Shown here: one piece after another, positions 1 through 64,000 of the stretch | How the letters are laid out: each line of letters starts with the position of its first letter | How positions within the stretch are numbered: position 1 is the first letter of the stretch | Assembly: GCF_024298765.1 (NCBI RefSeq) | Contig: NZ_CP101211.1 | DNA length: 64,000 nt | Source: Escherichia coli | GTDB lineage: Bacteria; Pseudomonadota; Gammaproteobacteria; Enterobacterales; Enterobacteriaceae | Direction: 5' to 3' (one strand) | Position numbers and translations under genes: made by a program | The notes under the pieces: model-generated | The model's database searches: none | What the model was told of the DNA's origin: nothing | Seen by the model: the letters and a program-made list of their open reading frames with translations, nothing else

Positions 1-75
1 CTCCGTCTTCAATTTGCTACAATGGCGGCGGCAGCCACAGCCTCCGCCCCAACCCATACAGAAGGTGAACACTGA
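1..75 (+). CDS. mrx: 3' end of mrx (MFS protein of mph(A) operon), cut by the window edge
   Basis: Bases 1-1418 are the reverse complement of 13931-15348 (identical ORF translations on opposite strands); mrx ends at 15274 in the full copy, which maps to 75 here. Confidence 0.6.
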   Translation, partial: LRLQFATMAAAATASAPTHTEGEH

Positions 76-659
76 TGCCCCGCCCCAAGCTCAAGTCCGA
101 TGACGAGGTACTCGAGGCCGCCACCGTAGTGCTGAAGCGTTGCGGTCCCATAGAGTTCACGCTCAGCGGAGTAGCAAAGGAGGTGGGGCTCTCCCGCGCA
201 GCGTTAATCCAGCGCTTCACCAACCGCGATACGCTGCTGGTGAGGATGATGGAGCGCGGCGTCGAGCAGGTGCGGCATTACCTGAATGCGATACCGATAG
301 GCGCAGGGCCGCAAGGGCTCTGGGAATTTTTGCAGGTGCTCGTTCGGAGCATGAACACTCGCAACGACTTCTCGGTGAACTATCTCATCTCCTGGTACGA
401 GCTCCAGGTGCCGGAGCTACGCACGCTTGCGATCCAGCGGAACCGCGCGGTGGTGGAGGGGATCCGCAAGCGACTGCCCCCAGGTGCTCCTGCGGCAGCT
501 GAGTTGCTCCTGCACTCGGTCATCGCTGGCGCGACGATGCAGTGGGCCGTCGATCCGGATGGTGAGCTAGCTGATCATGTGCTGGCTCAGATCGCTGCCA
601 TCCTGTGTTTAATGTTTCCCGAACACGACGATTTCCAACTCCTCCAGGCACATGCGTAA
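75..659 (+). CDS. mphR(A): TetR-family macrolide-responsive repressor MphR(A)
   Basis: 194-aa ORF MPRPKLKSDDEVLEAATVVLKRCG..., recognised as MphR(A); identical to the copy at 14690-15274. Confidence 0.9.
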   Translation: MPRPKLKSDDEVLEAATVVLKRCGPIEFTLSGVAKEVGLSRAALIQRFTNRDTLLVRMMERGVEQVRHYLNAIPIGAGPQGLWEFLQVLVRSMNTRNDFSVNYLISWYELQVPELRTLAIQRNRAVVEGIRKRLPPGAPAAAELLLHSVIAGATMQWAVDPDGELADHVLAQIAAILCLMFPEHDDFQLLQAHA

Positions 660-1097
660 ACGGAGGTGTGCAGAGTCCCTGCGGCAGGCGACGAACACGA
701 CCGTCGTCGATTAGTACCGGTACGGTCGGTGGTATCGAAGTCTTGATCACCACTCAGGTCTACGGCTTACAAATGGTGACCATCCCGATACTTGCGTCAG
801 AGCACCGGGCCGATTCTTTGACAGTGAATCACTCCCGTAAGGTTGTGCCGGTGTGGGTGTCCCGGGTCGAGACGATACTCCGCCAATGCGCCCAGCAAAC
901 AACCTGGCCATCGCAGGTGGTGGGGAGCGGTGTGGCGGATGAGTTGGACAAGTTGGTGTAGCAGCACGAGCACGGCGAGATAACATCGCAGGAGTTCGAC
1001 ATGCTCAAGAGACAGCTGATTGCGAATCGCGATGCAGATTCATAACCCGATTGCGGGTTGGCTTCACTCCACCATCACCGAGCAGACTAGCACGGCG

Positions 1098-1418
1098 GGC
1101 TCTGTTGCAAAGATTGGCGGCAGTCAGAGGTAGGCTGTCGCTCTGCGCCGATCAGGCGGCTGCTGCGAAATGGTGGTTGAGCATGCCCATGGCCTCCGTC
1201 AGCGCCGAGGGCCCAATGCCAAAAGCTCTCTCCACAAGGCGCACCTCGCCCCTGATGCCGGGCTGCAGGCACCAGGGGCGAGCCTGTCCTTTGCGCAGGG
1301 CTCGCATGACTTCGAATCCCTTGATCGTGGCATAGGCCGTGGGGATCGATTTGAAACCGCGCACCGGCTTGATCAGTATCTTGAGCTTTCCGTGATCGGC
1401 CTCGATCACGTTATTGAG
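1098..1418 (-). mobile_element. IS6100 3' fragment (about 321 bp), truncated by IS26
   Basis: IS6100 terminal repeat GGCTCTGTTGCAAA at 1098 and IS6100 tnpA C-terminal codons on the minus strand; the identity with the full copy (13372-14251) stops at the IS26 end at 1419. Confidence 0.85.
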
Positions 1419-2200
1419 GGCACTGTTGCAAATAGTCGGTGGTGATAAACTTATCATCCCCTTTTGCTGATGGAGCTGCACATGAACCCATTCAAAGGCC
1501 GGCATTTTCAGCGTGACATCATTCTGTGGGCCGTACGCTGGTACTGCAAATACGGCATCAGTTACCGTGAGCTGCAGGAGATGCTGGCTGAACGCGGAGT
1601 GAATGTCGATCACTCCACGATTTACCGCTGGGTTCAGCGTTATGCGCCTGAAATGGAAAAACGGCTGCGCTGGTACTGGCGTAACCCTTCCGATCTTTGC
1701 CCGTGGCACATGGATGAAACCTACGTGAAGGTCAATGGCCGCTGGGCGTATCTGTACCGGGCCGTCGACAGCCGGGGCCGCACTGTCGATTTTTATCTCT
1801 CCTCCCGTCGTAACAGCAAAGCTGCATACCGGTTTCTGGGTAAAATCCTCAACAACGTGAAGAAGTGGCAGATCCCGCGATTCATCAACACGGATAAAGC
1901 GCCCGCCTATGGTCGCGCGCTTGCTCTGCTCAAACGCGAAGGCCGGTGCCCGTCTGACGTTGAACACCGACAGATTAAGTACCGGAACAACGTGATTGAA
2001 TGCGATCATGGCAAACTGAAACGGATAATCGGCGCCACGCTGGGATTTAAATCCATGAAGACGGCTTACGCCACCATCAAAGGTATTGAGGTGATGCGTG
2101 CACTACGCAAAGGCCAGGCCTCAGCATTTTATTATGGTGATCCCCTGGGCGAAATGCGCCTGGTAAGCAGAGTTTTTGAAATGTAAGGCCTTTGAATAAG
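1419..2200 (+). mobile_element. IS26, lacking the last 38 bp including its right terminal repeat
   Basis: Left repeat GGCACTGTTGCAAA at 1419 and intact tnpA; sequence diverges from the other IS26 copies after TTTGAATAAG at 2200 instead of continuing ACAAAAGGCTGCC...TTTGCAACAGTGCC. Confidence 0.85.
1464..2186 (+). CDS. tnpA: IS26 transposase (supplied ORF has a 6-aa N-terminal extension)
   Basis: Translation [31 protein letters not shown]... matches IS26 Tnp26. Confidence 0.95.
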   Translation: MLMELHMNPFKGRHFQRDIILWAVRWYCKYGISYRELQEMLAERGVNVDHSTIYRWVQRYAPEMEKRLRWYWRNPSDLCPWHMDETYVKVNGRWAYLYRAVDSRGRTVDFYLSSRRNSKAAYRFLGKILNNVKKWQIPRFINTDKAPAYGRALALLKREGRCPSDVEHRQIKYRNNVIECDHGKLKRIIGATLGFKSMKTAYATIKGIEVMRALRKGQASAFYYGDPLGEMRLVSRVFEM

Positions 2201-2226
2201 GAGAGCATGAAAAACCTCGGGGCAGC
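2201..2226 (+). repeat. Left terminal inverted repeat of the ISKra4-family element
   Basis: About 21 of 26 positions match the reverse complement of 5026-5051. Confidence 0.7.
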
Positions 2227-2292
2227 CATCGAATGATGCCATCTACAGGGGTTAAAATAACCACCATCATTTCATAACAATACCTGCTGACT

Positions 2293-2883
2293 ATGAAGAT
2301 CTACGTCATCAAAATAGCAGTTCATGGAGTCAGTCCGATGGTCTGGCGTCGGCTGAGAATTGCTGCCGACACGTCACTGGCCGCGCTTCACTTCATTTTC
2401 CAGATAGTGCAGGGCTGGGGGGACGACCATCTCCATCAATTTCACATTTATGGCAAAGATTACGGTATCTCCTACGAAGGAGGCATCGGTTTTGTCGATA
2501 ATCCGTTCCGGGTCGTGATTGATGATTTTGCTTTTGATGCTGGCGATCGCTTTACCTATGAATACAATTTCTTTGAGCACTGGCTTCATGACATTCGTGT
2601 TGAGGCCATTTATGAAAACTCTACGCTGAAAGCGCCGTTTTGTATAAGCGGCCATGGTATGCCCGGAGCCACAGCTGCGGATGAGTTCGATAAAACCCTG
2701 GCGTTTCTTGAAGCTATCGTTAATGCGGATGATGAAACAACGGTCGGCGAGATCCGCCCTTTTGCTGACGACCTGGATGCTGTCAGGTTCAACCGCCACA
2801 AAATCAACCGGCAACTGAGCAGGCTCGACCTTGCATCTCCGGTACTGGAGCCTGAAGTTATCTGGCTGGGCCGTCGTCGCTGA
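2293..2883 (+). CDS. Passenger protein of the IS (pRiA4b ORF-3-like), function unknown
   Basis: 196-aa ORF inside the IS boundaries, upstream of the recombinase and transposase genes; family name from memory only. Confidence 0.6.
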   Translation: MKIYVIKIAVHGVSPMVWRRLRIAADTSLAALHFIFQIVQGWGDDHLHQFHIYGKDYGISYEGGIGFVDNPFRVVIDDFAFDAGDRFTYEYNFFEHWLHDIRVEAIYENSTLKAPFCISGHGMPGATAADEFDKTLAFLEAIVNADDETTVGEIRPFADDLDAVRFNRHKINRQLSRLDLASPVLEPEVIWLGRRR

Positions 2884-3019
2884 CTGATGTCTATAAAGGT
2901 ATACGTTTTCAGCATGCCTCTCAGATCCCCGAAAAAATGTCTATAAACCTCCCTAAATCAGTGTTTATGGATTATTCTTTAAATCTCTATGATGTTTAAA
3001 GACCTTCCGGAGGTTTTGC

Positions 3020-3592
3020 GTGCAATATGCCTACATCAGGGTAAGCTCGGCCGATCAGAATACGGCCCGTCAGGAAGAGGCATTGTCAAAGGCGGGTTTT
3101 CAGCCTGATAAAATTTGTGTTGAGCATGCCAGCGCGAAGGACACAAACCGCCCGGGGTTACAGGAACTCCTGGGGCAATTACGCCCTGGTGATACGCTTC
3201 TGGTTCATTCCATCGATCGCCTTTGCCGGAATATGTCGGATATGTGCGCTGTCACCACCCGGCTTCGTGACCAGGGCGTTACCCTTATTTTTCTGAAAGA
3301 GCAGCTGACGTTCAGCGCCGGCACAAACAATCCGATGCAGGAACTGCAGCTGCACATGATGTCGGCATTCAGCCAGTTTGAACGAGCCTTACTGAAGGAA
3401 AGGCAGGCCGACGGCATCGCCGCGAAAAAAGCACGGGGTGAAAAAACAGGGCGCCCCGGCGCCGATATCAAAAAGATCCAGGAAATTGACGCACTCAGAA
3501 GCAGAGGGGTCAGGCTCAGGATCGCCTGCGACCATGCGGGCCTTGGCGTTTCCACATATTATAAGCTTCGTCACCAGATGAACAACCAGTAG
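3020..3592 (+). CDS. Serine recombinase (resolvase/invertase family)
   Basis: N-terminus YAYIRVSSADQN with the catalytic Ser context and a C-terminal helix-turn-helix; 190 aa. Confidence 0.8.
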   Translation: MQYAYIRVSSADQNTARQEEALSKAGFQPDKICVEHASAKDTNRPGLQELLGQLRPGDTLLVHSIDRLCRNMSDMCAVTTRLRDQGVTLIFLKEQLTFSAGTNNPMQELQLHMMSAFSQFERALLKERQADGIAAKKARGEKTGRPGADIKKIQEIDALRSRGVRLRIACDHAGLGVSTYYKLRHQMNNQ

Positions 3593-3625
3593 CCGGGAGA
3601 TAGTCATCCACCACAGCAGGAGGCA

Positions 3626-5020
3626 ATGATGCAACTGACGCTCCAGATAGTCATCACCGATGAATCAGGCTCCAGTCGAACGGAGGAACTGATGACAATC
3701 CAGAAATCAGGGGAGACCCGGAACGACATCGGATTATCGGTGTCAGAATCCAAGCTGTTGCTGAATACGGTCCAGCAGTCGGTGGTCCAGCTGCAGGCAG
3801 ACGAATATACTCAACACCATATCCGGTGCCCTCACTGCCTTGCTGCGCGCAGAATCAAAGGCAAACAGAAAATACGGTACCGGACGCTGTTTGGCGTTAT
3901 TCCGGTATCCGGGCTTCGGGTGTACCGGTGCCGTTGTGAAGAGAGTGATACAAAGACAGTCAGTTTGCTCAGCGACTGGGCCGGCGATTATTCTCACCCG
4001 GCACTGAAATATATTGAAACCCGCTGGGCCTCGATGATCTCCTATGAAATGACGACTCGTCTGCTGAAAGATATTCTGCCGGTGGGCCACAGCCTGAATG
4101 CCTCAACGGTGAGGAATCATTTATGCCAGGTGGCGCAGCGTCTTGACGCTGAGGCTGAAGCTCATTCAGGTTTTCTTTCCGGCTGCCCCCGCGACTGGGG
4201 GAACCTGCCCAGGCCAGGAAAACCGCTTGTGGTGGGTATAGATGGTGGTTATGTTCGCGATCGGGATGACAAAAAGCGTAATTTTGAAATTATTGCCGGG
4301 AAGTCTTTTTCCGTTGGTGCGCCTGCTGACACCCGCCGCTTCGGTTTTGTTCAGAAGGATGACTGTCATCCGGAACGCAGGCTCATGACCCACCTTTCAG
4401 CGCAGGGAATGCAGGCCAACCAGCAGATATTTTTTCTGTCCGACGGCGCGGATAATCTCAGGGACCTCCAGTTCGGTATGTACCCTGAGTCAACGCATGT
4501 GCTGGACTGGTTTCATATCACCATGAGGCTGAAGGTGCTCATGCAATATGCCCGGGGACTGCTGGTATCAGATCCAGAGGCGGGGAGTAAAGTTCTGGCA
4601 CTGCTGGAAAGCATTAAACGATATCTCTGGCATGGCAATGTTGTCGCTGCGCTGGAACATATTGATAATTGCGTTATGTATTGCGATGACCCTGAACTCA
4701 GCTATCCTAGCCTGAAATCCCTGCAAAAACATCTGGATGAAATGTATACCTACATCCGGAATAATAAGATGATGATCCCAAACTACGGCGAAATGCGTCG
4801 GTACGGAGAGCCGGTATCAACCGCGTTTGTGGAATCCACGATCAATGAAGTGATCGCCAGACGAATGGCCAAAAAGCAGCAGATGCAGTGGAGCAGAAAA
4901 GGGGCTCATTATTTGTTACAGACCCGGACCGCCGTTTTGAATAACGAACTGCAGGATAAATTTGTCTGCTGGTATCCGGGTTTTCAAAGTGACGGGAAGG
5001 GACCAGCGATGGCAGCATAG
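3626..5020 (+). CDS. ISKra4-family DDE transposase
   Basis: 464-aa ORF with an N-terminal Cys cluster (CPHC...CRC) and a transposase-like core; sits against the right inverted repeat. Confidence 0.75.
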   Translation: MMQLTLQIVITDESGSSRTEELMTIQKSGETRNDIGLSVSESKLLLNTVQQSVVQLQADEYTQHHIRCPHCLAARRIKGKQKIRYRTLFGVIPVSGLRVYRCRCEESDTKTVSLLSDWAGDYSHPALKYIETRWASMISYEMTTRLLKDILPVGHSLNASTVRNHLCQVAQRLDAEAEAHSGFLSGCPRDWGNLPRPGKPLVVGIDGGYVRDRDDKKRNFEIIAGKSFSVGAPADTRRFGFVQKDDCHPERRLMTHLSAQGMQANQQIFFLSDGADNLRDLQFGMYPESTHVLDWFHITMRLKVLMQYARGLLVSDPEAGSKVLALLESIKRYLWHGNVVAALEHIDNCVMYCDDPELSYPSLKSLQKHLDEMYTYIRNNKMMIPNYGEMRRYGEPVSTAFVESTINEVIARRMAKKQQMQWSRKGAHYLLQTRTAVLNNELQDKFVCWYPGFQSDGKGPAMAA

Positions 5021-5025
5021 CTCAC

Positions 5026-5051
5026 GCTGCCCCAATATTTTTTATGCTCTC
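5026..5051 (-). repeat. Right terminal inverted repeat of the ISKra4-family element
   Basis: Reverse complement matches 2201-2226 at about 21 of 26 positions. Confidence 0.7.
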
Positions 5052-5481
5052 GGTCGTATGGAAGCTGGACCGCCTCGGTCGTGATCTTCGTCATCTCATT
5101 AATACAGTGCACGACCTGACCGCGAGGGGGACCGGTCTGAAAGTGCTGACCGGTCACGGGGCGACTATCGACACAACAACGGCCGCTGGCAAGCTTGTCT
5201 TCGGTATCTTTGCCGCACTGGCGGAGTTTGAGCGCGAACTGATTGCTGAAAGAACGACTGCAGGTCTGGCATCAGCAAGAGCCCGTGGGCGGAACGGCGG
5301 CCGACCTTATAAAATGACGCCAGTCAAACTGCGACTGGCAATGGCATCAATGGGACAATCAGAAACAAAGGTCAGTACGCTATGCCAGGAACTTGGGATA
5401 ACCCGGCAAACTTTGTACAGGCATATTTCCCCTGTTGGTCAACTGCGGGCGGACGGGATCAAGCTGCTCAACCGTGGATAA
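5052..5481 (+). pseudogene. tnpR: Resolvase gene fragment lacking its 5' end including the catalytic Ser region
   Basis: Reading frame begins VVWKLDRLGRD immediately after the IS right repeat; C-terminal helix-turn-helix present, N-terminal about 60 codons absent. Confidence 0.7.
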
Positions 5482-5538
5482 TTTGAACGGACGGAAAAAT
5501 CTGGGGTTCCGGCGTAGTACCCCTATCACCTCCACATT

Positions 5539-5552
5539 TTTGCAACAGTGCC
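5539..5552 (-). repeat. Isolated IS26-type 14-bp terminal repeat (IS6-family end remnant)
   Basis: Exact TTTGCAACAGTGCC; the adjacent inner sequence resembles but does not match IS26. Confidence 0.4.
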
Positions 5553-5802
5553 TTATAAATGGCAGCCTTATGTTTACTTGCCAAGATGGGCTACCATATG
5601 ATGTTTTATACTGAGCAATATTAATATTATCTTTAATGGAAAAATTAAGCCCACTAAGTGACCCACTGCTATATGGCTCTATTGTGAAGACGCCTGAGGG
5701 TAAAAATTTATACATGGTTGTCCCTATGTCTATTATTGCAAGGTTGACAATATTATTCGTTTTATAAATTTGAGCGTTTAAAATCACACATCAAAGCAAT
5801 TA

Positions 5803-5866
5803 GTCAGGATAAACAACAATACCCAGTGCTTCGAGAATCAGTTCTTGCTGCCAGGCTGCAATTTTG
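5803..5866 (-). pseudogene. qnrS1: qnrS1 3' fragment (last 20 codons plus stop)
   Basis: Minus-strand translation KIAAWQQELILEALGIVVYPD* continues the 5' fragment at 8397-8994 across the 8-bp duplication. Confidence 0.85.
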
Positions 5867-6686
5867 GGCACTGTTGCAAAGTTAGCGATGAGGCAGCCTT
5901 TTGTCTTATTCAAAGGCCTTACATTTCAAAAACTCTGCTTACCAGGCGCATTTCGCCCAGGGGATCACCATAATAAAATGCTGAGGCCTGGCCTTTGCGT
6001 AGTGCACGCATCACCTCAATACCTTTGATGGTGGCGTAAGCCGTCTTCATGGATTTAAATCCCAGCGTGGCGCCGATTATCCGTTTCAGTTTGCCATGAT
6101 CGCATTCAATCACGTTGTTCCGGTACTTAATCTGTCGGTGTTCAACGTCAGACGGGCACCGGCCTTCGCGTTTGAGCAGAGCAAGCGCGCGACCATAGGC
6201 GGGCGCTTTATCCGTGTTGATGAATCGCGGGATCTGCCACTTCTTCACGTTGTTGAGGATTTTACCCAGAAACCGGTATGCAGCTTTGCTGTTACGACGG
6301 GAGGAGAGATAAAAATCGACAGTGCGGCCCCGGCTGTCGACGGCCCGGTACAGATACGCCCAGCGGCCATTGACCTTCACGTAGGTTTCATCCATGTGCC
6401 ACGGGCAAAGATCGGAAGGGTTACGCCAGTACCAGCGCAGCCGTTTTTCCATTTCAGGCGCATAACGCTGAACCCAGCGGTAAATCGTGGAGTGATCGAC
6501 ATTCACTCCGCGTTCAGCCAGCATCTCCTGCAGCTCACGGTAACTGATGCCGTATTTGCAGTACCAGCGTACGGCCCACAGAATGATGTCACGCTGAAAA
6601 TGCCGGCCTTTGAATGGGTTCATGTGCAGCTCCATCAGCAAAAGGGGATGATAAGTTTATCACCACCGACTATTTGCAACAGTGCC
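5867..6686 (-). mobile_element. IS26 (820 bp, complete)
   Basis: 14-bp terminal repeats at both ends, with tnpA on the minus strand. Confidence 0.95.
5919..6641 (-). CDS. tnpA: IS26 transposase
   Basis: Identical translation to the other IS26 tnpA copies. Confidence 0.95.
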   Translation of the reverse strand: MLMELHMNPFKGRHFQRDIILWAVRWYCKYGISYRELQEMLAERGVNVDHSTIYRWVQRYAPEMEKRLRWYWRNPSDLCPWHMDETYVKVNGRWAYLYRAVDSRGRTVDFYLSSRRNSKAAYRFLGKILNNVKKWQIPRFINTDKAPAYGRALALLKREGRCPSDVEHRQIKYRNNVIECDHGKLKRIIGATLGFKSMKTAYATIKGIEVMRALRKGQASAFYYGDPLGEMRLVSRVFEM

Positions 6687-6754
6687 CGCTTAAAAATAAT
6701 AAAAGCAGACTTGACCTGATAGTTTGGCTGTGAGCAATTATGTGCTTAGTGCAT

Positions 6755-6825
6755 CTAACTTTGTTTTAGGGCGACTGCCCTGCTGCGTAACATCGTTGCT
6801 GCTCCATAACATCAAACATCGACCC
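6755..6825 (-). other. attI1 recombination site of a class 1 integron, apparently with no cassette
   Basis: 5'-conserved segment ...GTCGCCCTAAAACAAAGTTAGAT followed on the cassette strand by what I recall as the start of the qacE cassette, cut by IS26 at 6686; boundaries approximate. Confidence 0.6.
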
Positions 6826-6894
6826 ACGGCGTAACGCGCTTGCTGCTTGGATGCCCGAGGCATAGACTGTACAAAAAAACAGTCATAACAAGCC

Positions 6895-7576
6895 ATGAAA
6901 ACCGCCACTGCGCCGTTACCACCGCTGCGTTCGGTCAAGGTTCTGGACCAGTTGCGTGAGCGCATACGCTACTTGCATTACAGTTTACGAACCGAACAGG
7001 CTTATGTCCACTGGGTTCGTGCCTTCATCCGTTTCCACGGTGTGCGTCACCCGGCAACCTTGGGCAGCAGCGAAGTCGAGGCATTTCTGTCCTGGCTGGC
7101 GAACGAGCGCAAGGTTTCGGTCTCCACGCATCGTCAGGCATTGGCGGCCTTGCTGTTCTTCTACGGCAAGGTGCTGTGCACGGATCTGCCCTGGCTTCAG
7201 GAGATCGGAAGACCTCGGCCGTCGCGGCGCTTGCCGGTGGTGCTGACCCCGGATGAAGTGGTTCGCATCCTCGGTTTTCTGGAAGGCGAGCATCGTTTGT
7301 TCGCCCAGCTTCTGTATGGAACGGGCATGCGGATCAGTGAGGGTTTGCAACTGCGGGTCAAGGATCTGGATTTCGATCACGGCACGATCATCGTGCGGGA
7401 GGGCAAGGGCTCCAAGGATCGGGCCTTGATGTTACCCGAGAGCTTGGCACCCAGCCTGCGCGAGCAGCTGTCGCGTGCACGGGCATGGTGGCTGAAGGAC
7501 CAGGCCGAGGGCCGCAGCGGCGTTGCGCTTCCCGACGCCCTTGAGCGGAAGTATCCGCGCGCCGGGCATTCCTGGC
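6895..7576 (+). pseudogene. intI1: Class 1 integrase gene truncated at its 3' end by IS26 (about 227 codons kept)
   Basis: Translation [44 protein letters not shown]... matches IntI1; reading frame runs into the IS26 repeat at 7577. Confidence 0.9.
6982..7010 (-). promoter_or_regulatory. Integron cassette promoter Pc, hybrid variant (-35 TGGACA, -10 TAAACT, 17-bp spacer)
   Basis: On the cassette strand: TGGACAtaagcctgttcggttcgTAAACT inside intI1. Confidence 0.7.
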
Positions 7577-8396
7577 GGCACTGTTGCAAATAGTCGGTGG
7601 TGATAAACTTATCATCCCCTTTTGCTGATGGAGCTGCACATGAACCCATTCAAAGGCCGGCATTTTCAGCGTGACATCATTCTGTGGGCCGTACGCTGGT
7701 ACTGCAAATACGGCATCAGTTACCGTGAGCTGCAGGAGATGCTGGCTGAACGCGGAGTGAATGTCGATCACTCCACGATTTACCGCTGGGTTCAGCGTTA
7801 TGCGCCTGAAATGGAAAAACGGCTGCGCTGGTACTGGCGTAACCCTTCCGATCTTTGCCCGTGGCACATGGATGAAACCTACGTGAAGGTCAATGGCCGC
7901 TGGGCGTATCTGTACCGGGCCGTCGACAGCCGGGGCCGCACTGTCGATTTTTATCTCTCCTCCCGTCGTAACAGCAAAGCTGCATACCGGTTTCTGGGTA
8001 AAATCCTCAACAACGTGAAGAAGTGGCAGATCCCGCGATTCATCAACACGGATAAAGCGCCCGCCTATGGTCGCGCGCTTGCTCTGCTCAAACGCGAAGG
8101 CCGGTGCCCGTCTGACGTTGAACACCGACAGATTAAGTACCGGAACAACGTGATTGAATGCGATCATGGCAAACTGAAACGGATAATCGGCGCCACGCTG
8201 GGATTTAAATCCATGAAGACGGCTTACGCCACCATCAAAGGTATTGAGGTGATGCGTGCACTACGCAAAGGCCAGGCCTCAGCATTTTATTATGGTGATC
8301 CCCTGGGCGAAATGCGCCTGGTAAGCAGAGTTTTTGAAATGTAAGGCCTTTGAATAAGACAAAAGGCTGCCTCATCGCTAACTTTGCAACAGTGCC
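7577..8396 (+). mobile_element. IS26 (820 bp, complete)
   Basis: 14-bp terminal repeats at 7577 and 8383-8396. Confidence 0.95.
7622..8344 (+). CDS. tnpA: IS26 transposase
   Basis: Identical translation to the other IS26 tnpA copies. Confidence 0.95.
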   Translation: MLMELHMNPFKGRHFQRDIILWAVRWYCKYGISYRELQEMLAERGVNVDHSTIYRWVQRYAPEMEKRLRWYWRNPSDLCPWHMDETYVKVNGRWAYLYRAVDSRGRTVDFYLSSRRNSKAAYRFLGKILNNVKKWQIPRFINTDKAPAYGRALALLKREGRCPSDVEHRQIKYRNNVIECDHGKLKRIIGATLGFKSMKTAYATIKGIEVMRALRKGQASAFYYGDPLGEMRLVSRVFEM

Positions 8397-8994
8397 CAAT
8401 TTTGATACCTGATGTATCGACTTTGCGGGGATCTAAACCGTCGAGTTCGGCGTGGCATAAATTGGCACCCTGTAGGCTAAATTGCCCCCAGACATCTTCG
8501 GAAAAAACACCTCGACTTAAGTCTGACTCTTTCAGTGATGCACCCGCTAGGTTCGTTCCTATCCAGCGATTTTCAAACAACTCACATTTTTCTAAACAAA
8601 CCCTCTCCATATTGGCATAGGAAAGATTACATCCAGAAATAAATGCTGAGCAAAAGTACATACGATTACTCACTTGATGGGCAAAGTTTGTTCGGGAAAA
8701 GTTGGCACCTTTTAAATCACACGCACGGAACTCTATACCGTAGCAATTGGCATTACTGAAGTTTGCCATCGCAAGTTGGCATTGTTGGAAACTTGCATCA
8801 CGAAGATCTGCGACATCAAAGTGGCAGCCTTCGATATCACCCTGTTCAATGAACTTGCAGTTGACGAATGTCGTATCACGCAAGTTAGCACGTCGAAAGT
8901 CGCTGCGAATGAATGTGCAAGCGGTGAAGGTGAGATCACTTAAGTCTTTATGTGAAAAGTTGTGGTGCCGATATGTATGATTGTAGGTTTCCAT
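8397..8994 (-). pseudogene. qnrS1: qnrS1 5' fragment (first about 199 codons), interrupted
   Basis: METYNHTYRHHNFSHKDLSDLTFTACTFIRSDF... pentapeptide-repeat protein matching QnrS1; the supplied ORF tail is read-through into the IS26 repeat. Confidence 0.9.
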
Positions 8995-9361
8995 GAGTAC
9001 TCCTTGTTGAAAGGAGGGCTAGACTACCATTATACATATGCCAAGACATTAAAATAAAAGCCTGTTACATCAACACATTACAACCCCTCAATTTACCTGT
9101 TTTAAGTGGTCAAATTGGCGCGTAGAGCGCCTATCGCTCTTGCATTGGCACGCGGCCCTGTTGAAAAAAGTTATTCGCTTTAGATAGGGTTAGGAGAGCC
9201 GTGCTTCGCCGGTAAAAAATCGGACTATCCGACGCAGGGCGGACTCATCGGCGGAGAAGCAAACTTTGACTATATCTCCCTACACTTGGAAGAGGGCTAG
9301 ACTGGCCCCATAGATCACCAGACACTTCGACTCTCTTAAAATAAGAGGTAGTCTTGGAACT

Positions 9362-9553
9362 ATGTTTAATACCAGTCAGAACGATAAGATGGTTGAAGTG
9401 TTATCAGGACCTGAGCGGCGTCGGCGTCGTACACCGCAGGAAAAAATTGCCATTATTCAGCAGACTATGGAGCCCGGTATGACCGTGTCTCATGTCGCGC
9501 GCCTGCATGGCATCAATGCAAACCAGATATTCAAATGGCGCAAGCAATATTAA
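9362..9553 (+). pseudogene. IS2-like orfA with an in-frame TAA stop after codon 63
   Basis: ...QIFKWRKQY* then, in the same frame, [21 protein letters not shown]..., which matches the continuation of IS2 OrfA. Confidence 0.6.
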
Positions 9554-9870
9554 GACGGTTCACTGACGGCTGTTGCATCGGGCGAGGAAGTGGTGCCGGC
9601 CTCCGAACTCGCTGCCGCCAATAAGCAAATTCGCGAACTCCAGCGCCTTCTGGGCAAAAAGACGATGGAAGCCGAGATACTCAAAGAGGCCGTGGAGTTC
9701 GGCCGGGCAAAAAAATGGATTGCGCATGCGCCCTCGTTGCCTGGGAACGACGAATAAGCGACGTTTGCAGAAGTCTTGGCGTGTCGCGTGCGCAGTTGAG
9801 CATTCGGGTTCACCGGCCATCTGACTGACAGGATCGCAGACGGCAGCCCCGTTCTGACGATACCACCGTA

Positions 9871-10413
9871 TTGTCCCGGATAAACATGGCGGTGGCTGAC
9901 CTGCCGACGTATGGTTATCGCCGTGTGTGGGCGCTGCTGCGACGGGAGTCGGAGCGGGACGGCCTGCCTGTGGTTAATGCAAAGCGGGTGTATCGCATTA
10001 TGAGAACGCATAATCTGCTTCTTGAACGTAAACCCGCTGATCCTTGCCGTAAGCGGGCCCATAAGGGGCGCGTAGCAGTAGCGGAAAGTAACCGGCGCTG
10101 GTGCTCAGATGGCTTTGAGTTCCGCTGTGATAATGGCGAAAAGCTGCGGGTGACCTTCGCGCAGGACTGCTGCGACAGGGAGATCATTGACTGGGCAGCG
10201 AGCACCGGAGGCTATGACAAAGAAACGGTGCAGGATGTCATGCTGGGTGCGGTGGAAAAACGCTTCGGAAGGCAGTTGCCAACAGTGCCGGCGTTCGCCC
10301 GGTTGCTGGGACTGGAGCCTTGTACGACAGCAGTGCGAAGCCCGGAAAGCAATGGCATAGCAGAAAGCTTCGTGATGACGATAAAACGGGACTACATCAG
10401 CATCAGGATTTTA
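9871..10413 (+). pseudogene. IS2-like orfB (integrase core), C-terminally truncated
   Basis: ...[23 protein letters not shown] then the Tn3-family repeat; the true orfB start lies upstream in the -1 frame. Confidence 0.7.
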
Positions 10414-10451
10414 GGGGTCTGACGCTCAGTGGAACGAAAACTCACGTTAAG
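10414..10451 (-). repeat. 38-bp terminal inverted repeat of Tn2/Tn3 (tnpA end)
   Basis: GGGGTCTGACGCTCAGTGGAACGAAAACTCACGTTAAG; the tnpA stop lies inside it. Confidence 0.9.
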
Positions 10452-13371
10452 CAACGTTTTCTGCCTCTGACGCCTCTTTTAATGGTCTCAGATGTCCTTT
10501 GGTCACCAGTTCTGCCAGCGTGAAGGAATAATGGCCGAGCATATTGATATGTCCGTGGCAAAGCGGGGAGAGGCGTGCGATATCTTCATCATTCAGTGTT
10601 TCACCCTGCGCCCGGAGATGATCCAGGGCTGCCTGCATATAAATAGTGTTCCATAACACGACGGCGTTAGTGACCAGCCCCAGTGTGCCCAGTTGATCTT
10701 CCTGACCGTCGGTATATCGTTTTCTTATCTCACCTTTTTGACCGTGACAGATGGCTCTGGCAACGGCATGGCGACTTTCTCCCCGATTAAGCTGGGTCAG
10801 AATGCGCCGGCGGTAATCTTCATCATCAATATAATTAAGCAGATACAGCGTTTTGTTGATGCGCCCCACTTCAATGATTGCCTGAGTCAGTCCGGAAGGA
10901 CGTTCACTTTTCAGCAATGAACGGACCAGCACTGAAACCTGTACTTTGCCCAGCTTCAGGGAGCCAGCGGTCCGGATCATTTCGTCCCACTGAAGGACTA
11001 TTTTTCGGGGATCTGATTGCCCTCTGGCAATATCATTCAGCACGCCATAGTCGGCATCATGGTCCATTCGCCAGAAAACCGAAGCACCGGCATCAGCCAG
11101 GCGTGGAGAAAACTGGTATCCCAGCAGCCAGAAAAGGCCAAAGACAAGTTCGCTGGCACCTGCTGTATCGGTCATAATTTCGGTTGGATTCAGCCCGGTC
11201 TCCTGTTCCAGAAGACCTTCCAGCACAAAGATAGAGTCCCTCAGCGTCCCCGGTATAACGATGCCATGAAAGCCGGAATACTGATCGGACACAAAGTTGT
11301 ACCAGGTGATCCCTCTGTTATTACCAAAGTATTTGCGGTTCGGTCCGGCATTGATTGTTCTGACTGGCGTAACAAAGCGCATTCCATCTGCAGATGCCAC
11401 TTCTCCTCCACCCCATATCTGTGCCAGTGGCAGCGTTGCCTGAAAATCAACCAGTCTGGCATTAGCGCTGGTGATAGTTTCAGCCCGCAGATAGTTCGCT
11501 TTTGTCCAGTTCAGCCGGTGTCGGGTCAGTGCAGGAACATTTGATCTGATCAGTGGTTCCAGACCGATATTGCAGGCTTCAGCCATCAGCACGGCGCTGA
11601 TGCTGACGGGCAGATCATCAACTCTGGCACTGGCTTCACTAGCATGGAAAAACTCATCAGCAAATCCGGTATGGGCGTTAATTTCGAGCAGCAACTCCGT
11701 TAAATCCACCGGAGGGAGTAGATCACTGATCATTTTGCTCAGTCGTTTCAGACTGTCCGGCTCATCAAGACTGGCGAGGGGAGAAATTGTCAACCGGGGC
11801 TTCGGGCCAGAAACATCGAGTTCGACAGCCTCATTTTCGCAAAGACGTGCAGCAACCTGTCTGTAACGACTATCAAGCTGATGACCCAGAGATTTTATTG
11901 CTTCCTGCGGGTCTGTCGGGTGCCCCAAAGAACGATAAACCTTAATCCGGTTTGCCTGCCAGTCAGCACCCTGTAGTAATCTTGCACGAGGATCTCCCCA
12001 CCGGTTACTGCCGGTAACGTAGACATCCCTCCGCCTCAGACTATCCTGCAGTTTACTGAGAAAGCAGAGCGTGTATCCCCTGCGGGTGATATGTTTTTCC
12101 TTGTTAATCACCAGCCGTTTCCATGACCGACTGATAATTTCCGTTGGTGCGTCGTCAAAAAACTGCCGCCGTGAGCTGAACTCCCGGCTGAGGTAGTCAC
12201 AGGCATTCAGAGTGGTAACCCCGGCAGGTGCGGATGAAAATTTAACGGTATTCAGCAGATGGGGCAGGAAACGACGAACGCGCCCGTACTGCTCCACCAT
12301 TTCTTCATGAAAATTATCGTCTGAGGGCCGGGCAATTTCACGGACAAGCGTGATGATTTCAGCCAGCTTTTGCCTTGGGATGTAGCTGAACACCTCAGCA
12401 CGAATCGATTCGTCCGGTGTTTCTTCTTTCAGCAGGTACGAACATGCGCTGGCGAGCGCCAATGCAGATTTATCCAGATCCTTCAGCGAGCGGAGCCGTT
12501 TTTTCTGCCCAATCTTTCTGGCGTCACGGATGATAACGGCCAGCATGGCGTCCAGAACGTCCAATGCATCATCCAGCGCCAGCGTTTCCCATGCAAGGAC
12601 AAAGGCAACCAGAACCGCCATCCTTTTCTGCGGTGACATCCTGGCAATATTGAACACCGAAGTCATACCAGCATAACGTGCGAGATTTTTCAGGCGCACA
12701 GCCGGGAGTGTACTCAGGTTTTCAGCATGCAGGCCAAAATCGTTCAGAGTTTTCCAGCGTTCAATTGCTTCATTAAACGCCGGACCACTGATGGTCACAG
12801 GGCCCTTTTTCAGTGATTCCAGTAAAGACAGGCGGCTGCAATCAGTTGGCCCCAGCAGCATCTCCAGCTGTGAACGCTGTTCGGCTGACGGTATCAGTGC
12901 CAGTTTGTTCCACAGGCGCAACGTCGCCTTTTCCCTTACCTCTGAAATCAACCGGGTCAGCGTAGTGGCTCCGGGGAGAATAATACGATGTTGCATAAGC
13001 CACCCTGTCGCCAGATCGAAAAGCAGGCCAGGACGTTCGTTGCTTATCCAGCTCCGGGTATATAAAAGACGGGTAAGGCGAAATGTCCAGGGCCAGGCAA
13101 ATTCACGATACTGATAGTGCTGACGTATCAGCGCTGCATGCTCACGGCGGGTATTTTCCCTCTGACCGTATTCTGCAAGAACGGTGATATCACGAATCCC
13201 GAGCTGTCTGGCGGTAAAATGCCGGACGCCGGAAGGAATATGATTCATATCGGTGAGGAAGGTGCCCAGAAAACGGACACATCCAATTTGCAGGGCAATG
13301 CCCAGACGGTTGTGATCACCTCTGCTTTTTCCGATAAATTCCTTGTCTGCTTCATCAAGGTGAAAATATCG
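10447..13371 (-). pseudogene. tnpA: Tn2/Tn3-family transposase lacking about 27 N-terminal codons (IS6100 insertion)
   Basis: Native sequence begins RYFHLDEADKEFIGKSRGDHNRLGIALQ...; the first 25 codons of the supplied ORF are IS6100 sequence. Confidence 0.85.
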
Positions 13372-14251
13372 GGCTCTGTTGCAAAAATCGTGAAGCTTGA
13401 GCATGCTTGGCGGAGATTGGACGGACGGAACGATGACGGATTTCAAGTGGCGCCATTTCCAGGGTGATGTGATCCTGTGGGCGGTGCGCTGGTATTGTCG
13501 CTATCCGATCAGCTATCGCGACCTTGAGGAAATGCTGGCGGAACGCGGCATTTCGGTCGACCATACGACGATCTATCGCTGGGTCCAGTGCTACGCCCCG
13601 GAGATGGAGAAGCGGCTGCGCTGGTTCTGGCGGCGTGGCTTTGATCCGAGCTGGCGCCTGGATGAAACCTACGTCAAGGTGCGGGGCAAGTGGACCTACC
13701 TGTACCGGGCAGTCGACAAGCGGGGCGACACGATCGATTTCTACCTGTCGCCGACCCGCAGCGCCAAGGCAGCGAAGCGGTTCCTGGGCAAGGCCCTGCG
13801 AGGCCTGAAGCACTGGGAAAAGCCTGCCACGCTCAATACCGACAAAGCGCCGAGCTATGGTGCAGCGATCACCGAATTGAAGCGCGAAGGAAAGCTGGAC
13901 CGGGAGACGGCCCACCGGCAGGTGAAGTATCTCAATAACGTGATCGAGGCCGATCACGGAAAGCTCAAGATACTGATCAAGCCGGTGCGCGGTTTCAAAT
14001 CGATCCCCACGGCCTATGCCACGATCAAGGGATTCGAAGTCATGCGAGCCCTGCGCAAAGGACAGGCTCGCCCCTGGTGCCTGCAGCCCGGCATCAGGGG
14101 CGAGGTGCGCCTTGTGGAGAGAGCTTTTGGCATTGGGCCCTCGGCGCTGACGGAGGCCATGGGCATGCTCAACCACCATTTCGCAGCAGCCGCCTGATCG
14201 GCGCAGAGCGACAGCCTACCTCTGACTGCCGCCAATCTTTGCAACAGAGCC
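13372..14251 (+). mobile_element. IS6100 (880 bp, complete)
   Basis: Terminal repeats GGCTCTGTTGCAAA at 13372 and at 14238-14251. Confidence 0.9.
13397..14197 (+). CDS. tnpA: IS6100 transposase (true start may be the Met at 13433)
   Basis: ...[39 protein letters not shown]..., an IS6-family transposase. Confidence 0.9.
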   Translation: MSMLGGDWTDGTMTDFKWRHFQGDVILWAVRWYCRYPISYRDLEEMLAERGISVDHTTIYRWVQCYAPEMEKRLRWFWRRGFDPSWRLDETYVKVRGKWTYLYRAVDKRGDTIDFYLSPTRSAKAAKRFLGKALRGLKHWEKPATLNTDKAPSYGAAITELKREGKLDRETAHRQVKYLNNVIEADHGKLKILIKPVRGFKSIPTAYATIKGFEVMRALRKGQARPWCLQPGIRGEVRLVERAFGIGPSALTEAMGMLNHHFAAAA

Positions 14252-14689
14252 CGCCGTGCTAGTCTGCTCGGTGATGGTGGAGTGAAGCCAACCCGCAATC
14301 GGGTTATGAATCTGCATCGCGATTCGCAATCAGCTGTCTCTTGAGCATGTCGAACTCCTGCGATGTTATCTCGCCGTGCTCGTGCTGCTACACCAACTTG
14401 TCCAACTCATCCGCCACACCGCTCCCCACCACCTGCGATGGCCAGGTTGTTTGCTGGGCGCATTGGCGGAGTATCGTCTCGACCCGGGACACCCACACCG
14501 GCACAACCTTACGGGAGTGATTCACTGTCAAAGAATCGGCCCGGTGCTCTGACGCAAGTATCGGGATGGTCACCATTTGTAAGCCGTAGACCTGAGTGGT
14601 GATCAAGACTTCGATACCACCGACCGTACCGGTACTAATCGACGACGGTCGTGTTCGTCGCCTGCCGCAGGGACTCTGCACACCTCCGT

Positions 14690-15274
14690 TTACGCATGTG
14701 CCTGGAGGAGTTGGAAATCGTCGTGTTCGGGAAACATTAAACACAGGATGGCAGCGATCTGAGCCAGCACATGATCAGCTAGCTCACCATCCGGATCGAC
14801 GGCCCACTGCATCGTCGCGCCAGCGATGACCGAGTGCAGGAGCAACTCAGCTGCCGCAGGAGCACCTGGGGGCAGTCGCTTGCGGATCCCCTCCACCACC
14901 GCGCGGTTCCGCTGGATCGCAAGCGTGCGTAGCTCCGGCACCTGGAGCTCGTACCAGGAGATGAGATAGTTCACCGAGAAGTCGTTGCGAGTGTTCATGC
15001 TCCGAACGAGCACCTGCAAAAATTCCCAGAGCCCTTGCGGCCCTGCGCCTATCGGTATCGCATTCAGGTAATGCCGCACCTGCTCGACGCCGCGCTCCAT
15101 CATCCTCACCAGCAGCGTATCGCGGTTGGTGAAGCGCTGGATTAACGCTGCGCGGGAGAGCCCCACCTCCTTTGCTACTCCGCTGAGCGTGAACTCTATG
15201 GGACCGCAACGCTTCAGCACTACGGTGGCGGCCTCGAGTACCTCGTCATCGGACTTGAGCTTGGGGCGGGGCAT
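14690..15274 (-). CDS. mphR(A): TetR-family repressor MphR(A)
   Basis: Identical to the 75-659 copy. Confidence 0.9.
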   Translation of the reverse strand: MPRPKLKSDDEVLEAATVVLKRCGPIEFTLSGVAKEVGLSRAALIQRFTNRDTLLVRMMERGVEQVRHYLNAIPIGAGPQGLWEFLQVLVRSMNTRNDFSVNYLISWYELQVPELRTLAIQRNRAVVEGIRKRLPPGAPAAAELLLHSVIAGATMQWAVDPDGELADHVLAQIAAILCLMFPEHDDFQLLQAHA

Positions 15275-16512
15275 CAGTGTTCACCTTCTGTATGGGTTGG
15301 GGCGGAGGCTGTGGCTGCCGCCGCCATTGTAGCAAATTGAAGACGGAGCGAGAGTAGAGCCACGAGCCCCGCAAACACGGCCGATACAACGAGGCCAGGG
15401 AGCGGACCAGCAAGGTCGACAAACGCGCCGGCCGCAAGCATAACCATGGGCGAGGCTGACAGCATCACCGCCGAGACCGTGCCGAGTACCCGGCCGAGAA
15501 GTTCTGGCGGCGTGCGGTTGTAGATGGCAGCGTTGAGAATGGGAGAGACTGAGCCGGTCAGCAGTCCCACGAGCGCGCCCAACAACATCAGCACCGGCAC
15601 GCCTGGCAACTGTGAAAGCAGAAGCGAGCCCACCGCAGAGCCACAAAATGCCACCGCCAGCCAGTTCTGCGCTGATATCCGGGCGCCGACCGACGCATGA
15701 ATGGCAATGCCAAGGAGACCACCAGCCCCCATCATTGAGGAGAACAGCCCGAGCTCTGCTACTTGGCGTCCTGCATCTACAAACAGCGCAGGCATGATGA
15801 CGCTGCCGTTGGCGCCAACGATGCCCACGAAGATCATCACTATACCAAAGAGAGGGCGCAGCAGGGGTTCGCTCCAGAGAAAAGCGACGCCGGCGCGCAT
15901 GGAGAGAGTCGCCGTCGTGGTCATCGTCCGAGCGGCACGCGCGGGAAGCACCCACGCGCCGAGCAGACCTGCAAGGACGGAGCAGAACGCCGTCAGCCCG
16001 AGCGTTGGCGCAGCGCCAAGCAGGCCGATTGCGGCCCCCCCAAGGGCCGGGCCACCTAGAATCGCGACGTTCCCGATCACCGCTTTCAGTGACGAGACGC
16101 GCTCAACGGAGAGCCCGGCGACGTGGCCGAGTTTGGGCAGCTCACTGTCCTGCGCGGCCATACCGGGTGCGTCGAACGCGGCACCGAGCACCACGCAAGC
16201 GATCAGCCCAGTGTTCGAGAGGGCGCCAACGGCATCGAGCAGTGGGATGCTCGCCATGGCCACGCCGCCCACCACACCCGAGATCAATGCGACGGGCGCG
16301 CGCCCGAACCGATCGACGAGGCCACCACCAACCCACGCGCCGATGATGGTCGCGATGACGCTGCTAGCGGCCGTGGCGCCCGCCCAGGCCGCGCTCTTTG
16401 TATGAGACAGGACGAACCATGGAAGCGCGAGGGCCGCCACCGCGTTGCCGATCCGGAAGAGAAAGGTCGCCGCGAACAGCGTCGCGAGCGGGCTATATCG
16501 ACGTTCGCTCAT
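15274..16512 (-). CDS. mrx: Mrx, MFS-type membrane protein of the mph(A) operon
   Basis: 412-aa hydrophobic ORF between mph(A) and mphR(A) with overlapping stop and start codons. Confidence 0.85.
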   Translation of the reverse strand: MSERRYSPLATLFAATFLFRIGNAVAALALPWFVLSHTKSAAWAGATAASSVIATIIGAWVGGGLVDRFGRAPVALISGVVGGVAMASIPLLDAVGALSNTGLIACVVLGAAFDAPGMAAQDSELPKLGHVAGLSVERVSSLKAVIGNVAILGGPALGGAAIGLLGAAPTLGLTAFCSVLAGLLGAWVLPARAARTMTTTATLSMRAGVAFLWSEPLLRPLFGIVMIFVGIVGANGSVIMPALFVDAGRQVAELGLFSSMMGAGGLLGIAIHASVGARISAQNWLAVAFCGSAVGSLLLSQLPGVPVLMLLGALVGLLTGSVSPILNAAIYNRTPPELLGRVLGTVSAVMLSASPMVMLAAGAFVDLAGPLPGLVVSAVFAGLVALLSLRLQFATMAAAATASAPTHTEGEH

Positions 16513-17414
16513 TCCGCTGCGGCGAGCTGCGCCTTCGCCGCAGCGAGGTACTCTTCGTTACCCGAGTCGAGGGCGAAGAGTGCGTAGGTGACCGCCCCGA
16601 ACGCAAGGCGCTCCGCGATGTGGTGGGCGAGCCGCGGCCACACCCGGCCACCGGCCGCTTCATACGTGAGGAGGAGCTTCGCGAGCCCCTCTTCACCAAA
16701 GACCATAAGGTGCGCGGCCATGTCGATGGCAGGGTCATCAACGCGGGCCTCGCTCCAGTCGATCATCCCGCTGACGCGCTCCGTGTTGTCGATGAGCACA
16801 TGGCCCACGTAGAGATCGCCATGCACCACCACGGAGAAATCTGGCCACGACGAATCGTCGTCGAGCCAGCGCTGCCACCGGTGGAGGCGCTTGTCGTTCA
16901 CCACGAACTCGCGTCGGACGCGGTCAACGTCGTCGGCCACCTTCTGACGGGCCTGCGTCGGTGTACGGATGAGCATCCCCGCATCCACGGCGGCGGAAAT
17001 GGGGACGGCATGCAGGGCGGCGAGCGCGGTCGCGAAGCTCTCCGCGAAGACCTCCGAGTCCTGCGGCACGACCCAGTCGGGCGTGGACGAACCAGGCTGG
17101 ATGACCATCGCAGTCGAGTCTTCGAGCATGGGATAGGCAACGAGCTCGGCGTTGGCCACGCGCCAGTCCGGCACCGCGAACGGCAGGCGATTCTTGAGCA
17201 TTGCCAGCACCCGCGCCTCTGGTTCGACCTTCGCGCTTACCTCGGCTCGGCGCGGGATGCGCAGCACCCACCGACGTCCATCGTCGACGGTGGCGATCAC
17301 GATCCTATAGTCGAGCCCAAGCTCATTGACAGTCAGCGGGCCATGGAGCTTGAGCCCATGTCGGGCTGCAAGTGCGTACAGTTGGGAGGTATCGGCGGTC
17401 GTGACTACGGTCAT
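16509..17414 (-). CDS. mph(A): Macrolide 2'-phosphotransferase Mph(A)
   Basis: 301-aa ORF MTVVTTADTSQLYALAARHGLKLHG...HGDLYVGHVLID..., an APH-like kinase fold. Confidence 0.9.
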   Translation of the reverse strand: MTVVTTADTSQLYALAARHGLKLHGPLTVNELGLDYRIVIATVDDGRRWVLRIPRRAEVSAKVEPEARVLAMLKNRLPFAVPDWRVANAELVAYPMLEDSTAMVIQPGSSTPDWVVPQDSEVFAESFATALAALHAVPISAAVDAGMLIRTPTQARQKVADDVDRVRREFVVNDKRLHRWQRWLDDDSSWPDFSVVVHGDLYVGHVLIDNTERVSGMIDWSEARVDDPAIDMAAHLMVFGEEGLAKLLLTYEAAGGRVWPRLAHHIAERLAFGAVTYALFALDSGNEEYLAAAKAQLAAAE

Positions 17415-17446
17415 GATTCACTCCTGAGGGCTTGACGGGTTTAGCC

Positions 17447-17480
17447 ACCTAAATGTAACAGTCACGTCGGTTATATTCAA
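17447..17480 (-). promoter_or_regulatory. mph(A) promoter and MphR(A) operator region (pseudo-palindrome)
   Basis: AATATAACCGACGTGACTGTTACATT pseudo-palindrome directly upstream of mph(A); limits approximate. Confidence 0.45.
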
Positions 17481-17483
17481 TCC

Positions 17484-18303
17484 GGCACTGTTGCAAAGTT
17501 AGCGATGAGGCAGCCTTTTGTCTTATTCAAAGGCCTTACATTTCAAAAACTCTGCTTACCAGGCGCATTTCGCCCAGGGGATCACCATAATAAAATGCTG
17601 AGGCCTGGCCTTTGCGTAGTGCACGCATCACCTCAATACCTTTGATGGTGGCGTAAGCCGTCTTCATGGATTTAAATCCCAGCGTGGCGCCGATTATCCG
17701 TTTCAGTTTGCCATGATCGCATTCAATCACGTTGTTCCGGTACTTAATCTGTCGGTGTTCAACGTCAGACGGGCACCGGCCTTCGCGTTTGAGCAGAGCA
17801 AGCGCGCGACCATAGGCGGGCGCTTTATCCGTGTTGATGAATCGCGGGATCTGCCACTTCTTCACGTTGTTGAGGATTTTACCCAGAAACCGGTATGCAG
17901 CTTTGCTGTTACGACGGGAGGAGAGATAAAAATCGACAGTGCGGCCCCGGCTGTCGACGGCCCGGTACAGATACGCCCAGCGGCCATTGACCTTCACGTA
18001 GGTTTCATCCATGTGCCACGGGCAAAGATCGGAAGGGTTACGCCAGTACCAGCGCAGCCGTTTTTCCATTTCAGGCGCATAACGCTGAACCCAGCGGTAA
18101 ATCGTGGAGTGATCGACATTCACTCCGCGTTCAGCCAGCATCTCCTGCAGCTCACGGTAACTGATGCCGTATTTGCAGTACCAGCGTACGGCCCACAGAA
18201 TGATGTCACGCTGAAAATGCCGGCCTTTGAATGGGTTCATGTGCAGCTCCATCAGCAAAAGGGGATGATAAGTTTATCACCACCGACTATTTGCAACAGT
18301 GCC
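17484..18303 (-). mobile_element. IS26 (820 bp, complete)
   Basis: 14-bp terminal repeats at both ends. Confidence 0.95.
17536..18258 (-). CDS. tnpA: IS26 transposase
   Basis: Identical translation to the other IS26 tnpA copies. Confidence 0.95.
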   Translation of the reverse strand: MLMELHMNPFKGRHFQRDIILWAVRWYCKYGISYRELQEMLAERGVNVDHSTIYRWVQRYAPEMEKRLRWYWRNPSDLCPWHMDETYVKVNGRWAYLYRAVDSRGRTVDFYLSSRRNSKAAYRFLGKILNNVKKWQIPRFINTDKAPAYGRALALLKREGRCPSDVEHRQIKYRNNVIECDHGKLKRIIGATLGFKSMKTAYATIKGIEVMRALRKGQASAFYYGDPLGEMRLVSRVFEM

Positions 18304-18596
18304 AGAGCGAGGCCCATTGACGCCACAACGTAGGCGAGGCCACCTCCCAGTAGAACGGGGCGGCGCCCCAGTCGGTCCGATAGCGGTCCAAACAAGAGCT
18401 GACCGGCACCAATCATGACCAAGTACGTTGTCAGCGTAAGCTGAATTGTGCTCGCTGTCGTACCAAGCGCGTTTGGCATAAACGGCACTGCTGGCAAGTA
18501 CATGTCCATGCCGAGTGATGCCAATAAATCGAACGGTGATAACAACAACACCGTGGCGGCAAGGGAGTACCGCCAACTAAAGTTTTTTGAGCGCAC
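18304..18596 (-). pseudogene. cmlA: cmlA chloramphenicol exporter gene, only the first about 97 codons (GTG start), cut by IS26
   Basis: VRSKNFSWRYSLAATVLLLSPFDLLASLGMDMYLPAVPFMPNALG... matches the CmlA N-terminus. Confidence 0.8.
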
Positions 18597-18916
18597 GAAA
18601 CCATCTCCTTGAACAAAGGATTTGGCGGCGCTCCCGTAGAGCAAAAGGATTCATGAGAACGCCGCAACAACCGAAAAATGAAGGTTGCTGCGGCTTACTT
18701 GTCTGCGTTCTTGGAAGTGCTCATCTGCTGACTATCTCATGATTGAATTTGAATCGTAACAACTTTCAAGCAACTCTGCGAGGAGCCTTATTGTGCGCCC
18801 AACGCCGCCATAAACGGCGACAGGGTGGCGCGCCTATTGCGCATAAAATGGCGAAGCCATGCGCAACAGGCGCGGAATCTCTGGCGTCCGGTTTGATGGC
18901 TTTGTTATGCAAAGGA

Positions 18917-19369
18917 CTAGTCTTCAATGACGTGTAAACCACGGCGCTTTAAGTCCTCTAACGAATCCAACATTCCCCTTATTAATTCAACAGGATGCCC
19001 CTCCCAGTCTTCAACAACGCCAACAATTCTCAAGGGTTCGCAGGTTCTATAGGACTGTGTTGGATTACCGGGAAATTTTTTGTTCGTAAGATTCGGATCG
19101 TCTTCGAACGGTCCTGTTGGCTCAACTATGTATATGTAGCCGCGACCCTCGAGGCCAGACAGTGACATAGCAAGTTCAGCTCCCCAAACTGCTGGCTCCA
19201 TCAAGGCTGAAAAGTAGATGTGCTTAAGAATACGACCGTCCTCGAAATGAGAGATGAACCCTGTGGTTAGCAAGTCACCAATCGCCAAATTGGCTTTGGT
19301 TCCATGATAGAACGGTCCTTGCACCTGCTTGTAATTATCATGAGAGATGGGAATCCAATCTTTTACCAT
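18917..19369 (-). CDS. arr: Rifampin ADP-ribosyltransferase Arr (arr-2 or arr-3 group)
   Basis: 150 aa from MVKDWIPISHDNYKQVQGPFYHGTKANL...; the supplied ORF extends upstream into the attC. Confidence 0.8.
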   Translation of the reverse strand: MVKDWIPISHDNYKQVQGPFYHGTKANLAIGDLLTTGFISHFEDGRILKHIYFSALMEPAVWGAELAMSLSGLEGRGYIYIVEPTGPFEDDPNLTNKKFPGNPTQSYRTCEPLRIVGVVEDWEGHPVELIRGMLDSLEDLKRRGLHVIED

Positions 19370-19399
19370 TTTAAGACCCTTAATTGTTGGGATTTGGCT

Positions 19400-19479
19400 G
19401 CATAACGTCGCTATCAATCGCGGAAAAGGCGTAGTGCGCGAAGCGAACGAAGCTTTTTGCCGTCGATTGCATAGCTTTG
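19400..19479 (-). other. attC of the dfrA cassette (approximate)
   Basis: Imperfectly palindromic stretch between the dfrA stop and arr, ending in a GTTATGC core. Confidence 0.4.
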
Positions 19480-19962
19480 TTAACCCTTTTTCCAAATTTG
19501 ATAGCAATAGTTAATGTTTGAAGTAAAGTGTTGCTCAAAAACAACTTCGAAGGTATTTGGAATACTCGGGAAGAAAACATCCCCCTCTGGCTCGATGTCG
19601 ATCGTCGATAAGTGGAGCGTAGAGGCCATGGGTAATGTTTCTCGGTAAATTTCTCCGCCACCAGACACTATAACGTGACCGGTGAATTCAGCTAGCCTGT
19701 CCATGGCCTCTTCGATTGACTGAAATACAACTACATTGTCATCATTTGATGTCCAACCTGAGCGGGTAACGACCGCGTATTTCCTATTGGGGAGTGCGCC
19801 CATAGATTCAAACGTCTTGCGACCCACCAGAAGCCACTGATTGTAGGTCAATGCTTTAAAAAGTAGCTGCTCCCCTTTCGCGGACCAGGGTATGTCTGGA
19901 CCGCAACCAATCACGCCGTTTTTCGCTTTCGCAGCCATCAATGATACTTTCAAGGTTCTCAT
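19480..19962 (-). CDS. dfrA14: Trimethoprim-resistant dihydrofolate reductase DfrA (dfrA5/dfrA14 group)
   Basis: 160-aa [58 protein letters not shown]...; first cassette after attI1. The allele is a best guess from the dfrA-arr-cmlA order. Confidence 0.7.
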
Positions 19963-19967
19963 CCTGG

Positions 19968-20040
19968 GTTAACTTTGTTTTAGGGCGACTGCCCTGCTGC
20001 GTAACATCGTTGCTGCTCCATAACATCAAACATCGACCCA
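19968..20040 (-). other. attI1 (second copy) with the GTTAACC cassette junction
   Basis: Same 5'-conserved segment as 6755-6825 but joined to the dfrA cassette. Confidence 0.6.
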
Positions 20041-20108
20041 CGGCGTAACGCGCTTGCTGCTTGGATGCCCGAGGCATAGACTGTACAAAAAAACAGTCAT
20101 AACAAGCC

Positions 20109-20553
20109 ATGAAAACCGCCACTGCGCCGTTACCACCGCTGCGTTCGGTCAAGGTTCTGGACCAGTTGCGTGAGCGCATACGCTACTTGCATTACAGTTT
20201 ACGAACCGAACAGGCTTATGTCCACTGGGTTCGTGCCTTCATCCGTTTCCACGGTGTGCGTCACCCGGCAACCTTGGGCAGCAGCGAAGTCGAGGCATTT
20301 CTGTCCTGGCTGGCGAACGAGCGCAAGGTTTCGGTCTCCACGCATCGTCAGGCATTGGCGGCCTTGCTGTTCTTCTACGGCAAGGTGCTGTGCACGGATC
20401 TGCCCTGGCTTCAGGAGATCGGAAGACCTCGGCCGTCGCGGCGCTTGCCGGTGGTGCTGACCCCGGATGAAGTGGTTCGCATCCTCGGTTTTCTGGAAGG
20501 CGAGCATCGTTTGTTCGCCCAGCTTCTGTATGGAACGGGCATGCGGATCAGTG
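20109..20553 (+). pseudogene. intI1: intI1 truncated after about 148 codons by IS26
   Basis: Same N-terminus as the 6895 copy; reading frame enters the IS26 repeat at 20554. Confidence 0.9.
20196..20224 (-). promoter_or_regulatory. Pc cassette promoter, hybrid variant (TGGACA / TAAACT)
   Basis: Identical to 6982-7010; drives dfrA-arr. Confidence 0.7.
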
Positions 20554-21373
20554 GGCACTGTTGCAAAGTTAGCGATGAGGCAGCCTTTTGTCTTATTCAA
20601 AGGCCTTACATTTCAAAAACTCTGCTTACCAGGCGCATTTCGCCCAGGGGATCACCATAATAAAATGCTGAGGCCTGGCCTTTGCGTAGTGCACGCATCA
20701 CCTCAATACCTTTGATGGTGGCGTAAGCCGTCTTCATGGATTTAAATCCCAGCGTGGCGCCGATTATCCGTTTCAGTTTGCCATGATCGCATTCAATCAC
20801 GTTGTTCCGGTACTTAATCTGTCGGTGTTCAACGTCAGACGGGCACCGGCCTTCGCGTTTGAGCAGAGCAAGCGCGCGACCATAGGCGGGCGCTTTATCC
20901 GTGTTGATGAATCGCGGGATCTGCCACTTCTTCACGTTGTTGAGGATTTTACCCAGAAACCGGTATGCAGCTTTGCTGTTACGACGGGAGGAGAGATAAA
21001 AATCGACAGTGCGGCCCCGGCTGTCGACGGCCCGGTACAGATACGCCCAGCGGCCATTGACCTTCACGTAGGTTTCATCCATGTGCCACGGGCAAAGATC
21101 GGAAGGGTTACGCCAGTACCAGCGCAGCCGTTTTTCCATTTCAGGCGCATAACGCTGAACCCAGCGGTAAATCGTGGAGTGATCGACATTCACTCCGCGT
21201 TCAGCCAGCATCTCCTGCAGCTCACGGTAACTGATGCCGTATTTGCAGTACCAGCGTACGGCCCACAGAATGATGTCACGCTGAAAATGCCGGCCTTTGA
21301 ATGGGTTCATGTGCAGCTCCATCAGCAAAAGGGGATGATAAGTTTATCACCACCGACTATTTGCAACAGTGCC
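20554..21373 (-). mobile_element. IS26 (820 bp, complete); right edge of the resistance region
   Basis: 14-bp terminal repeats at both ends. Confidence 0.95.
20606..21328 (-). CDS. tnpA: IS26 transposase
   Basis: Identical translation to the other IS26 tnpA copies. Confidence 0.95.
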
Positions 21374-21517
21374 ACGCAAAGACGTAATGAGCAGTGTATC
21401 CCCTGCCACAATACCCTCTTCAGGGATGCTGTCAGTGGACGTCCAGTACTGACCCGCCAGCAAAGAATGAAATCGCTCTAAACGGTCAATGCTATTTTTG
21501 CTGACCAGGTCACCCAT
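21374..21517 (-). pseudogene. Backbone gene of unknown function cut after 48 codons by IS26
   Basis: Ribosome-binding site then ATG at 21517; MGDLVSKNSIDRLERFHSLLAGQYWTSTDSIPEEGIVAGDTLLITSLR runs straight into the IS26 repeat. Confidence 0.5.
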
Positions 21518-21767
21518 ATACTTTTCCTTCCAGATTCGTGTGTTAGGTGAATCATACCAGATTGCCCTTGCCGTCTAATAACGCAGAAAACTGTGAATCC
21601 AAAATTCCTTAAATTCAAACCTGTCCAATATAAAAGATGGCTCTTTTTCTTATCCAGTGTTAAGCGATAATGCTCAATTTTATTTCATTATTGTCAGAAT
21701 CAAAATAATCTGAAAATAAAAAAGGCTTCAGAATTGAAGCCTCTATATTATACAACGTGAATGTATT

Positions 21768-22124
21768 TTATTTATCTTTCACCGGGTTCATTTCCCAGTA
21801 TCTTTCACGTACGTTTTCTTGGCAATGGTCCGCTCGCTCCGGCGTGTCCCTTTTACGAGTAGCAAATGCTTCAATTACGGCATTCAAGTCTTTTTCTTTG
21901 ATTTTAGATCCAACAGGCAAGTTTTCTTCAAACTCAGTCCTTACCAGTTCTTTCGTTTTTTTATAATCGGTTTCACTTTGGATTTCAGGTTTTAAACAAA
22001 TATCGGCAACCATCACATCTGATTTGCCCGGGATCGGTTTTTTCCCGTTTTCAGATGCAAGGACCGCAGAGGAGGTAAAGGCGACAGACAGAGTTGCACA
22101 TAACAGAAGGTATTTTAATTTCAT
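21768..22124 (-). CDS. Hypothetical secreted protein (signal peptide)
   Basis: MKLKYLLLCATLSVAFTSSAVLA... signal-like N-terminus; 118 aa. Confidence 0.5.
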   Translation of the reverse strand: MKLKYLLLCATLSVAFTSSAVLASENGKKPIPGKSDVMVADICLKPEIQSETDYKKTKELVRTEFEENLPVGSKIKEKDLNAVIEAFATRKRDTPERADHCQENVRERYWEMNPVKDK

Positions 22125-22273
22125 GACTCACTCCATGATTATCAATGATGGTTGCTCAGACACATCATTTATACCATGCCTGTCACCGAATACGAGATCC
22201 CCATATTTTGGCTTTAAATATTATCCAATAGGGTTTCATACACCTGGCTTCTGAAAGCAAGGTTCAAGGAGCT

Positions 22274-22891
22274 TCAGGGGGAAATCAGATTGTTGTCGAC
22301 CCAGTACTTGTGCAAACCTACCACCCAATTCCTGGAAATGGACGAAAGTTCATGCGCCAGTTCACGACAGCATTCAGGCGTAAAAATACGTATGGGTCCT
22401 GAAGTACCGATATCAACAGACATGATAAACTCCAGAATGTTGCCATGGCATAGGTTGTTTCTCAGCCTGACAATTTCTGCTTCAGGTGTTCTCCCGGCTG
22501 CTACCTTAACCAACATATCCTGCTCGGCTGGAAATGAAAGTAATTCTACCGGCACCCCTTCCTGCTTGGCCTTTCTCAGTAAGGCATTACTCATTACGGA
22601 GATACCCTCCAAGTCCACCAGCTCAGGAGCTGCATGCTGATCGTTAACTGTTGGTTTCAGCATCAGCGACTTCAACGTAACCATGAGTGATGTTTCAATC
22701 CCGTTCAGGAAGCTCGTACAGGCCGGTATCCATAGTTCGTGATGCAACGCCTCGGTTGCTTGTTTAAAGAACCAGTCAATCACGGGGACAGTGTGATAAT
22801 CATAATAGTGATTTATCTCGCTGAATCTTGACATATAAGCATCGTACTCAGCCTGGTCTTCAGGAGATAAAAAATTTGGTGGGAGGGGCAT
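22274..22891 (-). CDS. Hypothetical protein
   Basis: 205-aa ORF divergent from umuD. Confidence 0.45.
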   Translation of the reverse strand: MPLPPNFLSPEDQAEYDAYMSRFSEINHYYDYHTVPVIDWFFKQATEALHHELWIPACTSFLNGIETSLMVTLKSLMLKPTVNDQHAAPELVDLEGISVMSNALLRKAKQEGVPVELLSFPAEQDMLVKVAAGRTPEAEIVRLRNNLCHGNILEFIMSVDIGTSGPIRIFTPECCRELAHELSSISRNWVVGLHKYWVDNNLISP

Positions 22892-23047
22892 CAGAATCCT
22901 TTCATCCTAGCTTGTATACCTTCTTCGTAGGCCAGCTCGCCATTATCGGTAAAAGATGGTTTTTGGTGTTTGTGACAAAGCTTAATTTTTCGTCAGGCTC
23001 GATAGCGTTACCGGAGAGATTTGATCTTTTCTCTGTAACTCGCAATA

Positions 23048-23063
23048 CTGTTTATACATACAG
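23048..23063 (+). promoter_or_regulatory. LexA (SOS) box upstream of umuD
   Basis: CTGTTTATACATACAG matches the CTGT-N8-ACAG consensus, about 20 bp before the umuD start. Confidence 0.75.
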
Positions 23064-23084
23064 TATGAGAATTCGAGTGTAGCT

Positions 23085-23519
23085 ATGTCTGTTATCCTTG
23101 AGCACATTAGCAACAAGCCTTACGAAATGGCACCTTTTTTCAGTGATTTACTGAGCTGTGGAGTGATGAGTCCGTGCGCCGGGCATGAAGATAATGAATT
23201 AAATTTGCATGAATATGTAGTCCGTAACCGCCCCTCAACCTTCTTTGTCAGGGCGGCGGGCCTCAGTATGATCAATGCCGGTATCAATGATGGCGCTATT
23301 CTGGTTGTGGATCGGTCTTTAACGGCACGACACGGCTCTATCGTCGTTGCGCTGGTGGATGGAGAGTTCACGGTAAAGATCTTACACACGTATCCTGAGC
23401 TGCTTTTGATGCCTTCTAATCCAGCCTATAAGCCGATACGTGTAAATCCCGAATCCCTTGAGATATGGGGCGTCGTCACCTTTGCACTGAATCAGTTTAG
23501 CCATGTACATGCACGTTGA
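23085..23519 (+). CDS. umuD: UmuD/MucA-like S24 peptidase (error-prone polymerase accessory subunit)
   Basis: LexA-like C-terminal domain; start/stop overlap with the downstream Y-family polymerase gene. Confidence 0.8.
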   Translation: MSVILEHISNKPYEMAPFFSDLLSCGVMSPCAGHEDNELNLHEYVVRNRPSTFFVRAAGLSMINAGINDGAILVVDRSLTARHGSIVVALVDGEFTVKILHTYPELLLMPSNPAYKPIRVNPESLEIWGVVTFALNQFSHVHAR

Positions 23520-24762
23520 TATTAACGGGGCCTATGCGGCATTTGAGTGTGCGATGGATCCCAAGCTGGCAAAAAAGCCGCTCATCATAGCCAGCAATAA
23601 CGATTCGTCCGTCATTGCAATGAATAAACTGGCTAAAAGCGTTGGTATTAAGCGTGGGACCCCAATTTTTAAGTGCAGGGATTTGATTCAGCAACACCAG
23701 ATCGAAGTCCGGAGCTCTAACTTTACTTTGTATGAAGACTACTCAAATCGCTTCCATGAAACGCTGGAAAGCTTCGCGCCTCAATCGAGTCGATATAGCA
23801 TAGATGAAAATTTCATGTTATTGAAAAACATGAACAAGATAATAGATTATGAAGATTACGGCCGGTTGATCAGAAGTACACTTCTTCATAATCTGTCCCT
23901 TACCTGTGGTGTGGGGTGTTCAAGCACCAAAACCCTGGCTAAATTATGCACCTATGCGAGCAAACGATGGGCAGCTACAGGCGGGGTTGTAGTTTTGACT
24001 GATCAGGCCAGGATCAGGAAGCTCCTGGGCCTTATCAGTACCAGAGAAATATGGGGTATTGGTCAAAAGATCAGTGAACGCCTGTCGGCTTTCGGGATCA
24101 TCACTGCCGGTGATTTTTATAATAGCGACGTTCGCTTTTTACGTAAAAGCTTTGGCGTTGAAATCGAGCGTACCTGGCGGGAACTGCATGGCGAACCATG
24201 TTTCCGGCTGCATGAATCCCCTCCTGTCCGGCAACAGATTATCGTTTCCAGAAGTTTTGGTCAGCGCCTTAATGAGATAGGCAAGCTACATGAGGCAGTT
24301 TCATTTTTTACCGCCCGGGCGGCAGAGCAGCTGCGCAAGGATGGCTCGTGGACCCGTCAAATCACAGTCTTCATTCAGAGCAGCAATTATGCGCAAGGTG
24401 AAAACCGCTACAGCAATTGTGGTATCGAGCCGCTTACCGCTACACAGGACACCCGCGATCTGGTTGATGCAGCCATGACCATCCTGAACCGCATTTACAA
24501 ACCCGGGATAGCGTATGCGAAAGCTGGGGTAATGCTCTCCGCTATGACTGACGGCACAGAGCAACTCAGCCTGTTTGATGAGCGCCCGGCCAGGCCTGGC
24601 AGTCAGGCACTGATGAAAGTTATGGACCGGTTCAATAAAGAAAAGCGCGGAGCTCTGTTTTTGCTGGGGGAAGGCATTCAACAGGATTTTCGTATGAAAC
24701 AGGCCATGCTATCACCGAGATATACGACCCGCTGGGATGAATTACTCGTTGTAAAAGCGTAG
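23503..24762 (+). CDS. umuC: UmuC/MucB-like Y-family DNA polymerase
   Basis: 419-aa ORF starting ...HVDINGAYAAFE... with a typical Y-family layout. Confidence 0.8.
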   Translation: MYMHVDINGAYAAFECAMDPKLAKKPLIIASNNDSSVIAMNKLAKSVGIKRGTPIFKCRDLIQQHQIEVRSSNFTLYEDYSNRFHETLESFAPQSSRYSIDENFMLLKNMNKIIDYEDYGRLIRSTLLHNLSLTCGVGCSSTKTLAKLCTYASKRWAATGGVVVLTDQARIRKLLGLISTREIWGIGQKISERLSAFGIITAGDFYNSDVRFLRKSFGVEIERTWRELHGEPCFRLHESPPVRQQIIVSRSFGQRLNEIGKLHEAVSFFTARAAEQLRKDGSWTRQITVFIQSSNYAQGENRYSNCGIEPLTATQDTRDLVDAAMTILNRIYKPGIAYAKAGVMLSAMTDGTEQLSLFDERPARPGSQALMKVMDRFNKEKRGALFLLGEGIQQDFRMKQAMLSPRYTTRWDELLVVKA

Positions 24763-24781
24763 CGGCCATGACCGGCATGGC
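24761..24781 (+). terminator. Hairpin between convergent umuC and the DsbA-like gene
   Basis: GCGGCCATG-accgg-CATGGCCG stem-loop; no clear T-tract. Confidence 0.35.
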
Positions 24782-24807
24782 CGTACTCATCAAAAGTGAA
24801 AGTAACT

Positions 24808-25617
24808 TTAGGCCCCGCGAGCTTTTTCGATTGCGCCCTGCAAAGTTGCTGCGTCCATAGCCCCGGGGATAAATGTGGTAGTCGCCGCATTCGGCTTTTT
24901 CATATTCATAATGATGAAGCCGGGTGTGCCGGTGATCCCAAGCGCTTCGCCCAGCTGCATGTTGCCGGAGATCACGTTTTCATATCGGTTTTTTTCCCTG
25001 TCAGAAAACGTGCTGTTAAACCCTGACTTATCCACCACAGTATTAAAGTCGCTGAGTTCGAATTTGCGTTGAGAGGTCATGAAGGTATGAGCCACAGCCA
25101 TCAGGTTGTTGTGGTATTTACGATAGGCTTCAGCACCGAAATTCTGATAGACGTGCAGACCCGTAGCGGCCCCCATGGCAGATACAGGTTTTGAACCGGC
25201 AAAAATCGGGAATTCTTTAAAGAAGAATTTTACATCTTTGCTCTGATTCATTACCGATTCAACAACAGGTGTAACCCGCATGCAGTAAATACACTGATAG
25301 TCGAAGAACTCGATTACCGCGACGTCGGCGTCATCCGGGCCGATGTTTGGCGTCTCCTTGGTATCCAGCAGAGCTGGCGCATATGGAATTATTCGTTCCA
25401 CTGAGGCACTTACGTTCTGATTTTCCAGCGCCTTACCTGCTTCCACTAAATAATGGGGATTTTTTACCAGGTAAGTAGCGGCAATTTTGCCAATTTCTTC
25501 CTCACTGAGCACCTTCGGTTTAAAATAAGTTGCCGCGATTAACGCCGAGGCAGCGGTAGCAATTACCGCAGAAATTAAAATCGTGGCCATCGGTTTTAAA
25601 TAAAATTCTTTAGACAT
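24808..25617 (-). CDS. DsbA-like thiol:disulfide oxidoreductase (thioredoxin fold, CIYC motif)
   Basis: N-terminal membrane or signal segment plus a CxxC active site (FFDYQCIYCM). Confidence 0.65.
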   Translation of the reverse strand: MSKEFYLKPMATILISAVIATAASALIAATYFKPKVLSEEEIGKIAATYLVKNPHYLVEAGKALENQNVSASVERIIPYAPALLDTKETPNIGPDDADVAVIEFFDYQCIYCMRVTPVVESVMNQSKDVKFFFKEFPIFAGSKPVSAMGAATGLHVYQNFGAEAYRKYHNNLMAVAHTFMTSQRKFELSDFNTVVDKSGFNSTFSDREKNRYENVISGNMQLGEALGITGTPGFIIMNMKKPNAATTTFIPGAMDAATLQGAIEKARGA

Positions 25618-25723
25618 AGCTACCTTTATGCTTTTCAGCCTGTTAGTTATTAACCTGCGATGGATTATACTGGCCCGGTAAATCGGAATTATTCGTGAAA
25701 CAATGCTTTTTGGAGATTAAAGG

Positions 25724-26335
25724 ATGATTAGGCAGGGCTTTATACTCACAACCGCAATGCTTTTGAGTGGTTGTGGATATCATTTCGCAAACCAGGTAGA
25801 TGCGTACGATCTAATGCCTCGTCCTGTTACAAATAAAAGGTTTCAGATAGTCCCTCCGGACGAAAGTATTCAGTCCAGAATGTTTTCAGGCCGTTTTGCT
25901 GATGGATTAGCAAAAAAAGGAGTCATTATTTCCACTCACCAGCCAGATTATGTGCTCAGGTTCCGAATGAGCAGCTCACAGGAGAACATGCAGTATAGCG
26001 AGCAGCTTCTTACTGGGGTGACAGGCTACGTTGTAGATAAAAAGACAACGAGAACTGACAAGCATGGCGAATCGCATACTGACTATGACTACAGGCCGGT
26101 CGATGGGGTAATAGGCACTGAGACGATGTCGCAGATGCACTATATGCGACAGCTGGATGTCGAGGTATACCCGTCAGCGAAAGGAGCAAAGCAGGTTCTG
26201 AAAGTGAGTATGCAAAGCAATGCACCTGTGCCGTCAGACAGCATTGCTTATTCAGCAATGATCGACGCCTTTACTGATAAATTTGATGCGCCGCTGCGTT
26301 CCGGAAATTATGTTGCAGTGATCCCCTGGAACTGA
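25724..26335 (+). CDS. Hypothetical lipoprotein
   Basis: Lipobox LLSGC near the N-terminus. Confidence 0.55.
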   Translation: MIRQGFILTTAMLLSGCGYHFANQVDAYDLMPRPVTNKRFQIVPPDESIQSRMFSGRFADGLAKKGVIISTHQPDYVLRFRMSSSQENMQYSEQLLTGVTGYVVDKKTTRTDKHGESHTDYDYRPVDGVIGTETMSQMHYMRQLDVEVYPSAKGAKQVLKVSMQSNAPVPSDSIAYSAMIDAFTDKFDAPLRSGNYVAVIPWN

Positions 26336-26394
26336 AAGCAGACGGCGGGAAGAGAATGTTCAAAAGTGACTTTTGGACACGCACATAAACGTGG

Positions 26395-26817
26395 CTATCG
26401 CCCTCCCCCATTAAAATCATAAAGTCGGTAAAGATCGCCCATCGTGATGGAATTGGGCTTATTAATGATTAGATACTGTAACTGTTCTTTATGTTGAGTA
26501 CTGGCGGCTGCATTCATAAGCACTTCCAGGTAGAACTTGTAGCCTATGCTTCGCTCTGAATACATATACTGGAACTGCATCAGTAAAATGCCTGACATAA
26601 CATACAACAGCAGCAGACTGAGTAACACAGTGCTATCAGGCTGTTCCAGTGCCATACTGACATACCCTGAACCCAGAATGCACAGAAGCCAACCCGTCAT
26701 TAGAGCAGGCACCCTACGACTCAGACGTTCATAACAACGTTTTATTACGGGATCCCGGAGATACTTTTTGTCAGGTATCCCCGTTGCCCTGATGACGAAG
26801 TTACTGAGTATCGACAT
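26395..26817 (-). CDS. Hypothetical membrane protein
   Basis: Hydrophobic segments; 140 aa. Confidence 0.45.
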   Translation of the reverse strand: MSILSNFVIRATGIPDKKYLRDPVIKRCYERLSRRVPALMTGWLLCILGSGYVSMALEQPDSTVLLSLLLLYVMSGILLMQFQYMYSERSIGYKFYLEVLMNAAASTQHKEQLQYLIINKPNSITMGDLYRLYDFNGGGR

Positions 26818-26850
26818 CTTTTTTCCTTCTGGACGCTCTCAGTCAATAAA

Positions 26851-27249
26851 TCAGGCCAGGCGCTCATTGAAAGCTACCACGAGCTGCGAATCGGGATTTT
26901 TTACCAGTTCGGGCCGGATAACTTTTAGTTGCCTCGTTGGGGCGAGCTCATCTGTAGGCCTGATGGTGGTATTACCCGGCCCCTTGCGGGTACTGTCGGT
27001 GTTTACCTTGAGCTTTTTATTTCCCAGGTAGCTTTCCATCTTTTTAGAGATGGTGTCACCTGTGGTCGCAACACCAGAGAGTTCCTTTAGTTGTTCACCT
27101 TGATCCATTTGTACCGATGACATCAGAAATACGATTCCTGGATCGTTTTCCGTTCCACAGGCTCCGTACTGACATTGTGCAGCGAAAACGGGCTGTACAC
27201 CTACAGCAACCAGCATTAACGTACTCAGTAAAGTAGATTTCATACACAC
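26851..27249 (-). CDS. Hypothetical secreted protein
   Basis: Signal-like MKSTLLSTLMLVAVGVQPVFA; sits directly downstream of the DsbC-like gene. Confidence 0.5.
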   Translation of the reverse strand: MCMKSTLLSTLMLVAVGVQPVFAAQCQYGACGTENDPGIVFLMSSVQMDQGEQLKELSGVATTGDTISKKMESYLGNKKLKVNTDSTRKGPGNTTIRPTDELAPTRQLKVIRPELVKNPDSQLVVAFNERLA

Positions 27250-27262
27250 CTCTTACAGTCGG

Positions 27263-27275
27263 AAAAGTTACTTTT
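27263..27275. repeat. 13-bp palindrome AAAAGTTACTTTT (backbone motif copy)
   Basis: Exact copy; overlaps the DsbC-like stop codon, 14 bp before the next gene start. Confidence 0.8.
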
Positions 27276-28017
27276 GCGCAGCGCCCATTTGGGTCACCAG
27301 GTTTTCCGGGCTCAGCCACCCCGTAAATAACTGCGGTTTGCCGCTTAGTGTCACCATGGTAGGAGTACCTTGCAGCGGGATTGTTGAGGCCACCTGGAAA
27401 TGCGATTTGATAATGTTTAAGCAAGCCTCATCAGGACGTCCTTCCGGGATAGTTGAAACCGGATTCATCGCTGCATCCAGAGCTTCGTTTGGCTTTGCTG
27501 AACACCAGATTTTGGCCATGTTCCCGGCTACTACCGAGTTCAGTCCTGCACGTGGGAATGCAAGAAACTTAATCGAAATACCGGCATCAAGATAAGACTT
27601 CAGATCATGATGCAGTTTTTGGCAGTATCCACAGGTTATATCGGTAAAGATAGCAAGCCGGTATTTTTCGTTTGGTGATTTGTAGTCGATGGATTTTGTT
27701 TTGGATGCGAATTCCCGGACGCCCATTAAAATGGCCTGCTCAGTGGTGTTTACCACATCTTTACCTTTCACGTGGAATAAGCTTCCGGTAAAAATGTAAT
27801 CTCCGTCTTTGCTCACGTAACTTACCCCCTCCCTGGAAATCACCGTAAAAATATCTTTTACTGGCGAGGGTTCGACGTGCTCGATTGAAAGCCCAATGGC
27901 TTTGAGCTTATCCCGGGCTGCATCTGGCAGTACCATTGTATTAACCGGCTCGGCATTCATCGTGAAGGCGGTACTTAATGAAAGAAGTAATACCGATGCC
28001 TTAATAATTTTTTTCAT
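27268..28017 (-). CDS. DsbC-like disulfide isomerase (CGYC motif)
   Basis: Signal peptide, dimerisation-type N-domain and a thioredoxin domain with CGYC. Confidence 0.7.
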   Translation of the reverse strand: MKKIIKASVLLLSLSTAFTMNAEPVNTMVLPDAARDKLKAIGLSIEHVEPSPVKDIFTVISREGVSYVSKDGDYIFTGSLFHVKGKDVVNTTEQAILMGVREFASKTKSIDYKSPNEKYRLAIFTDITCGYCQKLHHDLKSYLDAGISIKFLAFPRAGLNSVVAGNMAKIWCSAKPNEALDAAMNPVSTIPEGRPDEACLNIIKSHFQVASTIPLQGTPTMVTLSGKPQLFTGWLSPENLVTQMGAAQK

Positions 28018-28164
28018 TTATGCTCCTTGAATCGAGCACTAATATTATCACGCCCAAAAATTCCAGAATTTTGCTTAAACGCTTAAATCAACGGGTAAAG
28101 CCGAAAGAAAGTCGATAGATATATGGGAGAATAGATAAAACGTAGATTCAGTGGAGAAATCGTT

Positions 28165-28704
28165 GTGTTTACACCACCAGCAGATGATGTGAAACCTATT
28201 CCCGTTCCTGATGAGATTTACACTCAGTGCATTACGGATGCCGCCCGCTTCTTCGGAATTGATGCCGAACTGGTTTTTACGTTGTTTGACAATGAAGGCG
28301 GTAAGGTTGGTACTTTCAGCAGGAATACTAACGGCACTTATGATATTGGCCCGATGCAGATCAACTCATCCAATCTGCCTGAAATAAAAAAGCATTTCCC
28401 GACTGTAACGTGGCGGGTTCTGGCTTACGATGCTTGCGCTAGTTTCTGGGTTGGAACATGGTGGCTCTACAGAAAAATTGTTGATCGCAAGGGCAATGTG
28501 TTTGAAGGGATTGCAGATTACAACAGCAAAACCCCAAAGGTACGTGCAAAGTACATATTTAACTTCATGGTAAAGTACAATCGCCGGATCCAGCAGCGTA
28601 ACGGGATGGGTGAGCTTTATCAATGGACCCAACAACCTCCTCGATACAATGGCCATATAGCTAAAAATGTCCCGGAGCAAAACCCGACTCCTGTTGTTAA
28701 ATAA
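28165..28704 (+). CDS. Lytic transglycosylase-like protein (transfer-associated)
   Basis: SLT-like motifs (GPMQIN); size and position typical of a conjugation-associated transglycosylase. Confidence 0.55.
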   Translation: MFTPPADDVKPIPVPDEIYTQCITDAARFFGIDAELVFTLFDNEGGKVGTFSRNTNGTYDIGPMQINSSNLPEIKKHFPTVTWRVLAYDACASFWVGTWWLYRKIVDRKGNVFEGIADYNSKTPKVRAKYIFNFMVKYNRRIQQRNGMGELYQWTQQPPRYNGHIAKNVPEQNPTPVVK

Positions 28705-28786
28705 ATTCAACCTGATATTACAGAAGATCATCGAGTAGCTTGGGTACCCCCCCGCAAAAAATTCGCATAGACTCAGGGGTAATAAA

Positions 28787-29353
28787 TTGTCTTTTTCTGC
28801 AAGAAATATATTTAAGATTCTCTCTTCTTTCTTGATGCAGAAAAGCCCTCTTCATGAAGAAGTATGTGTTCCTGAAGAAACAACAGCTGGTTTATGGGGC
28901 CCTCTCCCTGATTCGCATGTCGTGCTTTTCTTAGATTTCGATGGGGTTTGTCACAGGTGCAAAAATGAAACCTTTGAGCGAATGCCATTGGTGGAAAAAT
29001 TACTGGATAAATGCCCTTCCATGGTGATTGTCATCTCCAGTTCGTGGCGTGAATGTGCCAGTATAACTTACCTGAAATCTCTTTTCCGGCTACCTTATAG
29101 AGACAAAGTCATAGGTGCTACCGATTCGGTATATTTAAAACCTAATCAGTCAGGTGTGCGGGCTGCTGAGTGTGAGGACTTTGTATTTTCACATCGAGTT
29201 AAAGCATTTATCTGCCTTGATGACGACGAATCATTATTCCCGGTCGGTTATCCACATTTGCAAAAAACCAATTATTACACCGGCCTCACCGAATCTGATC
29301 TTGCAGCTCTTAACACCAGGTATCATCTGCTTATGAAACGTTGGGCTTCCTGA
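28787..29353 (+). CDS. HAD-like hydrolase-fold protein, function unknown
   Basis: VLFLDFDGV matches HAD motif I (DxDG). Confidence 0.45.
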   Translation: MSFSARNIFKILSSFLMQKSPLHEEVCVPEETTAGLWGPLPDSHVVLFLDFDGVCHRCKNETFERMPLVEKLLDKCPSMVIVISSSWRECASITYLKSLFRLPYRDKVIGATDSVYLKPNQSGVRAAECEDFVFSHRVKAFICLDDDESLFPVGYPHLQKTNYYTGLTESDLAALNTRYHLLMKRWAS

Positions 29354-29356
29354 ATT

Positions 29357-29368
29357 AAAGTAACTTTT
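29357..29368. repeat. Backbone palindrome copy (12 of 13)
   Basis: AAAGTAACTTTT directly after the HAD-like gene stop. Confidence 0.7.
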
Positions 29369-29460
29369 ACGGAGAGCATGCCCGCATTATCAGTTCTATG
29401 CTTCTCCATTTCTGCCCCGGGTCAAAGCATTGCACAGTTGGAAGAAAACATGCCGGTCTC

Positions 29461-30750
29461 TTAAGCTTGCTGCTCAGTTTGGTTCCGGTGCTGAAAAACC
29501 TGCCAACGGTGCTTTAGGAATTCAGTATTGATGGGTTTACGCAGCGGCTTAATAAACTCTCCTTGATATGCCGCTAAATCATGATCTACCGCCAAAGCTT
29601 CAGCGAGAATGTTAACCTCCAACGTCACCGGATGAATGGCAATCATGTTTGCGTCGAAAAGATCGTGTATATCATGGCGTAAGAGCAACCCATTTGTATA
29701 ATGGTCTACTCCTCCGTTACGATGCTCCATCAGATGAGCAGCCTCAGTGCGCTGGCGCAGTCTAGAGCCTGTAATCACACATTGGTCATAACAGTTGTTG
29801 CGGACGGCTTCTGCAAATGAGGCCTGATCTGGTCGTGTCTCGACAGTTGTCTTACTACCCTTACGCTTACCCGGTACAGTAGTTTCATCAGGAATATTCG
29901 GCTGAAGCTCCTTTTCTTCTATACCATCAGTCTTCATAGCGACCATAATCGCGGCCGGTGGAGATTTAGGCTGATCTTCCTGCGATCTTTCGCGGCCACC
30001 AACTGGATACCCTAGAAAACCCTCAATGATCTCTAGTGGAGGTAATGTAGCGTTTGAACGTGCATAAATAGCGAACTCTGCGGCACGTCCGCCGGGAATA
30101 TATCTACGTACCAGTATTGGAAGAGAGGCTTCTTCATCTGGTTCCTCTTTTTCCGACAGGATTATTCGTTCGGTGAGACGGGCTGAATTTTTTTTCATTT
30201 CACTCAACAGTCTATTGCGTTCTTTTACCTTTCGGTCATTATCCTCCAACATCTTACGATGACTAACCTTAGCCAGATGGTCTTCCAGTTCCTGTATATA
30301 TTCGGGATCGATAGTATCAATTAGACCGAACGCCATCAACCGCTCCCCCCTTGTTTTACAAGATTCTAGCCGAACGCGAATGTACTCCTTACGCTTGGCC
30401 ATCAAATGTTCTTTTTGTTTTTTTTCTCGAATTACACGGAGCTGAGTATTGTAATTAGAATAAACGGTTTCGCTATTCTGCTCTGTCTCTAGAGCAAATT
30501 TTTGTAGGTGTTCACGTAGTTTTTTACGGGTATTTTTGGGGGCATGCATTACGGTACGCTCAATGTATGAGCCTGTGCAGCGTAAAGAAAGTACAGTTTC
30601 AGCATGGGAATAACCAGCATTGAGACGATAGCGGGCAATTTTAAGCAAATTATTAAAGTGTGCACCATTACATATACCTAGTTCTTCCAAGACACGACGT
30701 TCTCTATCATTAATAGATGGATGGTTAATATCTTTTACTTTGTTTGCCAT
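29461..30750 (-). CDS. HNH-endonuclease-domain protein with a long charged N-terminal region
   Basis: C-terminal CYDQCVITG...AHLMEHRNGGVDHYTNGLLLRHDIHDLFD is an HNH-type motif; the N-terminal 300 aa are Lys/Glu/Arg-rich. Confidence 0.6.
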   Translation of the reverse strand: MANKVKDINHPSINDRERRVLEELGICNGAHFNNLLKIARYRLNAGYSHAETVLSLRCTGSYIERTVMHAPKNTRKKLREHLQKFALETEQNSETVYSNYNTQLRVIREKKQKEHLMAKRKEYIRVRLESCKTRGERLMAFGLIDTIDPEYIQELEDHLAKVSHRKMLEDNDRKVKERNRLLSEMKKNSARLTERIILSEKEEPDEEASLPILVRRYIPGGRAAEFAIYARSNATLPPLEIIEGFLGYPVGGRERSQEDQPKSPPAAIMVAMKTDGIEEKELQPNIPDETTVPGKRKGSKTTVETRPDQASFAEAVRNNCYDQCVITGSRLRQRTEAAHLMEHRNGGVDHYTNGLLLRHDIHDLFDANMIAIHPVTLEVNILAEALAVDHDLAAYQGEFIKPLRKPINTEFLKHRWQVFQHRNQTEQQA

Positions 30751-30833
30751 GTCCTGTGTCTCAGTGCCTATTCAGCCGGAACATCTACTACATAAAGAAC
30801 GAGATTGTACAGAAATCAGCTAAGTTTATGAAT

Positions 30834-30864
30834 AAAAAAGGCCGCAAATTTATACTTTGCGGCC
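30834..30864 (-). terminator. Rho-independent terminator after trhG
   Basis: GGCCGCAAA / TTTGCGGCC stem followed by a T-run on the minus strand. Confidence 0.65.
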
Positions 30865-30930
30865 TTCACTGTTTAACACCATATTTTAGTAAATACGTTT
30901 AATTTTCATTAGGTTATATTTGAAACTCAC

Positions 30931-33900
30931 CTACCTTTTATTTTCATTAAGCCACTGATCCGCTTTATCGACACGTGACTGGTAAGGCTCATTTGTGTTG
31001 CTCAGCTCTGACTTCATGTACTGAATGAATTCATCTGCTTTCTGAGGCCCAAAGCGTGGGTCATCCGTCAATTGCTGCCGGATAGCCCTTTCAGAGTTCT
31101 GCGCTGCATTCGCATAAGTCGAAACGCCGTCGCTGCTAATACTCTGATACCGGTCACTTACAGCTGCGACGCCATCAGACATCTGCATGTGATTAAGGAC
31201 TTTACCCTGGAGAGAATCAGGCATATTTGCAGGGTTAGAGGCATCATTTGCTATCGATGTCTGGGTTTGAAGGATGCCCGCTCCCGTAAGCATCTCATTT
31301 ACCGGTTTCGCCCCAACGCTGGTTAGCGTATCCGAAACAAATTGCTGGCCCCCGAGTAGCGCACCAGAAATCGCGCCCCGCTCAGTGTTGGCCTCTATCT
31401 TTTCCCCAACCAAGCGATCTGTGACGGTCTGAGTGCGGTTACCAACGAGACCACCGCCCGACCCACCCTCTCCTAGGTTTGCCCGTACGACTGACTCAAG
31501 TGAACCATCAGCTCTGTTATGAGTGTTGAAACTGCTATGGATGCTCTGAACGTCATTCATACTCCAGTTAACGTTATAGTTACCCAGTTCATTAAGGATC
31601 TTCTGGGTATCCGCTTTGAGCTGCTCTCTTTCGGCACCGGTAGCCATGGTGCTGGCACCATAGGTAAAGACAGCTTGCTGTGCCAATTCAGCTCGCTTAT
31701 CGTCCCGGCTTAAGTTCGGGTTGTTGGCAACACGACTAAAGTAGTTATCAGTGTTATTAGATAAGCCACGAACTTGACCGCTCTGATACATACTGTTCAA
31801 AGCAGTGGCTCGTTGATCCATTCCATCACCAACCACCCGACCTCCGGTAGCCTTTTCCAGATCGTTAAATGTGCCTTCTGCATTTCTGACATCCTGACCT
31901 GAATTGACGACTTTCTCTACACCCTGATTATTCAGTACAGGGCCATTCGTTTTGAGAGAATTGAGCACATTCCTTTCTTCATCAGAATAAGTGCGGCCCA
32001 CGTTGTTGTTATGTATTCCCTGAATATCGCCTTTGCCCGCGTTATCAAGGTTATACGGAGTAAAGCCAGCTTCACTTTTTCCAGGGACACGCTGAGTCGC
32101 GTCCTGAGCGTTGGAGGAAAGACCGAGTTTAGCCTGCGAATCAACACTTCCACCCAGTTCCCCTACGCGTGACGCACTCATCACGCCAGACGTATTTACG
32201 CTGTCAGGAGTTCTATCCTGTGCCTGAGTGATAGTATTAATTCCTGACCCTTCGCCTGAAATTCTGTCGAGCTGATTGGTGATAGGTAGCAGCTGCTGTG
32301 CATTACCACCGAAGTCGGAAACCAGACTTTTAAGCAGGCTGGAGGTTTCACGGAGATCCTGTTTATTACTTTCGGCCGTCTCTCCCCGGGCGGTATCAAT
32401 CGCAATTTTTTGCTCACTGAAATCTCGTGTTGCAGCCACAAGCGCGTCAGTACGTTGAAGCTGCGAACCAAGCTGATTACTGGCCTTGAAGGTATCGTTA
32501 TAGGAGTTGAATTTCTCCATAAACGCATTCTCATCCAGCCCATTCTTACGAGCAAAATTCCTTACATCATCATCACTGAAGTTTTTGTTGCGAATAGAAT
32601 CGGAGAACCTGTCCAGGTTAATGCTTTGTTTAGAATCAAGGCTCATTCCACTATTGGAGCTGGCGTTAGTCGATACCGATGTAGAAATGTTTTGCGCCAT
32701 CGTCTGTGTCGCCTGGTTCATTTTCGACGATGCTTCTTTAAACGCATTAGTATTGGATATCTGATCGCTGCTTACCTGAGACGCCGCTTTACTGAACTGG
32801 TCAGTCAAAGCAGAATCCTGGCTAAGCTGATTCGTGATTGCTTTTGAAAGGTCATTTGAAAGCGAGTCACTGCCTGTATTGGTCTTAGATGCGCCGCTAC
32901 TCAATTGCCCTGCTACAGCTGCTTTCAGCCCGGCTCCGTTGCCAGTTCCAGCACCTCCATTAAGCCCAGCGTTTAGAATAACATTTGAAGCAATGCTGGC
33001 CATCTGAGACGCACTCACCCCATGTTTCGTTGCAATACCTTCTGCTACAGAGGCACCAATCTTATCCGAGATCTGCTTCATTGTTTGCAGGTTGGTTGAG
33101 AACTGCTGGCTCGACTGTCCTGACCTTCCAATTTCACTCATCTGACTGTAACCAGCCTGGAATGAATTACTTGCCGCACTCATAACTGATGAGGTTACAG
33201 CTGATCCTTGCCCCTGGCTGTTAGCGATACTTGAACCAGCATTCCACATTCCAAGACGGAAATTACTTGAATCAACTGCGCCGCCATCGCTGTATCCCTG
33301 ACCGGTACTGGTCAAGGCGGTTCGTGTCACGTCACCAAATGAAGATTTACCGCTGTTAGGGCCATCCCATACTTTGGGCGTTACATGACCAGTATCCACC
33401 GGCGCATCGGGGGTCACTCCCTTAACCGCATTCATCATCGGGTGAATCGACTGTGTCATCAGGAATAATGTGAGTACCGGAATCAGAGCATAAAGCGCGG
33501 AAGCAACAGACAGGTATGAACTGTATGTTTCCGCAAGCCCTGGGAGCCCCATCCACGTGACGGCATTATTCTGGCTGTTGAGGGTGCTCCAGGTATCCAG
33601 ATCGGCCGTCGCGACTTTCTTCACATACGCGTTGACCATTACTGCCGTAAGCGGCCACATATTCACGAAGAGAATAAGTTGCAAATATTTCGCCGCAGCG
33701 GCAACACCATTACCACCTAACGCCAGCAGCATAAGCAAAGCAAATGGAGCAACCATGTAAGCAAACATCTCAAGGAATGCGATTGCTGCTCCAGACAGTT
33801 GTAACCACAACTGGCCCTGTGAAGCCATTGTGTTGGTTCGCTTCAGAGAAGCCTCAAACAACTGCATATCGGAAGCCAGACCGAGTGGGGTCTTATATTT

Positions 33901-34884
33901 GCTTGCGCCATTTCTGAGCTCATTCATTATGAACAGGTTCAGGGTGGCGTCATACGAACCAATAGCCTTACCGTACATACCATTTGCTGACGCCATAACA
34001 TCAGTAAAACTTGCGCCGGTAGGTGCACCATTTGCTTCGTCTGGAGTAAGGATGCCGTTTGTCTGTCCTATAAGGGAAATAGTCTGGCGAGCTTCAGCTG
34101 TACTGGTAACCTGTTTCACAGTTGACCAGACCTCATCACACGTACCAGATTTTGAACCGTTAGCGCCAACAATACTGGCAGAGGCATTCTTCAGTGCGCC
34201 TTTCATCGCCTGATTAATCCGGTCCATGCTATCTGCCAGATTAGCTGAGAAAATATCGTTAAAAATAGTTTCTTTACCGGCAATATTTGCGCTTGAGTTT
34301 TGGGTAGCCTTCAGGCAGTTGTATGCAAGAGACTGAACGGTAGCACATACGTTCATTGGCCCTAGCCCGCTGGCCGGTTCAGGAAATGCAGAACAGTAGC
34401 CCTGGCTATCGCCGCCCCATTGCAAAAACTTCACGAATCGGATCATCGGACCGAGGGTGATGTCATCGTCCAGAGTTGTTGCAGACAGGTCCACCGGAGA
34501 AAGCGGATCAAACGCAGTTTTATAATCCTTCAGCAAACCCTGGCTTAAGTTAGTGGTGACGGTGGCCATCGCAGCAATAAAAATTGGAATTCCGTCGACG
34601 TTTCTGACCTCTCCCGACTTTACAGATTCAATAGTTACATCCACTCGAACCATTGCCATCATGAAAAGGATCAACCCCAAAAACCAGGAGAAAAACGGTA
34701 ATTCATTTTTGGTCGGAGCCTGAAGCCATAGCCACGTTTTATAGAATAGGCTCACACCTGCTACAACGGCGGCCGTGGTCAGGAACTCTTTTACACCAGT
34801 ATATTGAGAAAAGATTAGGGCAATACCGGTAAAAGCCGACCAGACAAAATCAATATCACCCAGGGTATATATGTTGTAATCCAT
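30931..34884 (-). CDS. trhG: F/H-type conjugative transfer protein TraG/TrhG (mating-pair stabilisation, large inner-membrane protein)
   Basis: 1317 aa, polytopic N-terminal half and Ser/Gly/Asn-rich periplasmic region; follows traH. Confidence 0.7.
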   Translation of the reverse strand: MDYNIYTLGDIDFVWSAFTGIALIFSQYTGVKEFLTTAAVVAGVSLFYKTWLWLQAPTKNELPFFSWFLGLILFMMAMVRVDVTIESVKSGEVRNVDGIPIFIAAMATVTTNLSQGLLKDYKTAFDPLSPVDLSATTLDDDITLGPMIRFVKFLQWGGDSQGYCSAFPEPASGLGPMNVCATVQSLAYNCLKATQNSSANIAGKETIFNDIFSANLADSMDRINQAMKGALKNASASIVGANGSKSGTCDEVWSTVKQVTSTAEARQTISLIGQTNGILTPDEANGAPTGASFTDVMASANGMYGKAIGSYDATLNLFIMNELRNGASKYKTPLGLASDMQLFEASLKRTNTMASQGQLWLQLSGAAIAFLEMFAYMVAPFALLMLLALGGNGVAAAAKYLQLILFVNMWPLTAVMVNAYVKKVATADLDTWSTLNSQNNAVTWMGLPGLAETYSSYLSVASALYALIPVLTLFLMTQSIHPMMNAVKGVTPDAPVDTGHVTPKVWDGPNSGKSSFGDVTRTALTSTGQGYSDGGAVDSSNFRLGMWNAGSSIANSQGQGSAVTSSVMSAASNSFQAGYSQMSEIGRSGQSSQQFSTNLQTMKQISDKIGASVAEGIATKHGVSASQMASIASNVILNAGLNGGAGTGNGAGLKAAVAGQLSSGASKTNTGSDSLSNDLSKAITNQLSQDSALTDQFSKAASQVSSDQISNTNAFKEASSKMNQATQTMAQNISTSVSTNASSNSGMSLDSKQSINLDRFSDSIRNKNFSDDDVRNFARKNGLDENAFMEKFNSYNDTFKASNQLGSQLQRTDALVAATRDFSEQKIAIDTARGETAESNKQDLRETSSLLKSLVSDFGGNAQQLLPITNQLDRISGEGSGINTITQAQDRTPDSVNTSGVMSASRVGELGGSVDSQAKLGLSSNAQDATQRVPGKSEAGFTPYNLDNAGKGDIQGIHNNNVGRTYSDEERNVLNSLKTNGPVLNNQGVEKVVNSGQDVRNAEGTFNDLEKATGGRVVGDGMDQRATALNSMYQSGQVRGLSNNTDNYFSRVANNPNLSRDDKRAELAQQAVFTYGASTMATGAEREQLKADTQKILNELGNYNVNWSMNDVQSIHSSFNTHNRADGSLESVVRANLGEGGSGGGLVGNRTQTVTDRLVGEKIEANTERGAISGALLGGQQFVSDTLTSVGAKPVNEMLTGAGILQTQTSIANDASNPANMPDSLQGKVLNHMQMSDGVAAVSDRYQSISSDGVSTYANAAQNSERAIRQQLTDDPRFGPQKADEFIQYMKSELSNTNEPYQSRVDKADQWLNENKR

Positions 34885-34892
34885 GTCAGACC

Positions 34893-36308
34893 TCAGTTAC
34901 GTGTGCCACGAATACTTTCAGTGAAAGCCTTCCGTTGCAGGCGACGGTTATCCCAGGTTGAAATGACGTCCGAGCTGGTACCGACCTGGCTGTGCGATAG
35001 CTCATAGGCGGCTTTAACCTGTTTTGAGAGATTGTCTGTTAATCGGTTGAGATCATCCCTTTTACCCGACAGCGACTCACTCGGTATGCTCATGGTTGAA
35101 ATTTTGGCCTCAACCTGGCGCAACATGTTGATTACGAGGCTCGTCGCAGCAATAGTGCTTATGTCCTGAATGTATGCGTACCCTTCCGGTGCTTCGAATG
35201 TTTGCAAAGAGTCGATAATGGTCGGGATGCCGATATAGGAGATAATGCGTAATTCATCATCTGAAACACGAACGTCGTTGATGATTTTTTTCTGTACGTT
35301 TAAAAGAAGATCAGAAATGGTATCCTTCAATCCCTTAAAACCACCGTCATTAACTTCTGACATGACAAGGCACTGAGCCTTTCGTGGGGATGATGGATCT
35401 GGTGCCGGAGAACACTTGAGCATTTTAATTGATCCGCCAGCTGGTGGCCCCATGATGTAATCCGTGACAGTCATGGTAGACGGGCGGACTTCCATTCCCG
35501 CTTTTTCGCCTTTGCTATCCCAGTTGATAATGACAGTACCCACGAGAGACATAAGTTGTTCTGCCAATTTATAACCGGATAACTCCGTTACCCCTCCGAT
35601 GTTCATTGTTCCCTTATCAATATCCATGAACGACATATAGAAGAGGTTACCACTGAATTTTTCAGCGAACTCTTCGGGATCCTTTGCTTTAACCTGAGAA
35701 GTGACAGCTTCAGGTGACTTTGTCATCGATGAGCCAAAATCAGGAATGAGACCATTAATCGATCCCAGAATTGAGGCTGGTCCAGAGCTAACTGAGTTAG
35801 CGAACTGGCTTGGCGTACCCACGTTTTCAGAAAGGAAAGAGTAAGTTGCATTGCATGAATCTTTCGCAAATTTATTTAGCGCTTGCAGTTTGTTTTGGAT
35901 GTCATTAATCGTTGCAGCACAGTCAGCACAAATAGCTGAAACAGCAACGTTAAAAGCATAGATAGCCGCACCCTGGGCAATACCACGGGCCACCTGCACA
36001 AGCTGGTCCCCGTTGATCATGCTGAAGGACCCAAGAAAAACGTCAATACCATTACAACCGACAGAAGCTTTTGGAAACGACATGGAAACAAGGTTGGTAT
36101 TAACGTTTGTTGTTCGGTAAGACATTGACCCGCCAACTATGCCTGTACGGGTTGCTGTGGAAAAGGTGGCCGGGCTGGTAGACGTCATCATGCCATTGAA
36201 AATGTTACGCATTGCGTTGTCTGCATTTGCAGTCGGGGCTAAAATTGCAGCACAAACAGAAAGAGACAAAAGTAACTTTTTGAAGTTGAAAACGGCATTA
36301 CTGCGCAT
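34893..36308 (-). CDS. trhH: F/H-type pilus assembly protein TraH/TrhH
   Basis: Signal peptide MRSNAVFNFKKLLLSLSVCAAILAPTANA (start taken at the Met at 36308); about 470 aa. Confidence 0.65.
   Translation of the reverse strand: MRSNAVFNFKKLLLSLSVCAAILAPTANADNAMRNIFNGMMTSTSPATFSTATRTGIVGGSMSYRTTNVNTNLVSMSFPKASVGCNGIDVFLGSFSMINGDQLVQVARGIAQGAAIYAFNVAVSAICADCAATINDIQNKLQALNKFAKDSCNATYSFLSENVGTPSQFANSVSSGPASILGSINGLIPDFGSSMTKSPEAVTSQVKAKDPEEFAEKFSGNLFYMSFMDIDKGTMNIGGVTELSGYKLAEQLMSLVGTVIINWDSKGEKAGMEVRPSTMTVTDYIMGPPAGGSIKMLKCSPAPDPSSPRKAQCLVMSEVNDGGFKGLKDTISDLLLNVQKKIINDVRVSDDELRIISYIGIPTIIDSLQTFEAPEGYAYIQDISTIAATSLVINMLRQVEAKISTMSIPSESLSGKRDDLNRLTDNLSKQVKAAYELSHSQVGTSSDVISTWDNRRLQRKAFTESIRGTRN
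36270..36282. repeat. Backbone palindrome copy AAAAGTAACTTTT, inside the trhH 5' coding region
   Basis: Exact copy encoding FNFKKL of the signal peptide. Confidence 0.75.
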
Positions 36309-37344
36309 AAGTGCCTCCAAAACTGCCGCCAGCATTGAGATAATTGACCGGATCGGCCGTAGGCATGTCATAGCCTTCGAGTTTTTGGTCCATTATTTTT
36401 TGAAGTAAGAATGGGTCTGATTCCATTTCGGATTTATTAACGGTAATAACGCCATCATCACCGATGGTATATTGCCTTTTAATATCTAGAGTTGACTGAA
36501 ACGAAGCGTCATCGATCAGATTCATGCCCTTCGCGGCAAGTATAATAGTGTTCTTTAATTCATCAGCGGAGATCATGCCTTCACTAATGCGCTGAGCTGA
36601 TGTCCCATCCTTTGAAACCAGGAAAATTGTAGGTACCTCTCGAATTTTAAATTGATCAATAATTTGTGCATTGGGGATGTTAAAATCCTGAAAAAGGCCA
36701 TTATGCAATGGCCTTCCATCCATACTGATTGGAAGAATATCTACCGAATAATAGTTCTGCATAAATTGAAGTATTTGGCTCTCTTCGTGGCAAAACTGGC
36801 AAGTACTCTGGAAAAAGAAAAATAAACCTGACTTAGTAAAGATATCTTTCATTACCGTTTGCTGATTTTTTTCAACAACAGTGCGGTGAGCATCCAGTGC
36901 CACCTTTTCCACTGGTTGCCTGCGTTTTTCAGACATCATCGGGTTTTTAAGAAAATAATCTTTTGATTTGTCAGAAAAACGCGTACTGATATCCAGCATT
37001 AACCTTTGCGCCGTGTAATAACGTGATAGATTTTCTGCGGTAGGGTTATCCATTGCCTGCGTTAACAGTCGAGGAATATTCTCTTTTAGCCATTTTGAAT
37101 TTAAATCTACCTTTTCCTCTTTTGAAGGCGAGCTAGCAGCACCGGTTGGTGGCAAAACCTTTTCTTCTTCAGCTTCGCTTTTTTTAGCAGGATCGTCATA
37201 CCAGAAGAAACCCTTCTTATAAGCCTGGCCTGATACAAAGGGCGTATCTTTTATTAGGGGTTGCTCAGGGCTGGCGTGGGCACCAGTAATTACCAAAGAC
37301 ATAAGCAAAACCATCTTTGAAGGCGCTAATGCAATACGAGTCAT
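36298..37344 (-). CDS. trhF: F/H-type pilus assembly protein TraF/TrhF (thioredoxin-like, CQFC)
   Basis: Signal peptide and a thioredoxin-like C-terminal domain with CQFC; first gene of the traF-traH-traG operon. Confidence 0.6.
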   Translation of the reverse strand: MTRIALAPSKMVLLMSLVITGAHASPEQPLIKDTPFVSGQAYKKGFFWYDDPAKKSEAEEEKVLPPTGAASSPSKEEKVDLNSKWLKENIPRLLTQAMDNPTAENLSRYYTAQRLMLDISTRFSDKSKDYFLKNPMMSEKRRQPVEKVALDAHRTVVEKNQQTVMKDIFTKSGLFFFFQSTCQFCHEESQILQFMQNYYSVDILPISMDGRPLHNGLFQDFNIPNAQIIDQFKIREVPTIFLVSKDGTSAQRISEGMISADELKNTIILAAKGMNLIDDASFQSTLDIKRQYTIGDDGVITVNKSEMESDPFLLQKIMDQKLEGYDMPTADPVNYLNAGGSFGGTYAQ

Positions 37345-37937
37345 AGACCGTTCTCCTTTTCTGATGCGGTTATGATGGCATACAAAAAAAAGGTTAGAGC
37401 TCGTATAGCATGGTCGTTTTTATGTTGAAAAGGACGGAAAAGGAGTGCTGACTAAGAAGATAGTCTCGGTGATGGAAAGATCATCCATCTTGCACATTGT
37501 GAAAAATCCGGTGTAACAAAAACATGGTTTTATCGAATATCTAAAAGCAAATATTGCTTTGAAAACAGGTGTATTAAGAGCTGAAAAAAATCATCACCAG
37601 TAACGCTGTTTCTATATTTCAAAGAAGGAATAGCTAAGGATCAAAGAAGCGAACTTAGGCAAGAATATAAAATATATTAATTGAAAGCGATTAAGAAGTC
37701 GTCATGCATAGAAGGTTTTAGAGAACCTAAGTAGTTTTACGTTTTCAACAGAAAAAAAGGTGAACATTTTTTGGAACGAAGAAAGACTGTATAAAGAAAA
37801 ATCAAATTATATCTTTACTTGTCAAGAGTTAATATTTAAGTTGTAACTAATATTTGATTGTAAAGCAAACAACAGAATTTGACTTAAGTCAATATTTAGA
37901 TTCAGACAAGGCAAGTTTCGCGATATCTTTTTTAAAT

Positions 37938-38450
37938 TTAATCTAATTCTTCTTGAGAATACCTCTCTATGGCTGAAGCAGTTGAAGATAATCTGCAACG
38001 TGGACAATAAGCATCATTTGTCACTGGCACAATGTATGGGCGTTTACATTTTTCGCAGGCACCTAGTTCTTCAATTTCTTTCATAGAAGTAAGGATTTCT
38101 ATTATTTTATTAACTTCCGGTGCGCATACAAAGTATCCCAGATTATGAAGGACACTCATTATTCGGTTGAAGTCAATTTGCCGAAAACTCGCTTCCGGAT
38201 TTATTGGATCAAAACCAAAATAGTTAACTGCGACATCAATAACAGCAGAAAAAGCTCGGCGGTTATCTGTGCGTTTGCTCCAGCCCCGGATACCTTTTTT
38301 GAGTTTTGTTTTTGCACCAGGCTCAAAATCGATATTTTCAGCAACATGATTACCGTACAAAATTCGTATTGTATTTTTATTTGCCCCAAGCGACATAGTC
38401 CTTGCTGCTCGCAATAGAGCATTAGCTTTTGTTTGATCGACCTTTGCCAT
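37938..38450 (-). CDS. FlhC-like regulator with a C-terminal C-x2-C-x15-C-x2-C zinc ribbon
   Basis: CEKCKRPYIVPVTNDAYCPRC has the Cys spacing of FlhC-family activators. Confidence 0.5.
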   Translation of the reverse strand: MAKVDQTKANALLRAARTMSLGANKNTIRILYGNHVAENIDFEPGAKTKLKKGIRGWSKRTDNRRAFSAVIDVAVNYFGFDPINPEASFRQIDFNRIMSVLHNLGYFVCAPEVNKIIEILTSMKEIEELGACEKCKRPYIVPVTNDAYCPRCRLSSTASAIERYSQEELD

Positions 38451-38451
38451 A

Positions 38452-39252
38452 TTAATAATCCTTTAACATAACTTTATTTGTTAAAGTGTTGAACACATCC
38501 TGACGGTGACTGGTGAACATAGTGTCATAACGTAATAGTTCCATCAAATCATCACTAACTTTTCCTAACCGGATGTCAGCAGACAATTCATAAGCCCAGG
38601 CAAAAACTTTCGTTTTAAGTGAAACACTCTCTTCAATATGCCCTTGTGAGAAAGCAATTGTACGTGGGAAAAGAACGACATCGTTAATTGTTTTTAACGA
38701 TGAATAACCAATGTCTTTAATAGCATCAGCTGTAGTTGGTTTTAAACCAAAGAAAACACTTACAAACTCTGGTGCGAGCATTGAGATAAAGAACACCTGC
38801 ATAAAGTAGTCATTCTGTATATCAACACATTTAGAACGCAACTCATGAATCTTCTTGGGATTATAGATATCCACTGTACCATTCAGAAAAGTCACTTTTT
38901 CACCGGCATCGTAAATACCATAGTCAATATCATTTGTATCATATTCACGAATTACATTGGAATCACCGTCCAAGACCGCAGAAAAAAACCTCTCCCATGT
39001 AATTTCCTTTCCGAGTGTACGCGGAACCAAAAAACTACCTGGACGTGTTTCCACTTCAAAAGCTAAATCAGCGGCTGTACTAAATCCTTTCCCAAATAGG
39101 CGACGCTGGAGAAGAGGAGTCCCAGTTTGATATGCAGAAGATCCATGCACAGGCAATAACATTAAAAATGCACGGTAACTACGAATAAGCGAAATCTCAG
39201 TGCGGAAAAGTTTACCGAGTAAGCTACGAGTTAAATTATCAGATTCTGACAT
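38452..39252 (-). CDS. Hypothetical protein co-transcribed with the FlhC-like gene
   Basis: 266-aa ORF ending 1 bp before the FlhC-like start. Confidence 0.45.
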   Translation of the reverse strand: MSESDNLTRSLLGKLFRTEISLIRSYRAFLMLLPVHGSSAYQTGTPLLQRRLFGKGFSTAADLAFEVETRPGSFLVPRTLGKEITWERFFSAVLDGDSNVIREYDTNDIDYGIYDAGEKVTFLNGTVDIYNPKKIHELRSKCVDIQNDYFMQVFFISMLAPEFVSVFFGLKPTTADAIKDIGYSSLKTINDVVLFPRTIAFSQGHIEESVSLKTKVFAWAYELSADIRLGKVSDDLMELLRYDTMFTSHRQDVFNTLTNKVMLKDY

Positions 39253-39329
39253 GTGCTGATTGTCCTTGCGCCATTACAATTGTTCAAATCTTCAACATGG
39301 ATTTTTTGTTAGGTGTTCGGTAGGGTGAA

Positions 39330-39342
39330 AAGTAACTTTTAG
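39330..39342. repeat. Backbone palindrome copy AAAAGTAACTTTT
   Basis: Exact copy about 80 bp upstream of the 266-aa gene start. Confidence 0.8.
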
Positions 39343-39349
39343 TATTTTC

Positions 39350-39372
39350 TTAAGGCTTGAATAAGCCTTAAA
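39350..39372 (+). repeat. Inverted repeat TTAAGGCTT-gaata-AGCCTTAA
   Basis: Perfect 9-bp arms, 8 bp downstream of a 13-bp palindrome copy. Confidence 0.5.
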
Positions 39373-39578
39373 TCTATCCCTTCAACCACACCGCTTACTT
39401 GTAACACTTTTTAACCAAACTGACCAGAATTTTATCAAAATTTCTTCGCATGCTAACGAAATGTGAAGCGATTAAAAAAAAACCTAAATCCAGCCCCTCC
39501 CAACGTTGGATTAGAATAACGACGTCTTTCACTGACCGTCATAAACTGACATTTTTACTTTTCATCAACCTCATGCTT

Positions 39579-39744
39579 ACATAGGATCACTAAACAAAGA
39601 AAAGTGACCCTATGAATACCTCACATAGGGTCACTTATGTTTGAAAAGTGACCCTATGTAATGTCGTCATAGGGTCACTTTTTATAAAAGTGTCACTATG
39701 GACAAAGTTCCATAGGGTCATTTTTTTTGGAAAAGTGGCACTAG
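39579..39744 (+). repeat. Array of about 8 copies of CATAGGGTCACT / AGTGACCCTATG in inverted pairs (candidate oriT or operator)
   Basis: Pairs at 39603-39635 and 39647-39679 (9-bp spacers), degenerate pair at 39689-39722, extra half-sites at 39579-39590 and about 39733-39744. Confidence 0.7.
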
Positions 39745-39813
39745 ATATATGTATAACTTTAATAGAGCAATGCACATTATCAAAAGCAATAATCCACAAT
39801 GGTCATTCCCTCA

Positions 39814-39825
39814 AAAGTAACTTTA
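39814..39825. repeat. Backbone palindrome copy (12 of 13)
   Basis: AAAAGTAACTTT about 190 bp upstream of the relaxase operon. Confidence 0.7.
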
Positions 39826-40010
39826 GAGGGTAGCGATGGAAGTGAGGCTAAACTCGCTGTTACTGTTTCTGAAGGCCCCTCCCGAATGGGGGAAACAGCG
39901 AGTGCATTACATCTGTTCAATTCCCTCATCAAAGAGCATTCAAAAATCTTCTGTTCGTGAAAAAAAACGGAAATTTCCTCCGGTATAGTAATTTCACATC
40001 AGGAGGCGTC

Positions 40011-40496
40011 ATGAGTAATTCGAATCTTATAAGTTCTATAGAGCTAACACGTAAAAATTTACGTGCTCAGATTGAAGGTTTGCGTGTTGAGGCTGAAGAT
40101 CTCATTACAAAATACTGGATCAAGTGGAAGGAACGAAACCACCAAGAGATTAACCTTACCCGACATAGCAAAGTTCCAAAGAGGGAGTATCTGGGTTCTT
40201 ACGCACCAAAAGTTGAGCTAATTGGTAATGCCAGAAAAGTAACGATCACTTGGCATCAGTTCAGCCCTTATAAAACAAGAGCGCCTAGTCACATGTCAAA
40301 ACGGGTGCAACCAATGAAAAGTGGAAAATATTCTAAGAACTGTTTTGTAAACCATGCCAGCTGGGAATACGAAATGATTTCTGAAACGGAAGCATTGCTG
40401 GAGCCTTACAGAGAAATGCTTGAGCTCTATCATTCAGCATATATCGAACTTGGACGAAAAATCCGTCAATACTCAAAAACTAAGGTGGCACAATGA
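40011..40496 (+). CDS. Hypothetical protein, first gene of the relaxase operon (possible relaxosome accessory factor)
   Basis: AGGAGG ribosome-binding site before the ATG at 40011; the supplied ORF starts earlier at 39957. Confidence 0.45.
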   Translation: MSNSNLISSIELTRKNLRAQIEGLRVEAEDLITKYWIKWKERNHQEINLTRHSKVPKREYLGSYAPKVELIGNARKVTITWHQFSPYKTRAPSHMSKRVQPMKSGKYSKNCFVNHASWEYEMISETEALLEPYREMLELYHSAYIELGRKIRQYSKTKVAQ

Positions 40497-41230
40497 CCGA
40501 CGCAATTATCACGGACAATGAGCGTATTAACATTGAACCAAAAGATGTAATGGTAAAAGGTTCAAATAAAAAGCAAGGCGTAAACGCTCAAACTTCTACT
40601 CAACGTAGACCAGAGCACCAGGGTATGGCCAAAGTTATTATTAACCCCGGCACCCCAGATTTTAACCGGTTTTTAACTGCCAGAAATGGAGCAGTCATCA
40701 GAGGTTTTGATGATGTGAGTATCGCTATTTCCTCTCTCTTTAAAACGGTTGATGCAGTTAAACATCCTGACCTTGTTCAGGCTATTCAGGATTGGTTCAA
40801 CGAGCTGCATGAAGAAAACAATAAGATGAAAGAAAATCTTGTTGCTTATATTAAGTCAATTGAGTTCGACAAGAATGACTCATTCATGTCATCAACTCAG
40901 TTTGTACCTTTCAGTTTTGAACCAGTACAACTCAACTTCAATAACCACAACACCATGAGGTTTTACAAGTACATCTTCGAGATGAACCAGCTCATGAACA
41001 CAATGTATGAGTACAACTCATTGGGTTTACTGGCTGTAAGCGACTATCCGGTTATGTCTCACAACATTATAAAGAGTATTAATTTATATGTTGAGAATGT
41101 GAAAAAGACTCTGAATGTTTCTCGCCGTAAGGATGGGCCATACAGTCCAGCAGAGTTCATCACCAAAGTAATGCAATATAAAAGTGTGCAGGCATACATT
41201 GCAGCCGAACTGTCAGGCAAACGTCGATAA
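40493..41230 (+). CDS. Hypothetical protein (possible relaxosome component)
   Basis: 245-aa ORF translationally coupled to neighbours. Confidence 0.45.
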   Translation: MTDAIITDNERINIEPKDVMVKGSNKKQGVNAQTSTQRRPEHQGMAKVIINPGTPDFNRFLTARNGAVIRGFDDVSIAISSLFKTVDAVKHPDLVQAIQDWFNELHEENNKMKENLVAYIKSIEFDKNDSFMSSTQFVPFSFEPVQLNFNNHNTMRFYKYIFEMNQLMNTMYEYNSLGLLAVSDYPVMSHNIIKSINLYVENVKKTLNVSRRKDGPYSPAEFITKVMQYKSVQAYIAAELSGKRR

Positions 41231-41233
41231 GGT

Positions 41234-44200
41234 ATGATGATGAATTTCAGGGCGCTGTATTTATGTATTAAACGGATTTTGGGGATATTCTCATCTCAGG
41301 AGAATGATGCAACCTCTGTAATGATTGAGGATATATCAAGCCTCTCTCCTTTTGCGCAGATTCTAGGAGATCAGAAGTACACTGTTCCTGATCATCCAAA
41401 TCCAGAAGTCCTGAAATTCATCGAGTATCCAACTCGTCCGACGGGCATACAGACATTTAATGAACAGTCAATCCTGTCTCTGTATCGGGAAAAGCTGCAC
41501 TCAATTTCAATGATGTTAGCTATCAGCGATAGCGACATCAGGGACGATGCATATACATTTACTAATTTAGTATTAAAGCCCTTGGTTGAATATGTTCGCT
41601 GGATACATCTTTTGCCAGCTTCCGAAAATCATCATCATAATGGTATTGGTGGGTTACTTTCTCACAGCCTGGAAGTGGCCATACTCTCTTTAAAAAATGC
41701 GCATCACTCAGAACTGAGACCAATCGGATATCAAGATGAAGAAGTAGTCCGTAGAAAAGTATATCTCTATGCTGCGTTTATCTGTGGTTTAGTCCATGAT
41801 GCCGGAAAGGTTTACGATCTCGATATTGTAAGCCTGAATTTAGCTAGTCCGATCATTTGGACGCCAAGCTCACAAAGTCTTCTTGACTGGGCACGTGAAA
41901 ATGACGTGGTTGAATACGAAATCCACTGGCGAAAGCGTATTCATAATCAACATAATATCTGGTCCAGCGTTTTCCTTGAGCGAATCCTAAACCCGGTATG
42001 TCTTGCATTTTTGGATCGGGTAAATAAAGAACGTGTTTATTCAAAAATGATCACCGCCCTAAACGTTTATACTGATGGGAATGACTTTTTGTCTAAATGC
42101 GTGAGGACCGCTGATTTCTATTCTACTGGTACAGACCTTAATGTTTTACGTGACCCTATCATGGGTCTGCGTTCTAATGATGCAGCAGCAAGGGCCATTA
42201 GTACCATCAAGCACAACTTTACCAGTATCAATATCAACAATTACAATGCTAAGCCTATGCACATCATTATCGTAAATGGTGAGGTATACCTTAACGAGAA
42301 CGCATTCCTTGATTTTGTTCTCAATGATTTCGAATTACATAAATATAACTTCCCTCAGGGAGAGGCTGGTAAGATGGTATTGGTAGAATCCCTAGTTCAA
42401 CGTGGTTACGTCGAGCCCTATGATGATGAGCGTGTCGTTCACTACTTCATTCCGGGTATCTATTCGGAAAACGAAATATCAAACATCTTTAGAAATGGGA
42501 TAGGGAAACTAGAATTCTATAACCTTCTTAAGCTAAGGTGGATTGGTTTAATCTTTGATTCCTATAAAATCCCTGACTCAGTGCCGGGTCTTTTTAGCGT
42601 TAATGCCAATAAAGACTTTATTTACATTGACGAGCAAAAAACAGTTACTGAATACAGAAGACCAGTGCCCGGTCGGGACGCTATAACTAAAATTACTGAT
42701 ACTGTTGAGACGGCTGTTCTTAAGGTTAATGATTTAGGCCGCTCCACTGCCTCTATTGATGTTGATATACATTCTAAGAAAAATGAAGGCTCATCCGACG
42801 ATTTTGAGAAGAAAGCCGAAAGTGATAATGAAATTGATAATGACACGCAGATAGTTAAATCTGAGGGTGAGGAAGCAGCTGATCCTGTCATTCCTGATAT
42901 AGAAGAAAGTGAAGATGAATCGGCAAAGGACACGGAATCCCATGTCCTGGTCAACCAACTTCATGAACTCCTTTTAAGCGCTCCACTTTCCAATGACTAT
43001 ATAGTGTGTGTAGATGCTGTCCCCTACCTCAACATAGATGCCACTATGGCATTGCTGCCGGGATTAGATGAAAAAGCATTTAGTGAAGAGCCCTATTTCC
43101 AACTGACATTCAGAGAAGGCTCTCTCGATGGAATGTGGATAGTAAGGGACATTGACGATCTGCGTTTAGTCCAGCTCGGCGATAACTGCGCCGGGTTCCA
43201 GCTCACCTATCATGAGCCAAGAAGGCCAACAACTTTAAAGTCACTTTTCAATACTTCTATGTATCAGGCATTAGTGATTAATGATGAGTCTTCTGTTGAA
43301 AACTCTGCCCCACGTCCAAAGCAAACGCTTGAGCTGCCTCCCCCACGTGTAAATGCAGTCGAAGAACATTCTGGCGACGTGGAATATCATGGAACCGATA
43401 GTGCATCCGCGACTGGTCCGCTGAAAACTGAGGCTGTGGAATATGAACATTATCAACATCTTTTTGAGGAAGAAGATGAAGAGCATGAGATCATTGATTA
43501 TACCGATTTCACACAGCTTAGTGTTTCTCGGCCAGAAGTCGGTAGTTGTGCAACAAGCTCTTCGGTCCATAATGAAAAGCTTCTCCCCGAGCCGTCAGAA
43601 TTACCAGAACTTAACCGAGAACAGAACGCTGATCCCCAGGGTACGATTGAACGCTCTATGGATGTTTCTGTAGGACAAGAAAACTCAGAACCAGATACTG
43701 AGGGTAACTGCCCACCACCAGCTGAAGTTGTGTATTCCCAGACCGAAGCAGCCGCAACCAGTGTGATGGCAAGTGAAGAGCCCGCCTTACCTCCTGTACT
43801 TGAAGAATCAAATGGAGAGCATGCGCCCACAGACGCTAAGGGGCATCATCTTTCGCCAGCACTGGCCAGACTGTTCGCCCCAACAGCACCGGTAGAAAAA
43901 CAAAATCCCAAGCGCAACCGGAATAAATCATCGGACAAAGCAGAAGTACAAAAACCAGCATCACCTGTTTCTGGTCACAATCTGAACAGTAAAGTCTTTG
44001 CAACTACTGAATCAGACCAAAATGGTGAATTCTCGCTTATAAGCGAAGGTGACGTTACAGAGCTTGAATTTGTAGAAATTGCGTCAGTACTGCATCAAAT
44101 TCTGTCCAAAATGGAGGTGGCGTTTAAAAGAAAGCGCAAAAACAGATTTATGGTAAGTACTCCTAATACTCTCTATCTGACCCAATCTTGCGTGGAAAAA

Positions 44201-44386
44201 TTTGGGTCGCAGTTAGAGGCTCAAGATCTTTTCAATAAGCTTCCTCAGTACCTCGTTAATTCTGGTGCTGTGATCAATACAAAATGCCATGCATTTAACA
44301 TGCCTACTTTGCTGGCCGCATCAGACCGGGCGAAAGTGGACATTGAACGAATTATCAATAACCTGAAAGAGGCTGGGAACCTATAA
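41234..44386 (+). CDS. traI: MOBH-family conjugative relaxase TraI (HD-hydrolase domain)
   Basis: HHHNGIGGLLSHSLEVA...VHDAGKV is the HD-domain signature of MOBH relaxases; 1050 aa with an acidic C-terminal region. Confidence 0.7.
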   Translation: MMMNFRALYLCIKRILGIFSSQENDATSVMIEDISSLSPFAQILGDQKYTVPDHPNPEVLKFIEYPTRPTGIQTFNEQSILSLYREKLHSISMMLAISDSDIRDDAYTFTNLVLKPLVEYVRWIHLLPASENHHHNGIGGLLSHSLEVAILSLKNAHHSELRPIGYQDEEVVRRKVYLYAAFICGLVHDAGKVYDLDIVSLNLASPIIWTPSSQSLLDWARENDVVEYEIHWRKRIHNQHNIWSSVFLERILNPVCLAFLDRVNKERVYSKMITALNVYTDGNDFLSKCVRTADFYSTGTDLNVLRDPIMGLRSNDAAARAISTIKHNFTSININNYNAKPMHIIIVNGEVYLNENAFLDFVLNDFELHKYNFPQGEAGKMVLVESLVQRGYVEPYDDERVVHYFIPGIYSENEISNIFRNGIGKLEFYNLLKLRWIGLIFDSYKIPDSVPGLFSVNANKDFIYIDEQKTVTEYRRPVPGRDAITKITDTVETAVLKVNDLGRSTASIDVDIHSKKNEGSSDDFEKKAESDNEIDNDTQIVKSEGEEAADPVIPDIEESEDESAKDTESHVLVNQLHELLLSAPLSNDYIVCVDAVPYLNIDATMALLPGLDEKAFSEEPYFQLTFREGSLDGMWIVRDIDDLRLVQLGDNCAGFQLTYHEPRRPTTLKSLFNTSMYQALVINDESSVENSAPRPKQTLELPPPRVNAVEEHSGDVEYHGTDSASATGPLKTEAVEYEHYQHLFEEEDEEHEIIDYTDFTQLSVSRPEVGSCATSSSVHNEKLLPEPSELPELNREQNADPQGTIERSMDVSVGQENSEPDTEGNCPPPAEVVYSQTEAAATSVMASEEPALPPVLEESNGEHAPTDAKGHHLSPALARLFAPTAPVEKQNPKRNRNKSSDKAEVQKPASPVSGHNLNSKVFATTESDQNGEFSLISEGDVTELEFVEIASVLHQILSKMEVAFKRKRKNRFMVSTPNTLYLTQSCVEKFGSQLEAQDLFNKLPQYLVNSGAVINTKCHAFNMPTLLAASDRAKVDIERIINNLKEAGNL

Positions 44387-46470
44387 TGTCAGATTCGAAG
44401 AGGACTAACCTCCATGCACAAGAGAATTTTTATCGGCCTATTCTTGAGTATCGTAGTGCCTCAATACTTTTGATTTGTTCGGTTTCTATGCTTTATATGG
44501 GACTTTCTTCAGACGGACTGGACATCGCCCCAATAGTTCTGTTCACCTCAATATTGCTTTTTTTGCTGTGCCTTTATCGTTGCAAAACAGCAGCGCCATT
44601 CTTGATGGCTCATTGGCGTGTATTCAAGCGACATTTCATGTTCGTTAGTCTTGATTCACTGCGTGTAATTAACAAAAGTAACTTTTTCTCCAATGAGCGA
44701 AAGTATCGTCAACTGGTTCAGGATTATCAAAATAAAAATAAGGATATACCCGAGCGAAAGTCCTATTTTTGTGATGGGTTTGAGTGGGGCCCGGAACATG
44801 CGGATCGGGCATATCAAATAGCTAACCTCTCCAGTGATAAACGTGAGATCGAGTTGCCATTCGTCTTCAACCCAATTAAGAGACATTTTGACGCAATGGC
44901 TCGTAAGATGGGCGGCAGCAATGCAATTTTTGCTGTGGAACGTAGGGAACCCATATTTGTAACTGAAGACAATTGGTTTGGTCATACTCTGATAACCGGA
45001 AACGTGGGTACCGGGAAAACGGTGCTACAGCGTTTACTAAGCATTAGCATGCTTCATCTTGGTCATGTTGTTGTTGTCATAGATCCAAAGAACGATGCAG
45101 AGTGGCGAGAATCTCTAATGGAAGAGGCTAAGACCCTCGGTCTTCCTTTCTATAAATTTCATCCTGGCCAGCCAGCATCTTCGGTCTGTATTGATGTCTG
45201 CAACACCTATACTAATGTTTCTGACCTAACATCTCGTCTTTTGAGCTTGGTGACAGTTCCCGGTGAGGTTAACCCATTCGTTCAGTATGCCAAAGCTCTC
45301 GTTTCCAATGTGATTTCCGGGCTTTCTTACATAGAGAAAAAGCCTTCTATTTATCTGATTCACAAGAACATGAAAAGCCACATGTCTATTGTGAATCTTA
45401 CAGTCAAGGTAATGGAGTCATGTTACGCGAGATATTATGGTTACGATGTCTGGACCGAAAAAGTTAAGTACGTCGCTAACGAAACCTTGCCGGTACGTTT
45501 CAAGCGTCTCGCTGAATGGTTTACGGCTCATTTCATGAATTACGAGGGGTCCGAACAAATAGACTGGTTAGATACTGTTTCCCAGCTTATTGATTACTCA
45601 ATGTCCGACCCAGAGCATATGGCTAAAATGACCGCAGGTATTATGCCTGTTTTCGATATGCTCATTGAAAAACCTTTAAATGAGCTTTTATCTCCTAACC
45701 CGAACTCAGTATCATCAAGAGAAATTGTAACAAGCGAAGGGATGTTCAGCACTGGCGGGGTGCTATACATTTCGCTTGATGGCCTTTCAAACCCCGATAC
45801 AGCAGCTGCTATTTCTCAATTAATAATGTCAGATCTGACCTCCTGTGCCGGTAGTCGCTACAACGCTCAGGATGGTGATATGTCAGCTAATTCCAGGATA
45901 AGTATTTTTGTTGATGAGGCACACTCAGCCATTAACAACCCTATGATTAACCTTCTGGCGCAGGGTCGTGCAGCGAAAATTGCACTGTTTATTTGCACCC
46001 AAACCATCTCCGACTTTATTGCTGCGGCAAGTGTTGAAACTGCCAATCGAATTACGGGGCTCTGCAACAATTATATAAGCTTGCGAGTCAACGATACTCC
46101 TACTCAGACGCTTGTTGTAGAGAACTTTGGTAAGAGTGCGATAAGCACAAATATGGTCACTTATACGACCGGTTCAGAAACATCTTTGCCGCATAATAAC
46201 TTCTCAGGTTCAATCTCAGAAAGAAAGCAGACAACTTTAGAAGAGAGTATTCCAAAGGATCTCTTGGGTCAGGTCCCTATGTTTCACATAGTTGCCAGGC
46301 TTCAAGATGGCAGGAAGGTTGTAGGCCAAATCCCTATTGCTGTTGCTGAGAAACAAATGAAGCCAAACACAACTCTGTCGGAAATGCTTTTCAAGAAGGC
46401 CGGAAAAGTTACTTTGCGTCAAAATCTCGATATCAAAAATCTTAATAAATTTCTAAGGAAGTTGCATTGA
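44386..46470 (+). CDS. traG: Type IV coupling protein (TraG of H-type plasmids; TraD/VirD4 family)
   Basis: N-terminal transmembrane helices and Walker A GNVGTGKT; 694 aa. Confidence 0.75.
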   Translation: MSDSKRTNLHAQENFYRPILEYRSASILLICSVSMLYMGLSSDGLDIAPIVLFTSILLFLLCLYRCKTAAPFLMAHWRVFKRHFMFVSLDSLRVINKSNFFSNERKYRQLVQDYQNKNKDIPERKSYFCDGFEWGPEHADRAYQIANLSSDKREIELPFVFNPIKRHFDAMARKMGGSNAIFAVERREPIFVTEDNWFGHTLITGNVGTGKTVLQRLLSISMLHLGHVVVVIDPKNDAEWRESLMEEAKTLGLPFYKFHPGQPASSVCIDVCNTYTNVSDLTSRLLSLVTVPGEVNPFVQYAKALVSNVISGLSYIEKKPSIYLIHKNMKSHMSIVNLTVKVMESCYARYYGYDVWTEKVKYVANETLPVRFKRLAEWFTAHFMNYEGSEQIDWLDTVSQLIDYSMSDPEHMAKMTAGIMPVFDMLIEKPLNELLSPNPNSVSSREIVTSEGMFSTGGVLYISLDGLSNPDTAAAISQLIMSDLTSCAGSRYNAQDGDMSANSRISIFVDEAHSAINNPMINLLAQGRAAKIALFICTQTISDFIAAASVETANRITGLCNNYISLRVNDTPTQTLVVENFGKSAISTNMVTYTTGSETSLPHNNFSGSISERKQTTLEESIPKDLLGQVPMFHIVARLQDGRKVVGQIPIAVAEKQMKPNTTLSEMLFKKAGKVTLRQNLDIKNLNKFLRKLH
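44675..44687. repeat. Backbone palindrome copy AAAAGTAACTTTT, inside the coupling-protein gene
   Basis: Exact copy in coding sequence. Confidence 0.75.
46405..46416. repeat. Backbone palindrome copy (12 of 13)
   Basis: AAAAGTTACTTT about 50 bp before the next gene start. Confidence 0.7.
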
Positions 46471-47579
46471 TGGATGAAAAAATTGTCCTGACGCGCCAGC
46501 AAATTTTAAGCTCTGCACTAAAAGTCAGCAAATGTCGCTCGCTCGTAAAAAGGCGCTTTCAGTCTTTGGGTTTAAAGTACGCAGATTCTCAGGAAGTTCG
46601 AGATCGGCTAACTAAGATAGAAAAAAACGCGTTTCATCATTTGGGAAAATTTTGTCAGAGCAACGATATCGATTCCCTATTCTCCATGGCAAATACCCTG
46701 TCTGAGCTTTTCCTTTTAAAGGGAGAGTTGATCACGACTGATCCCTTTGGGGACCGTGAAACCAGCTACTGGTCGGTACCACAAGGTTCATGCCATGAAT
46801 GGATTCAATCGCTGACCACCAGCGAAGGTCCTGAACGTAAATTCGTTAGTTTCCGTATTTCTTTCGATAACAATGACGAACGGTGTGATCTTGTAAAGAA
46901 GAATGCCCGTATGCTTGGTTGTTATCTTTTGCCTTATTTCGTCGATTTGACACGCACGGTGGGCGCATTCATTAATTTGCCAGGTAGTGTCTCTTTTAAA
47001 CAAGTACAGCGCATCAAACCCCAGATTCATCCAGAAACAACACATAGTCATATAGTTACTATTGAGGACTCTCCCTTTCTTTCTCGGTTAAAATTTAAAA
47101 TCATTACTGCCATAGATCGGCTTCCTGACCCTAATGGCCTTTATACAAACACCTTTAACAGCATTATTGACCGTGCACTGCTGACTCATCTCAAAACCGA
47201 ACAGGAAAAAATAGATAGTCCAAGAGTCTGCAAAAATGTGATTTCGGCTTTTGCCGACTCAACTCTTTCTCTGCCGGTGTTTAACATCGGCCTAAACGAG
47301 CAGTACAGATACTGGACGCCGTGGGGCATCAACTTTATAGAATTTTCCCGCCAGGCCGCAAAAGCAAGGACCGCTGTATTTGTTCCTGATGTGGGACAGA
47401 TCGAGTGGAAAAGCGCAGAGCATAAAGAACTGGCGGAGTTAAGCCTCATCGACCAAATCATACCTAAACAGTACCACTGGCTCCTGGGTATCCCGACGAT
47501 GTGGCGTAACAACTATTGCAATCACGATCAGAGGCTAGCTCTTTTTCGTGAATGGAGGGAAAGCAATGGCTGCGGATAA
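46467..47579 (+). CDS. Hypothetical protein
   Basis: 370-aa ORF overlapping the coupling-protein stop. Confidence 0.45.
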   Translation: MMDEKIVLTRQQILSSALKVSKCRSLVKRRFQSLGLKYADSQEVRDRLTKIEKNAFHHLGKFCQSNDIDSLFSMANTLSELFLLKGELITTDPFGDRETSYWSVPQGSCHEWIQSLTTSEGPERKFVSFRISFDNNDERCDLVKKNARMLGCYLLPYFVDLTRTVGAFINLPGSVSFKQVQRIKPQIHPETTHSHIVTIEDSPFLSRLKFKIITAIDRLPDPNGLYTNTFNSIIDRALLTHLKTEQEKIDSPRVCKNVISAFADSTLSLPVFNIGLNEQYRYWTPWGINFIEFSRQAAKARTAVFVPDVGQIEWKSAEHKELAELSLIDQIIPKQYHWLLGIPTMWRNNYCNHDQRLALFREWRESNGCG

Positions 47580-48228
47580 TACAAGCAGAGCAGCAGTGCT
47601 CAGAACAATGCTTTTTTTTGGCATGGTCATTTATTTTGGTTACAGCCTGGCTTTCCAGAATACTGAGGAGCTCAAATATCAGATTACTCAGGAGGTTAAT
47701 GCAAGCCGGTCCATCATATCAAATGACCGTTGGAAGTCTGTTATTGCAAATAGTGAAGCGACTTTAAATTGGTTGGTACATGACTATAAGTTAATTGACT
47801 ATCTGAATACTATTCTGATCCCTGACACCAAAAAACCAGCCAGAGGTATTAACATTGTTGCTGAAAAATTTACCTCTATTAATTACACTATGGCCAAAAA
47901 CATACCCCTCTTACTTTATCAGTCCATTTTCCGGTGGAACTTAATCCTGGGGTGGCTAATCGTTTTTCTGCCCTATCTATTTGCCATGCTAGCAGATGGA
48001 ATGTACCAGTGGAAATTGAAGAGGTACGTATTTGGTAAGGTTACAGTTCAGTTTTATCGTATTTGGTTTCGAGCATTTTGGGTGATCAGTGCTTTAACGA
48101 TGGTCTACCTGGTCATGCCGAATATGTCACTATTTAACAATATCGCTCAACTTTTCCCACCAGTCGCTTTATTGATACTGGGAATTGCATTGAATCGCTT
48201 GTGGTCTAACTTTCAAAAACTCATGTAA
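47548..48228 (+). CDS. Polytopic membrane protein (possible TraJ-like partner of the coupling protein)
   Basis: Several hydrophobic helices; 226 aa. Confidence 0.45.
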   Translation: MNGGKAMAADNTSRAAVLRTMLFFGMVIYFGYSLAFQNTEELKYQITQEVNASRSIISNDRWKSVIANSEATLNWLVHDYKLIDYLNTILIPDTKKPARGINIVAEKFTSINYTMAKNIPLLLYQSIFRWNLILGWLIVFLPYLFAMLADGMYQWKLKRYVFGKVTVQFYRIWFRAFWVISALTMVYLVMPNMSLFNNIAQLFPPVALLILGIALNRLWSNFQKLM

Positions 48229-48238
48229 AGGTGGTCAG

Positions 48239-49420
48239 ATGTTAAGCAGTAAAAAAAGGAAGTCCCCTACAAATATCAAAGAATCGCTCAATGATAACGC
48301 TGACCGTTTTTATAAGATGTTTCGCATTCATACCACGGCAAAAGTTGCTATGTCGCTAATTGCCATGACCGCTGTAGGGTTTTCTTTCTACAATCTTTAC
48401 GAACAATGGCAGGACGCTGAAGGGAAGAAAGACCATATAGCTGTAATACGGATTTCTGGCGAGATGGGTACCGGCTCGGAAACGGGCGATGGAACAGTGA
48501 TCGCAACAGCTCTTGCCAAAGCTTACAATAATCCCCATGCCAAAGCAGTTATTATCGAGGCAGAGTCAGGTGGTGGTGGTCCCTCTGACGCCATCATTAT
48601 TTACCGCCAGATAAACGCGCTTAAAAACCACCAGCCACAGATTGAACGCGTATCAGATGCCGGTTGCTCTCTTTCATCTGTAGCCGCTGACAAGAGTAAC
48701 AAAACCGGGAGCACAGAACGTGGCGATGAAGCACGGTCGAAGCAAAACTCCCTCGAAGTACTCTCCAGCGGTACCGGTCGTTTTTTCTCTGATATCGCAG
48801 ACTCATATAAACCAATCATCGTTAGTGTGAAAGGCATATGCGCATCCGCATGCTATTACGCGGTATCGCCCGCTGATGCAATTTATGCCGACAGTAATGC
48901 CCTGATCGGTTCTATCGGTGTGCGTATGGACCACTGGAATCTGTCAGAGATCATGAGCACAGTAGGCGTCAAGAATGAGCCCCTTACGGCCGGTGAGTTC
49001 AAAGATGCTCTTGACCCCTTCCACCCATTGTCCGATTCAACGAGGGAGTTCATGCAGAAGGAGATCCTGAACACGATGCATGAAAAATTTATAACTGATG
49101 TTGAACTTGGACGGGGTAAAAAGCTTCTCTCGCGTCATGATGCCGATGCTGTTTCTCTCTATTCAGGCCGTGTATGGCCAACACCTCAGGCAGTTAAGTA
49201 CGGCCTGGTGGATGGAGATCTTACGTCAGTAGAGATCCGTACACGTCTTTCAAAAATGTACTCCACTGACACGTTCAAAAACTACAATGAGCCTCATCGT
49301 AATCTCCGTTCTGCACTCGGCATGCTGATGAGCCTGTCTTCAAATATTGAGAGCCTTACCGGTACCACTACCCGCTTGGTAGAATCTGTTAATGCCACCA
49401 GCTACCCCTCTGTGAGGTAA
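48239..49420 (+). CDS. S49-family (SppA-like) serine peptidase
   Basis: HIAVIRISGEMGTGSE and GICASACYY in the positions of the SppA motifs; N-terminal membrane anchor. Confidence 0.6.
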   Translation: MLSSKKRKSPTNIKESLNDNADRFYKMFRIHTTAKVAMSLIAMTAVGFSFYNLYEQWQDAEGKKDHIAVIRISGEMGTGSETGDGTVIATALAKAYNNPHAKAVIIEAESGGGGPSDAIIIYRQINALKNHQPQIERVSDAGCSLSSVAADKSNKTGSTERGDEARSKQNSLEVLSSGTGRFFSDIADSYKPIIVSVKGICASACYYAVSPADAIYADSNALIGSIGVRMDHWNLSEIMSTVGVKNEPLTAGEFKDALDPFHPLSDSTREFMQKEILNTMHEKFITDVELGRGKKLLSRHDADAVSLYSGRVWPTPQAVKYGLVDGDLTSVEIRTRLSKMYSTDTFKNYNEPHRNLRSALGMLMSLSSNIESLTGTTTRLVESVNATSYPSVR

Positions 49421-49421
49421 C

Positions 49422-50153
49422 ATGGATGCTTTCAATCTGCTGTGGAGCATTACGGGGGTAGCTTTCATTATCCTTATTTTCGTCGTGTTGCTGTGTCTGT
49501 TGGGTTTTATGACCTCTGCCATAGCGGAACGGCGGACTGCAAAGGCAATTGAATCTGGGCTTCCTGAAGAAGCTCAGGGGCTACTTAGTGATCTCACCTT
49601 TCAGTTGTCGGCTCATAGCACTACTCAGGTTGATCACATTCTCGTAGCCCCACATGGTATATACGTCATAGAGCAGAAAAACTACGTAGGCAAGCTCTAC
49701 GGTACTCTGGAGGAAAGCCACTGGCGGAAATGGACTCAGTCCCGAACCCTCAAGTTGCAGAACCCGTTTAAGCAAAACCAGGGGCACATCAGGGCTATTC
49801 AGTCTGCTCTTAAGGCTAGAGAACTGGAATGTATCAATGTCGTCATCATAAACGGACGTTGTAAGTTTGATGGCATCAAGCCGGAATGGTTATGTATGGG
49901 GATGGACGATTTTATCCATAAAGTCAAACAACGACGAGGGCTACGGTTGTTCACACCGGAGTCTGTTCAGCACATCTGTTCGGTGTTGAAGTCAACAAGG
50001 AAGTCGCCAGGGCTCTATACGGACCTTACTCATATTCACAACATAACGACAAAGTACAAAGCCCCGATGAAATTCGAGCAACGAGTAACATACATTCTGC
50101 TCAACTTTATCCATTATCTGTGGGCAAGTCTGTTCACTAAGCAGAAGCCTTAG
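49422..50153 (+). CDS. NERD-domain protein (nuclease-related domain) with an N-terminal transmembrane helix
   Basis: DHILVAPHGIYVIEQKNYVGKLYG...W matches the NERD core; translationally coupled to the peptidase gene. Confidence 0.65.
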   Translation: MDAFNLLWSITGVAFIILIFVVLLCLLGFMTSAIAERRTAKAIESGLPEEAQGLLSDLTFQLSAHSTTQVDHILVAPHGIYVIEQKNYVGKLYGTLEESHWRKWTQSRTLKLQNPFKQNQGHIRAIQSALKARELECINVVIINGRCKFDGIKPEWLCMGMDDFIHKVKQRRGLRLFTPESVQHICSVLKSTRKSPGLYTDLTHIHNITTKYKAPMKFEQRVTYILLNFIHYLWASLFTKQKP

Positions 50154-50189
50154 CGCTCTATCATTGGTAAGGCTGTAAAATGTCTGCAA

Positions 50190-50224
50190 AAGGCCCCATC
50201 GGTAAATTGTTGGGGCTTTTTCTT
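50190..50224 (+). terminator. Rho-independent terminator after the NERD gene
   Basis: GCCCCA / TGGGGC stem followed by TTTTTCTTT. Confidence 0.55.
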
Positions 50225-50439
50225 TGCGTAGTTCTGATACGGTTTATCCTGTGGAGCATTATGGCCACCAGCCAGCTGGTGACTGGCCAACGCTTTGTAT
50301 GACGTAGCCTACTCAGGGCAGGCTATTTTAGAGGGACCGATTTTTATCCGGGCTAATTTAGAAAGAGATAATTTGAACTTAGGCGGGCTGACCACCAGCA
50401 GAGAGGTAAATCACTAGCCGGTGATATTGACAGAAGTCG

Positions 50440-50802
50440 TCAGGGGTTTAACGCCGGAATATTTTGCCAGGCCTCCTGCAAGGTCTGCAAGACTTCTACA
50501 AGTGATAGTGACGGCCACAGGACTGTTTCCGTCATTATCACTCCAGGTGGCTCGCACTCTACTGGTACCAGAATTAAAACAACACGAGTTCCTTTTACCT
50601 GGTAGGCAAGGTTTACTGCCGGTTGGCGGTAGGAGGCCAGTACACCCTCACCATATTGAGCAGGGTTACTTGCCCAGTTCCGCACCATTGCATACACCTG
50701 AGGCATATACCGACTATCCAGATCCCCTTTGGGCCGTCTGAACGGCACGATTTCTTCTGAGCGGTAGGTGGTCGTTGTTGTATTGGTTGTCATCTTTGTC
50801 AC
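50440..50802 (-). CDS. Hypothetical protein
   Basis: 120-aa ORF with a GGGGAGG ribosome-binding site. Confidence 0.4.
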   Translation of the reverse strand: MTKMTTNTTTTTYRSEEIVPFRRPKGDLDSRYMPQVYAMVRNWASNPAQYGEGVLASYRQPAVNLAYQVKGTRVVLILVPVECEPPGVIMTETVLWPSLSLVEVLQTLQEAWQNIPALNP

Positions 50803-50858
50803 CTCCCCTGTTCGTCCATTTAGAGTTTTAAGCTGCTTTACACATCACACTCAACTGA

Positions 50859-51143
50859 TTATTTAAGCTGGTCATCGTCTCTGGCCAGCATAGCCCAACC
50901 ATTCGACTGGTTTTCGCGGGAGTAAGGATTCATTTCAAAATAACTATCTACCGCGTCGCTGTCCGCAACAGAACTGTTGTTAGCTCTCTTTGAACCCTGA
51001 ACCACTACAGCATCAACCTCTGCGGCTTTCCCGTTGCGCTGTACCAGGATTTTAACCGTCTTGGGCTTACGTCTTGCGAGCAGTTTGTTGGCGATAAAAA
51101 GCACAACAATCCAGGCCAAAAGCACGTATAAAAATTTATTCAT
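50859..51143 (-). CDS. Small membrane protein
   Basis: N-terminal transmembrane helix; AAGGAGGG ribosome-binding site. Confidence 0.5.
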   Translation of the reverse strand: MNKFLYVLLAWIVVLFIANKLLARRKPKTVKILVQRNGKAAEVDAVVVQGSKRANNSSVADSDAVDSYFEMNPYSRENQSNGWAMLARDDDQLK

Positions 51144-51305
51144 AATGCCCTCCTTTGTATGTGATTATTATACCTGCTTCCATTGCAGGCCAAACAGGTT
51201 CGGTGTATGAAAAATAGACTTCTCTCCGGCGTATAGCAATCTACTTACTGATCTGTTTTCGTATCAAACTGTATGGCATAACCGAGGGGCGTACGTGGTG
51301 AGTCA

Positions 51306-51318
51306 GAAAGTTACTTTT
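51306..51318. repeat. Backbone palindrome copy (12 of 13)
   Basis: GAAAGTTACTTTT upstream of the 94-aa membrane protein gene. Confidence 0.7.
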
Positions 51319-51499
51319 CCGTAATAGTTAATTTCAGATCCTTCTTCCAGTTACGCTTCAGTATAAAACCGATACCCTCTAATTCAGCATCCTTCACGTT
51401 TAATACGCTTCACTTTAAGGCAGGGCTTTTCGGTTGATATGAATTCTTTTTCCGGTTGCTGGACATGGGTTTCATCCTGATAGTTAAAATTGCAGGCTA

Positions 51500-51802
51500 T
51501 CAGTCACCACCACCACCTCCTCCTCCTCCTCCTCCACCGCCACCATCACAACCACCAGCTATGCTATTTTCACCATTACAATCACCTCCGAGGGGGTTCA
51601 AATGGCTGCTCCCCTGTAGATGGTGTCCTTGCCAGATCGAACCCGAACCAGCGCCTCCTGAGCGTCTTTGCTTGCCCTGAGGCAATTGTGCAGGCTCACC
51701 AGCACCGGCGGTCCCAAAAATGTCCCGGGCAATTTTATAAAGAAGGTAAAAAGGTACGCCCAGCATCATAAAAAAGATTACTGAAAATATTACACGTTCC
51801 AT
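51500..51802 (-). CDS. Small membrane-anchored protein with a Gly-rich C-terminal tail
   Basis: AGGAG ribosome-binding site 7 nt before the ATG; N-terminal transmembrane helix; the tail is encoded by the CCN repeat. Confidence 0.45.
   Translation of the reverse strand: MERVIFSVIFFMMLGVPFYLLYKIARDIFGTAGAGEPAQLPQGKQRRSGGAGSGSIWQGHHLQGSSHLNPLGGDCNGENSIAGGCDGGGGGGGGGGGGGD
51507..51545 (+). repeat. Trinucleotide (CCN)13 simple sequence repeat
   Basis: caccaccaccacctcctcctcctcctcctccaccgccacc. Confidence 0.8.
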
Positions 51803-52234
51803 TGATGATCTCCTGTCTTGTGAGAGACCAGTTATATCAGGGTGATTCAGTATTTCCGTTTAGAAAAGAGTACTAATTTGGCCCTGTTCGATCTTAATTT
51901 GCCATCCGGGAAAAAGTCATAGGGATAGGCCTGCCAGAGTCAATAACTTCCAGTGATCTGGAGGAGACCCCGGCTCTCTGAGCCCTCATGGATGGTACGG
52001 CTTTACCCCCTGTAAACAGATTCACGTTCCGCAGGACAAACATCGACTACTGACGTCTCATATTTGCTGACGCTAATCCGACGTCTCATTGCCGTCTGCT
52101 TGTTTTCTTTAAAGGGTGTATTAGACGAATATCAAATCGGAATGGTAGGGGATGTGTGGGCACCATGCCCGGCCCTCTTTGAGCATCTGAGAGATTGGAG
52201 ACCTAGCCGGGTAAGATAGCTACTTTCTTACGGG

Positions 52235-52603
52235 TTACCCTTCAAATCCAAAGACGAAACGGACGCTGCCGTTCTCCACGTGGAGACGCTTTACTTCTTC
52301 GACAAATTCCTGGATCACCTCTCCGGCGTTATCGGGTGGTATGGCTGACAAAATTTCTTCCGAAGTCAGCCATGAGTATGAATGTTCACCGAATAAATCA
52401 TCATCTTCGGACGGTATATCATCAGGTAATCCGCGTAATGCGTGGATAAAAACTGCTGATGTGCTCGCCCTTTCACGATCTACATCAAATCCGAGCCAGG
52501 CAAAGTGGAGATATGATCGGTCCCCTTTATAATTGCTTGATAAATTAATCCATTTACCAGGCTTTTCTTCCCTTTGAAATCGCCAGCAGATATCAACGCC
52601 CAT
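52235..52603 (-). CDS. Hypothetical protein
   Basis: 122 aa; last gene of a seven-gene minus-strand cluster. Confidence 0.4.
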   Translation of the reverse strand: MGVDICWRFQREEKPGKWINLSSNYKGDRSYLHFAWLGFDVDRERASTSAVFIHALRGLPDDIPSEDDDLFGEHSYSWLTSEEILSAIPPDNAGEVIQEFVEEVKRLHVENGSVRFVFGFEG

Positions 52604-52767
52604 TAAGAAACTCCATTACTATCGTTCGTATGAGATAACTATCATTTCAGAATACTATGACTTCTTCCCGTATAGAACTAATCGCTCACGCCAACTGGGC
52701 GAAGCCAACCGGTTCCGCCACTTCGCTCATTGGTTTTTAGGCGTAAGCACTGAAGCCAGTCTCCATG

Positions 52768-53310
52768 CTAACTGGCGAGCCTGCGAAAGTCAGACTCGTT
52801 GTTATAAAGCGGCATATCGTAAGCGGTGTCTGAAATGAACATGCGGATCTGCTCAAGCGTCATGCCACAATGAAAACGGTTTACGCTCACATTGGCCCGG
52901 GGGAAGTCAGCACAAAACGCATTCAAAACATTTTCATGGACAATGCCAATGTTGATCAACGCAGCTGGCCCGTTGTCACGGAAGGATACGACACGGAATC
53001 CCCCATACCAGCCTGAATGGGAGAAAAATGAAAATGCGCCGGATGCCAGACCATTAGACAGGTCATAGCGCAATTTCCCGCACAGAGACTGGCTGTCTTT
53101 GCTGTACACGCGATTAATGAAAATACCGGGACCAACTTCTACCGGCTGCTTGTTGCTTGCTAAACACGGAAAGCCCACCAGCGAAACCTCCCTTTCTCCT
53201 GACCAGTTTACCTGATACCCGGCAGTGAGAAAGTCCGTCAGTTCTACGCCAGAAAGAGCATTAATGGCCGCGATATCGGTAGTCAAAATATTTACGTTTT
53301 TCATATTCAT
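52768..53310 (-). CDS. Hypothetical protein
   Basis: 180 aa. Confidence 0.4.
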   Translation of the reverse strand: MNMKNVNILTTDIAAINALSGVELTDFLTAGYQVNWSGEREVSLVGFPCLASNKQPVEVGPGIFINRVYSKDSQSLCGKLRYDLSNGLASGAFSFFSHSGWYGGFRVVSFRDNGPAALINIGIVHENVLNAFCADFPRANVSVNRFHCGMTLEQIRMFISDTAYDMPLYNNESDFRRLAS

Positions 53311-53371
53311 CTCATCTTTATTCTAAAGTGCGTTTTTTGTCTATCAGCCCGAGGATTGAAAATTTGAATAT

Positions 53372-53809
53372 TTAATGTGACAGATAAATACCTGTCACTT
53401 TTTCAAAAACAGCCTGTAATTGAATATCGAGAGAGTTCATTTTAAAATCCACCAGCTCAGCTTTATTATCGCAAACCAAATAAAAATAGGAGTCAAATGC
53501 GTCTGTATCTTCATCTTTAAAAATACGGAAGGAATTAATTTTATCATGCCCTTCAAATTCGGCATGAATACCATAGCGAACCGAGCCGTCATCGAACTGA
53601 ACAACCCGTCGTACAGAATTAATCCGGACGTACTGTTTTAAGGCCCTCGCGAAATCGGCATTTAACGCCAACGCTCGTAAGATTGAATCAGCGGTTTCAT
53701 TCTGCTTTTTACGATCGTATTCAAATATCCCACAGCCGGTGTTACGAAAGACCGGCTGAAGAGCATTAACCAGGTTGAAGGAATCCACGTTTCTGTCGTT
53801 TCTGTACAT
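53372..53809 (-). CDS. Hypothetical protein
   Basis: 145 aa. Confidence 0.4.
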   Translation of the reverse strand: MYRNDRNVDSFNLVNALQPVFRNTGCGIFEYDRKKQNETADSILRALALNADFARALKQYVRINSVRRVVQFDDGSVRYGIHAEFEGHDKINSFRIFKDEDTDAFDSYFYLVCDNKAELVDFKMNSLDIQLQAVFEKVTGIYLSH

Positions 53810-53853
53810 GAGATATCTCCTGCCCCTCCGCTATACGAAGGGGCTTGATAGGG

Positions 53854-54150
53854 TTACTGCCAGGCTGCGATCACTTCTTCGCACTGGAAATGAGATAAGC
53901 ACTGCTGGAGTAGAAGAGCCAGCACCGCTGTGTTAGGGACGCGATTGTTACACCACGCGTTGAAAAGCAGCTGCCATGGACCGGCATAATACCCGGCCAG
54001 TTTCTTTTTTTGTTTAGCTGTACGGCAGCGGGAAATGGCCTGCTGATAAAGGCTTTCATTCTCATCACCAGCCCGTTTTTGCAGAGTGCGATAAATATAC
54101 GAATAAAGACTGTCAGAACAGTTTGAAGCGTACGCCAGTTGTTTTTTCAT
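53854..54150 (-). CDS. Hypothetical protein
   Basis: 98 aa. Confidence 0.4.
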   Translation of the reverse strand: MKKQLAYASNCSDSLYSYIYRTLQKRAGDENESLYQQAISRCRTAKQKKKLAGYYAGPWQLLFNAWCNNRVPNTAVLALLLQQCLSHFQCEEVIAAWQ

Positions 54151-54270
54151 AATACCTCCTGTTTAGAAGTATTATATGTAAACAGCCTCAGCGGCTAATA
54201 ACCCGTAGCAATATAATTTGCATTTTTTCTATTTCTGAAGACGCTTTTTAAATTAATATTTACTGAGTTA

Positions 54271-54549
54271 TCACAACTTATTATTCTTCCCGTCTGCTGT
54301 TTTATTAATCCCCCAGTTAGTAATCACGCCAAGTCGGCGCAATTTTTCACGTTGTTCATAAATAAAAAAATCGCCAAGGCAGTCTTTTAAAACTTCACTA
54401 TCCTGATATTTTATTTTTTGAAGCATCCTCGCAACTATGGCGCGTTTCAGGAATATGGCTGCATCAGACTCAAGCATTTGTGAGGACTGTCTGACGGTCT
54501 CCTGCATGTCGACGATACTGCTGAGCTTTCGTCTGACCACGCTTAGCAT
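54271..54549 (-). CDS. Hypothetical protein
   Basis: 92 aa. Confidence 0.4.
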   Translation of the reverse strand: MLSVVRRKLSSIVDMQETVRQSSQMLESDAAIFLKRAIVARMLQKIKYQDSEVLKDCLGDFFIYEQREKLRRLGVITNWGINKTADGKNNKL

Positions 54550-54733
54550 AGTGTCCGGGAACCGCTTAGCGGCTGAATGTAACCCGCAACAACGTTACGC
54601 ATTGTTTTACTCACTGCAATTTTCCATTTAAGTCTGTTTGTTCCACCAGCTGCTAACATCAGCGTTATTCATCCTGAGGTTTCGCCCGCGATTGACAGAT
54701 CAGAGGCAGCATGGATGAAATTGCCAGAGTAGA

Positions 54734-55015
54734 TCACTGCATACGCGAATAGTGGTTTGTATTCAGTTCTGCGTTTGCCTGCTTTTCCAGTGCTGTCATA
54801 ACCCGGCGGAGCATCGCCAGAGCCTGAACAGGCGAGCTCCCAAACTGCACTTTCACTTCAGCCGTATCATGATCCTGAATCAGGTCGAGTATATTCACTT
54901 CGATCCCTGCCCCGTTTTCATCTTTTGCCGTGCACTGAATACTTACCCGGGTCACCGAATCCGTCAGGACTGGCAGTGGGTTAGTTTTGTCTACGTTGAT
55001 AACAGCCTTCTTCAT
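54734..55015 (-). CDS. Hypothetical protein
   Basis: 93 aa. Confidence 0.4.
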   Translation of the reverse strand: MKKAVINVDKTNPLPVLTDSVTRVSIQCTAKDENGAGIEVNILDLIQDHDTAEVKVQFGSSPVQALAMLRRVMTALEKQANAELNTNHYSRMQ

Positions 55016-55080
55016 TGCCCTGTTTCCCCTTGTCCTGAAAAAGTTACCGACCCGTCCGGATGGAGGGGTCGGTCAGAAAA

Positions 55081-56265
55081 TCATGACTGTCCCTTGTTCA
55101 TCTTATCAGCATGCTTACGCAGGTACTCTTTCAGGTCAGCATGAGCGTTGATGATATCGTTCATTTCATCATTGGTCAGAACAAGCGTGTAAGTATCAGT
55201 ACTGACAGATTCACCTTCTTTAAGCTTGGCTTCTTCAGCAATACGTTCAAAAATCGGGATCGCGGTGTCTGCAATGACGGTCACAGTCTTTTTGTTCAGA
55301 ACGCTGGACATGGAAGGTGCTTTACCTGCCGGGTTCTGTTTAGGAGCGCTGTCCTTTGGAGCTGGAGCCGGTTCCTGTACCGGTGGCGTATCCAGCGTCT
55401 CCGTATTGCTTTCATCGTTCAGTTGATCCGGTACCGGGGTGTTATCGGTAGTATCATCTGCCGGTTGCTCAGCACCGATGTTTTCCGGAGTCTGCGGATC
55501 TGCCATGCGCTCTTCTACCTTGGCAGCTTTGACGAATTTCAGCGTGTTTTTCGTCGCCTTGCCATAGATGGAGATCGCTTTGTTGATGTTATCTACCGCA
55601 TCCTCACCGCTGTACATATACTCGTCCAGTGCAACGTACATGCTCACCTGATCGCTCACAAGCATGGTCTGTAGTTCAGAAGGCAGGTCCAGTACGCGAA
55701 CCATCTGGCGAAGATGCTGCTCTGATTTACCACGTTTTTTTGCCAGTTCCGCAAAGGTCTTAGGCTCTTCTTTATCTTCAACCAGACGCTTAATTGAAAG
55801 CGCTTCAGCTACGACAGACAGCGCCAGGTTGGAGTTGCCGGTCAGGGTGAAGAGTTCTGCTTTTGAAGCGCTACCGCGAAACTCTTCGCAGCGAATACGA
55901 GTAATGCGTTCACGCCCTTCTGCTTCCAGCTGGCGGTTTGCAATAGCGATGGAACGGATACGGCAAGCCCCCTGACGCAGTACAGGTACGCCATTAACCA
56001 TCTGAACAACGATAGGCGTCACGCTGAACGGGTCTTCCATGTAGGCATCGGCCAGGCTGTTCAGGTGTTCCACAACGTGAGGCATTGAATAGTAGAGCTC
56101 GCCCATACCGGCCGTGCGGGTGTTAAAGCCTTCCTGCTCTACAACAACCGAAGGGTCAATGATAAGGCCGTTGCCTTTACGGGCACCGTTACCAGTGCGT
56201 TCCAGGTAACCACGAAGGCTGATTTCGTTGCTGTTGTTTTTTACTTCAGTTTCGATTGCGGACAT
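55081..56265 (-). CDS. ParB-like nuclease-domain protein with an acidic, Pro-rich linker
   Basis: N-terminal region ...FNTR...IVVQMVNGVPVLRQGACRIRSIAIA resembles the ParB/Srx fold (GxRR-type motif); 394 aa. Confidence 0.5.
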   Translation of the reverse strand: MSAIETEVKNNSNEISLRGYLERTGNGARKGNGLIIDPSVVVEQEGFNTRTAGMGELYYSMPHVVEHLNSLADAYMEDPFSVTPIVVQMVNGVPVLRQGACRIRSIAIANRQLEAEGRERITRIRCEEFRGSASKAELFTLTGNSNLALSVVAEALSIKRLVEDKEEPKTFAELAKKRGKSEQHLRQMVRVLDLPSELQTMLVSDQVSMYVALDEYMYSGEDAVDNINKAISIYGKATKNTLKFVKAAKVEERMADPQTPENIGAEQPADDTTDNTPVPDQLNDESNTETLDTPPVQEPAPAPKDSAPKQNPAGKAPSMSSVLNKKTVTVIADTAIPIFERIAEEAKLKEGESVSTDTYTLVLTNDEMNDIINAHADLKEYLRKHADKMNKGQS

Positions 56266-56356
56266 TTTTGTTCTCTTTTTTGGTTGGTTGTTTAACTGCG
56301 CTACAACACAACAATACCAGGTTCGACATTTTTCCTAATAGGTTGCGGAGAAGAAA

Positions 56357-56369
56357 AAGTAACTTTTTT
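56357..56369. repeat. Backbone palindrome copy AAAAGTAACTTTT
   Basis: Exact copy about 90 bp upstream of the ParB-like gene. Confidence 0.8.
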
Positions 56370-56480
56370 TAAAAATTTTCCTGAGGCAATACTACTCGAT
56401 CCGTCCGTTTTAAATCTTCACAACAGTGGGCCGTTTTTACGTTTAAGCAAAATAACTGGTTCAGAAGGTGACTCAGAGAG

Positions 56481-56493
56481 AAAAGTTACTTTT
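56481..56493. repeat. Backbone palindrome copy AAAAGTTACTTTT
   Basis: Exact copy about 215 bp upstream of the ParB-like gene. Confidence 0.8.
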
Positions 56494-56680
56494 CCGGTTG
56501 TCTGGGCCAGTGATGGGAGAGTGGCAGGACAGGAATGGCTAAACCGGTGCGGGTCTCTTGTAAGTCGCAGGGGATTCAGGAGATATAGAGGTAAACTGGT
56601 ACGTTCAGTTTTTGGATTGAGCCGGGCTTTTGGCCCGGGCTTAAGGAAGCAGAAATTTGAACGAACTGGCAGGTAATGCT

Positions 56681-56857
56681 TTATGCCGCCGACAGCTGGC
56701 CGTCAGTGCTTTGCTGTTCTGGTTTGACAGTTGGGGGATAACCGGCAGTTAGCCGCTGGCATTCCGCATCACAGAAAGCCCTGAGGTTGCTGAAGACGGA
56801 CTCCATGAAATCAGCATGAGCATACGAGTCTACAGGACGTGTCTTGTTATCTTTCAT
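56681..56857 (-). CDS. Small hypothetical protein (58 aa)
   Basis: GAGGAG ribosome-binding site 6 nt before the ATG at 56857. Confidence 0.3.
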   Translation of the reverse strand: MKDNKTRPVDSYAHADFMESVFSNLRAFCDAECQRLTAGYPPTVKPEQQSTDGQLSAA

Positions 56858-57366
56858 CTTGTTCTCCTCAATCATTATTAAAACCAGCGGATTTAGTTTC
56901 TGGCGCTCCATCTGCTGACCGGCTTTCCCAGAGAGCAGCGATGTGTCGGGTTCTTTTTCTCATTTTATCGTTTTCATCGGGCCCATCCGGGCGTATAAGA
57001 GACCGATTTGGCATGTTTAGGAAACGTACTGGCGTAATTAAAAGCTGAGGTTGGATTTGGAATAAAAGGATGCTTTTCCCGTTTGTCGGGTCTTTCGCCA
57101 CCGCTGCACGATGATTCTGTCAGGCATTCTGCGCCCTCCCAGGCTGCACATCTGGAAACAAGCGTTGGGATGTTCCCTTCCCCTGCTCACCGTAGAAAGA
57201 TCGGCAAGTCCCGACGGTCGTTCCGTACGAGCCGGGTCCAAATAATGAATAAATAAAACGCCGCTTCAATTGTATTGACAATAGAAGTCAGGAGGATCAT
57301 AGTGTCATTCATGGTGCGGCTTTCGCACCACCGCCCCGGCGGTACCGGGCAGAACTGGAGTACCTC

Positions 57367-58311
57367 ATGAAACTTTCCCGTCAGACGACTTCTGATACTT
57401 CTGTTGATGGCCGTTCACGCGCATATGCCTGGGGCCGTGTCCATTATTTCATTATCGAACATGCACCAATGGCTGAGCTGGTCGCTATTGACGAGCTGCT
57501 GGAAAAAGCTGGCTGGAGCAATGACGGCTGTCCGAACTATGAGAAAGATGACGAGTTTGGTAATGCTGGTTACAGCTGTGGTTACTGGATCGATATTGAC
57601 AGCGTGGGAAGCTTCAAGGCTGACTACAAACGTCTTAAGGGGGAGATTAGTGCGCATATCGCCTCAAAGGCGGCAGAGGTGGAGATCCGCGTACTGGACT
57701 CGATGTCCGACAAAGAATGTAAAGATGTTGCCTCGGTGGCATCTACTGTTCGCCGTGACTTACGTACGCAGTCCGAATCGCTTCATTCACTGCGTACAAT
57801 CGTAACGGTTGATCATTACAATCCCTATGTGACCACCAGCCGCCCGCTGAGCATTTCCGCCTGGACACTTATCCACGACTGTCTGAAAACAGGCACCATC
57901 AATGACGTCTGTTCACGGTTGAGTTCATTAATCCTGCACTCTGAAGCCGCGATTGCCCGTTGTAAGGGAAGCTCCGACTACTCTTCGGAACACGCTCAGC
58001 TATCGTTTTTTGCTGGTAACGACTATGTCACCAGACGCACCCTTGTTGATGCAGCTCACGAAGAGGCTCTGCGAATGAACCGCCGCTTTGATGAACGCAT
58101 TGCAATGAACGCGGATTCTGATGCCAGAAGGCTCCAGTGCGAATTCAACCTTAGCAACCATGTCGTACAGCGTAGGACCGTTGAATCTGCTCATATCCAG
58201 GCACTCAATGAAGACGTCACCCGTTCACAGGCGGAACCACGCTGCCCTGGAAAGCTTCTTCTGAATATGACCAGTCATGAGGAAGTGCGGGACTCACTGA
58301 GCGCCTGTTAG
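57367..58311 (+). CDS. Hypothetical protein
   Basis: 314 aa. Confidence 0.45.
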   Translation: MKLSRQTTSDTSVDGRSRAYAWGRVHYFIIEHAPMAELVAIDELLEKAGWSNDGCPNYEKDDEFGNAGYSCGYWIDIDSVGSFKADYKRLKGEISAHIASKAAEVEIRVLDSMSDKECKDVASVASTVRRDLRTQSESLHSLRTIVTVDHYNPYVTTSRPLSISAWTLIHDCLKTGTINDVCSRLSSLILHSEAAIARCKGSSDYSSEHAQLSFFAGNDYVTRRTLVDAAHEEALRMNRRFDERIAMNADSDARRLQCEFNLSNHVVQRRTVESAHIQALNEDVTRSQAEPRCPGKLLLNMTSHEEVRDSLSAC

Positions 58312-58407
58312 TCCAGCGACACCCCCTGCGGCTCTACTACCGGGCCGCAGTCTGCTCCTGCCCAGATGGTGCCAGTGGTGTAATGAATTTGTTTAATAAG
58401 GCTAAGT

Positions 58408-59010
58408 ATGATGAATAAAGAACAACTAATCGACAAACTGGAACGCGTGGTATGTGGTCAGTACTCCTACGAAATGCAGGAGCTTGCGTATTCGGCCCTC
58501 TGCTGCATTAAAGGCACCCCGGACGACTGCGCTAAGTTCCCTGTTACGCGTCCGCTGCCTGACACCTTAGTGGACGTATGGGACGAAATCGGGCAATACC
58601 TTGGCACAGGCAAAGCCATTGAAACTCGCAGTTGCGGCGTTTCGCTTCTGCTTCATGGACACTGCTACGATTCAAATCATGTGCTTTACTGGCGCAATGC
58701 TGGCGCACTTCCAGCAGCTTGCGATACGCCACTGGCTGGTGGGTCTCGCAAACTGTTCACCTGCTCAGCCTGTGGAGTGGACGGTCTGGATGAACCACCT
58801 GAAACCAGTTGCCACTGCTGCACAGAGGGGGCCCACTGGGTTGAGAGCAGGCTCTTCACCTCCGGGCAGGCAGACCCTGAAGAATTTAGACCCGTGGCGG
58901 TCGTGAAAGAGTGTGCAGGCTCAACGCCGGATGATCGGCTCATCTGGAGTGTGATTGAACAGCTCAACGGCGAACTGGCGGAAGGCGATAAACTATTTAA
59001 GCGACGCTGA
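58408..59010 (+). CDS. Cys-rich hypothetical protein
   Basis: 17 Cys in 200 aa, including CSACG and SCHCC clusters. Confidence 0.45.
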   Translation: MMNKEQLIDKLERVVCGQYSYEMQELAYSALCCIKGTPDDCAKFPVTRPLPDTLVDVWDEIGQYLGTGKAIETRSCGVSLLLHGHCYDSNHVLYWRNAGALPAACDTPLAGGSRKLFTCSACGVDGLDEPPETSCHCCTEGAHWVESRLFTSGQADPEEFRPVAVVKECAGSTPDDRLIWSVIEQLNGELAEGDKLFKRR

Positions 59011-59063
59011 CAGATCACGGCAGCATTTATAACAGACGAACTCCAGAATAATTTAAAGCAACC

Positions 59064-59420
59064 ATGAACATGAAAAAGCCCAAAGCTGCATTACAGAATG
59101 CCATGAAAGAAGATGTGCCAGCTGTGACACAGATTCAGATGCGATCTACGGTTTCCAGAAAGGTTCGCTATGTAAAACAGGCAAATCGAGAGGGTCTGAA
59201 ATTATCTGAGTGGATGTCGCGGCATCTCGACGCTGTCTGTGATACCGCAGATGAGATTCATAAAGGCAAACGCTCAACTCCGGTTGCGCCTGGGAAGATT
59301 CCCCCAGAGGTATACCAGGTGATATACGATCAGTGCGGCGGGTTCGTGGAGTGTGATGCTAATGCCCAGGTTATCTGGGAAGCCTGCCGTAATGCCATTC
59401 TTAACGGAGACAAAGGGTAA
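59064..59420 (+). CDS. Hypothetical protein
   Basis: 118 aa. Confidence 0.4.
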   Translation: MNMKKPKAALQNAMKEDVPAVTQIQMRSTVSRKVRYVKQANREGLKLSEWMSRHLDAVCDTADEIHKGKRSTPVAPGKIPPEVYQVIYDQCGGFVECDANAQVIWEACRNAILNGDKG

Positions 59421-59450
59421 ACGGCAGGTATCGCCTGTCATTTTACCCTT

Positions 59451-59669
59451 GTGAGGACAATACTGATGAACCATGAGAGCCGAACTGTATACCTGAACAC
59501 GGCCATTGAGGCCCTGCTGAAAGCTGAGGCGGCTCTGAACGATCTGGCATTAGCCTATGAGCTTAAACCTGATGAAAAGGCAAGCGCATGCCATCCCAGA
59601 ACCGGCACACTTTCCACTGCGTCCCAGGTAAAAAAACTCCGCCGTGTCCTTGAGAAGCAGAAGGTATGA
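59451..59669 (+). CDS. Small hypothetical protein
   Basis: 72 aa. Confidence 0.35.
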   Translation: MRTILMNHESRTVYLNTAIEALLKAEAALNDLALAYELKPDEKASACHPRTGTLSTASQVKKLRRVLEKQKV

Positions 59670-59986
59670 AGGGCTGCATCAGCCAGGCCCGGATATAAAT
59701 ACATGCTCTGCCAGGTGAGTACCACTGCCCGGTAGCCGAATGATAAGTTTTGATTTCACGGTTGCAATTTCTCCCTCTGGCATCACTGCTCCACGATGCA
59801 CCCCGATCAGCTTAGCGTCTGAAAATGAAGATGCACCGGACCTGCATGAAGCGGAACGGTGCCCAGCTGAGTGTTTGTGGGCACAATGAACCGCAATTTC
59901 ATGATGGGAATGAAAGATGGCTGGTGGCCCGCTGATATGAACGCTTACCCTGCATAACGTTACTAACCACAATCTTTTCACTAAAA

Positions 59987-60021
59987 GAAAAAAGGGTTCC
60001 TCCGCTTTAGAGGAACCCTTT
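59987..60021. terminator. Bidirectional terminator hairpin
   Basis: A-run, GGGTTCCTC / GAGGAACCC stem, then T-run. Confidence 0.55.
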
Positions 60022-60060
60022 CAAAAGGTGCCGATGGCATACTAATCCACACCCTGAAAA

Positions 60061-60079
60061 GAGGGGGGTTGCCCCCCTC
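60061..60079 (-). terminator. Hairpin directly after the hok stop codon
   Basis: GAGGGGGG-tt-gCCCCCCTC with T-rich flank on the minus strand. Confidence 0.55.
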
Positions 60080-60087
60080 TTTGTCAG

Positions 60088-60246
60088 CTACTTACCGGAT
60101 TCGTAGGCCAGGATAGCAAATACCTCCCTTGTTCCGTCTTTCATCCGCAACTCGCAAAGCGAGTTTCGTGTGAGCCAGGTGAATATCAACAGCGTTAAAC
60201 AAACTATTAATATGCACAAAACAATGGGTTGGTTCGGCATTTTCAT
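60088..60246 (-). CDS. hok: Hok-family type I toxin (52 aa)
   Basis: [52 protein letters not shown] is close to plasmid Hok/FlmA. Confidence 0.85.
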
Positions 60247-60344
60247 GGCCTTCTTCTCCTTGCATTTAAGCAGGCAAGAGGCTACGCTGTGTGTGACTAG
60301 CATACAGGGGCCTCGGGTTGTACTGACCCCAGAAAGTTGGACAG

Positions 60345-61196
60345 TTAAACACGAGGCATATAGGTCTGATTCCGATATTCAATTGGAGTCAGACCTTTTA
60401 ATTTCAGGCTAATTCTTCTGCTGTTGTAGTATTCAATATATTCCGTAACAGCATCCTTCAGCTCGCTTATATTACTGAACTCATCAAGATAAAAACACTC
60501 CGACTTTAAGGTTCCAAAGAAACACTCCACCACAGCATTATCCAGACAATTGCCTTTTCTGGACATGCTTTGTTTAATACCATGTTCTTTAAGGATATTT
60601 TGATATCTTCTCATACGATACTGCCATCCCTGGTCAGAGTGCAGAACAGGATGCTCGTGAGGATTAAGCTTTTTGAATGCCTGATCGAGCATATTCTCGA
60701 CCATGTTCATCACTGGTCTTTCCGAAAGGCTGTAAGAAATAACTTCGTTGTTGAAGAGATCTATTACTGGAGACAAATACAGCTTGCGCCCATTGACTGC
60801 AAATTCAGTAACATCGGTAACCCACTTCTCGTTTGGCCGCGTAGCCTTGAAATCTCTTTGGAGAACATTGGGGGCGGTTTGCCCTACCTCTCCTCTGTAA
60901 GAGCGGTATCGCTTGACCTTAATCGCTGCCTTCAGTGAGAGGATTCCCATCAGGCGCTGAACAGCTTTATGGTTAATCTGTTTCCCTTCTCGATGAAGAG
61001 ACAGCGTTACCCTACGGTATCCGTATCGGCCTCTATTCTCATGATAAATCTCACCAATACGCTTTTTAACGTCCGCATACTTGTCAGGCTTGCTGAGAGC
61101 CTTTAGATGGTAATAAAACGTACTGCGCGGTATCTCCGCAGCCCTGAGAAGCTCATCAAGAGGATAAAACTGCCTTAGCTCGTTGAGTACTTTCAC
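60345..61196 (-). CDS. insK: IS150 OrfB (InsK, integrase core)
   Basis: [33 protein letters not shown]..., DDE integrase core; overlaps orfA by 4 nt in the -1 frame. Confidence 0.9.
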
Positions 61197-61714
61197 TTTT
61201 TCGTGGGATGAGCTAAGGCTTTCAGCTTTTTTAGATACACAAGCCGCGTTTCAAGAAATCGAACTTGCCTTTCAAGATCCTCAATGCGTCGGTCTTTTGA
61301 CAGCTCCAATGCTGATGCCGCTTTTTCTGGATCAACTGATATTGCAATGTTTCTTTTGGTGCCAATCTTGAGCGCGCGTAAACCAGCTTCTCCGCGCTCT
61401 TCATAAACCTTCAGCCACCTGGCTACAGAACCACTACCAGCAAGCATAAAGTGAGCAGCAGCCTGATTAAGGGACATGTGCTGCTCGATCACCGCTTTCA
61501 CGACCTTAATACGCAACTCAGGATCAGCACTAACACCTTTAGGTTTGGGAATTAAACCTTTTTCTCCATGTTTTTCATAGAGGGCAACCCATGTCCTGAC
61601 CTGGGTTCGGGGGACACCAAAACGTGCCGAGATGATCCTGTAACCATCATCAGTAGTGAAGTAGTGATTCACGACTTCAAGGCGCTTTTCAAAAGGGTAT
61701 TTTGGCTTTGACAT
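61193..61714 (-). CDS. insJ: IS150 OrfA (InsJ)
   Basis: MSKPKYPFEKRLEVVNHYFTTDDGYRIISARFGVPRTQVRTW... Confidence 0.9.
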   Translation of the reverse strand: MSKPKYPFEKRLEVVNHYFTTDDGYRIISARFGVPRTQVRTWVALYEKHGEKGLIPKPKGVSADPELRIKVVKAVIEQHMSLNQAAAHFMLAGSGSVARWLKVYEERGEAGLRALKIGTKRNIAISVDPEKAASALELSKDRRIEDLERQVRFLETRLVYLKKLKALAHPTKK

Positions 61715-62046
61715 ATCAGGGGCTATTCCATTTCATCGTCCAACAAAATGGGTGCAGTACAGGTTAATTGAAAAATTACTCGGGGCTTTCTGCTTTTACC
61801 ACAGTCAAACAGTGTTACCGCTGGCTGGGGCAAAAGCCTCCAGCACCAGCGTCATTATATCACTCTGCCCTGATCAGCCAAACACCCTGCCTGCATAAAT
61901 CATTGATTTATAATTTATTTGACATGAGTCACTTCCGGTTGTCGGAGACAGTCTTTTTACACTAAAGAAAAGGGTAACGGGCAGCTGCTTGGTCGGAACA
62001 TACAGTGCAGTTCCTGCCCGTTTAATTTCCGGATGCAATGGTAGGA

Positions 62047-62652
62047 TCAGGAGGCACTGGTTCCGTTGATTAGGGAAAGCTTATGTGCCTGAATACGGCT
62101 GTATTCGAGATGGGATGGAATATTACAGATGCGCTCCAGTCGATCATGCAGCCTCGTGTAGGTCAGTCGATGAATACCGGACATTTCATCAAGTAGCCAG
62201 CGCTTGATGTAAGGGTTACAGGAAAGCCGGGCAAGATCGTCGTCATCCACTTCGTCAAAGAACCAGTACTGCTCCATCGGGACTACCTGAAATATCCACG
62301 GCCGGGGATAGTCCCCTGTGACAACCAAAAACCATGCGAGAAAGCATAGACACAGCTCAACGATCATCAGCATCGAAAATTGCGAATAACTTAGACCAGG
62401 CACATAGGGTGAACTATCCGCAACATACCCCCTGAACAATTCCGCCACAAGGTAGCCCAATAGCGACAAGGCCAGCATCAGGGTCAGGATTAATCCCCCA
62501 TTAAACGCTACCGAAGCCTTTTGAACCCGATCAGGTGCTGTCCGGCTGCGATAGTTGGTCACTACTCTTTCTACAAGTGCCCTTATGGCAGCCTGTTCTT
62601 TACTGACATCAGCTCCGGAAAAACCGGACGGGCTTTTATTTAATTCAGTCAT
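62047..62652 (-). CDS. Hypothetical membrane protein
   Basis: Two hydrophobic helices; 201 aa. Confidence 0.45.
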   Translation of the reverse strand: MTELNKSPSGFSGADVSKEQAAIRALVERVVTNYRSRTAPDRVQKASVAFNGGLILTLMLALSLLGYLVAELFRGYVADSSPYVPGLSYSQFSMLMIVELCLCFLAWFLVVTGDYPRPWIFQVVPMEQYWFFDEVDDDDLARLSCNPYIKRWLLDEMSGIHRLTYTRLHDRLERICNIPSHLEYSRIQAHKLSLINGTSAS

Positions 62653-62867
62653 ACCCCACTCCTGTTATGTGCTCTACTGAACAAACACGTAGATCATACA
62701 GAGCTCACGGACGCACTCCTGCCAGATAAAGGAGGGAATTTGGCTGTAAGACGGTTAGCCAACAGTTCAGGTTATGCGTGGGATCCGGCCAGTCAGAAAG
62801 GATTCCGTTATTAACAGGCAAGGTTAAAGGCAGATGGACGTTGAAATTGTGGATGCTAAAAGGGGTA

Positions 62868-63149
62868 TTACTCTTTTTCCTGCATAGCGGCTTTTTCAGC
62901 CCGGGTGGCCAGGCGAGCATTTCCGAAAGGTTCACGGACAAGCAGGGGCTTCTCCTTCTTCCAGCCCCTGATAGCCGTTTCTCCAAAACGACGTGGTGCA
63001 TTGCCGTTCCAGCGAGCAATCACATGATTATCATGAATTTCTATAATGACAACGGGGTGGACAATGACCGTTGTAATGGTGGTATTTCCCATTTTGGTAC
63101 GGGTTACAGACCAAACCTGCATCCCGGATTCCAGCTGGCTGATTTTCAT
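62868..63149 (-). CDS. Hypothetical protein
   Basis: 93 aa. Confidence 0.35.
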   Translation of the reverse strand: MKISQLESGMQVWSVTRTKMGNTTITTVIVHPVVIIEIHDNHVIARWNGNAPRRFGETAIRGWKKEKPLLVREPFGNARLATRAEKAAMQEKE

Positions 63150-63523
63150 ATTATATCCTTAAGCCAACACGAACTGCGCCACAAAAATTAATGTGGCGCA
63201 ATTTACCATAAACAATAAACATCAGATACCCGTGAAGAGATTTCCCTTTATTTTAAAATTCTTCTGGAGAAAAAATGATATTTCCAGAAGAAGTCAGCGA
63301 AATTCAGAAACGGCCATCACAATGGTGCTGCGCTGACGCTGGCGTTCTGCCTTGCGCTGCCTGCGGCGATAGATCTATTTTGCGCTGACGTAAGGGCAGT
63401 CCTCACGGGTATACCAGCAGCAGCCGCAAGGTTCGGGCCGGGGTTTTCCGGCAAGTCCAAATGGTTTCATCAAGTCACCTTTTTAATATTTTTAATGGCA
63501 AGATACTTCCCTAACACATTGTT

Positions 63524-63835
63524 TTATCGCATATAACGCTGTTGCATAAACAGATACAGATAACCCTCAGGAGAAAACATGCAAAGGTTATCAGTGATAA
63601 CCGCATCCAGATACCGAGTGTCAGTCTGTAAACGTTTTATCACCAGAAAATGTGCTGCCGCAGCCTTAATGCCAGAACTACCGTTTACAACATTATGTAT
63701 ACCCGCTTCGAATAACGAACGAGCATGAATTACCTTTTCCCGGGCCGCTTCGATCTCCGCATTAATAACGCATTGCCGCGCCTGGATGACTGCCTCTCCG
63801 GTTAAATCGCGGAAATTCATTAGAGATGTGATCAT
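63524..63835 (-). CDS. Hypothetical protein
   Basis: GGAGAG ribosome-binding site 6 nt before the ATG; 103 aa. Confidence 0.45.
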   Translation of the reverse strand: MITSLMNFRDLTGEAVIQARQCVINAEIEAAREKVIHARSLFEAGIHNVVNGSSGIKAAAAHFLVIKRLQTDTRYLDAVITDNLCMFSPEGYLYLFMQQRYMR

Positions 63836-64000
63836 GATTAACTCTCCAGATTATGTGGAATCATTATAACAACTGGCATCCCGCCACAAATAACCTGAGA
63901 AAAATTCTTTGAAATATTCCTATATATAAGGAATTACAGTCGGAAAAGAAACGATGAAATAGCGCCGACCGCTTAAAATCGATAAATTAAAATGGACGGC

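Follow-up and report, generated by a model that had tools for sequence, protein, structure and literature searches.

What do four adjacent genes of an IncHI2 plasmid backbone encode, and what controls their expression? The 64-kb stretch of DNA analysed here (the window) is IncHI2 backbone, and the region in question is present at an identity of at least 95% in about 990 IncHI2 records of PLSDB, an example of which has tet(A), dfrA12, aadA2 and sul1 aboard. Throughout these records the products of the four genes (A to D) are labelled 'hypothetical' or 'DUF5417', and neither DUF5417 nor the six RefSeq accessions are mentioned in the literature searched.

The gene cluster in its plasmid setting

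The four plus-strand open reading frames named in a sequence-only reading of this DNA are all present (Table 1). Comparison with homologues gives a dN/dS of 0.32 for A, 0.29 for C and 0.12-0.14 for D, and homologues at 40-65% identity are found on other plasmids. The low ratios and the presence of homologues elsewhere indicate that the genes are real. None of the proteins had been recognisable in the sequence-only reading. This holds for function, as searches against Pfam, NCBIfam, PADLOC and PDB sequences gave no functional assignment and the PLSDB labels leave the proteins uncharacterised; it does not hold for domains, given that relatives exist for all four proteins. PADLOC returned no defence-system match for the cluster, the sole NCBIfam match was a sub-threshold hit to LmbU over the ribbon-helix-helix (RHH) region of C, and PDB sequence searches with A, B and D gave nothing or noise.

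The cluster runs against its minus-strand neighbours, in the direction leading away from the inferred oriT/relaxase side. It is situated ~5 kb downstream of the final gene of the Tra1 operon (relaxase and coupling protein), a ParB-like gene diverges from it, and hok/sok (60088-60398) converges with it. Near the relaxase region, arrays of small unknown genes adjoin genes of ParB-like, hok, HNH, DUF3085/DUF957 and PAPS-reductase-like type.

Table 1 Features of the cluster and its flanks (positions in the window).
Feature	Position	Strand	Basis or remark
AT-rich inverted repeat ATTGT-attg-ACAAT, overlapping the -35 hexamer	57269-57282	+	Read from sequence; candidate repressor operator
Sigma70-type promoter, TTGACA (57275-57280), N17, CATAGT (57298-57303)	57275-57303	+	10/12 consensus matches
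Leader hairpin 1, GGUGCG-gcuuu-CGCACC, at the predicted mRNA 5' end	57313-57329	+	Folding
Palindrome ACCGCC-cc-GGCGGT	57330-57343	+	Read from sequence
Conserved GC element with CCGCCCCGGCGGTACCGGGCA (57331-57351), two overlapping helices	57330-57351	+	Recurrence and pairing
Shine-Dalgarno GGAG, 6 nt 5' of the gene A ATG	57357-57360	+	Read from sequence
Gene A: N-terminal DUF5417, conserved helical middle, two C-terminal AHxEALxxN motifs	57367-58311	+	314-aa ORF; domains from profile and homologues
Gene B: mosaic of N-terminal helices, segment of residues 41-95 and CxxC…CxC knuckle (residues 109-155)	58408-59010	+	200-aa ORF (RefSeq start at second Met, 199 aa); domains from homologues and model
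Gene C: N-terminal RHH domain (about nt 59121-59249) with a small conserved C-terminal domain fused to it	59064-59420	+	118-aa ORF (RefSeq 116 aa from 59070); domains from profile
Strong intercistronic hairpin across the C stop codon	59415-59448	+	-18.2 kcal/mol, z = -4.54, 0/200 shuffles as good
Gene D	59451-59669	+	72 aa from GTG (RefSeq 67 aa from ATG 59466)
Closest terminator-like hairpin, flanked by A and T runs	59990-60022	both	z = -3.3; 320 nt downstream, common to convergent hok/sok
GGGGGG-ttgc-CCCCCC	60063-60076		After the 59990-60022 hairpin

Gene content varies between IncHI groups, with 11 genes, four genes or one gene. An IncHI3-like plasmid carries an 11-gene version of the operon behind the same leader and sigma70-like promoter, and encodes only the first 110 aa of A. 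R27 has a deleted version with the same flanking synteny, which lacks B and keeps half of the leader (including the GC element), 18 codons of A, and D; no RHH gene was seen in the fetched flank. D, a helical protein matching phrog_19934 (E = 9e-11), is the sole intact cluster gene in R27 (68% identical) and is kept in IncHI1, IncHI2 and IncHI3-like plasmids alike. Homology with a second IncHI2 lineage stops at 59672. A bidirectional terminator had been placed directly after the cluster, and was not found there: no terminator-like site lies between 59669 and 59990, and the strong hairpin at the stop codon of C separates C from D, where it may be an attenuator, a processing site or a stabiliser.

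Domain composition of the four proteins

A-D are mosaics of phage and plasmid accessory modules. All four are predicted to be cytoplasmic: the top 19-residue Kyte-Doolittle mean is 1.01, with no N-terminal hydrophobic region and no membrane segment, and within the first 35 aa the top 10-residue hydropathy is 1.51, on what is a crude hydropathy test and not a dedicated predictor.

The N-terminal domain of A matches DUF5417 (PF17438) over residues 51-91 with 24.7 bits, above the Pfam gathering cut-off of 23.9, and A also matches phrog_1254 (E = 7e-8). A homologue of this domain is the T4 'uncharacterized 9.5 kDa protein in frd-Gp32 region', a DUF5417 protein (35-40% identity over ~90 aa; 727 phages); unlike that early protein, A also has AHxEAL repeats. 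Only one locus came out of a scan of genome contigs with the A alignment. Members of the A family are 110 to 628 aa long, and their repeat arrays vary. In one lambdoid early-left operon an AHxEAL-repeat protein is encoded by the first gene after cI; elsewhere a Tad2-like gene lies two genes away from an A homologue, and ParE-like, CcdAB or HigB genes occur near others.

B had been described as containing 17 cysteines; the count is 13. Only four of these (C119, C122, C135 and C137) are conserved in homologues, and Cys41, 76 and 86 are replaced in relatives of residues 41-95. The four belong to a knuckle of the form CxxC-x12-CxC(C)…H, in which C118, C121, C134, C136 and H135/H142 (199-aa numbering) are at least 90% conserved among 35 sequences. 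In the AF2 model, which is poor outside residues 1-34 and 111-150, the knuckle forms a three-stranded module with a pLDDT of 84-88. Structure prediction, which had been proposed as a check, thus yielded a modelled knuckle and no significant Foldseek match, the best being a zinc rubredoxin at E = 0.44; a profile of B relatives gave only noise against the PDB. The knuckle is ~60% identical to that of prophage proteins that carry DUF551 elsewhere in their sequence. The Pfam model of DUF551 (PF04448) did not match B at E ≤ 1, and the likeness of residues 41-95 to the DUF551 motif is by eye only. DUF551 is also found in an Ea22 variant of the exo-xis region.

Conservation of the CxxC…CxC knuckle and of nothing else in B suggests that a structural zinc is plausible. 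The metal binding that had been proposed for this cysteine-rich protein is thus supported in part, through the four-Cys knuckle; the other nine of the 13 cysteines are not conserved. The proposal that B serves the plasmid-encoded DsbA and DsbC as a periplasmic redox client, or else handles metal, we find scarcely credible, and its Dsb part is already contradicted. It could appeal to a density of 13 Cys per 200 aa, to DsbA-family and DsbC-like genes on the same plasmid and to a knuckle that might bind metal. Against this, the lack of a signal peptide or membrane segment places a predicted cytoplasmic protein out of periplasmic reach, and the prophage homologues of the knuckle have no export signals either. 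The rubredoxin match is not significant. Nor is specific co-occurrence supported: the Dsb genes are grouped with those for IncHI transfer, and the syntenic R27 locus has no B.

Residues ~18-60 of C follow the order beta-strand, helix, G-x-S/T turn, helix, with scores for single sequences that fall below Pfam gathering thresholds and are consistent across the five members of the family. Four of these five match RHH_10, a NikA-like match has E = 2.7e-4, and the RHH beta-strand motif I-H/Q-x-R is conserved. A profile of the five sequences matched residues 4-40 of the N-terminal domain of the anti-CRISPR protein AcrIF25 (PDB 8jdh) with E = 4.7e-5. From these profile matches, the N-terminal domain of C is an RHH DNA-binding domain. 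The match to AcrIF25 is confined to the regulatory N-terminal domain; in its C-terminal domain C shows no relationship to the Cas7f-binding domain. RHH relatives that stand alone measure 55-82 aa and lack a C-terminal extension. RHH genes of the C family lie within 3 kb of A-family genes at six independent loci besides the window (L006, L007, L008, L013, L014 and L016), and also in L005, a near-identical IncHI2 lineage. As a cue to whether the cluster lies in the leading region, a 'NikA-like' gene of L007 was considered and dropped, as it belongs to the same RHH family as C.

The promoter-leader cassette and its copies in other elements

Both short palindromes reported before the first gene are present and lie between a sigma70-like promoter and the ATG of gene A; from the promoter, transcription probably starts near 57310. 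The claim of a structured leader was borne out in that 199 of 200 shuffles fold less well than the two-hairpin 36-nt core (z = -2.56) and that the leader is a copy of a conserved cassette; the fold of the whole 73-nt leader is not unusual against shuffles (z = -0.97). The two helices of the GC element are ACCGCC/GGCGGT and CCCGG/CCGGG (57335-57349). Across six sequences helix 2 is 86% paired with two compensated pairs and helix 2' 97% paired with one, a weak covariation whose observed values were reached in 15/500 and 69/500 shuffles. With up to one mismatch allowed, the 12-mer of the GC element has one match in the 64-kb window, a perfect one (0.21 expected). An Rfam 15 cmscan of 56500-60500 at E ≤ 1 matched only sok and no leader family. 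Readings of GGCGGTACCGGG as an ops/RfaH-like or boxB/N-like signal were considered and rejected, the would-be critical positions differing among copies (TA, CA, AA, CT).

The AT-rich repeat ATTGT-attg-ACAAT has one exact copy in the window and recurs in the IncHI3-like copy L006a and in L026. In L013 its arms are lengthened to 9 bp (TTTAATTGT-gttg-ACAATTAAA), and L008, L016, L017 and the Pseudomonas-type cassettes have analogous but different repeats at or near the promoter. TTGACA-N17 promoters stand at an equal distance from the hairpins in L007, L013, L014 and L026. The 64-kb window, Tra1 included, holds no further copy of the cassette, the GC element or the operator-like repeat; a site at 2660-2675 was rejected as a second cassette copy because no Shine-Dalgarno and ATG follow it.

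Outside IncHI2 the same order (promoter, variable 5' hairpin, CCGCCCCGGCGGnnCCGGGCA, Shine-Dalgarno) precedes diverse small genes in metagenomes. An exact-pattern scan of metagenomes gave 120 matches, most of them chance occurrences in GC-rich coding DNA that served as the control set, while ~16 loci share the cassette layout before unrelated small genes; the GC element likewise stands upstream of unrelated genes in R27, L006 and L007. Its distance to the Shine-Dalgarno is short and fairly constant in all cassette copies. An RHH gene follows downstream on the same strand in 9/16 cassette loci against 0/104 chance loci (hypergeometric probability calculated by hand, ~1e-9), and none was seen in the other seven. 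Hairpin 1 differs in sequence between copies and keeps its stem, often with G·U pairs. The stems fell out of register in the MAFFT alignment, so per-sequence folding was used instead of covariation: the 30 nt upstream of the searched motif had a mean fold z of -1.67 in 12 cassette loci vs -0.03 in 101 chance loci (Mann-Whitney p = 8e-5).

Cassette and RHH-fusion gene recur together in unrelated mobile elements. At one metagenome locus (L102) the cassette is followed by a 72-aa gene and then by a gene whose fusion product is 100% identical to AcrIF25. The protein of another (L116) has only its N-terminal domain in common with AcrIF25, which makes the RHH domain a portable module placed on different effector domains. 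Used as a PLSDB query, a 118-nt GC-rich metagenome cassette matched almost nothing.

A candidate anti-defence operon weighed against other readings

We judge the chances evenly balanced that the cluster is a variable accessory operon of the IncHI backbone that regulates itself and is of a candidate anti-defence type. The regulatory context it has in common with a validated locus, namely the same cassette before the gene for the AcrIF25-identical protein, argues for this reading. On such a scheme the RHH domain of C would bind the cassette and repress its own operon, as Aca proteins do in acr-aca operons, so that entry into a new cell may bring a burst of expression followed by shut-off. The leader hairpins would work through the RNA, by affecting 5'-end stability or how accessible the Shine-Dalgarno is. 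The proteins A, B and D, along with the C-terminal domain of C, would be effectors acting on host proteins, most likely against defence or other barriers to establishment, with B holding a structural zinc through its knuckle. An anti-defence or early-gene context is suggested by the Tad2-like neighbour, the AHxEAL protein after cI and the DUF551 of B relatives. The effector parts of known anti-defence proteins have no homologue in the cluster by PADLOC, Pfam, NCBIfam or PDB sequence search, and the anti-defence link, running through one validated Acr locus, is guilt by association. Further points against this reading are R27, which has the GC element and no RHH gene in the fetched flank, the seven cassette loci where none was seen, the orientation of the operon, the weak covariation and the ordinary fold of the leader as a whole.

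A real, if minority, possibility is that the GC palindromes are DNA operators and not RNA hairpins, an RHH dimer of C sitting on CCGCCCCGGCGG (about +20 to +33 for a start near 57310) as a roadblock to RNA polymerase. The 12-bp palindrome is perfect and nearly invariant in very different elements, as is the RHH beta-strand motif conserved; GC motif and RHH gene are strongly associated; the change in L006a retains DNA symmetry (AACGCC..GGCGTT); and inverted repeats are typical targets of RHH proteins. Several copies speak against it. L013 keeps the arms CCGCC/GGCGG but spaces them by 5 nt instead of 2 nt, L014 has lost this palindrome and yet preserves the CCCGG/CCGGG helix through a G-C to A-U change, and the G·U pairs of hairpin 1 have no symmetry in DNA. 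In L007 and L006b, moreover, the GC element lies inside operons directly before a Shine-Dalgarno and without a recognisable promoter, and the AT-rich inverted repeat at the promoter, a separate element, could serve as the operator instead.

Two readings of the cluster as ordinary plasmid maintenance fare less well. That its proteins regulate IncHI transfer, partition or entry exclusion, with C controlling other backbone genes, seems improbable to us: the Tra1 operon and the diverging ParB-like gene are close by, D is conserved across the three IncHI types and the RHH fold is common to NikA-type relaxosome proteins, but the variable gene content among IncHI groups argues against a core transfer function, no second operator-like repeat or GC element occurs in the window, and the relatives lie in phage early regions and unrelated small plasmids. 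We put very little weight on an addiction module, in which the RHH protein would be antitoxin and autorepressor and A (or B or D) the toxin of a plasmid stabiliser beside hok/sok. The RHH gene does directly adjoin the A-family gene in L006, L007, L008 and L016, promoter palindromes are typical of type II operons, and the surroundings are rich in maintenance genes, both here (hok/sok) and near A-family homologues. Yet the stand-alone RHH proteins have no C-terminal toxin-binding extension, the size range and repeat arrays of the A family are unlike known toxins, and an IncHI3-like plasmid makes do with 110 aa of A. The IncHI2 operon has B between A and the RHH gene, and the RHH domain is fused to another domain; Pfam and PADLOC give no toxin family, and AcrIF25, which contains the same RHH module, is no antitoxin.

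Set against known systems, the cluster most resembles the acrIF25 locus (AcrIF25, PDB 8jdh/8jdi), which has the same promoter-leader cassette and an N-terminal RHH domain also found in C. That domain was reported to be dispensable for Acr activity and was proposed to be a built-in regulator, and the RHH protein Aca14 was shown experimentally to repress through promoter inverted repeats (bioRxiv 10.64898/2026.07.27.740549). Acr-aca operons likewise combine a strong promoter and inverted repeats with small genes of unknown function, and encode a DNA-binding module of their own; Aca2 binds two 5'UTR hairpins. The cluster differs from the acrIF25 locus in that its effectors have no known anti-defence homologue, its hosts are Enterobacteriaceae and its element an IncHI conjugative plasmid, and regulation by C is a prediction. 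B recalls the lambdoid Ea22/DUF551 proteins through its knuckle, with a different order of modules; Ea22 variants are themselves built up as mosaics of portable domains (PMC10834534). Since the phage relatives of A and B have no known molecular function, the likeness transfers no mechanism.

The cluster also recalls the anti-defence islands of plasmid leading regions (Samuel et al., Nature 2024, PMC11541004), with small-gene arrays near the relaxase region and a Tad2-like gene beside an A homologue. Unlike in those islands, the cluster runs on the other strand from its neighbours, in the direction away from the inferred oriT; for this reason expression from the incoming single strand is not evident, nor is a single-strand (Frpo-type) promoter. 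Papers on MOBH oriT and leading regions give no direction of transfer for IncHI. The cassette may further be compared with another kind of plasmid promoter repeat. In the leading region of the IncN plasmid pKM101, the CUP (conserved upstream) repeats form a repeated promoter cassette before unrelated establishment and anti-restriction genes, with plasmid repressors in control. The likeness is in concept only, and the window has just one cassette copy.

A broader version of the anti-defence reading, which we consider unlikely, is that the promoter repeat, 5' hairpin, CCGCCCCGGCGGnnCCGGGCA and Shine-Dalgarno, together with portable 'RHH-X' fusions, make up an undescribed regulatory system that marks the anti-defence operons of mobile elements ranging from GC-rich ones with acrIF25 to enterobacterial IncHI plasmids. 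RHH control would then operate at both DNA and RNA level, as with Aca2, and A, B and D, as well as the C-terminal domain of C, would be new anti-defence effectors in a major resistance-plasmid family, with the cassette as a search beacon.

Among the major carriers of multidrug resistance in Salmonella, E. coli and Enterobacter are the IncHI2 plasmids, and little is known of how these become established in new hosts. Should the genes be neutral or toxin-antitoxin-like, the cluster would be ordinary accessory plasmid DNA. Its link to the cassette and RHH module of a validated anti-CRISPR makes these genes concrete, testable candidates for establishment or anti-defence functions, and the conserved cassette could mark new counter-defence genes in plasmids, ICEs and phages, as aca genes did.

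Four plus-strand genes on the IncHI2 backbone

The four plus-strand ORFs of the cluster (A to D) and the two palindromes ahead of them are present as the sequence-only reading described, and that reading was largely real, with two factual errors. Protein B has 13 cysteines, not 17, and no terminator stands at the end of gene D, the nearest hairpin with flanking A/T runs being one that adjoins the convergent hok/sok locus. A very stable hairpin (z = -4.5) separates C and D. Comparison of the ORFs with their diverged homologues gave dN/dS values of 0.12-0.32, and they are therefore genuine genes under purifying selection. Hydropathy revealed no signal peptide or membrane segment in A-D, which removes the link to the periplasmic DsbA/DsbC pair; the proposal that B is a Dsb client is thus not supported. 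A-D are mosaic proteins predicted to be cytoplasmic.

Approximately 990 plasmid records match the stretch 57000-59900 at 95-100% identity. As far as inspected these are IncHI2 plasmids with a MOBH relaxase and MPF-F, mostly from Escherichia, Salmonella and Enterobacter, and they label A-D only as 'DUF5417 domain-containing' or 'hypothetical'. In the reference record pSTM6-275, the Tra1 operon (mobI, MobH relaxase, TraD, DUF4400, S49 peptidase, NERD nuclease) has its last gene ~5 kb upstream of the cluster. The operon is followed by 11 small minus-strand genes, ending with that for a ParB-like 394-aa protein; past the cluster come hok and further minus-strand genes (DUF3085, DUF957, HNH, PAPS-reductase-like).

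The ParB-like protein (HTH_ParB, phrog_1033) has an acidic, proline-rich tail. A 455-bp intergenic region separates the cluster from the divergently transcribed pair formed by this gene and a small ORF upstream of it, and the synteny of the pair is kept in IncHI1, IncHI2 and IncHI3-like plasmids. On the other side, the stretch from D to the terminator hairpin is not shared with a second IncHI2 lineage, whose homology ends at 59672, and may be left over from an insertion. The sok match is below threshold in Rfam (34 bits vs a gathering score of 59). An IS150-like IS3 element directly flanks hok/sok, and this copy may be disrupted because the IS end overlaps sok and the upstream regulatory region. 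Elsewhere on the backbone, the RGI label 'Brucella suis mprF, 100% identity' in the PLSDB annotation of locus L001, placed on a gene for a 93-aa hypothetical protein, looks like an annotation artefact.

Coordinates of the cluster, its leader, its surroundings and features of the compared loci
Feature	Sequence	Coordinates (strand)	Detail
ParB-like gene	Window	55081-56265 (-)	
Small ORF	Window	56681-56911 (-)	Upstream of ParB-like gene
Promoter inverted repeat	Window	57269-57282	ATTGT-attg-ACAAT, over -35
Sigma70-type promoter	Window	57275-57303	TTGACA, 17-nt spacer, CATAGT
First palindrome	Window	57313-57329	GGTGCG-gcttt-CGCACC
Second palindrome	Window	57330-57343	ACCGCC-cc-GGCGGT
Gene A	Window	57367-58311 (+)	
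Gene B	Window	58408-59010 (+)	
Gene C	Window	59064-59420 (+)	
C-D hairpin	Window	59415-59448	
Gene D	Window	59451-59669 (+)	
Segment after D	Window	59672-59990	
ORF in that segment	Window	59679-59981 (-)	100 aa
Terminator hairpin	Window	59990-60022	
hok-type toxin ORF	Window	60088-60243 (-)	
sok match	Window	60244-60398 (-)	
IS orfB	Window	60345-61196	
IS orfA	Window	61193-61714	
Two small Cys-motif genes	L006	6464-6601 and 6054-6470	Enlarged IncHI3-like cluster
Gene A remnant	L009 (R27)	6690-6790	
126-aa hypothetical CDS	L009 (R27)	6536-6916 (-)	RefSeq
Cassette locus	L026	11540-12098	Ga0209281_1000173
Repeat-protein gene	L018	5001-6233	
AT-rich palindromes	L012	3900-4000	
mprF-labelled gene	L001	19219-19500	

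Mosaic proteins and their relatives

Protein A (314 aa) passed the Pfam threshold for DUF5417 at residues 51-91, a part that matches the T4 'uncharacterized 9.5 kDa protein in the frd-Gp32 intergenic region', found in 727 T-even phages; its N-terminus matched phrog_1254. An exhaustive HMMER search returned 56 representative relatives, encoded on small plasmids and phage-plasmids among others, which have ~200 N-terminal residues in common while their C-termini diverge into repeat arrays. The repeat, approximately FF(A/G)GNDYxxRRxLxxAAHxEALxMN, has no Pfam or PHROG model and occurs also in proteins without DUF5417; A itself has two AHxxAL motifs. Proteins P0128, P0133 and P0135-P0144 belong to this repeat family, with 2 to ~10 copies per protein. 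One repeat protein without DUF5417 is encoded by the first gene after cI in the early-left operon of a lambdoid prophage (L018), with kilR, erf and ssb downstream. One A homologue has a Tad2-like gene (anti-Thoeris family) two genes away.

Protein B (200 aa) is a mosaic. A module ~60% identical to its residues 109-155 (SRKLFTCSACG…CHCC…GAHWVE) occurs in proteins of Enterobacter and E. coli, many of which carry DUF551; an Ea22 variant encoded in the lambdoid exo-xis region has this domain as well (PMC10834534). Across 35 sequences, four Cys and two His positions of the module show 90% conservation or more, and AF2 confidently predicted a three-stranded unit. Residues 41-95 match the C-termini of hypothetical proteins of other MOBH plasmids; the motif is reminiscent of DUF551, Pfam makes no such call on B, and the cysteines here are not conserved in the matching proteins. 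B would hold a structural zinc, and the metal binding proposed earlier is plausible as such a site and no further.

[quoted passage not shown] Pfam RHH_10 was called in four of the five, and NikA-like was matched too. The last 50 residues of C are conserved among its few homologues and resemble nothing known. D (67-72 aa) is helical, with a PHROG match of no assigned function, and is the member of the cluster retained across all IncHI groups examined.

At the equivalent place an IncHI3-like Citrobacter plasmid (L006) has an 11-gene plus-strand cluster. Its DUF5417 protein consists of that domain only (110 aa), the position of B is taken by an unrelated protein, C and D have homologues of just over 60% identity, and there is an additional stand-alone RHH gene immediately upstream of the DUF5417 gene. 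Two further products of this cluster are a 45-aa stand-alone CPEC…CHC protein, similar to B's Cys knuckle, and one of 138 aa with the motif CDCEEPCEC; Cys-knuckle modules of small size are therefore recurrent in these clusters. R27 (IncHI1) retains only D of the four genes. Of its leader the 3' half remains, and of A the first 18 codons, which run into an out-of-context fusion; the locus is clearly a deletion derivative. The R27 CDS annotated antisense across this remnant is probably spurious.

A leader cassette shared with the acrIF25 locus

The promoter lies directly upstream of the palindromes, which therefore fall within a transcribed leader of ~57 nt. With a transcription start predicted near 57310, the first palindrome (hairpin 1) would form the 5' terminus of the mRNA. 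The 36-nt leader core forms two hairpins, with a fold more stable than that of 199 out of 200 shuffled sequences (z = -2.56); the fold of the whole 73-nt leader is ordinary (z = -0.97), and the leader has no Rfam model. In the IncHI3-like plasmid the same promoter and leader precede a different first gene, the second palindrome being kept by a symmetric double change (AACGCC..GGCGTT). The 3' half of the leader also stands ahead of the DUF5417 gene in this plasmid and in R27, and ahead of an HNH gene in L007. In a six-sequence alignment, pairing reaches 86% in the helix ACCGCC/GGCGGT, where two pairs are compensated, and 97% in CCCGG/CCGGG, which overlaps it and has one compensated pair; this is suggestive but short of decisive.

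Metagenome contigs were scanned for the exact element CCGCCCCGGCGG-N2-3-CCGGGCA, which occurs in at least 120 places, the majority being chance matches in GC-rich coding DNA. Around 16 loci have the layout of the window: a sigma70 promoter, 'caTGG', a variable hairpin (often with G·U pairs), the GC element, a Shine-Dalgarno sequence and the start of a small gene, mostly of unknown function. The 30 nt upstream of the pattern, a region outside the searched pattern, have unusually stable folds at the cassette loci (mean z = -1.67, Stouffer -5.8, n=12) but not at the other loci (n=101, mean z = -0.03; Mann-Whitney p = 8e-5). Cassette promoters contain perfect inverted repeats that differ between copies.

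When all 120 pattern loci were searched with a local HMM for the RHH domain, nine matched, comprising 9/16 cassette-like loci vs 0/104 chance loci (~1e-9, hypergeometric, hand calculation). In all nine the RHH gene shares the strand of the cassette and lies 0.2-2 kb 3' of it. AcrIF25 is 100% identical to the RHH protein of metagenome locus L102, and is similar to that of L116 in the RHH domain only; RHH is therefore a portable module on varied C-terminal domains, always behind the cassette. The window cluster is of the same build: cassette, A, B, an RHH-X fusion (C) and D. Apart from the window, six independent loci (L006, L007, L008, L013, L014, L016) have an RHH gene of this family within 3 kb of an A-family gene, immediately adjoining it in L006, L007, L008 and L016; the near-identical IncHI2 lineage L005 also has one within 3 kb.

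The window holds one cassette copy. A related 151-kb IncHI2-like contig (Ga0209281_1000173) has two (L026, L027). Its second copy precedes a 174-aa protein (MKPMLKKDFF…), homologues of which are encoded within the plus-strand clusters of L006, L013 and L014, and this suggests that some IncHI plasmids have a small regulon under cassette control. In a 93.8-kb circular Cronobacter phage record (L012) and a Citrobacter contig (L015), the A-family gene stands behind AT-rich palindromes, GAGTAAATATTTACTC occurring twice in place of the GC cassette; the A family is therefore under another regulator there.

Proposed working of the operon

The GC element is a candidate either for an RNA element or for an RHH operator. 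Action as RNA is favoured by the altered loop length in L013, the A-U compensation in L014, the G·U pairs of hairpin 1 and copies located inside operons; action as DNA is favoured by a palindrome that is perfect and invariant and is tied to an RHH gene. A 2026 preprint (bioRxiv 10.64898/2026.07.27.740549) demonstrates by experiment that the RHH protein Aca14 represses acr-type operons via promoter inverted repeats, and that Aca2 binds two hairpins of its own 5'UTR. According to this source the anti-CRISPR activity of AcrIF25 is independent of its RHH domain, for which a built-in regulator role was proposed. In the window, C would use its RHH domain to repress the cassette, so that a burst of expression is followed by shut-off, and hairpin 1 with the GC element may work at the mRNA level by protecting the 5' end or by governing access to the Shine-Dalgarno sequence. 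The effectors against host barriers would be A, B and D together with the C-terminal domain of C. Against an anti-defence role stand the complete lack of effector homology, the lack of a nearby RHH gene in R27 and in 7/16 cassette loci, and the orientation of the cluster, opposite to its neighbouring genes.

We rate the cluster as a putative self-regulated accessory or anti-defence-type operon of a mobile element. The sequence itself was already known, its genes having long been labelled hypothetical. The new points are that a conserved leader cassette absent from Rfam has been recognised, and that the operon class that includes the acrIF25 locus now takes in this cluster.

Follow-up and report, generated by a model that had tools for sequence, protein, structure and literature searches.

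An IS150 insertion at a recurrent target site splits the hok/mok/sok locus of an IncHI2A plasmid backbone and most likely disarms it

What becomes of a plasmid killer locus when an insertion sequence lands in the control region of an intact toxin gene? The question is raised by a stretch of 64,000 nucleotides from Escherichia coli (contig NZ_CP101211.1; hereafter the window), where a complete IS150 lies immediately upstream of a hok-family gene. An earlier note on this DNA gave the distance between the element and the start codon of hok as 72 bp, and the gap is indeed 72 nt (60247-60318). The toxin gene and the element comprise the following features.

60246..60088, minus strand: hok toxin gene, 52 aa, intact (open reading frame list and family profiles)
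60319-61761, minus strand: complete IS150, 1443 bp, with IRL at 61761 and IRR at 60319; its transposase genes are co-directional with hok
61714..61193, minus strand: IS150 orfA (open reading frame list)
61196..60345, minus strand: IS150 orfB (open reading frame list)
61762..61764: distal copy of the GGT target-site duplication
60316..60318: proximal copy of the GGT duplication, ACC in the hok sense, abutting the mok SD
60362..60405, plus strand: inward-facing terminator-like hairpin at the IS150 right end, a 15-bp stem followed by UUUUAAUUU (terminator scan and folds)

The description of the Hok homologue as intact was borne out. The NCBIfam profile NF007279, whose cut-off is 73 bits, matched all of its 52 residues (1-52) with a score of 122.8 bits; this and the match to Pfam HOK_GEF PF01848 (E = 1.8e-17) place it in the Hok/Gef family. 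The element likewise proved to be what it had been called, a complete IS150 with a GGT duplication. It has the properties of this IS3-family member, namely a length of about 1.44 kb, imperfect terminal inverted repeats beginning with TG (TGTACTG...), a 3-bp duplication, and orfA and orfB linked by a −1 frameshift, for which the slippery sequence A AAA AAG lies at 61232..61226; the resulting OrfAB fusion has 456 aa. Identity to the IS150 of K-12 is 98.8%, and a sequence identical to the one in the window is annotated by PGAP as an IS150 family transposase with programmed frameshift. The terminator scan call at its right end itself spans 60362-60396, and the stem of this inward terminator is kept in the related element ISKpn8 despite four substitutions.

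The control elements of hok were located on both sides of IS150, as listed below.

60088..60315, minus strand: 71-aa mok frame, with its SD CGAGG at 60315..60311 and AUG at 60303 (open reading frame list, alignment, NCBIfam match to residues 20-71)
61854..61881, minus strand: hok mRNA promoter, TTGGCT-16 nt-TATAAT with TG (promoter scan, 10/12 matches)
61765..61847, minus strand: hok mRNA 5' leader, with the 5' end GGUGCUGGAGGC (tac) and an upstream hairpin; towards its end the leader is complementary to the stem of the Sok terminator
61765..61797, plus strand: detached 3' part of sok, the distal arm of the Sok stem-loop and the U-tract (UAAUUGAAAAAUUACUCGGGGCUUUCUGCUUUU) (fold of the reconstructed Sok, homology with K-12 sokE)
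60260..60318, plus strand: sok promoter and retained 5' part of sok, −35 TTGCAT at 60260-60265, −10 TACGCT at 60283-60288, spacing 17
59990..60082, minus strand: hok mRNA 3' UTR, with a GC hairpin at 60082..60058, fbi CGGCACC at 60033..60027 and an intrinsic terminator at 60022..59990

The 71-aa mok frame is continuous and in frame with hok. In the alignment its start falls on that of mok in three reference loci (R1-type, hokB and hokC), and the −10 region of the hok promoter likewise falls on its counterparts there. The sok promoter was placed by positional homology with these three loci, the annotated K-12 sokE serving for calibration; the promoter scan gave no call at this site, where the consensus match is too weak. 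The sok start is predicted near 60291-60296, leaving approximately 23-28 nt of sok before IS150. The hairpin seen after hok in the earlier note is present, but it is an internal hairpin of the 3' UTR (60058-60082), and the terminator of the mRNA lies further downstream.

To what locus do these two parts belong? Joining 59901-60318 to 61765-62300, with one GGT kept, produced a sequence identical (100%) to a 954-bp stretch of the IncHI2A plasmid pMCR_915_E1. Because the uninterrupted sequence exists at this identity on a sibling IncHI2 plasmid, the IS150 insertion was a clean one. The genes around the hok locus in the window are those of an IncHI2A backbone, with a MobH relaxase, TraD and many small hypothetical genes. 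Aligned with known hok/sok loci, as the earlier note had proposed, the rebuilt pre-insertion locus is collinear end to end with a hok/sok locus of the IncF R1 type and with two chromosomal loci, hokB and hokC, in the order promoter, tac, Sok stem complement, mok SD/AUG, hok SD/AUG, Hok, GC hairpin, fbi and terminator. The minimum-energy fold of the reconstructed 413-nt mRNA paired nucleotides 1-10 with 366-375, which is the tac-fbi closure typical of such mRNAs. The Rfam sok model, which covers 157 nt, ends at the hok AUG and has a gathering score of 59, matched the uninterrupted allele with 81.1 bits. The window gave only two sub-threshold halves flanking IS150 (46.7 and 34.4 bits), with model positions 1 to about 84 matching the leader at 61765..61847. 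The ancestral allele is therefore a member of the Rfam sok family, and the present allele a disrupted member.

IS150 sits within the control region, upstream of mok; 3 nt separate it from the mok SD and 12 nt from the AUG, and the junction in the window reads ...GGGGTCAGTACA/ACC/CGAGGCC. The cut falls in the proximal arm of the stem-loop that ends Sok, after some 25 nt of the sok gene, and no complete antisense sok gene, with promoter, 5' tail and terminator stem-loop, is found in the window. On the far side of the element (61765-61881), now 1.4 kb from mok/hok, are the hok promoter, the tac/ucb leader at the mRNA 5' end and the stem of the Sok terminator; the promoter, cut off from these genes, points into the IS150 left end, and tac and fbi are 1446 nt further apart than in the reconstructed mRNA. 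Still together on the other side are the sok promoter with the first 25 or so nucleotides of Sok, the SD and AUG of mok, hok, fbi and the terminator. The earlier note was right to place the element inside the mok/sok control region, where it splits the Rfam sok match. The mok frame, however, is not displaced: its SD and AUG are still attached to hok, and what the element cuts is the sok gene and the hok leader. It had also allowed that all control elements might lie between 60247 and 60318, outside the reach of the insertion; the hok promoter, tac/ucb leader and Sok terminator stem lie beyond IS150.

We conclude that this hok/mok/sok type I toxin-antitoxin locus of the IncHI2A backbone, split by IS150 at a hot spot, is most likely disarmed as a killer module, with hok silent; we put the probability of this reading at about 0.65. 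Killing by hok/sok of R1 requires a stable hok mRNA, closed between its 5' and 3' ends (tac-fbi) and made from its own promoter, together with the short-lived Sok. Since mok/hok lost both the promoter and tac, which are needed for killing, the locus most likely no longer works in this way. The promoter scan predicted no outward sigma-70-like promoter on the minus strand at the IS150 end (60319-60420), and the terminator scan predicted no minus-strand terminator between 61854 and 60077, so that hok would be carried only by read-through transcripts, which would cross IS150 from the hok or IS150 promoters. In such an RNA the sub-terminal GCCUCG of the element would pair with the mok SD CGAGGC, forming a hairpin predicted to sequester the SD, and the mok SD was paired in the fold of the read-through RNA. 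A chimeric Sok-IS150 antisense RNA, predicted to run from the sok promoter to the inward IS150 terminator, could also pair with these transcripts. The predicted chimera is about 110 nt long; a free 5' tail of 17 nt, complementary to the region of the mok start, is followed by a stem and the terminator (z = −5.95). The modelled SD hairpin and chimeric antisense would probably keep the hok read-through transcripts silent. The parallel with chromosomal hok loci drawn in the earlier note is documented in the literature.

The second outcome offered there, in which hok is expressed from an outward promoter of IS150 and escapes antisense control, is hardly credible. In its favour, the circle-junction promoter of IS3-family elements may draw on a −35 box in the right end, and the mok SD/AUG are only 3-15 nt from the IS end. 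Yet nothing sigma-70-like was predicted there, and the sok promoter and the 5' end of Sok are retained; as the inward terminator of IS150 could end a chimeric Sok begun on these 25 or so nucleotides, a toxin without antisense control is unlikely. Uncontrolled Hok is lethal, whereas the junction is present in 676 plasmid records and homologous junctions in about 10% of complete E. coli genomes. Stable carriage by hundreds of plasmids, together with the missing outward promoter prediction, makes an IS-driven toxin improbable, and of the two outcomes the disarmed locus is the better supported.

Plasmid records in PLSDB gave 676 filled sites and 232 uninterrupted ones, so that about three quarters of the records with this hok locus are interrupted, although these counts, like the genome counts given below, are inflated by shared ancestry. 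The numbers show that the IS150-filled arrangement is tolerated. They also mean that hok/sok, one of the presumed maintenance modules of IncHI2 plasmids, is usually broken or rewired, which bears on models of plasmid persistence; mcr-1 is among the resistance genes for which these plasmids are major carriers. Annotation pipelines still report an intact "Hok family toxin" at the interrupted IncHI2 locus.

A point against a disarmed locus is that neither hok nor mok nor the sok promoter is damaged, so some residual activity may persist. It is conceivable, if rather unlikely, that the pair is rewired and still working, with read-through mok-hok checked by the chimeric antisense RNA of about 110 nt and some killing or stress-response activity kept. 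The integrity of sok promoter, mok and hok, the minus strand free of predicted terminators across IS150, the inward terminator predicted at 60362-60396 and the Sok-like architecture of the chimeric RNA are all consistent with this. On the E. coli chromosome, sokE+ reverses the phenotype of a sokE::IS150 allele (PMC11551753), which indicates that such insertions are not necessarily silent. The rewired mRNA, however, would have no nearby tac to close and stabilise it, and its mok SD is predicted to be sequestered.

Is the position of the element an accident? Insertions of IS150-group elements recur at this point of hok loci, a mutational hot spot that the literature has already noted. One rule describes the insertions: IRR, then the 3-bp duplication, then the sequence C(G/T)(A/G)GG(C/G)C, also written C(G/A)(A/G)GGC, of the mok SD and Sok stem base. 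As IRR always faces the C(G/A)(A/G)GGC motif at this main site, the transposase genes are co-directional with hok. The rule holds in seven compared loci (L003, L004, L005, L018, L021, L022 and L023), at the hokB, hokC and hokE junctions, and in de novo events of mutation-accumulation experiments. ISKpn8 occupies the homologous site in the same orientation in a second IncHI2 lineage (duplication ACC) and in the hok locus of a Klebsiella IncF plasmid (CCA), and IS150 does so in an IncF R1-type hok/sok next to psiB (CCA). IS150-like right ends were found at the homologous site in two species of Buttiauxella, in Lelliottia and in Klebsiella grimontii.

Counts of natural junctions were as follows.

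hokB: exact IRR-duplication-SD junction, co-directional, in 638 of 5426 complete E. coli genomes; opposite orientation in 13
hokE: main-site junction, co-directional, in 553 genomes; opposite orientation in 3 or fewer
hokC: main-site junction, co-directional, in up to 945 genomes, cross-hits included

The 13 opposite insertions in hokB lie 15 bp away, in the other arm of the Sok-stem palindrome, with an outward-facing IRR beside CGGGGCC. At the plasmid locus of the window, the plasmid junction search found 0 insertions at this mirror site versus 676 at the main site. IncF plasmid hits to the first 88 nt of the mirror-site query come from a third site of insertion, located where the hok mRNA begins, rather than from the mirror site. 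Orientation statistics rest on these paired junction searches and on the mutation-accumulation data; the result of 4/4 from a pattern scan of genome contigs is biased, because only main-site junctions are detectable there.

De novo insertions in E. coli B mutation-accumulation lines followed the same pattern. Approximately 47 IS150 insertions were recorded, 14 of them in hok loci. All 7 main-site events were co-directional with hok, and all 5 events at the mirror site, in the other arm of the palindrome, had the opposite orientation. The authors of these studies named trg/mokB a hot spot, and insertions in hokC were also reported in E. coli B lines (PMC5289635, PMC5419217). Coordinates in the main text of PMC5419217 do not match REL606 at trg/mokB and hokE, because the ancestor REL4536 carries an inversion, and the gene-relative distances of its supplement were used instead. 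Recurrent mokB alleles have been reported from the long-term evolution experiment, sokE::IS150 from XL1-Blue and more than 400 isolates (PMC11551753), and a genome-wide survey of mobile genetic elements (MGE) listed hok/sok loci among their hot spots in both E. coli and K. pneumoniae.

Authors of evolution experiments and of the MGE survey read insertions in hok/sok as adaptive loss of redundant functions. Recurrence would then reflect selection for hok inactivation only, with no target preference of IS150, which we consider very improbable. Inactivation would neither fix the position to the same 3 bp nor make orientation follow the arm of the palindrome, as it did in 7/7 and 5/5 events. Moreover, the latter events come from mutation-accumulation lines, a design that keeps selection to a minimum, and different members of the IS150 group share the site in divergent hok loci.

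Outside hok loci only two de novo IS150 sites (n = 2) could be mapped safely; one (TAT/CAGGGC) fits the motif and the other (CAC/TGTCCG) does not. Mimicry by the target of that part of the inverted repeats which the transposase binds was considered and found unconvincing. The IRR sub-terminal sequence ACACGAGGCAT resembles the target CGAGGC, with a 10-nt identity at the R1-type locus, but IRL has no such motif, in IRR it is 31 nt away from the tip instead of at it, and an exact 10-mer may well occur by chance. The resemblance of GTTG(G/A) to the inverted-repeat core is weaker and equally unconvincing.

The event class is already known, and the window is a further instance of a precedented event. 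For the exact rule of position, motif and arm-set orientation, and for its extension to plasmids and ISKpn8, no statement was found in the published reports consulted. The rule turns scattered reports of "IS150 in sok" into one defined target specificity, which spans plasmid and chromosomal loci and several relatives of IS150 and is directly testable.

The main and mirror sites differ greatly between nature and experiment. Main to mirror ratios were 638:13 (hokB), 553:3 or fewer (hokE) and 676:0 (plasmids) in natural sequences versus about 7:5 among de novo events. Shared ancestry may explain much of the natural bias. The difference would also be compatible with selection against the mirror arrangement, where transcription from the sok promoter enters the transposase gene in sense. 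For the rewired pair, the natural excess is consistent with better persistence of the arrangement that keeps the antisense RNA, although the ratios may stem from a few old insertions inherited by large clades.

By a bolder interpretation, which we regard as quite unlikely, IS150-group elements have evolved a sequence-directed specificity for the Sok terminator palindrome, using plasmid and chromosomal addiction modules as a safe landing site where insertion at the main site is self-compensating. The right end of the element would supply a replacement stem and terminator for a still functional chimeric Sok and add the GCCUCG segment that masks the mok SD, while the weak hok promoter would feed the transposase gene. 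Mirror insertion would instead put the strong sok promoter before the transposase gene and be purged in nature. If true, this would explain why the de novo ratio is about 7:5 and the natural one 50:1 or more.

Comparison with known systems sets the disarmed IncHI2A locus in context. Among its closest known counterparts is hok/sok (parB) of R1, whose sequence we take to be that of the IncF locus L003. The two are collinear from promoter to terminator, and the empty IncHI2 allele passes the Rfam sok threshold and, judged by its sequence, has all elements of an active R1-like system. However, nucleotide similarity is only about 70%, and the locus in the window is interrupted. The mok frame of the window is in frame with hok as in chromosomal loci, whereas mok of R1 overlaps hok in another frame.

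The insertion preference also has a precedent. IS1397, which we assume may be a member of the IS150 subgroup, and ISKpn1 target REP/BIME, whereas the target of IS150 here is the terminator of a type I antitoxin, the determinant being a sequence motif or a structure. Both of these IS3-family elements insert into palindromic units in a site- and orientation-specific manner (PMC1525189); here the palindrome is the Sok terminator stem.

Chromosomal sok::IS150 alleles (sokE, PMC11551753; trg/mokB and hokC, PMC5289635, PMC5419217) share with the window the element, the 3-bp position relative to the mok SD, the orientation and the 3-bp duplication. They differ in that the chromosomal hok loci of E. 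coli are of uncertain activity, whereas the locus in the window belongs to a conjugative IncHI2 plasmid. E. coli K-12 has a hokA/sokA::IS150 allele (Pedersen and Gerdes 1999, cited in PMC11551753), which is similar in that IS150 lies between the hok promoter with the 3' part of sok and the mok/hok part. There, however, the element has the opposite orientation, lies 32 bp from the hokA ATG and has no matching duplication (GTA versus AAC), and mokA is truncated. The orientation, distance and lack of a duplication rule out the same event; the K-12 allele is a different, rearranged one.

IS186/IS421 next to hokC and hokE represents a second IS family that recurs in hok loci, and in REL606 IS421 lies beside hokC. 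On many sibling IncHI2 plasmids IS421 is inserted in the GC hairpin just after hok, downstream of the toxin gene and outside sok; the window has no IS421 copy.

Among de novo insertions in mutation-accumulation data, IS150 used the main site (3 bp directly 5' of the mok SD) and the mirror site (the other arm of the Sok-stem palindrome, with the IS in the opposite orientation) about equally, at 7:5. In sequenced genomes and plasmids, the main site outnumbered the mirror site by at least 50-fold, as estimated from junction counts at hokB, hokE and the IncHI2 hok locus.

IS150 also recurs at a third position within hok loci, the extreme 5' end of the hok mRNA in ST131-type IncF plasmids, with the insertion junction CGCT|TGAGGC. 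It was occupied in the comparison locus L029 and in at least nine other IncF plasmids.

L029 (NZ_CP015086.1), 529-1971: IS150 at the 5' end of the hok mRNA

As at the main site, the element is co-directional with hok, and its IRR adjoins a YGAGGC motif. Mutation-accumulation and evolution data revealed another repeated IS150 target, the ldr/rdl type I toxin-antitoxin repeats. When mapped on the ldrA-C/rdlA-C repeats of K-12 (L027), the reported ldrB(-84) position of IS150 falls within a long CCCCCG...CGGGGG hairpin in the leader/rdlB region.

IS150-like ends were also found next to other genes in two hok loci.

L023 (Buttiauxella agrestis), 5690-10652: hok locus with an IS150-like right end and a distant transposase
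L021 (Lelliottia), 4527-5594: hok locus with an IS150-like end and a toxin-antitoxin pair

In Buttiauxella, the right end adjoins hok at the hot spot, and the matching transposase (67% amino acid identity) lies 3.5 kb away. The interval holds a LysR regulator, an ORF resembling an esterase, and a toxin-antitoxin pair of the DUF1778/GNAT type. Lelliottia has only the 41-nt end and the toxin-antitoxin pair. Either an IS150-family element that carries passenger genes or a composite that has decayed could account for this arrangement.

IS421 (IS186-like) is a further insertion in many sibling IncHI2 plasmids, as in L001 (6178-7514). Its target is the GC hairpin GGGGGGTTGCCCC directly past the hok stop codon, flanked by a 13-bp duplication, and this placement resembles that of IS186/IS421 adjoining hokC and hokE in K-12 and REL606. 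The hok locus of the window lacks this copy.

60064-60076: IS421 target position, unoccupied in the window

The window also contains an alternative mok-like frame.

60092-60265, minus strand: 57-aa ORF overlapping hok, R1 Mok-like

This ORF scored 54.6 bits against NF010277 (R1 Mok), under the cut-off of 110, and is labelled by PGAP as a partial DUF5431 pseudogene. The upstream AUG preceded by an SD lies in the hok frame, not in that of the 57-aa ORF, owing to a single-nucleotide difference relative to R1.

Elsewhere in the window, two Rfam matches indicate that the resistance region holds two putative class 1 integron attI sites.

6731-6805, minus strand: AAC_AAD_leader/attI match, 71.3 bits
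19947-20019, minus strand: AAC_AAD_leader/attI match, 64.2 bits

A 93-aa backbone ORF, whose counterpart in the window lies directly beyond 62652, was present in two comparison loci.

L002, 3023-3304: 93-aa ORF
L004, 4381-4662: 93-aa ORF

The RGI prediction in PLSDB names it "Brucella suis mprF, defensin resistance", which looks like an annotation artefact because the ORF is so small.
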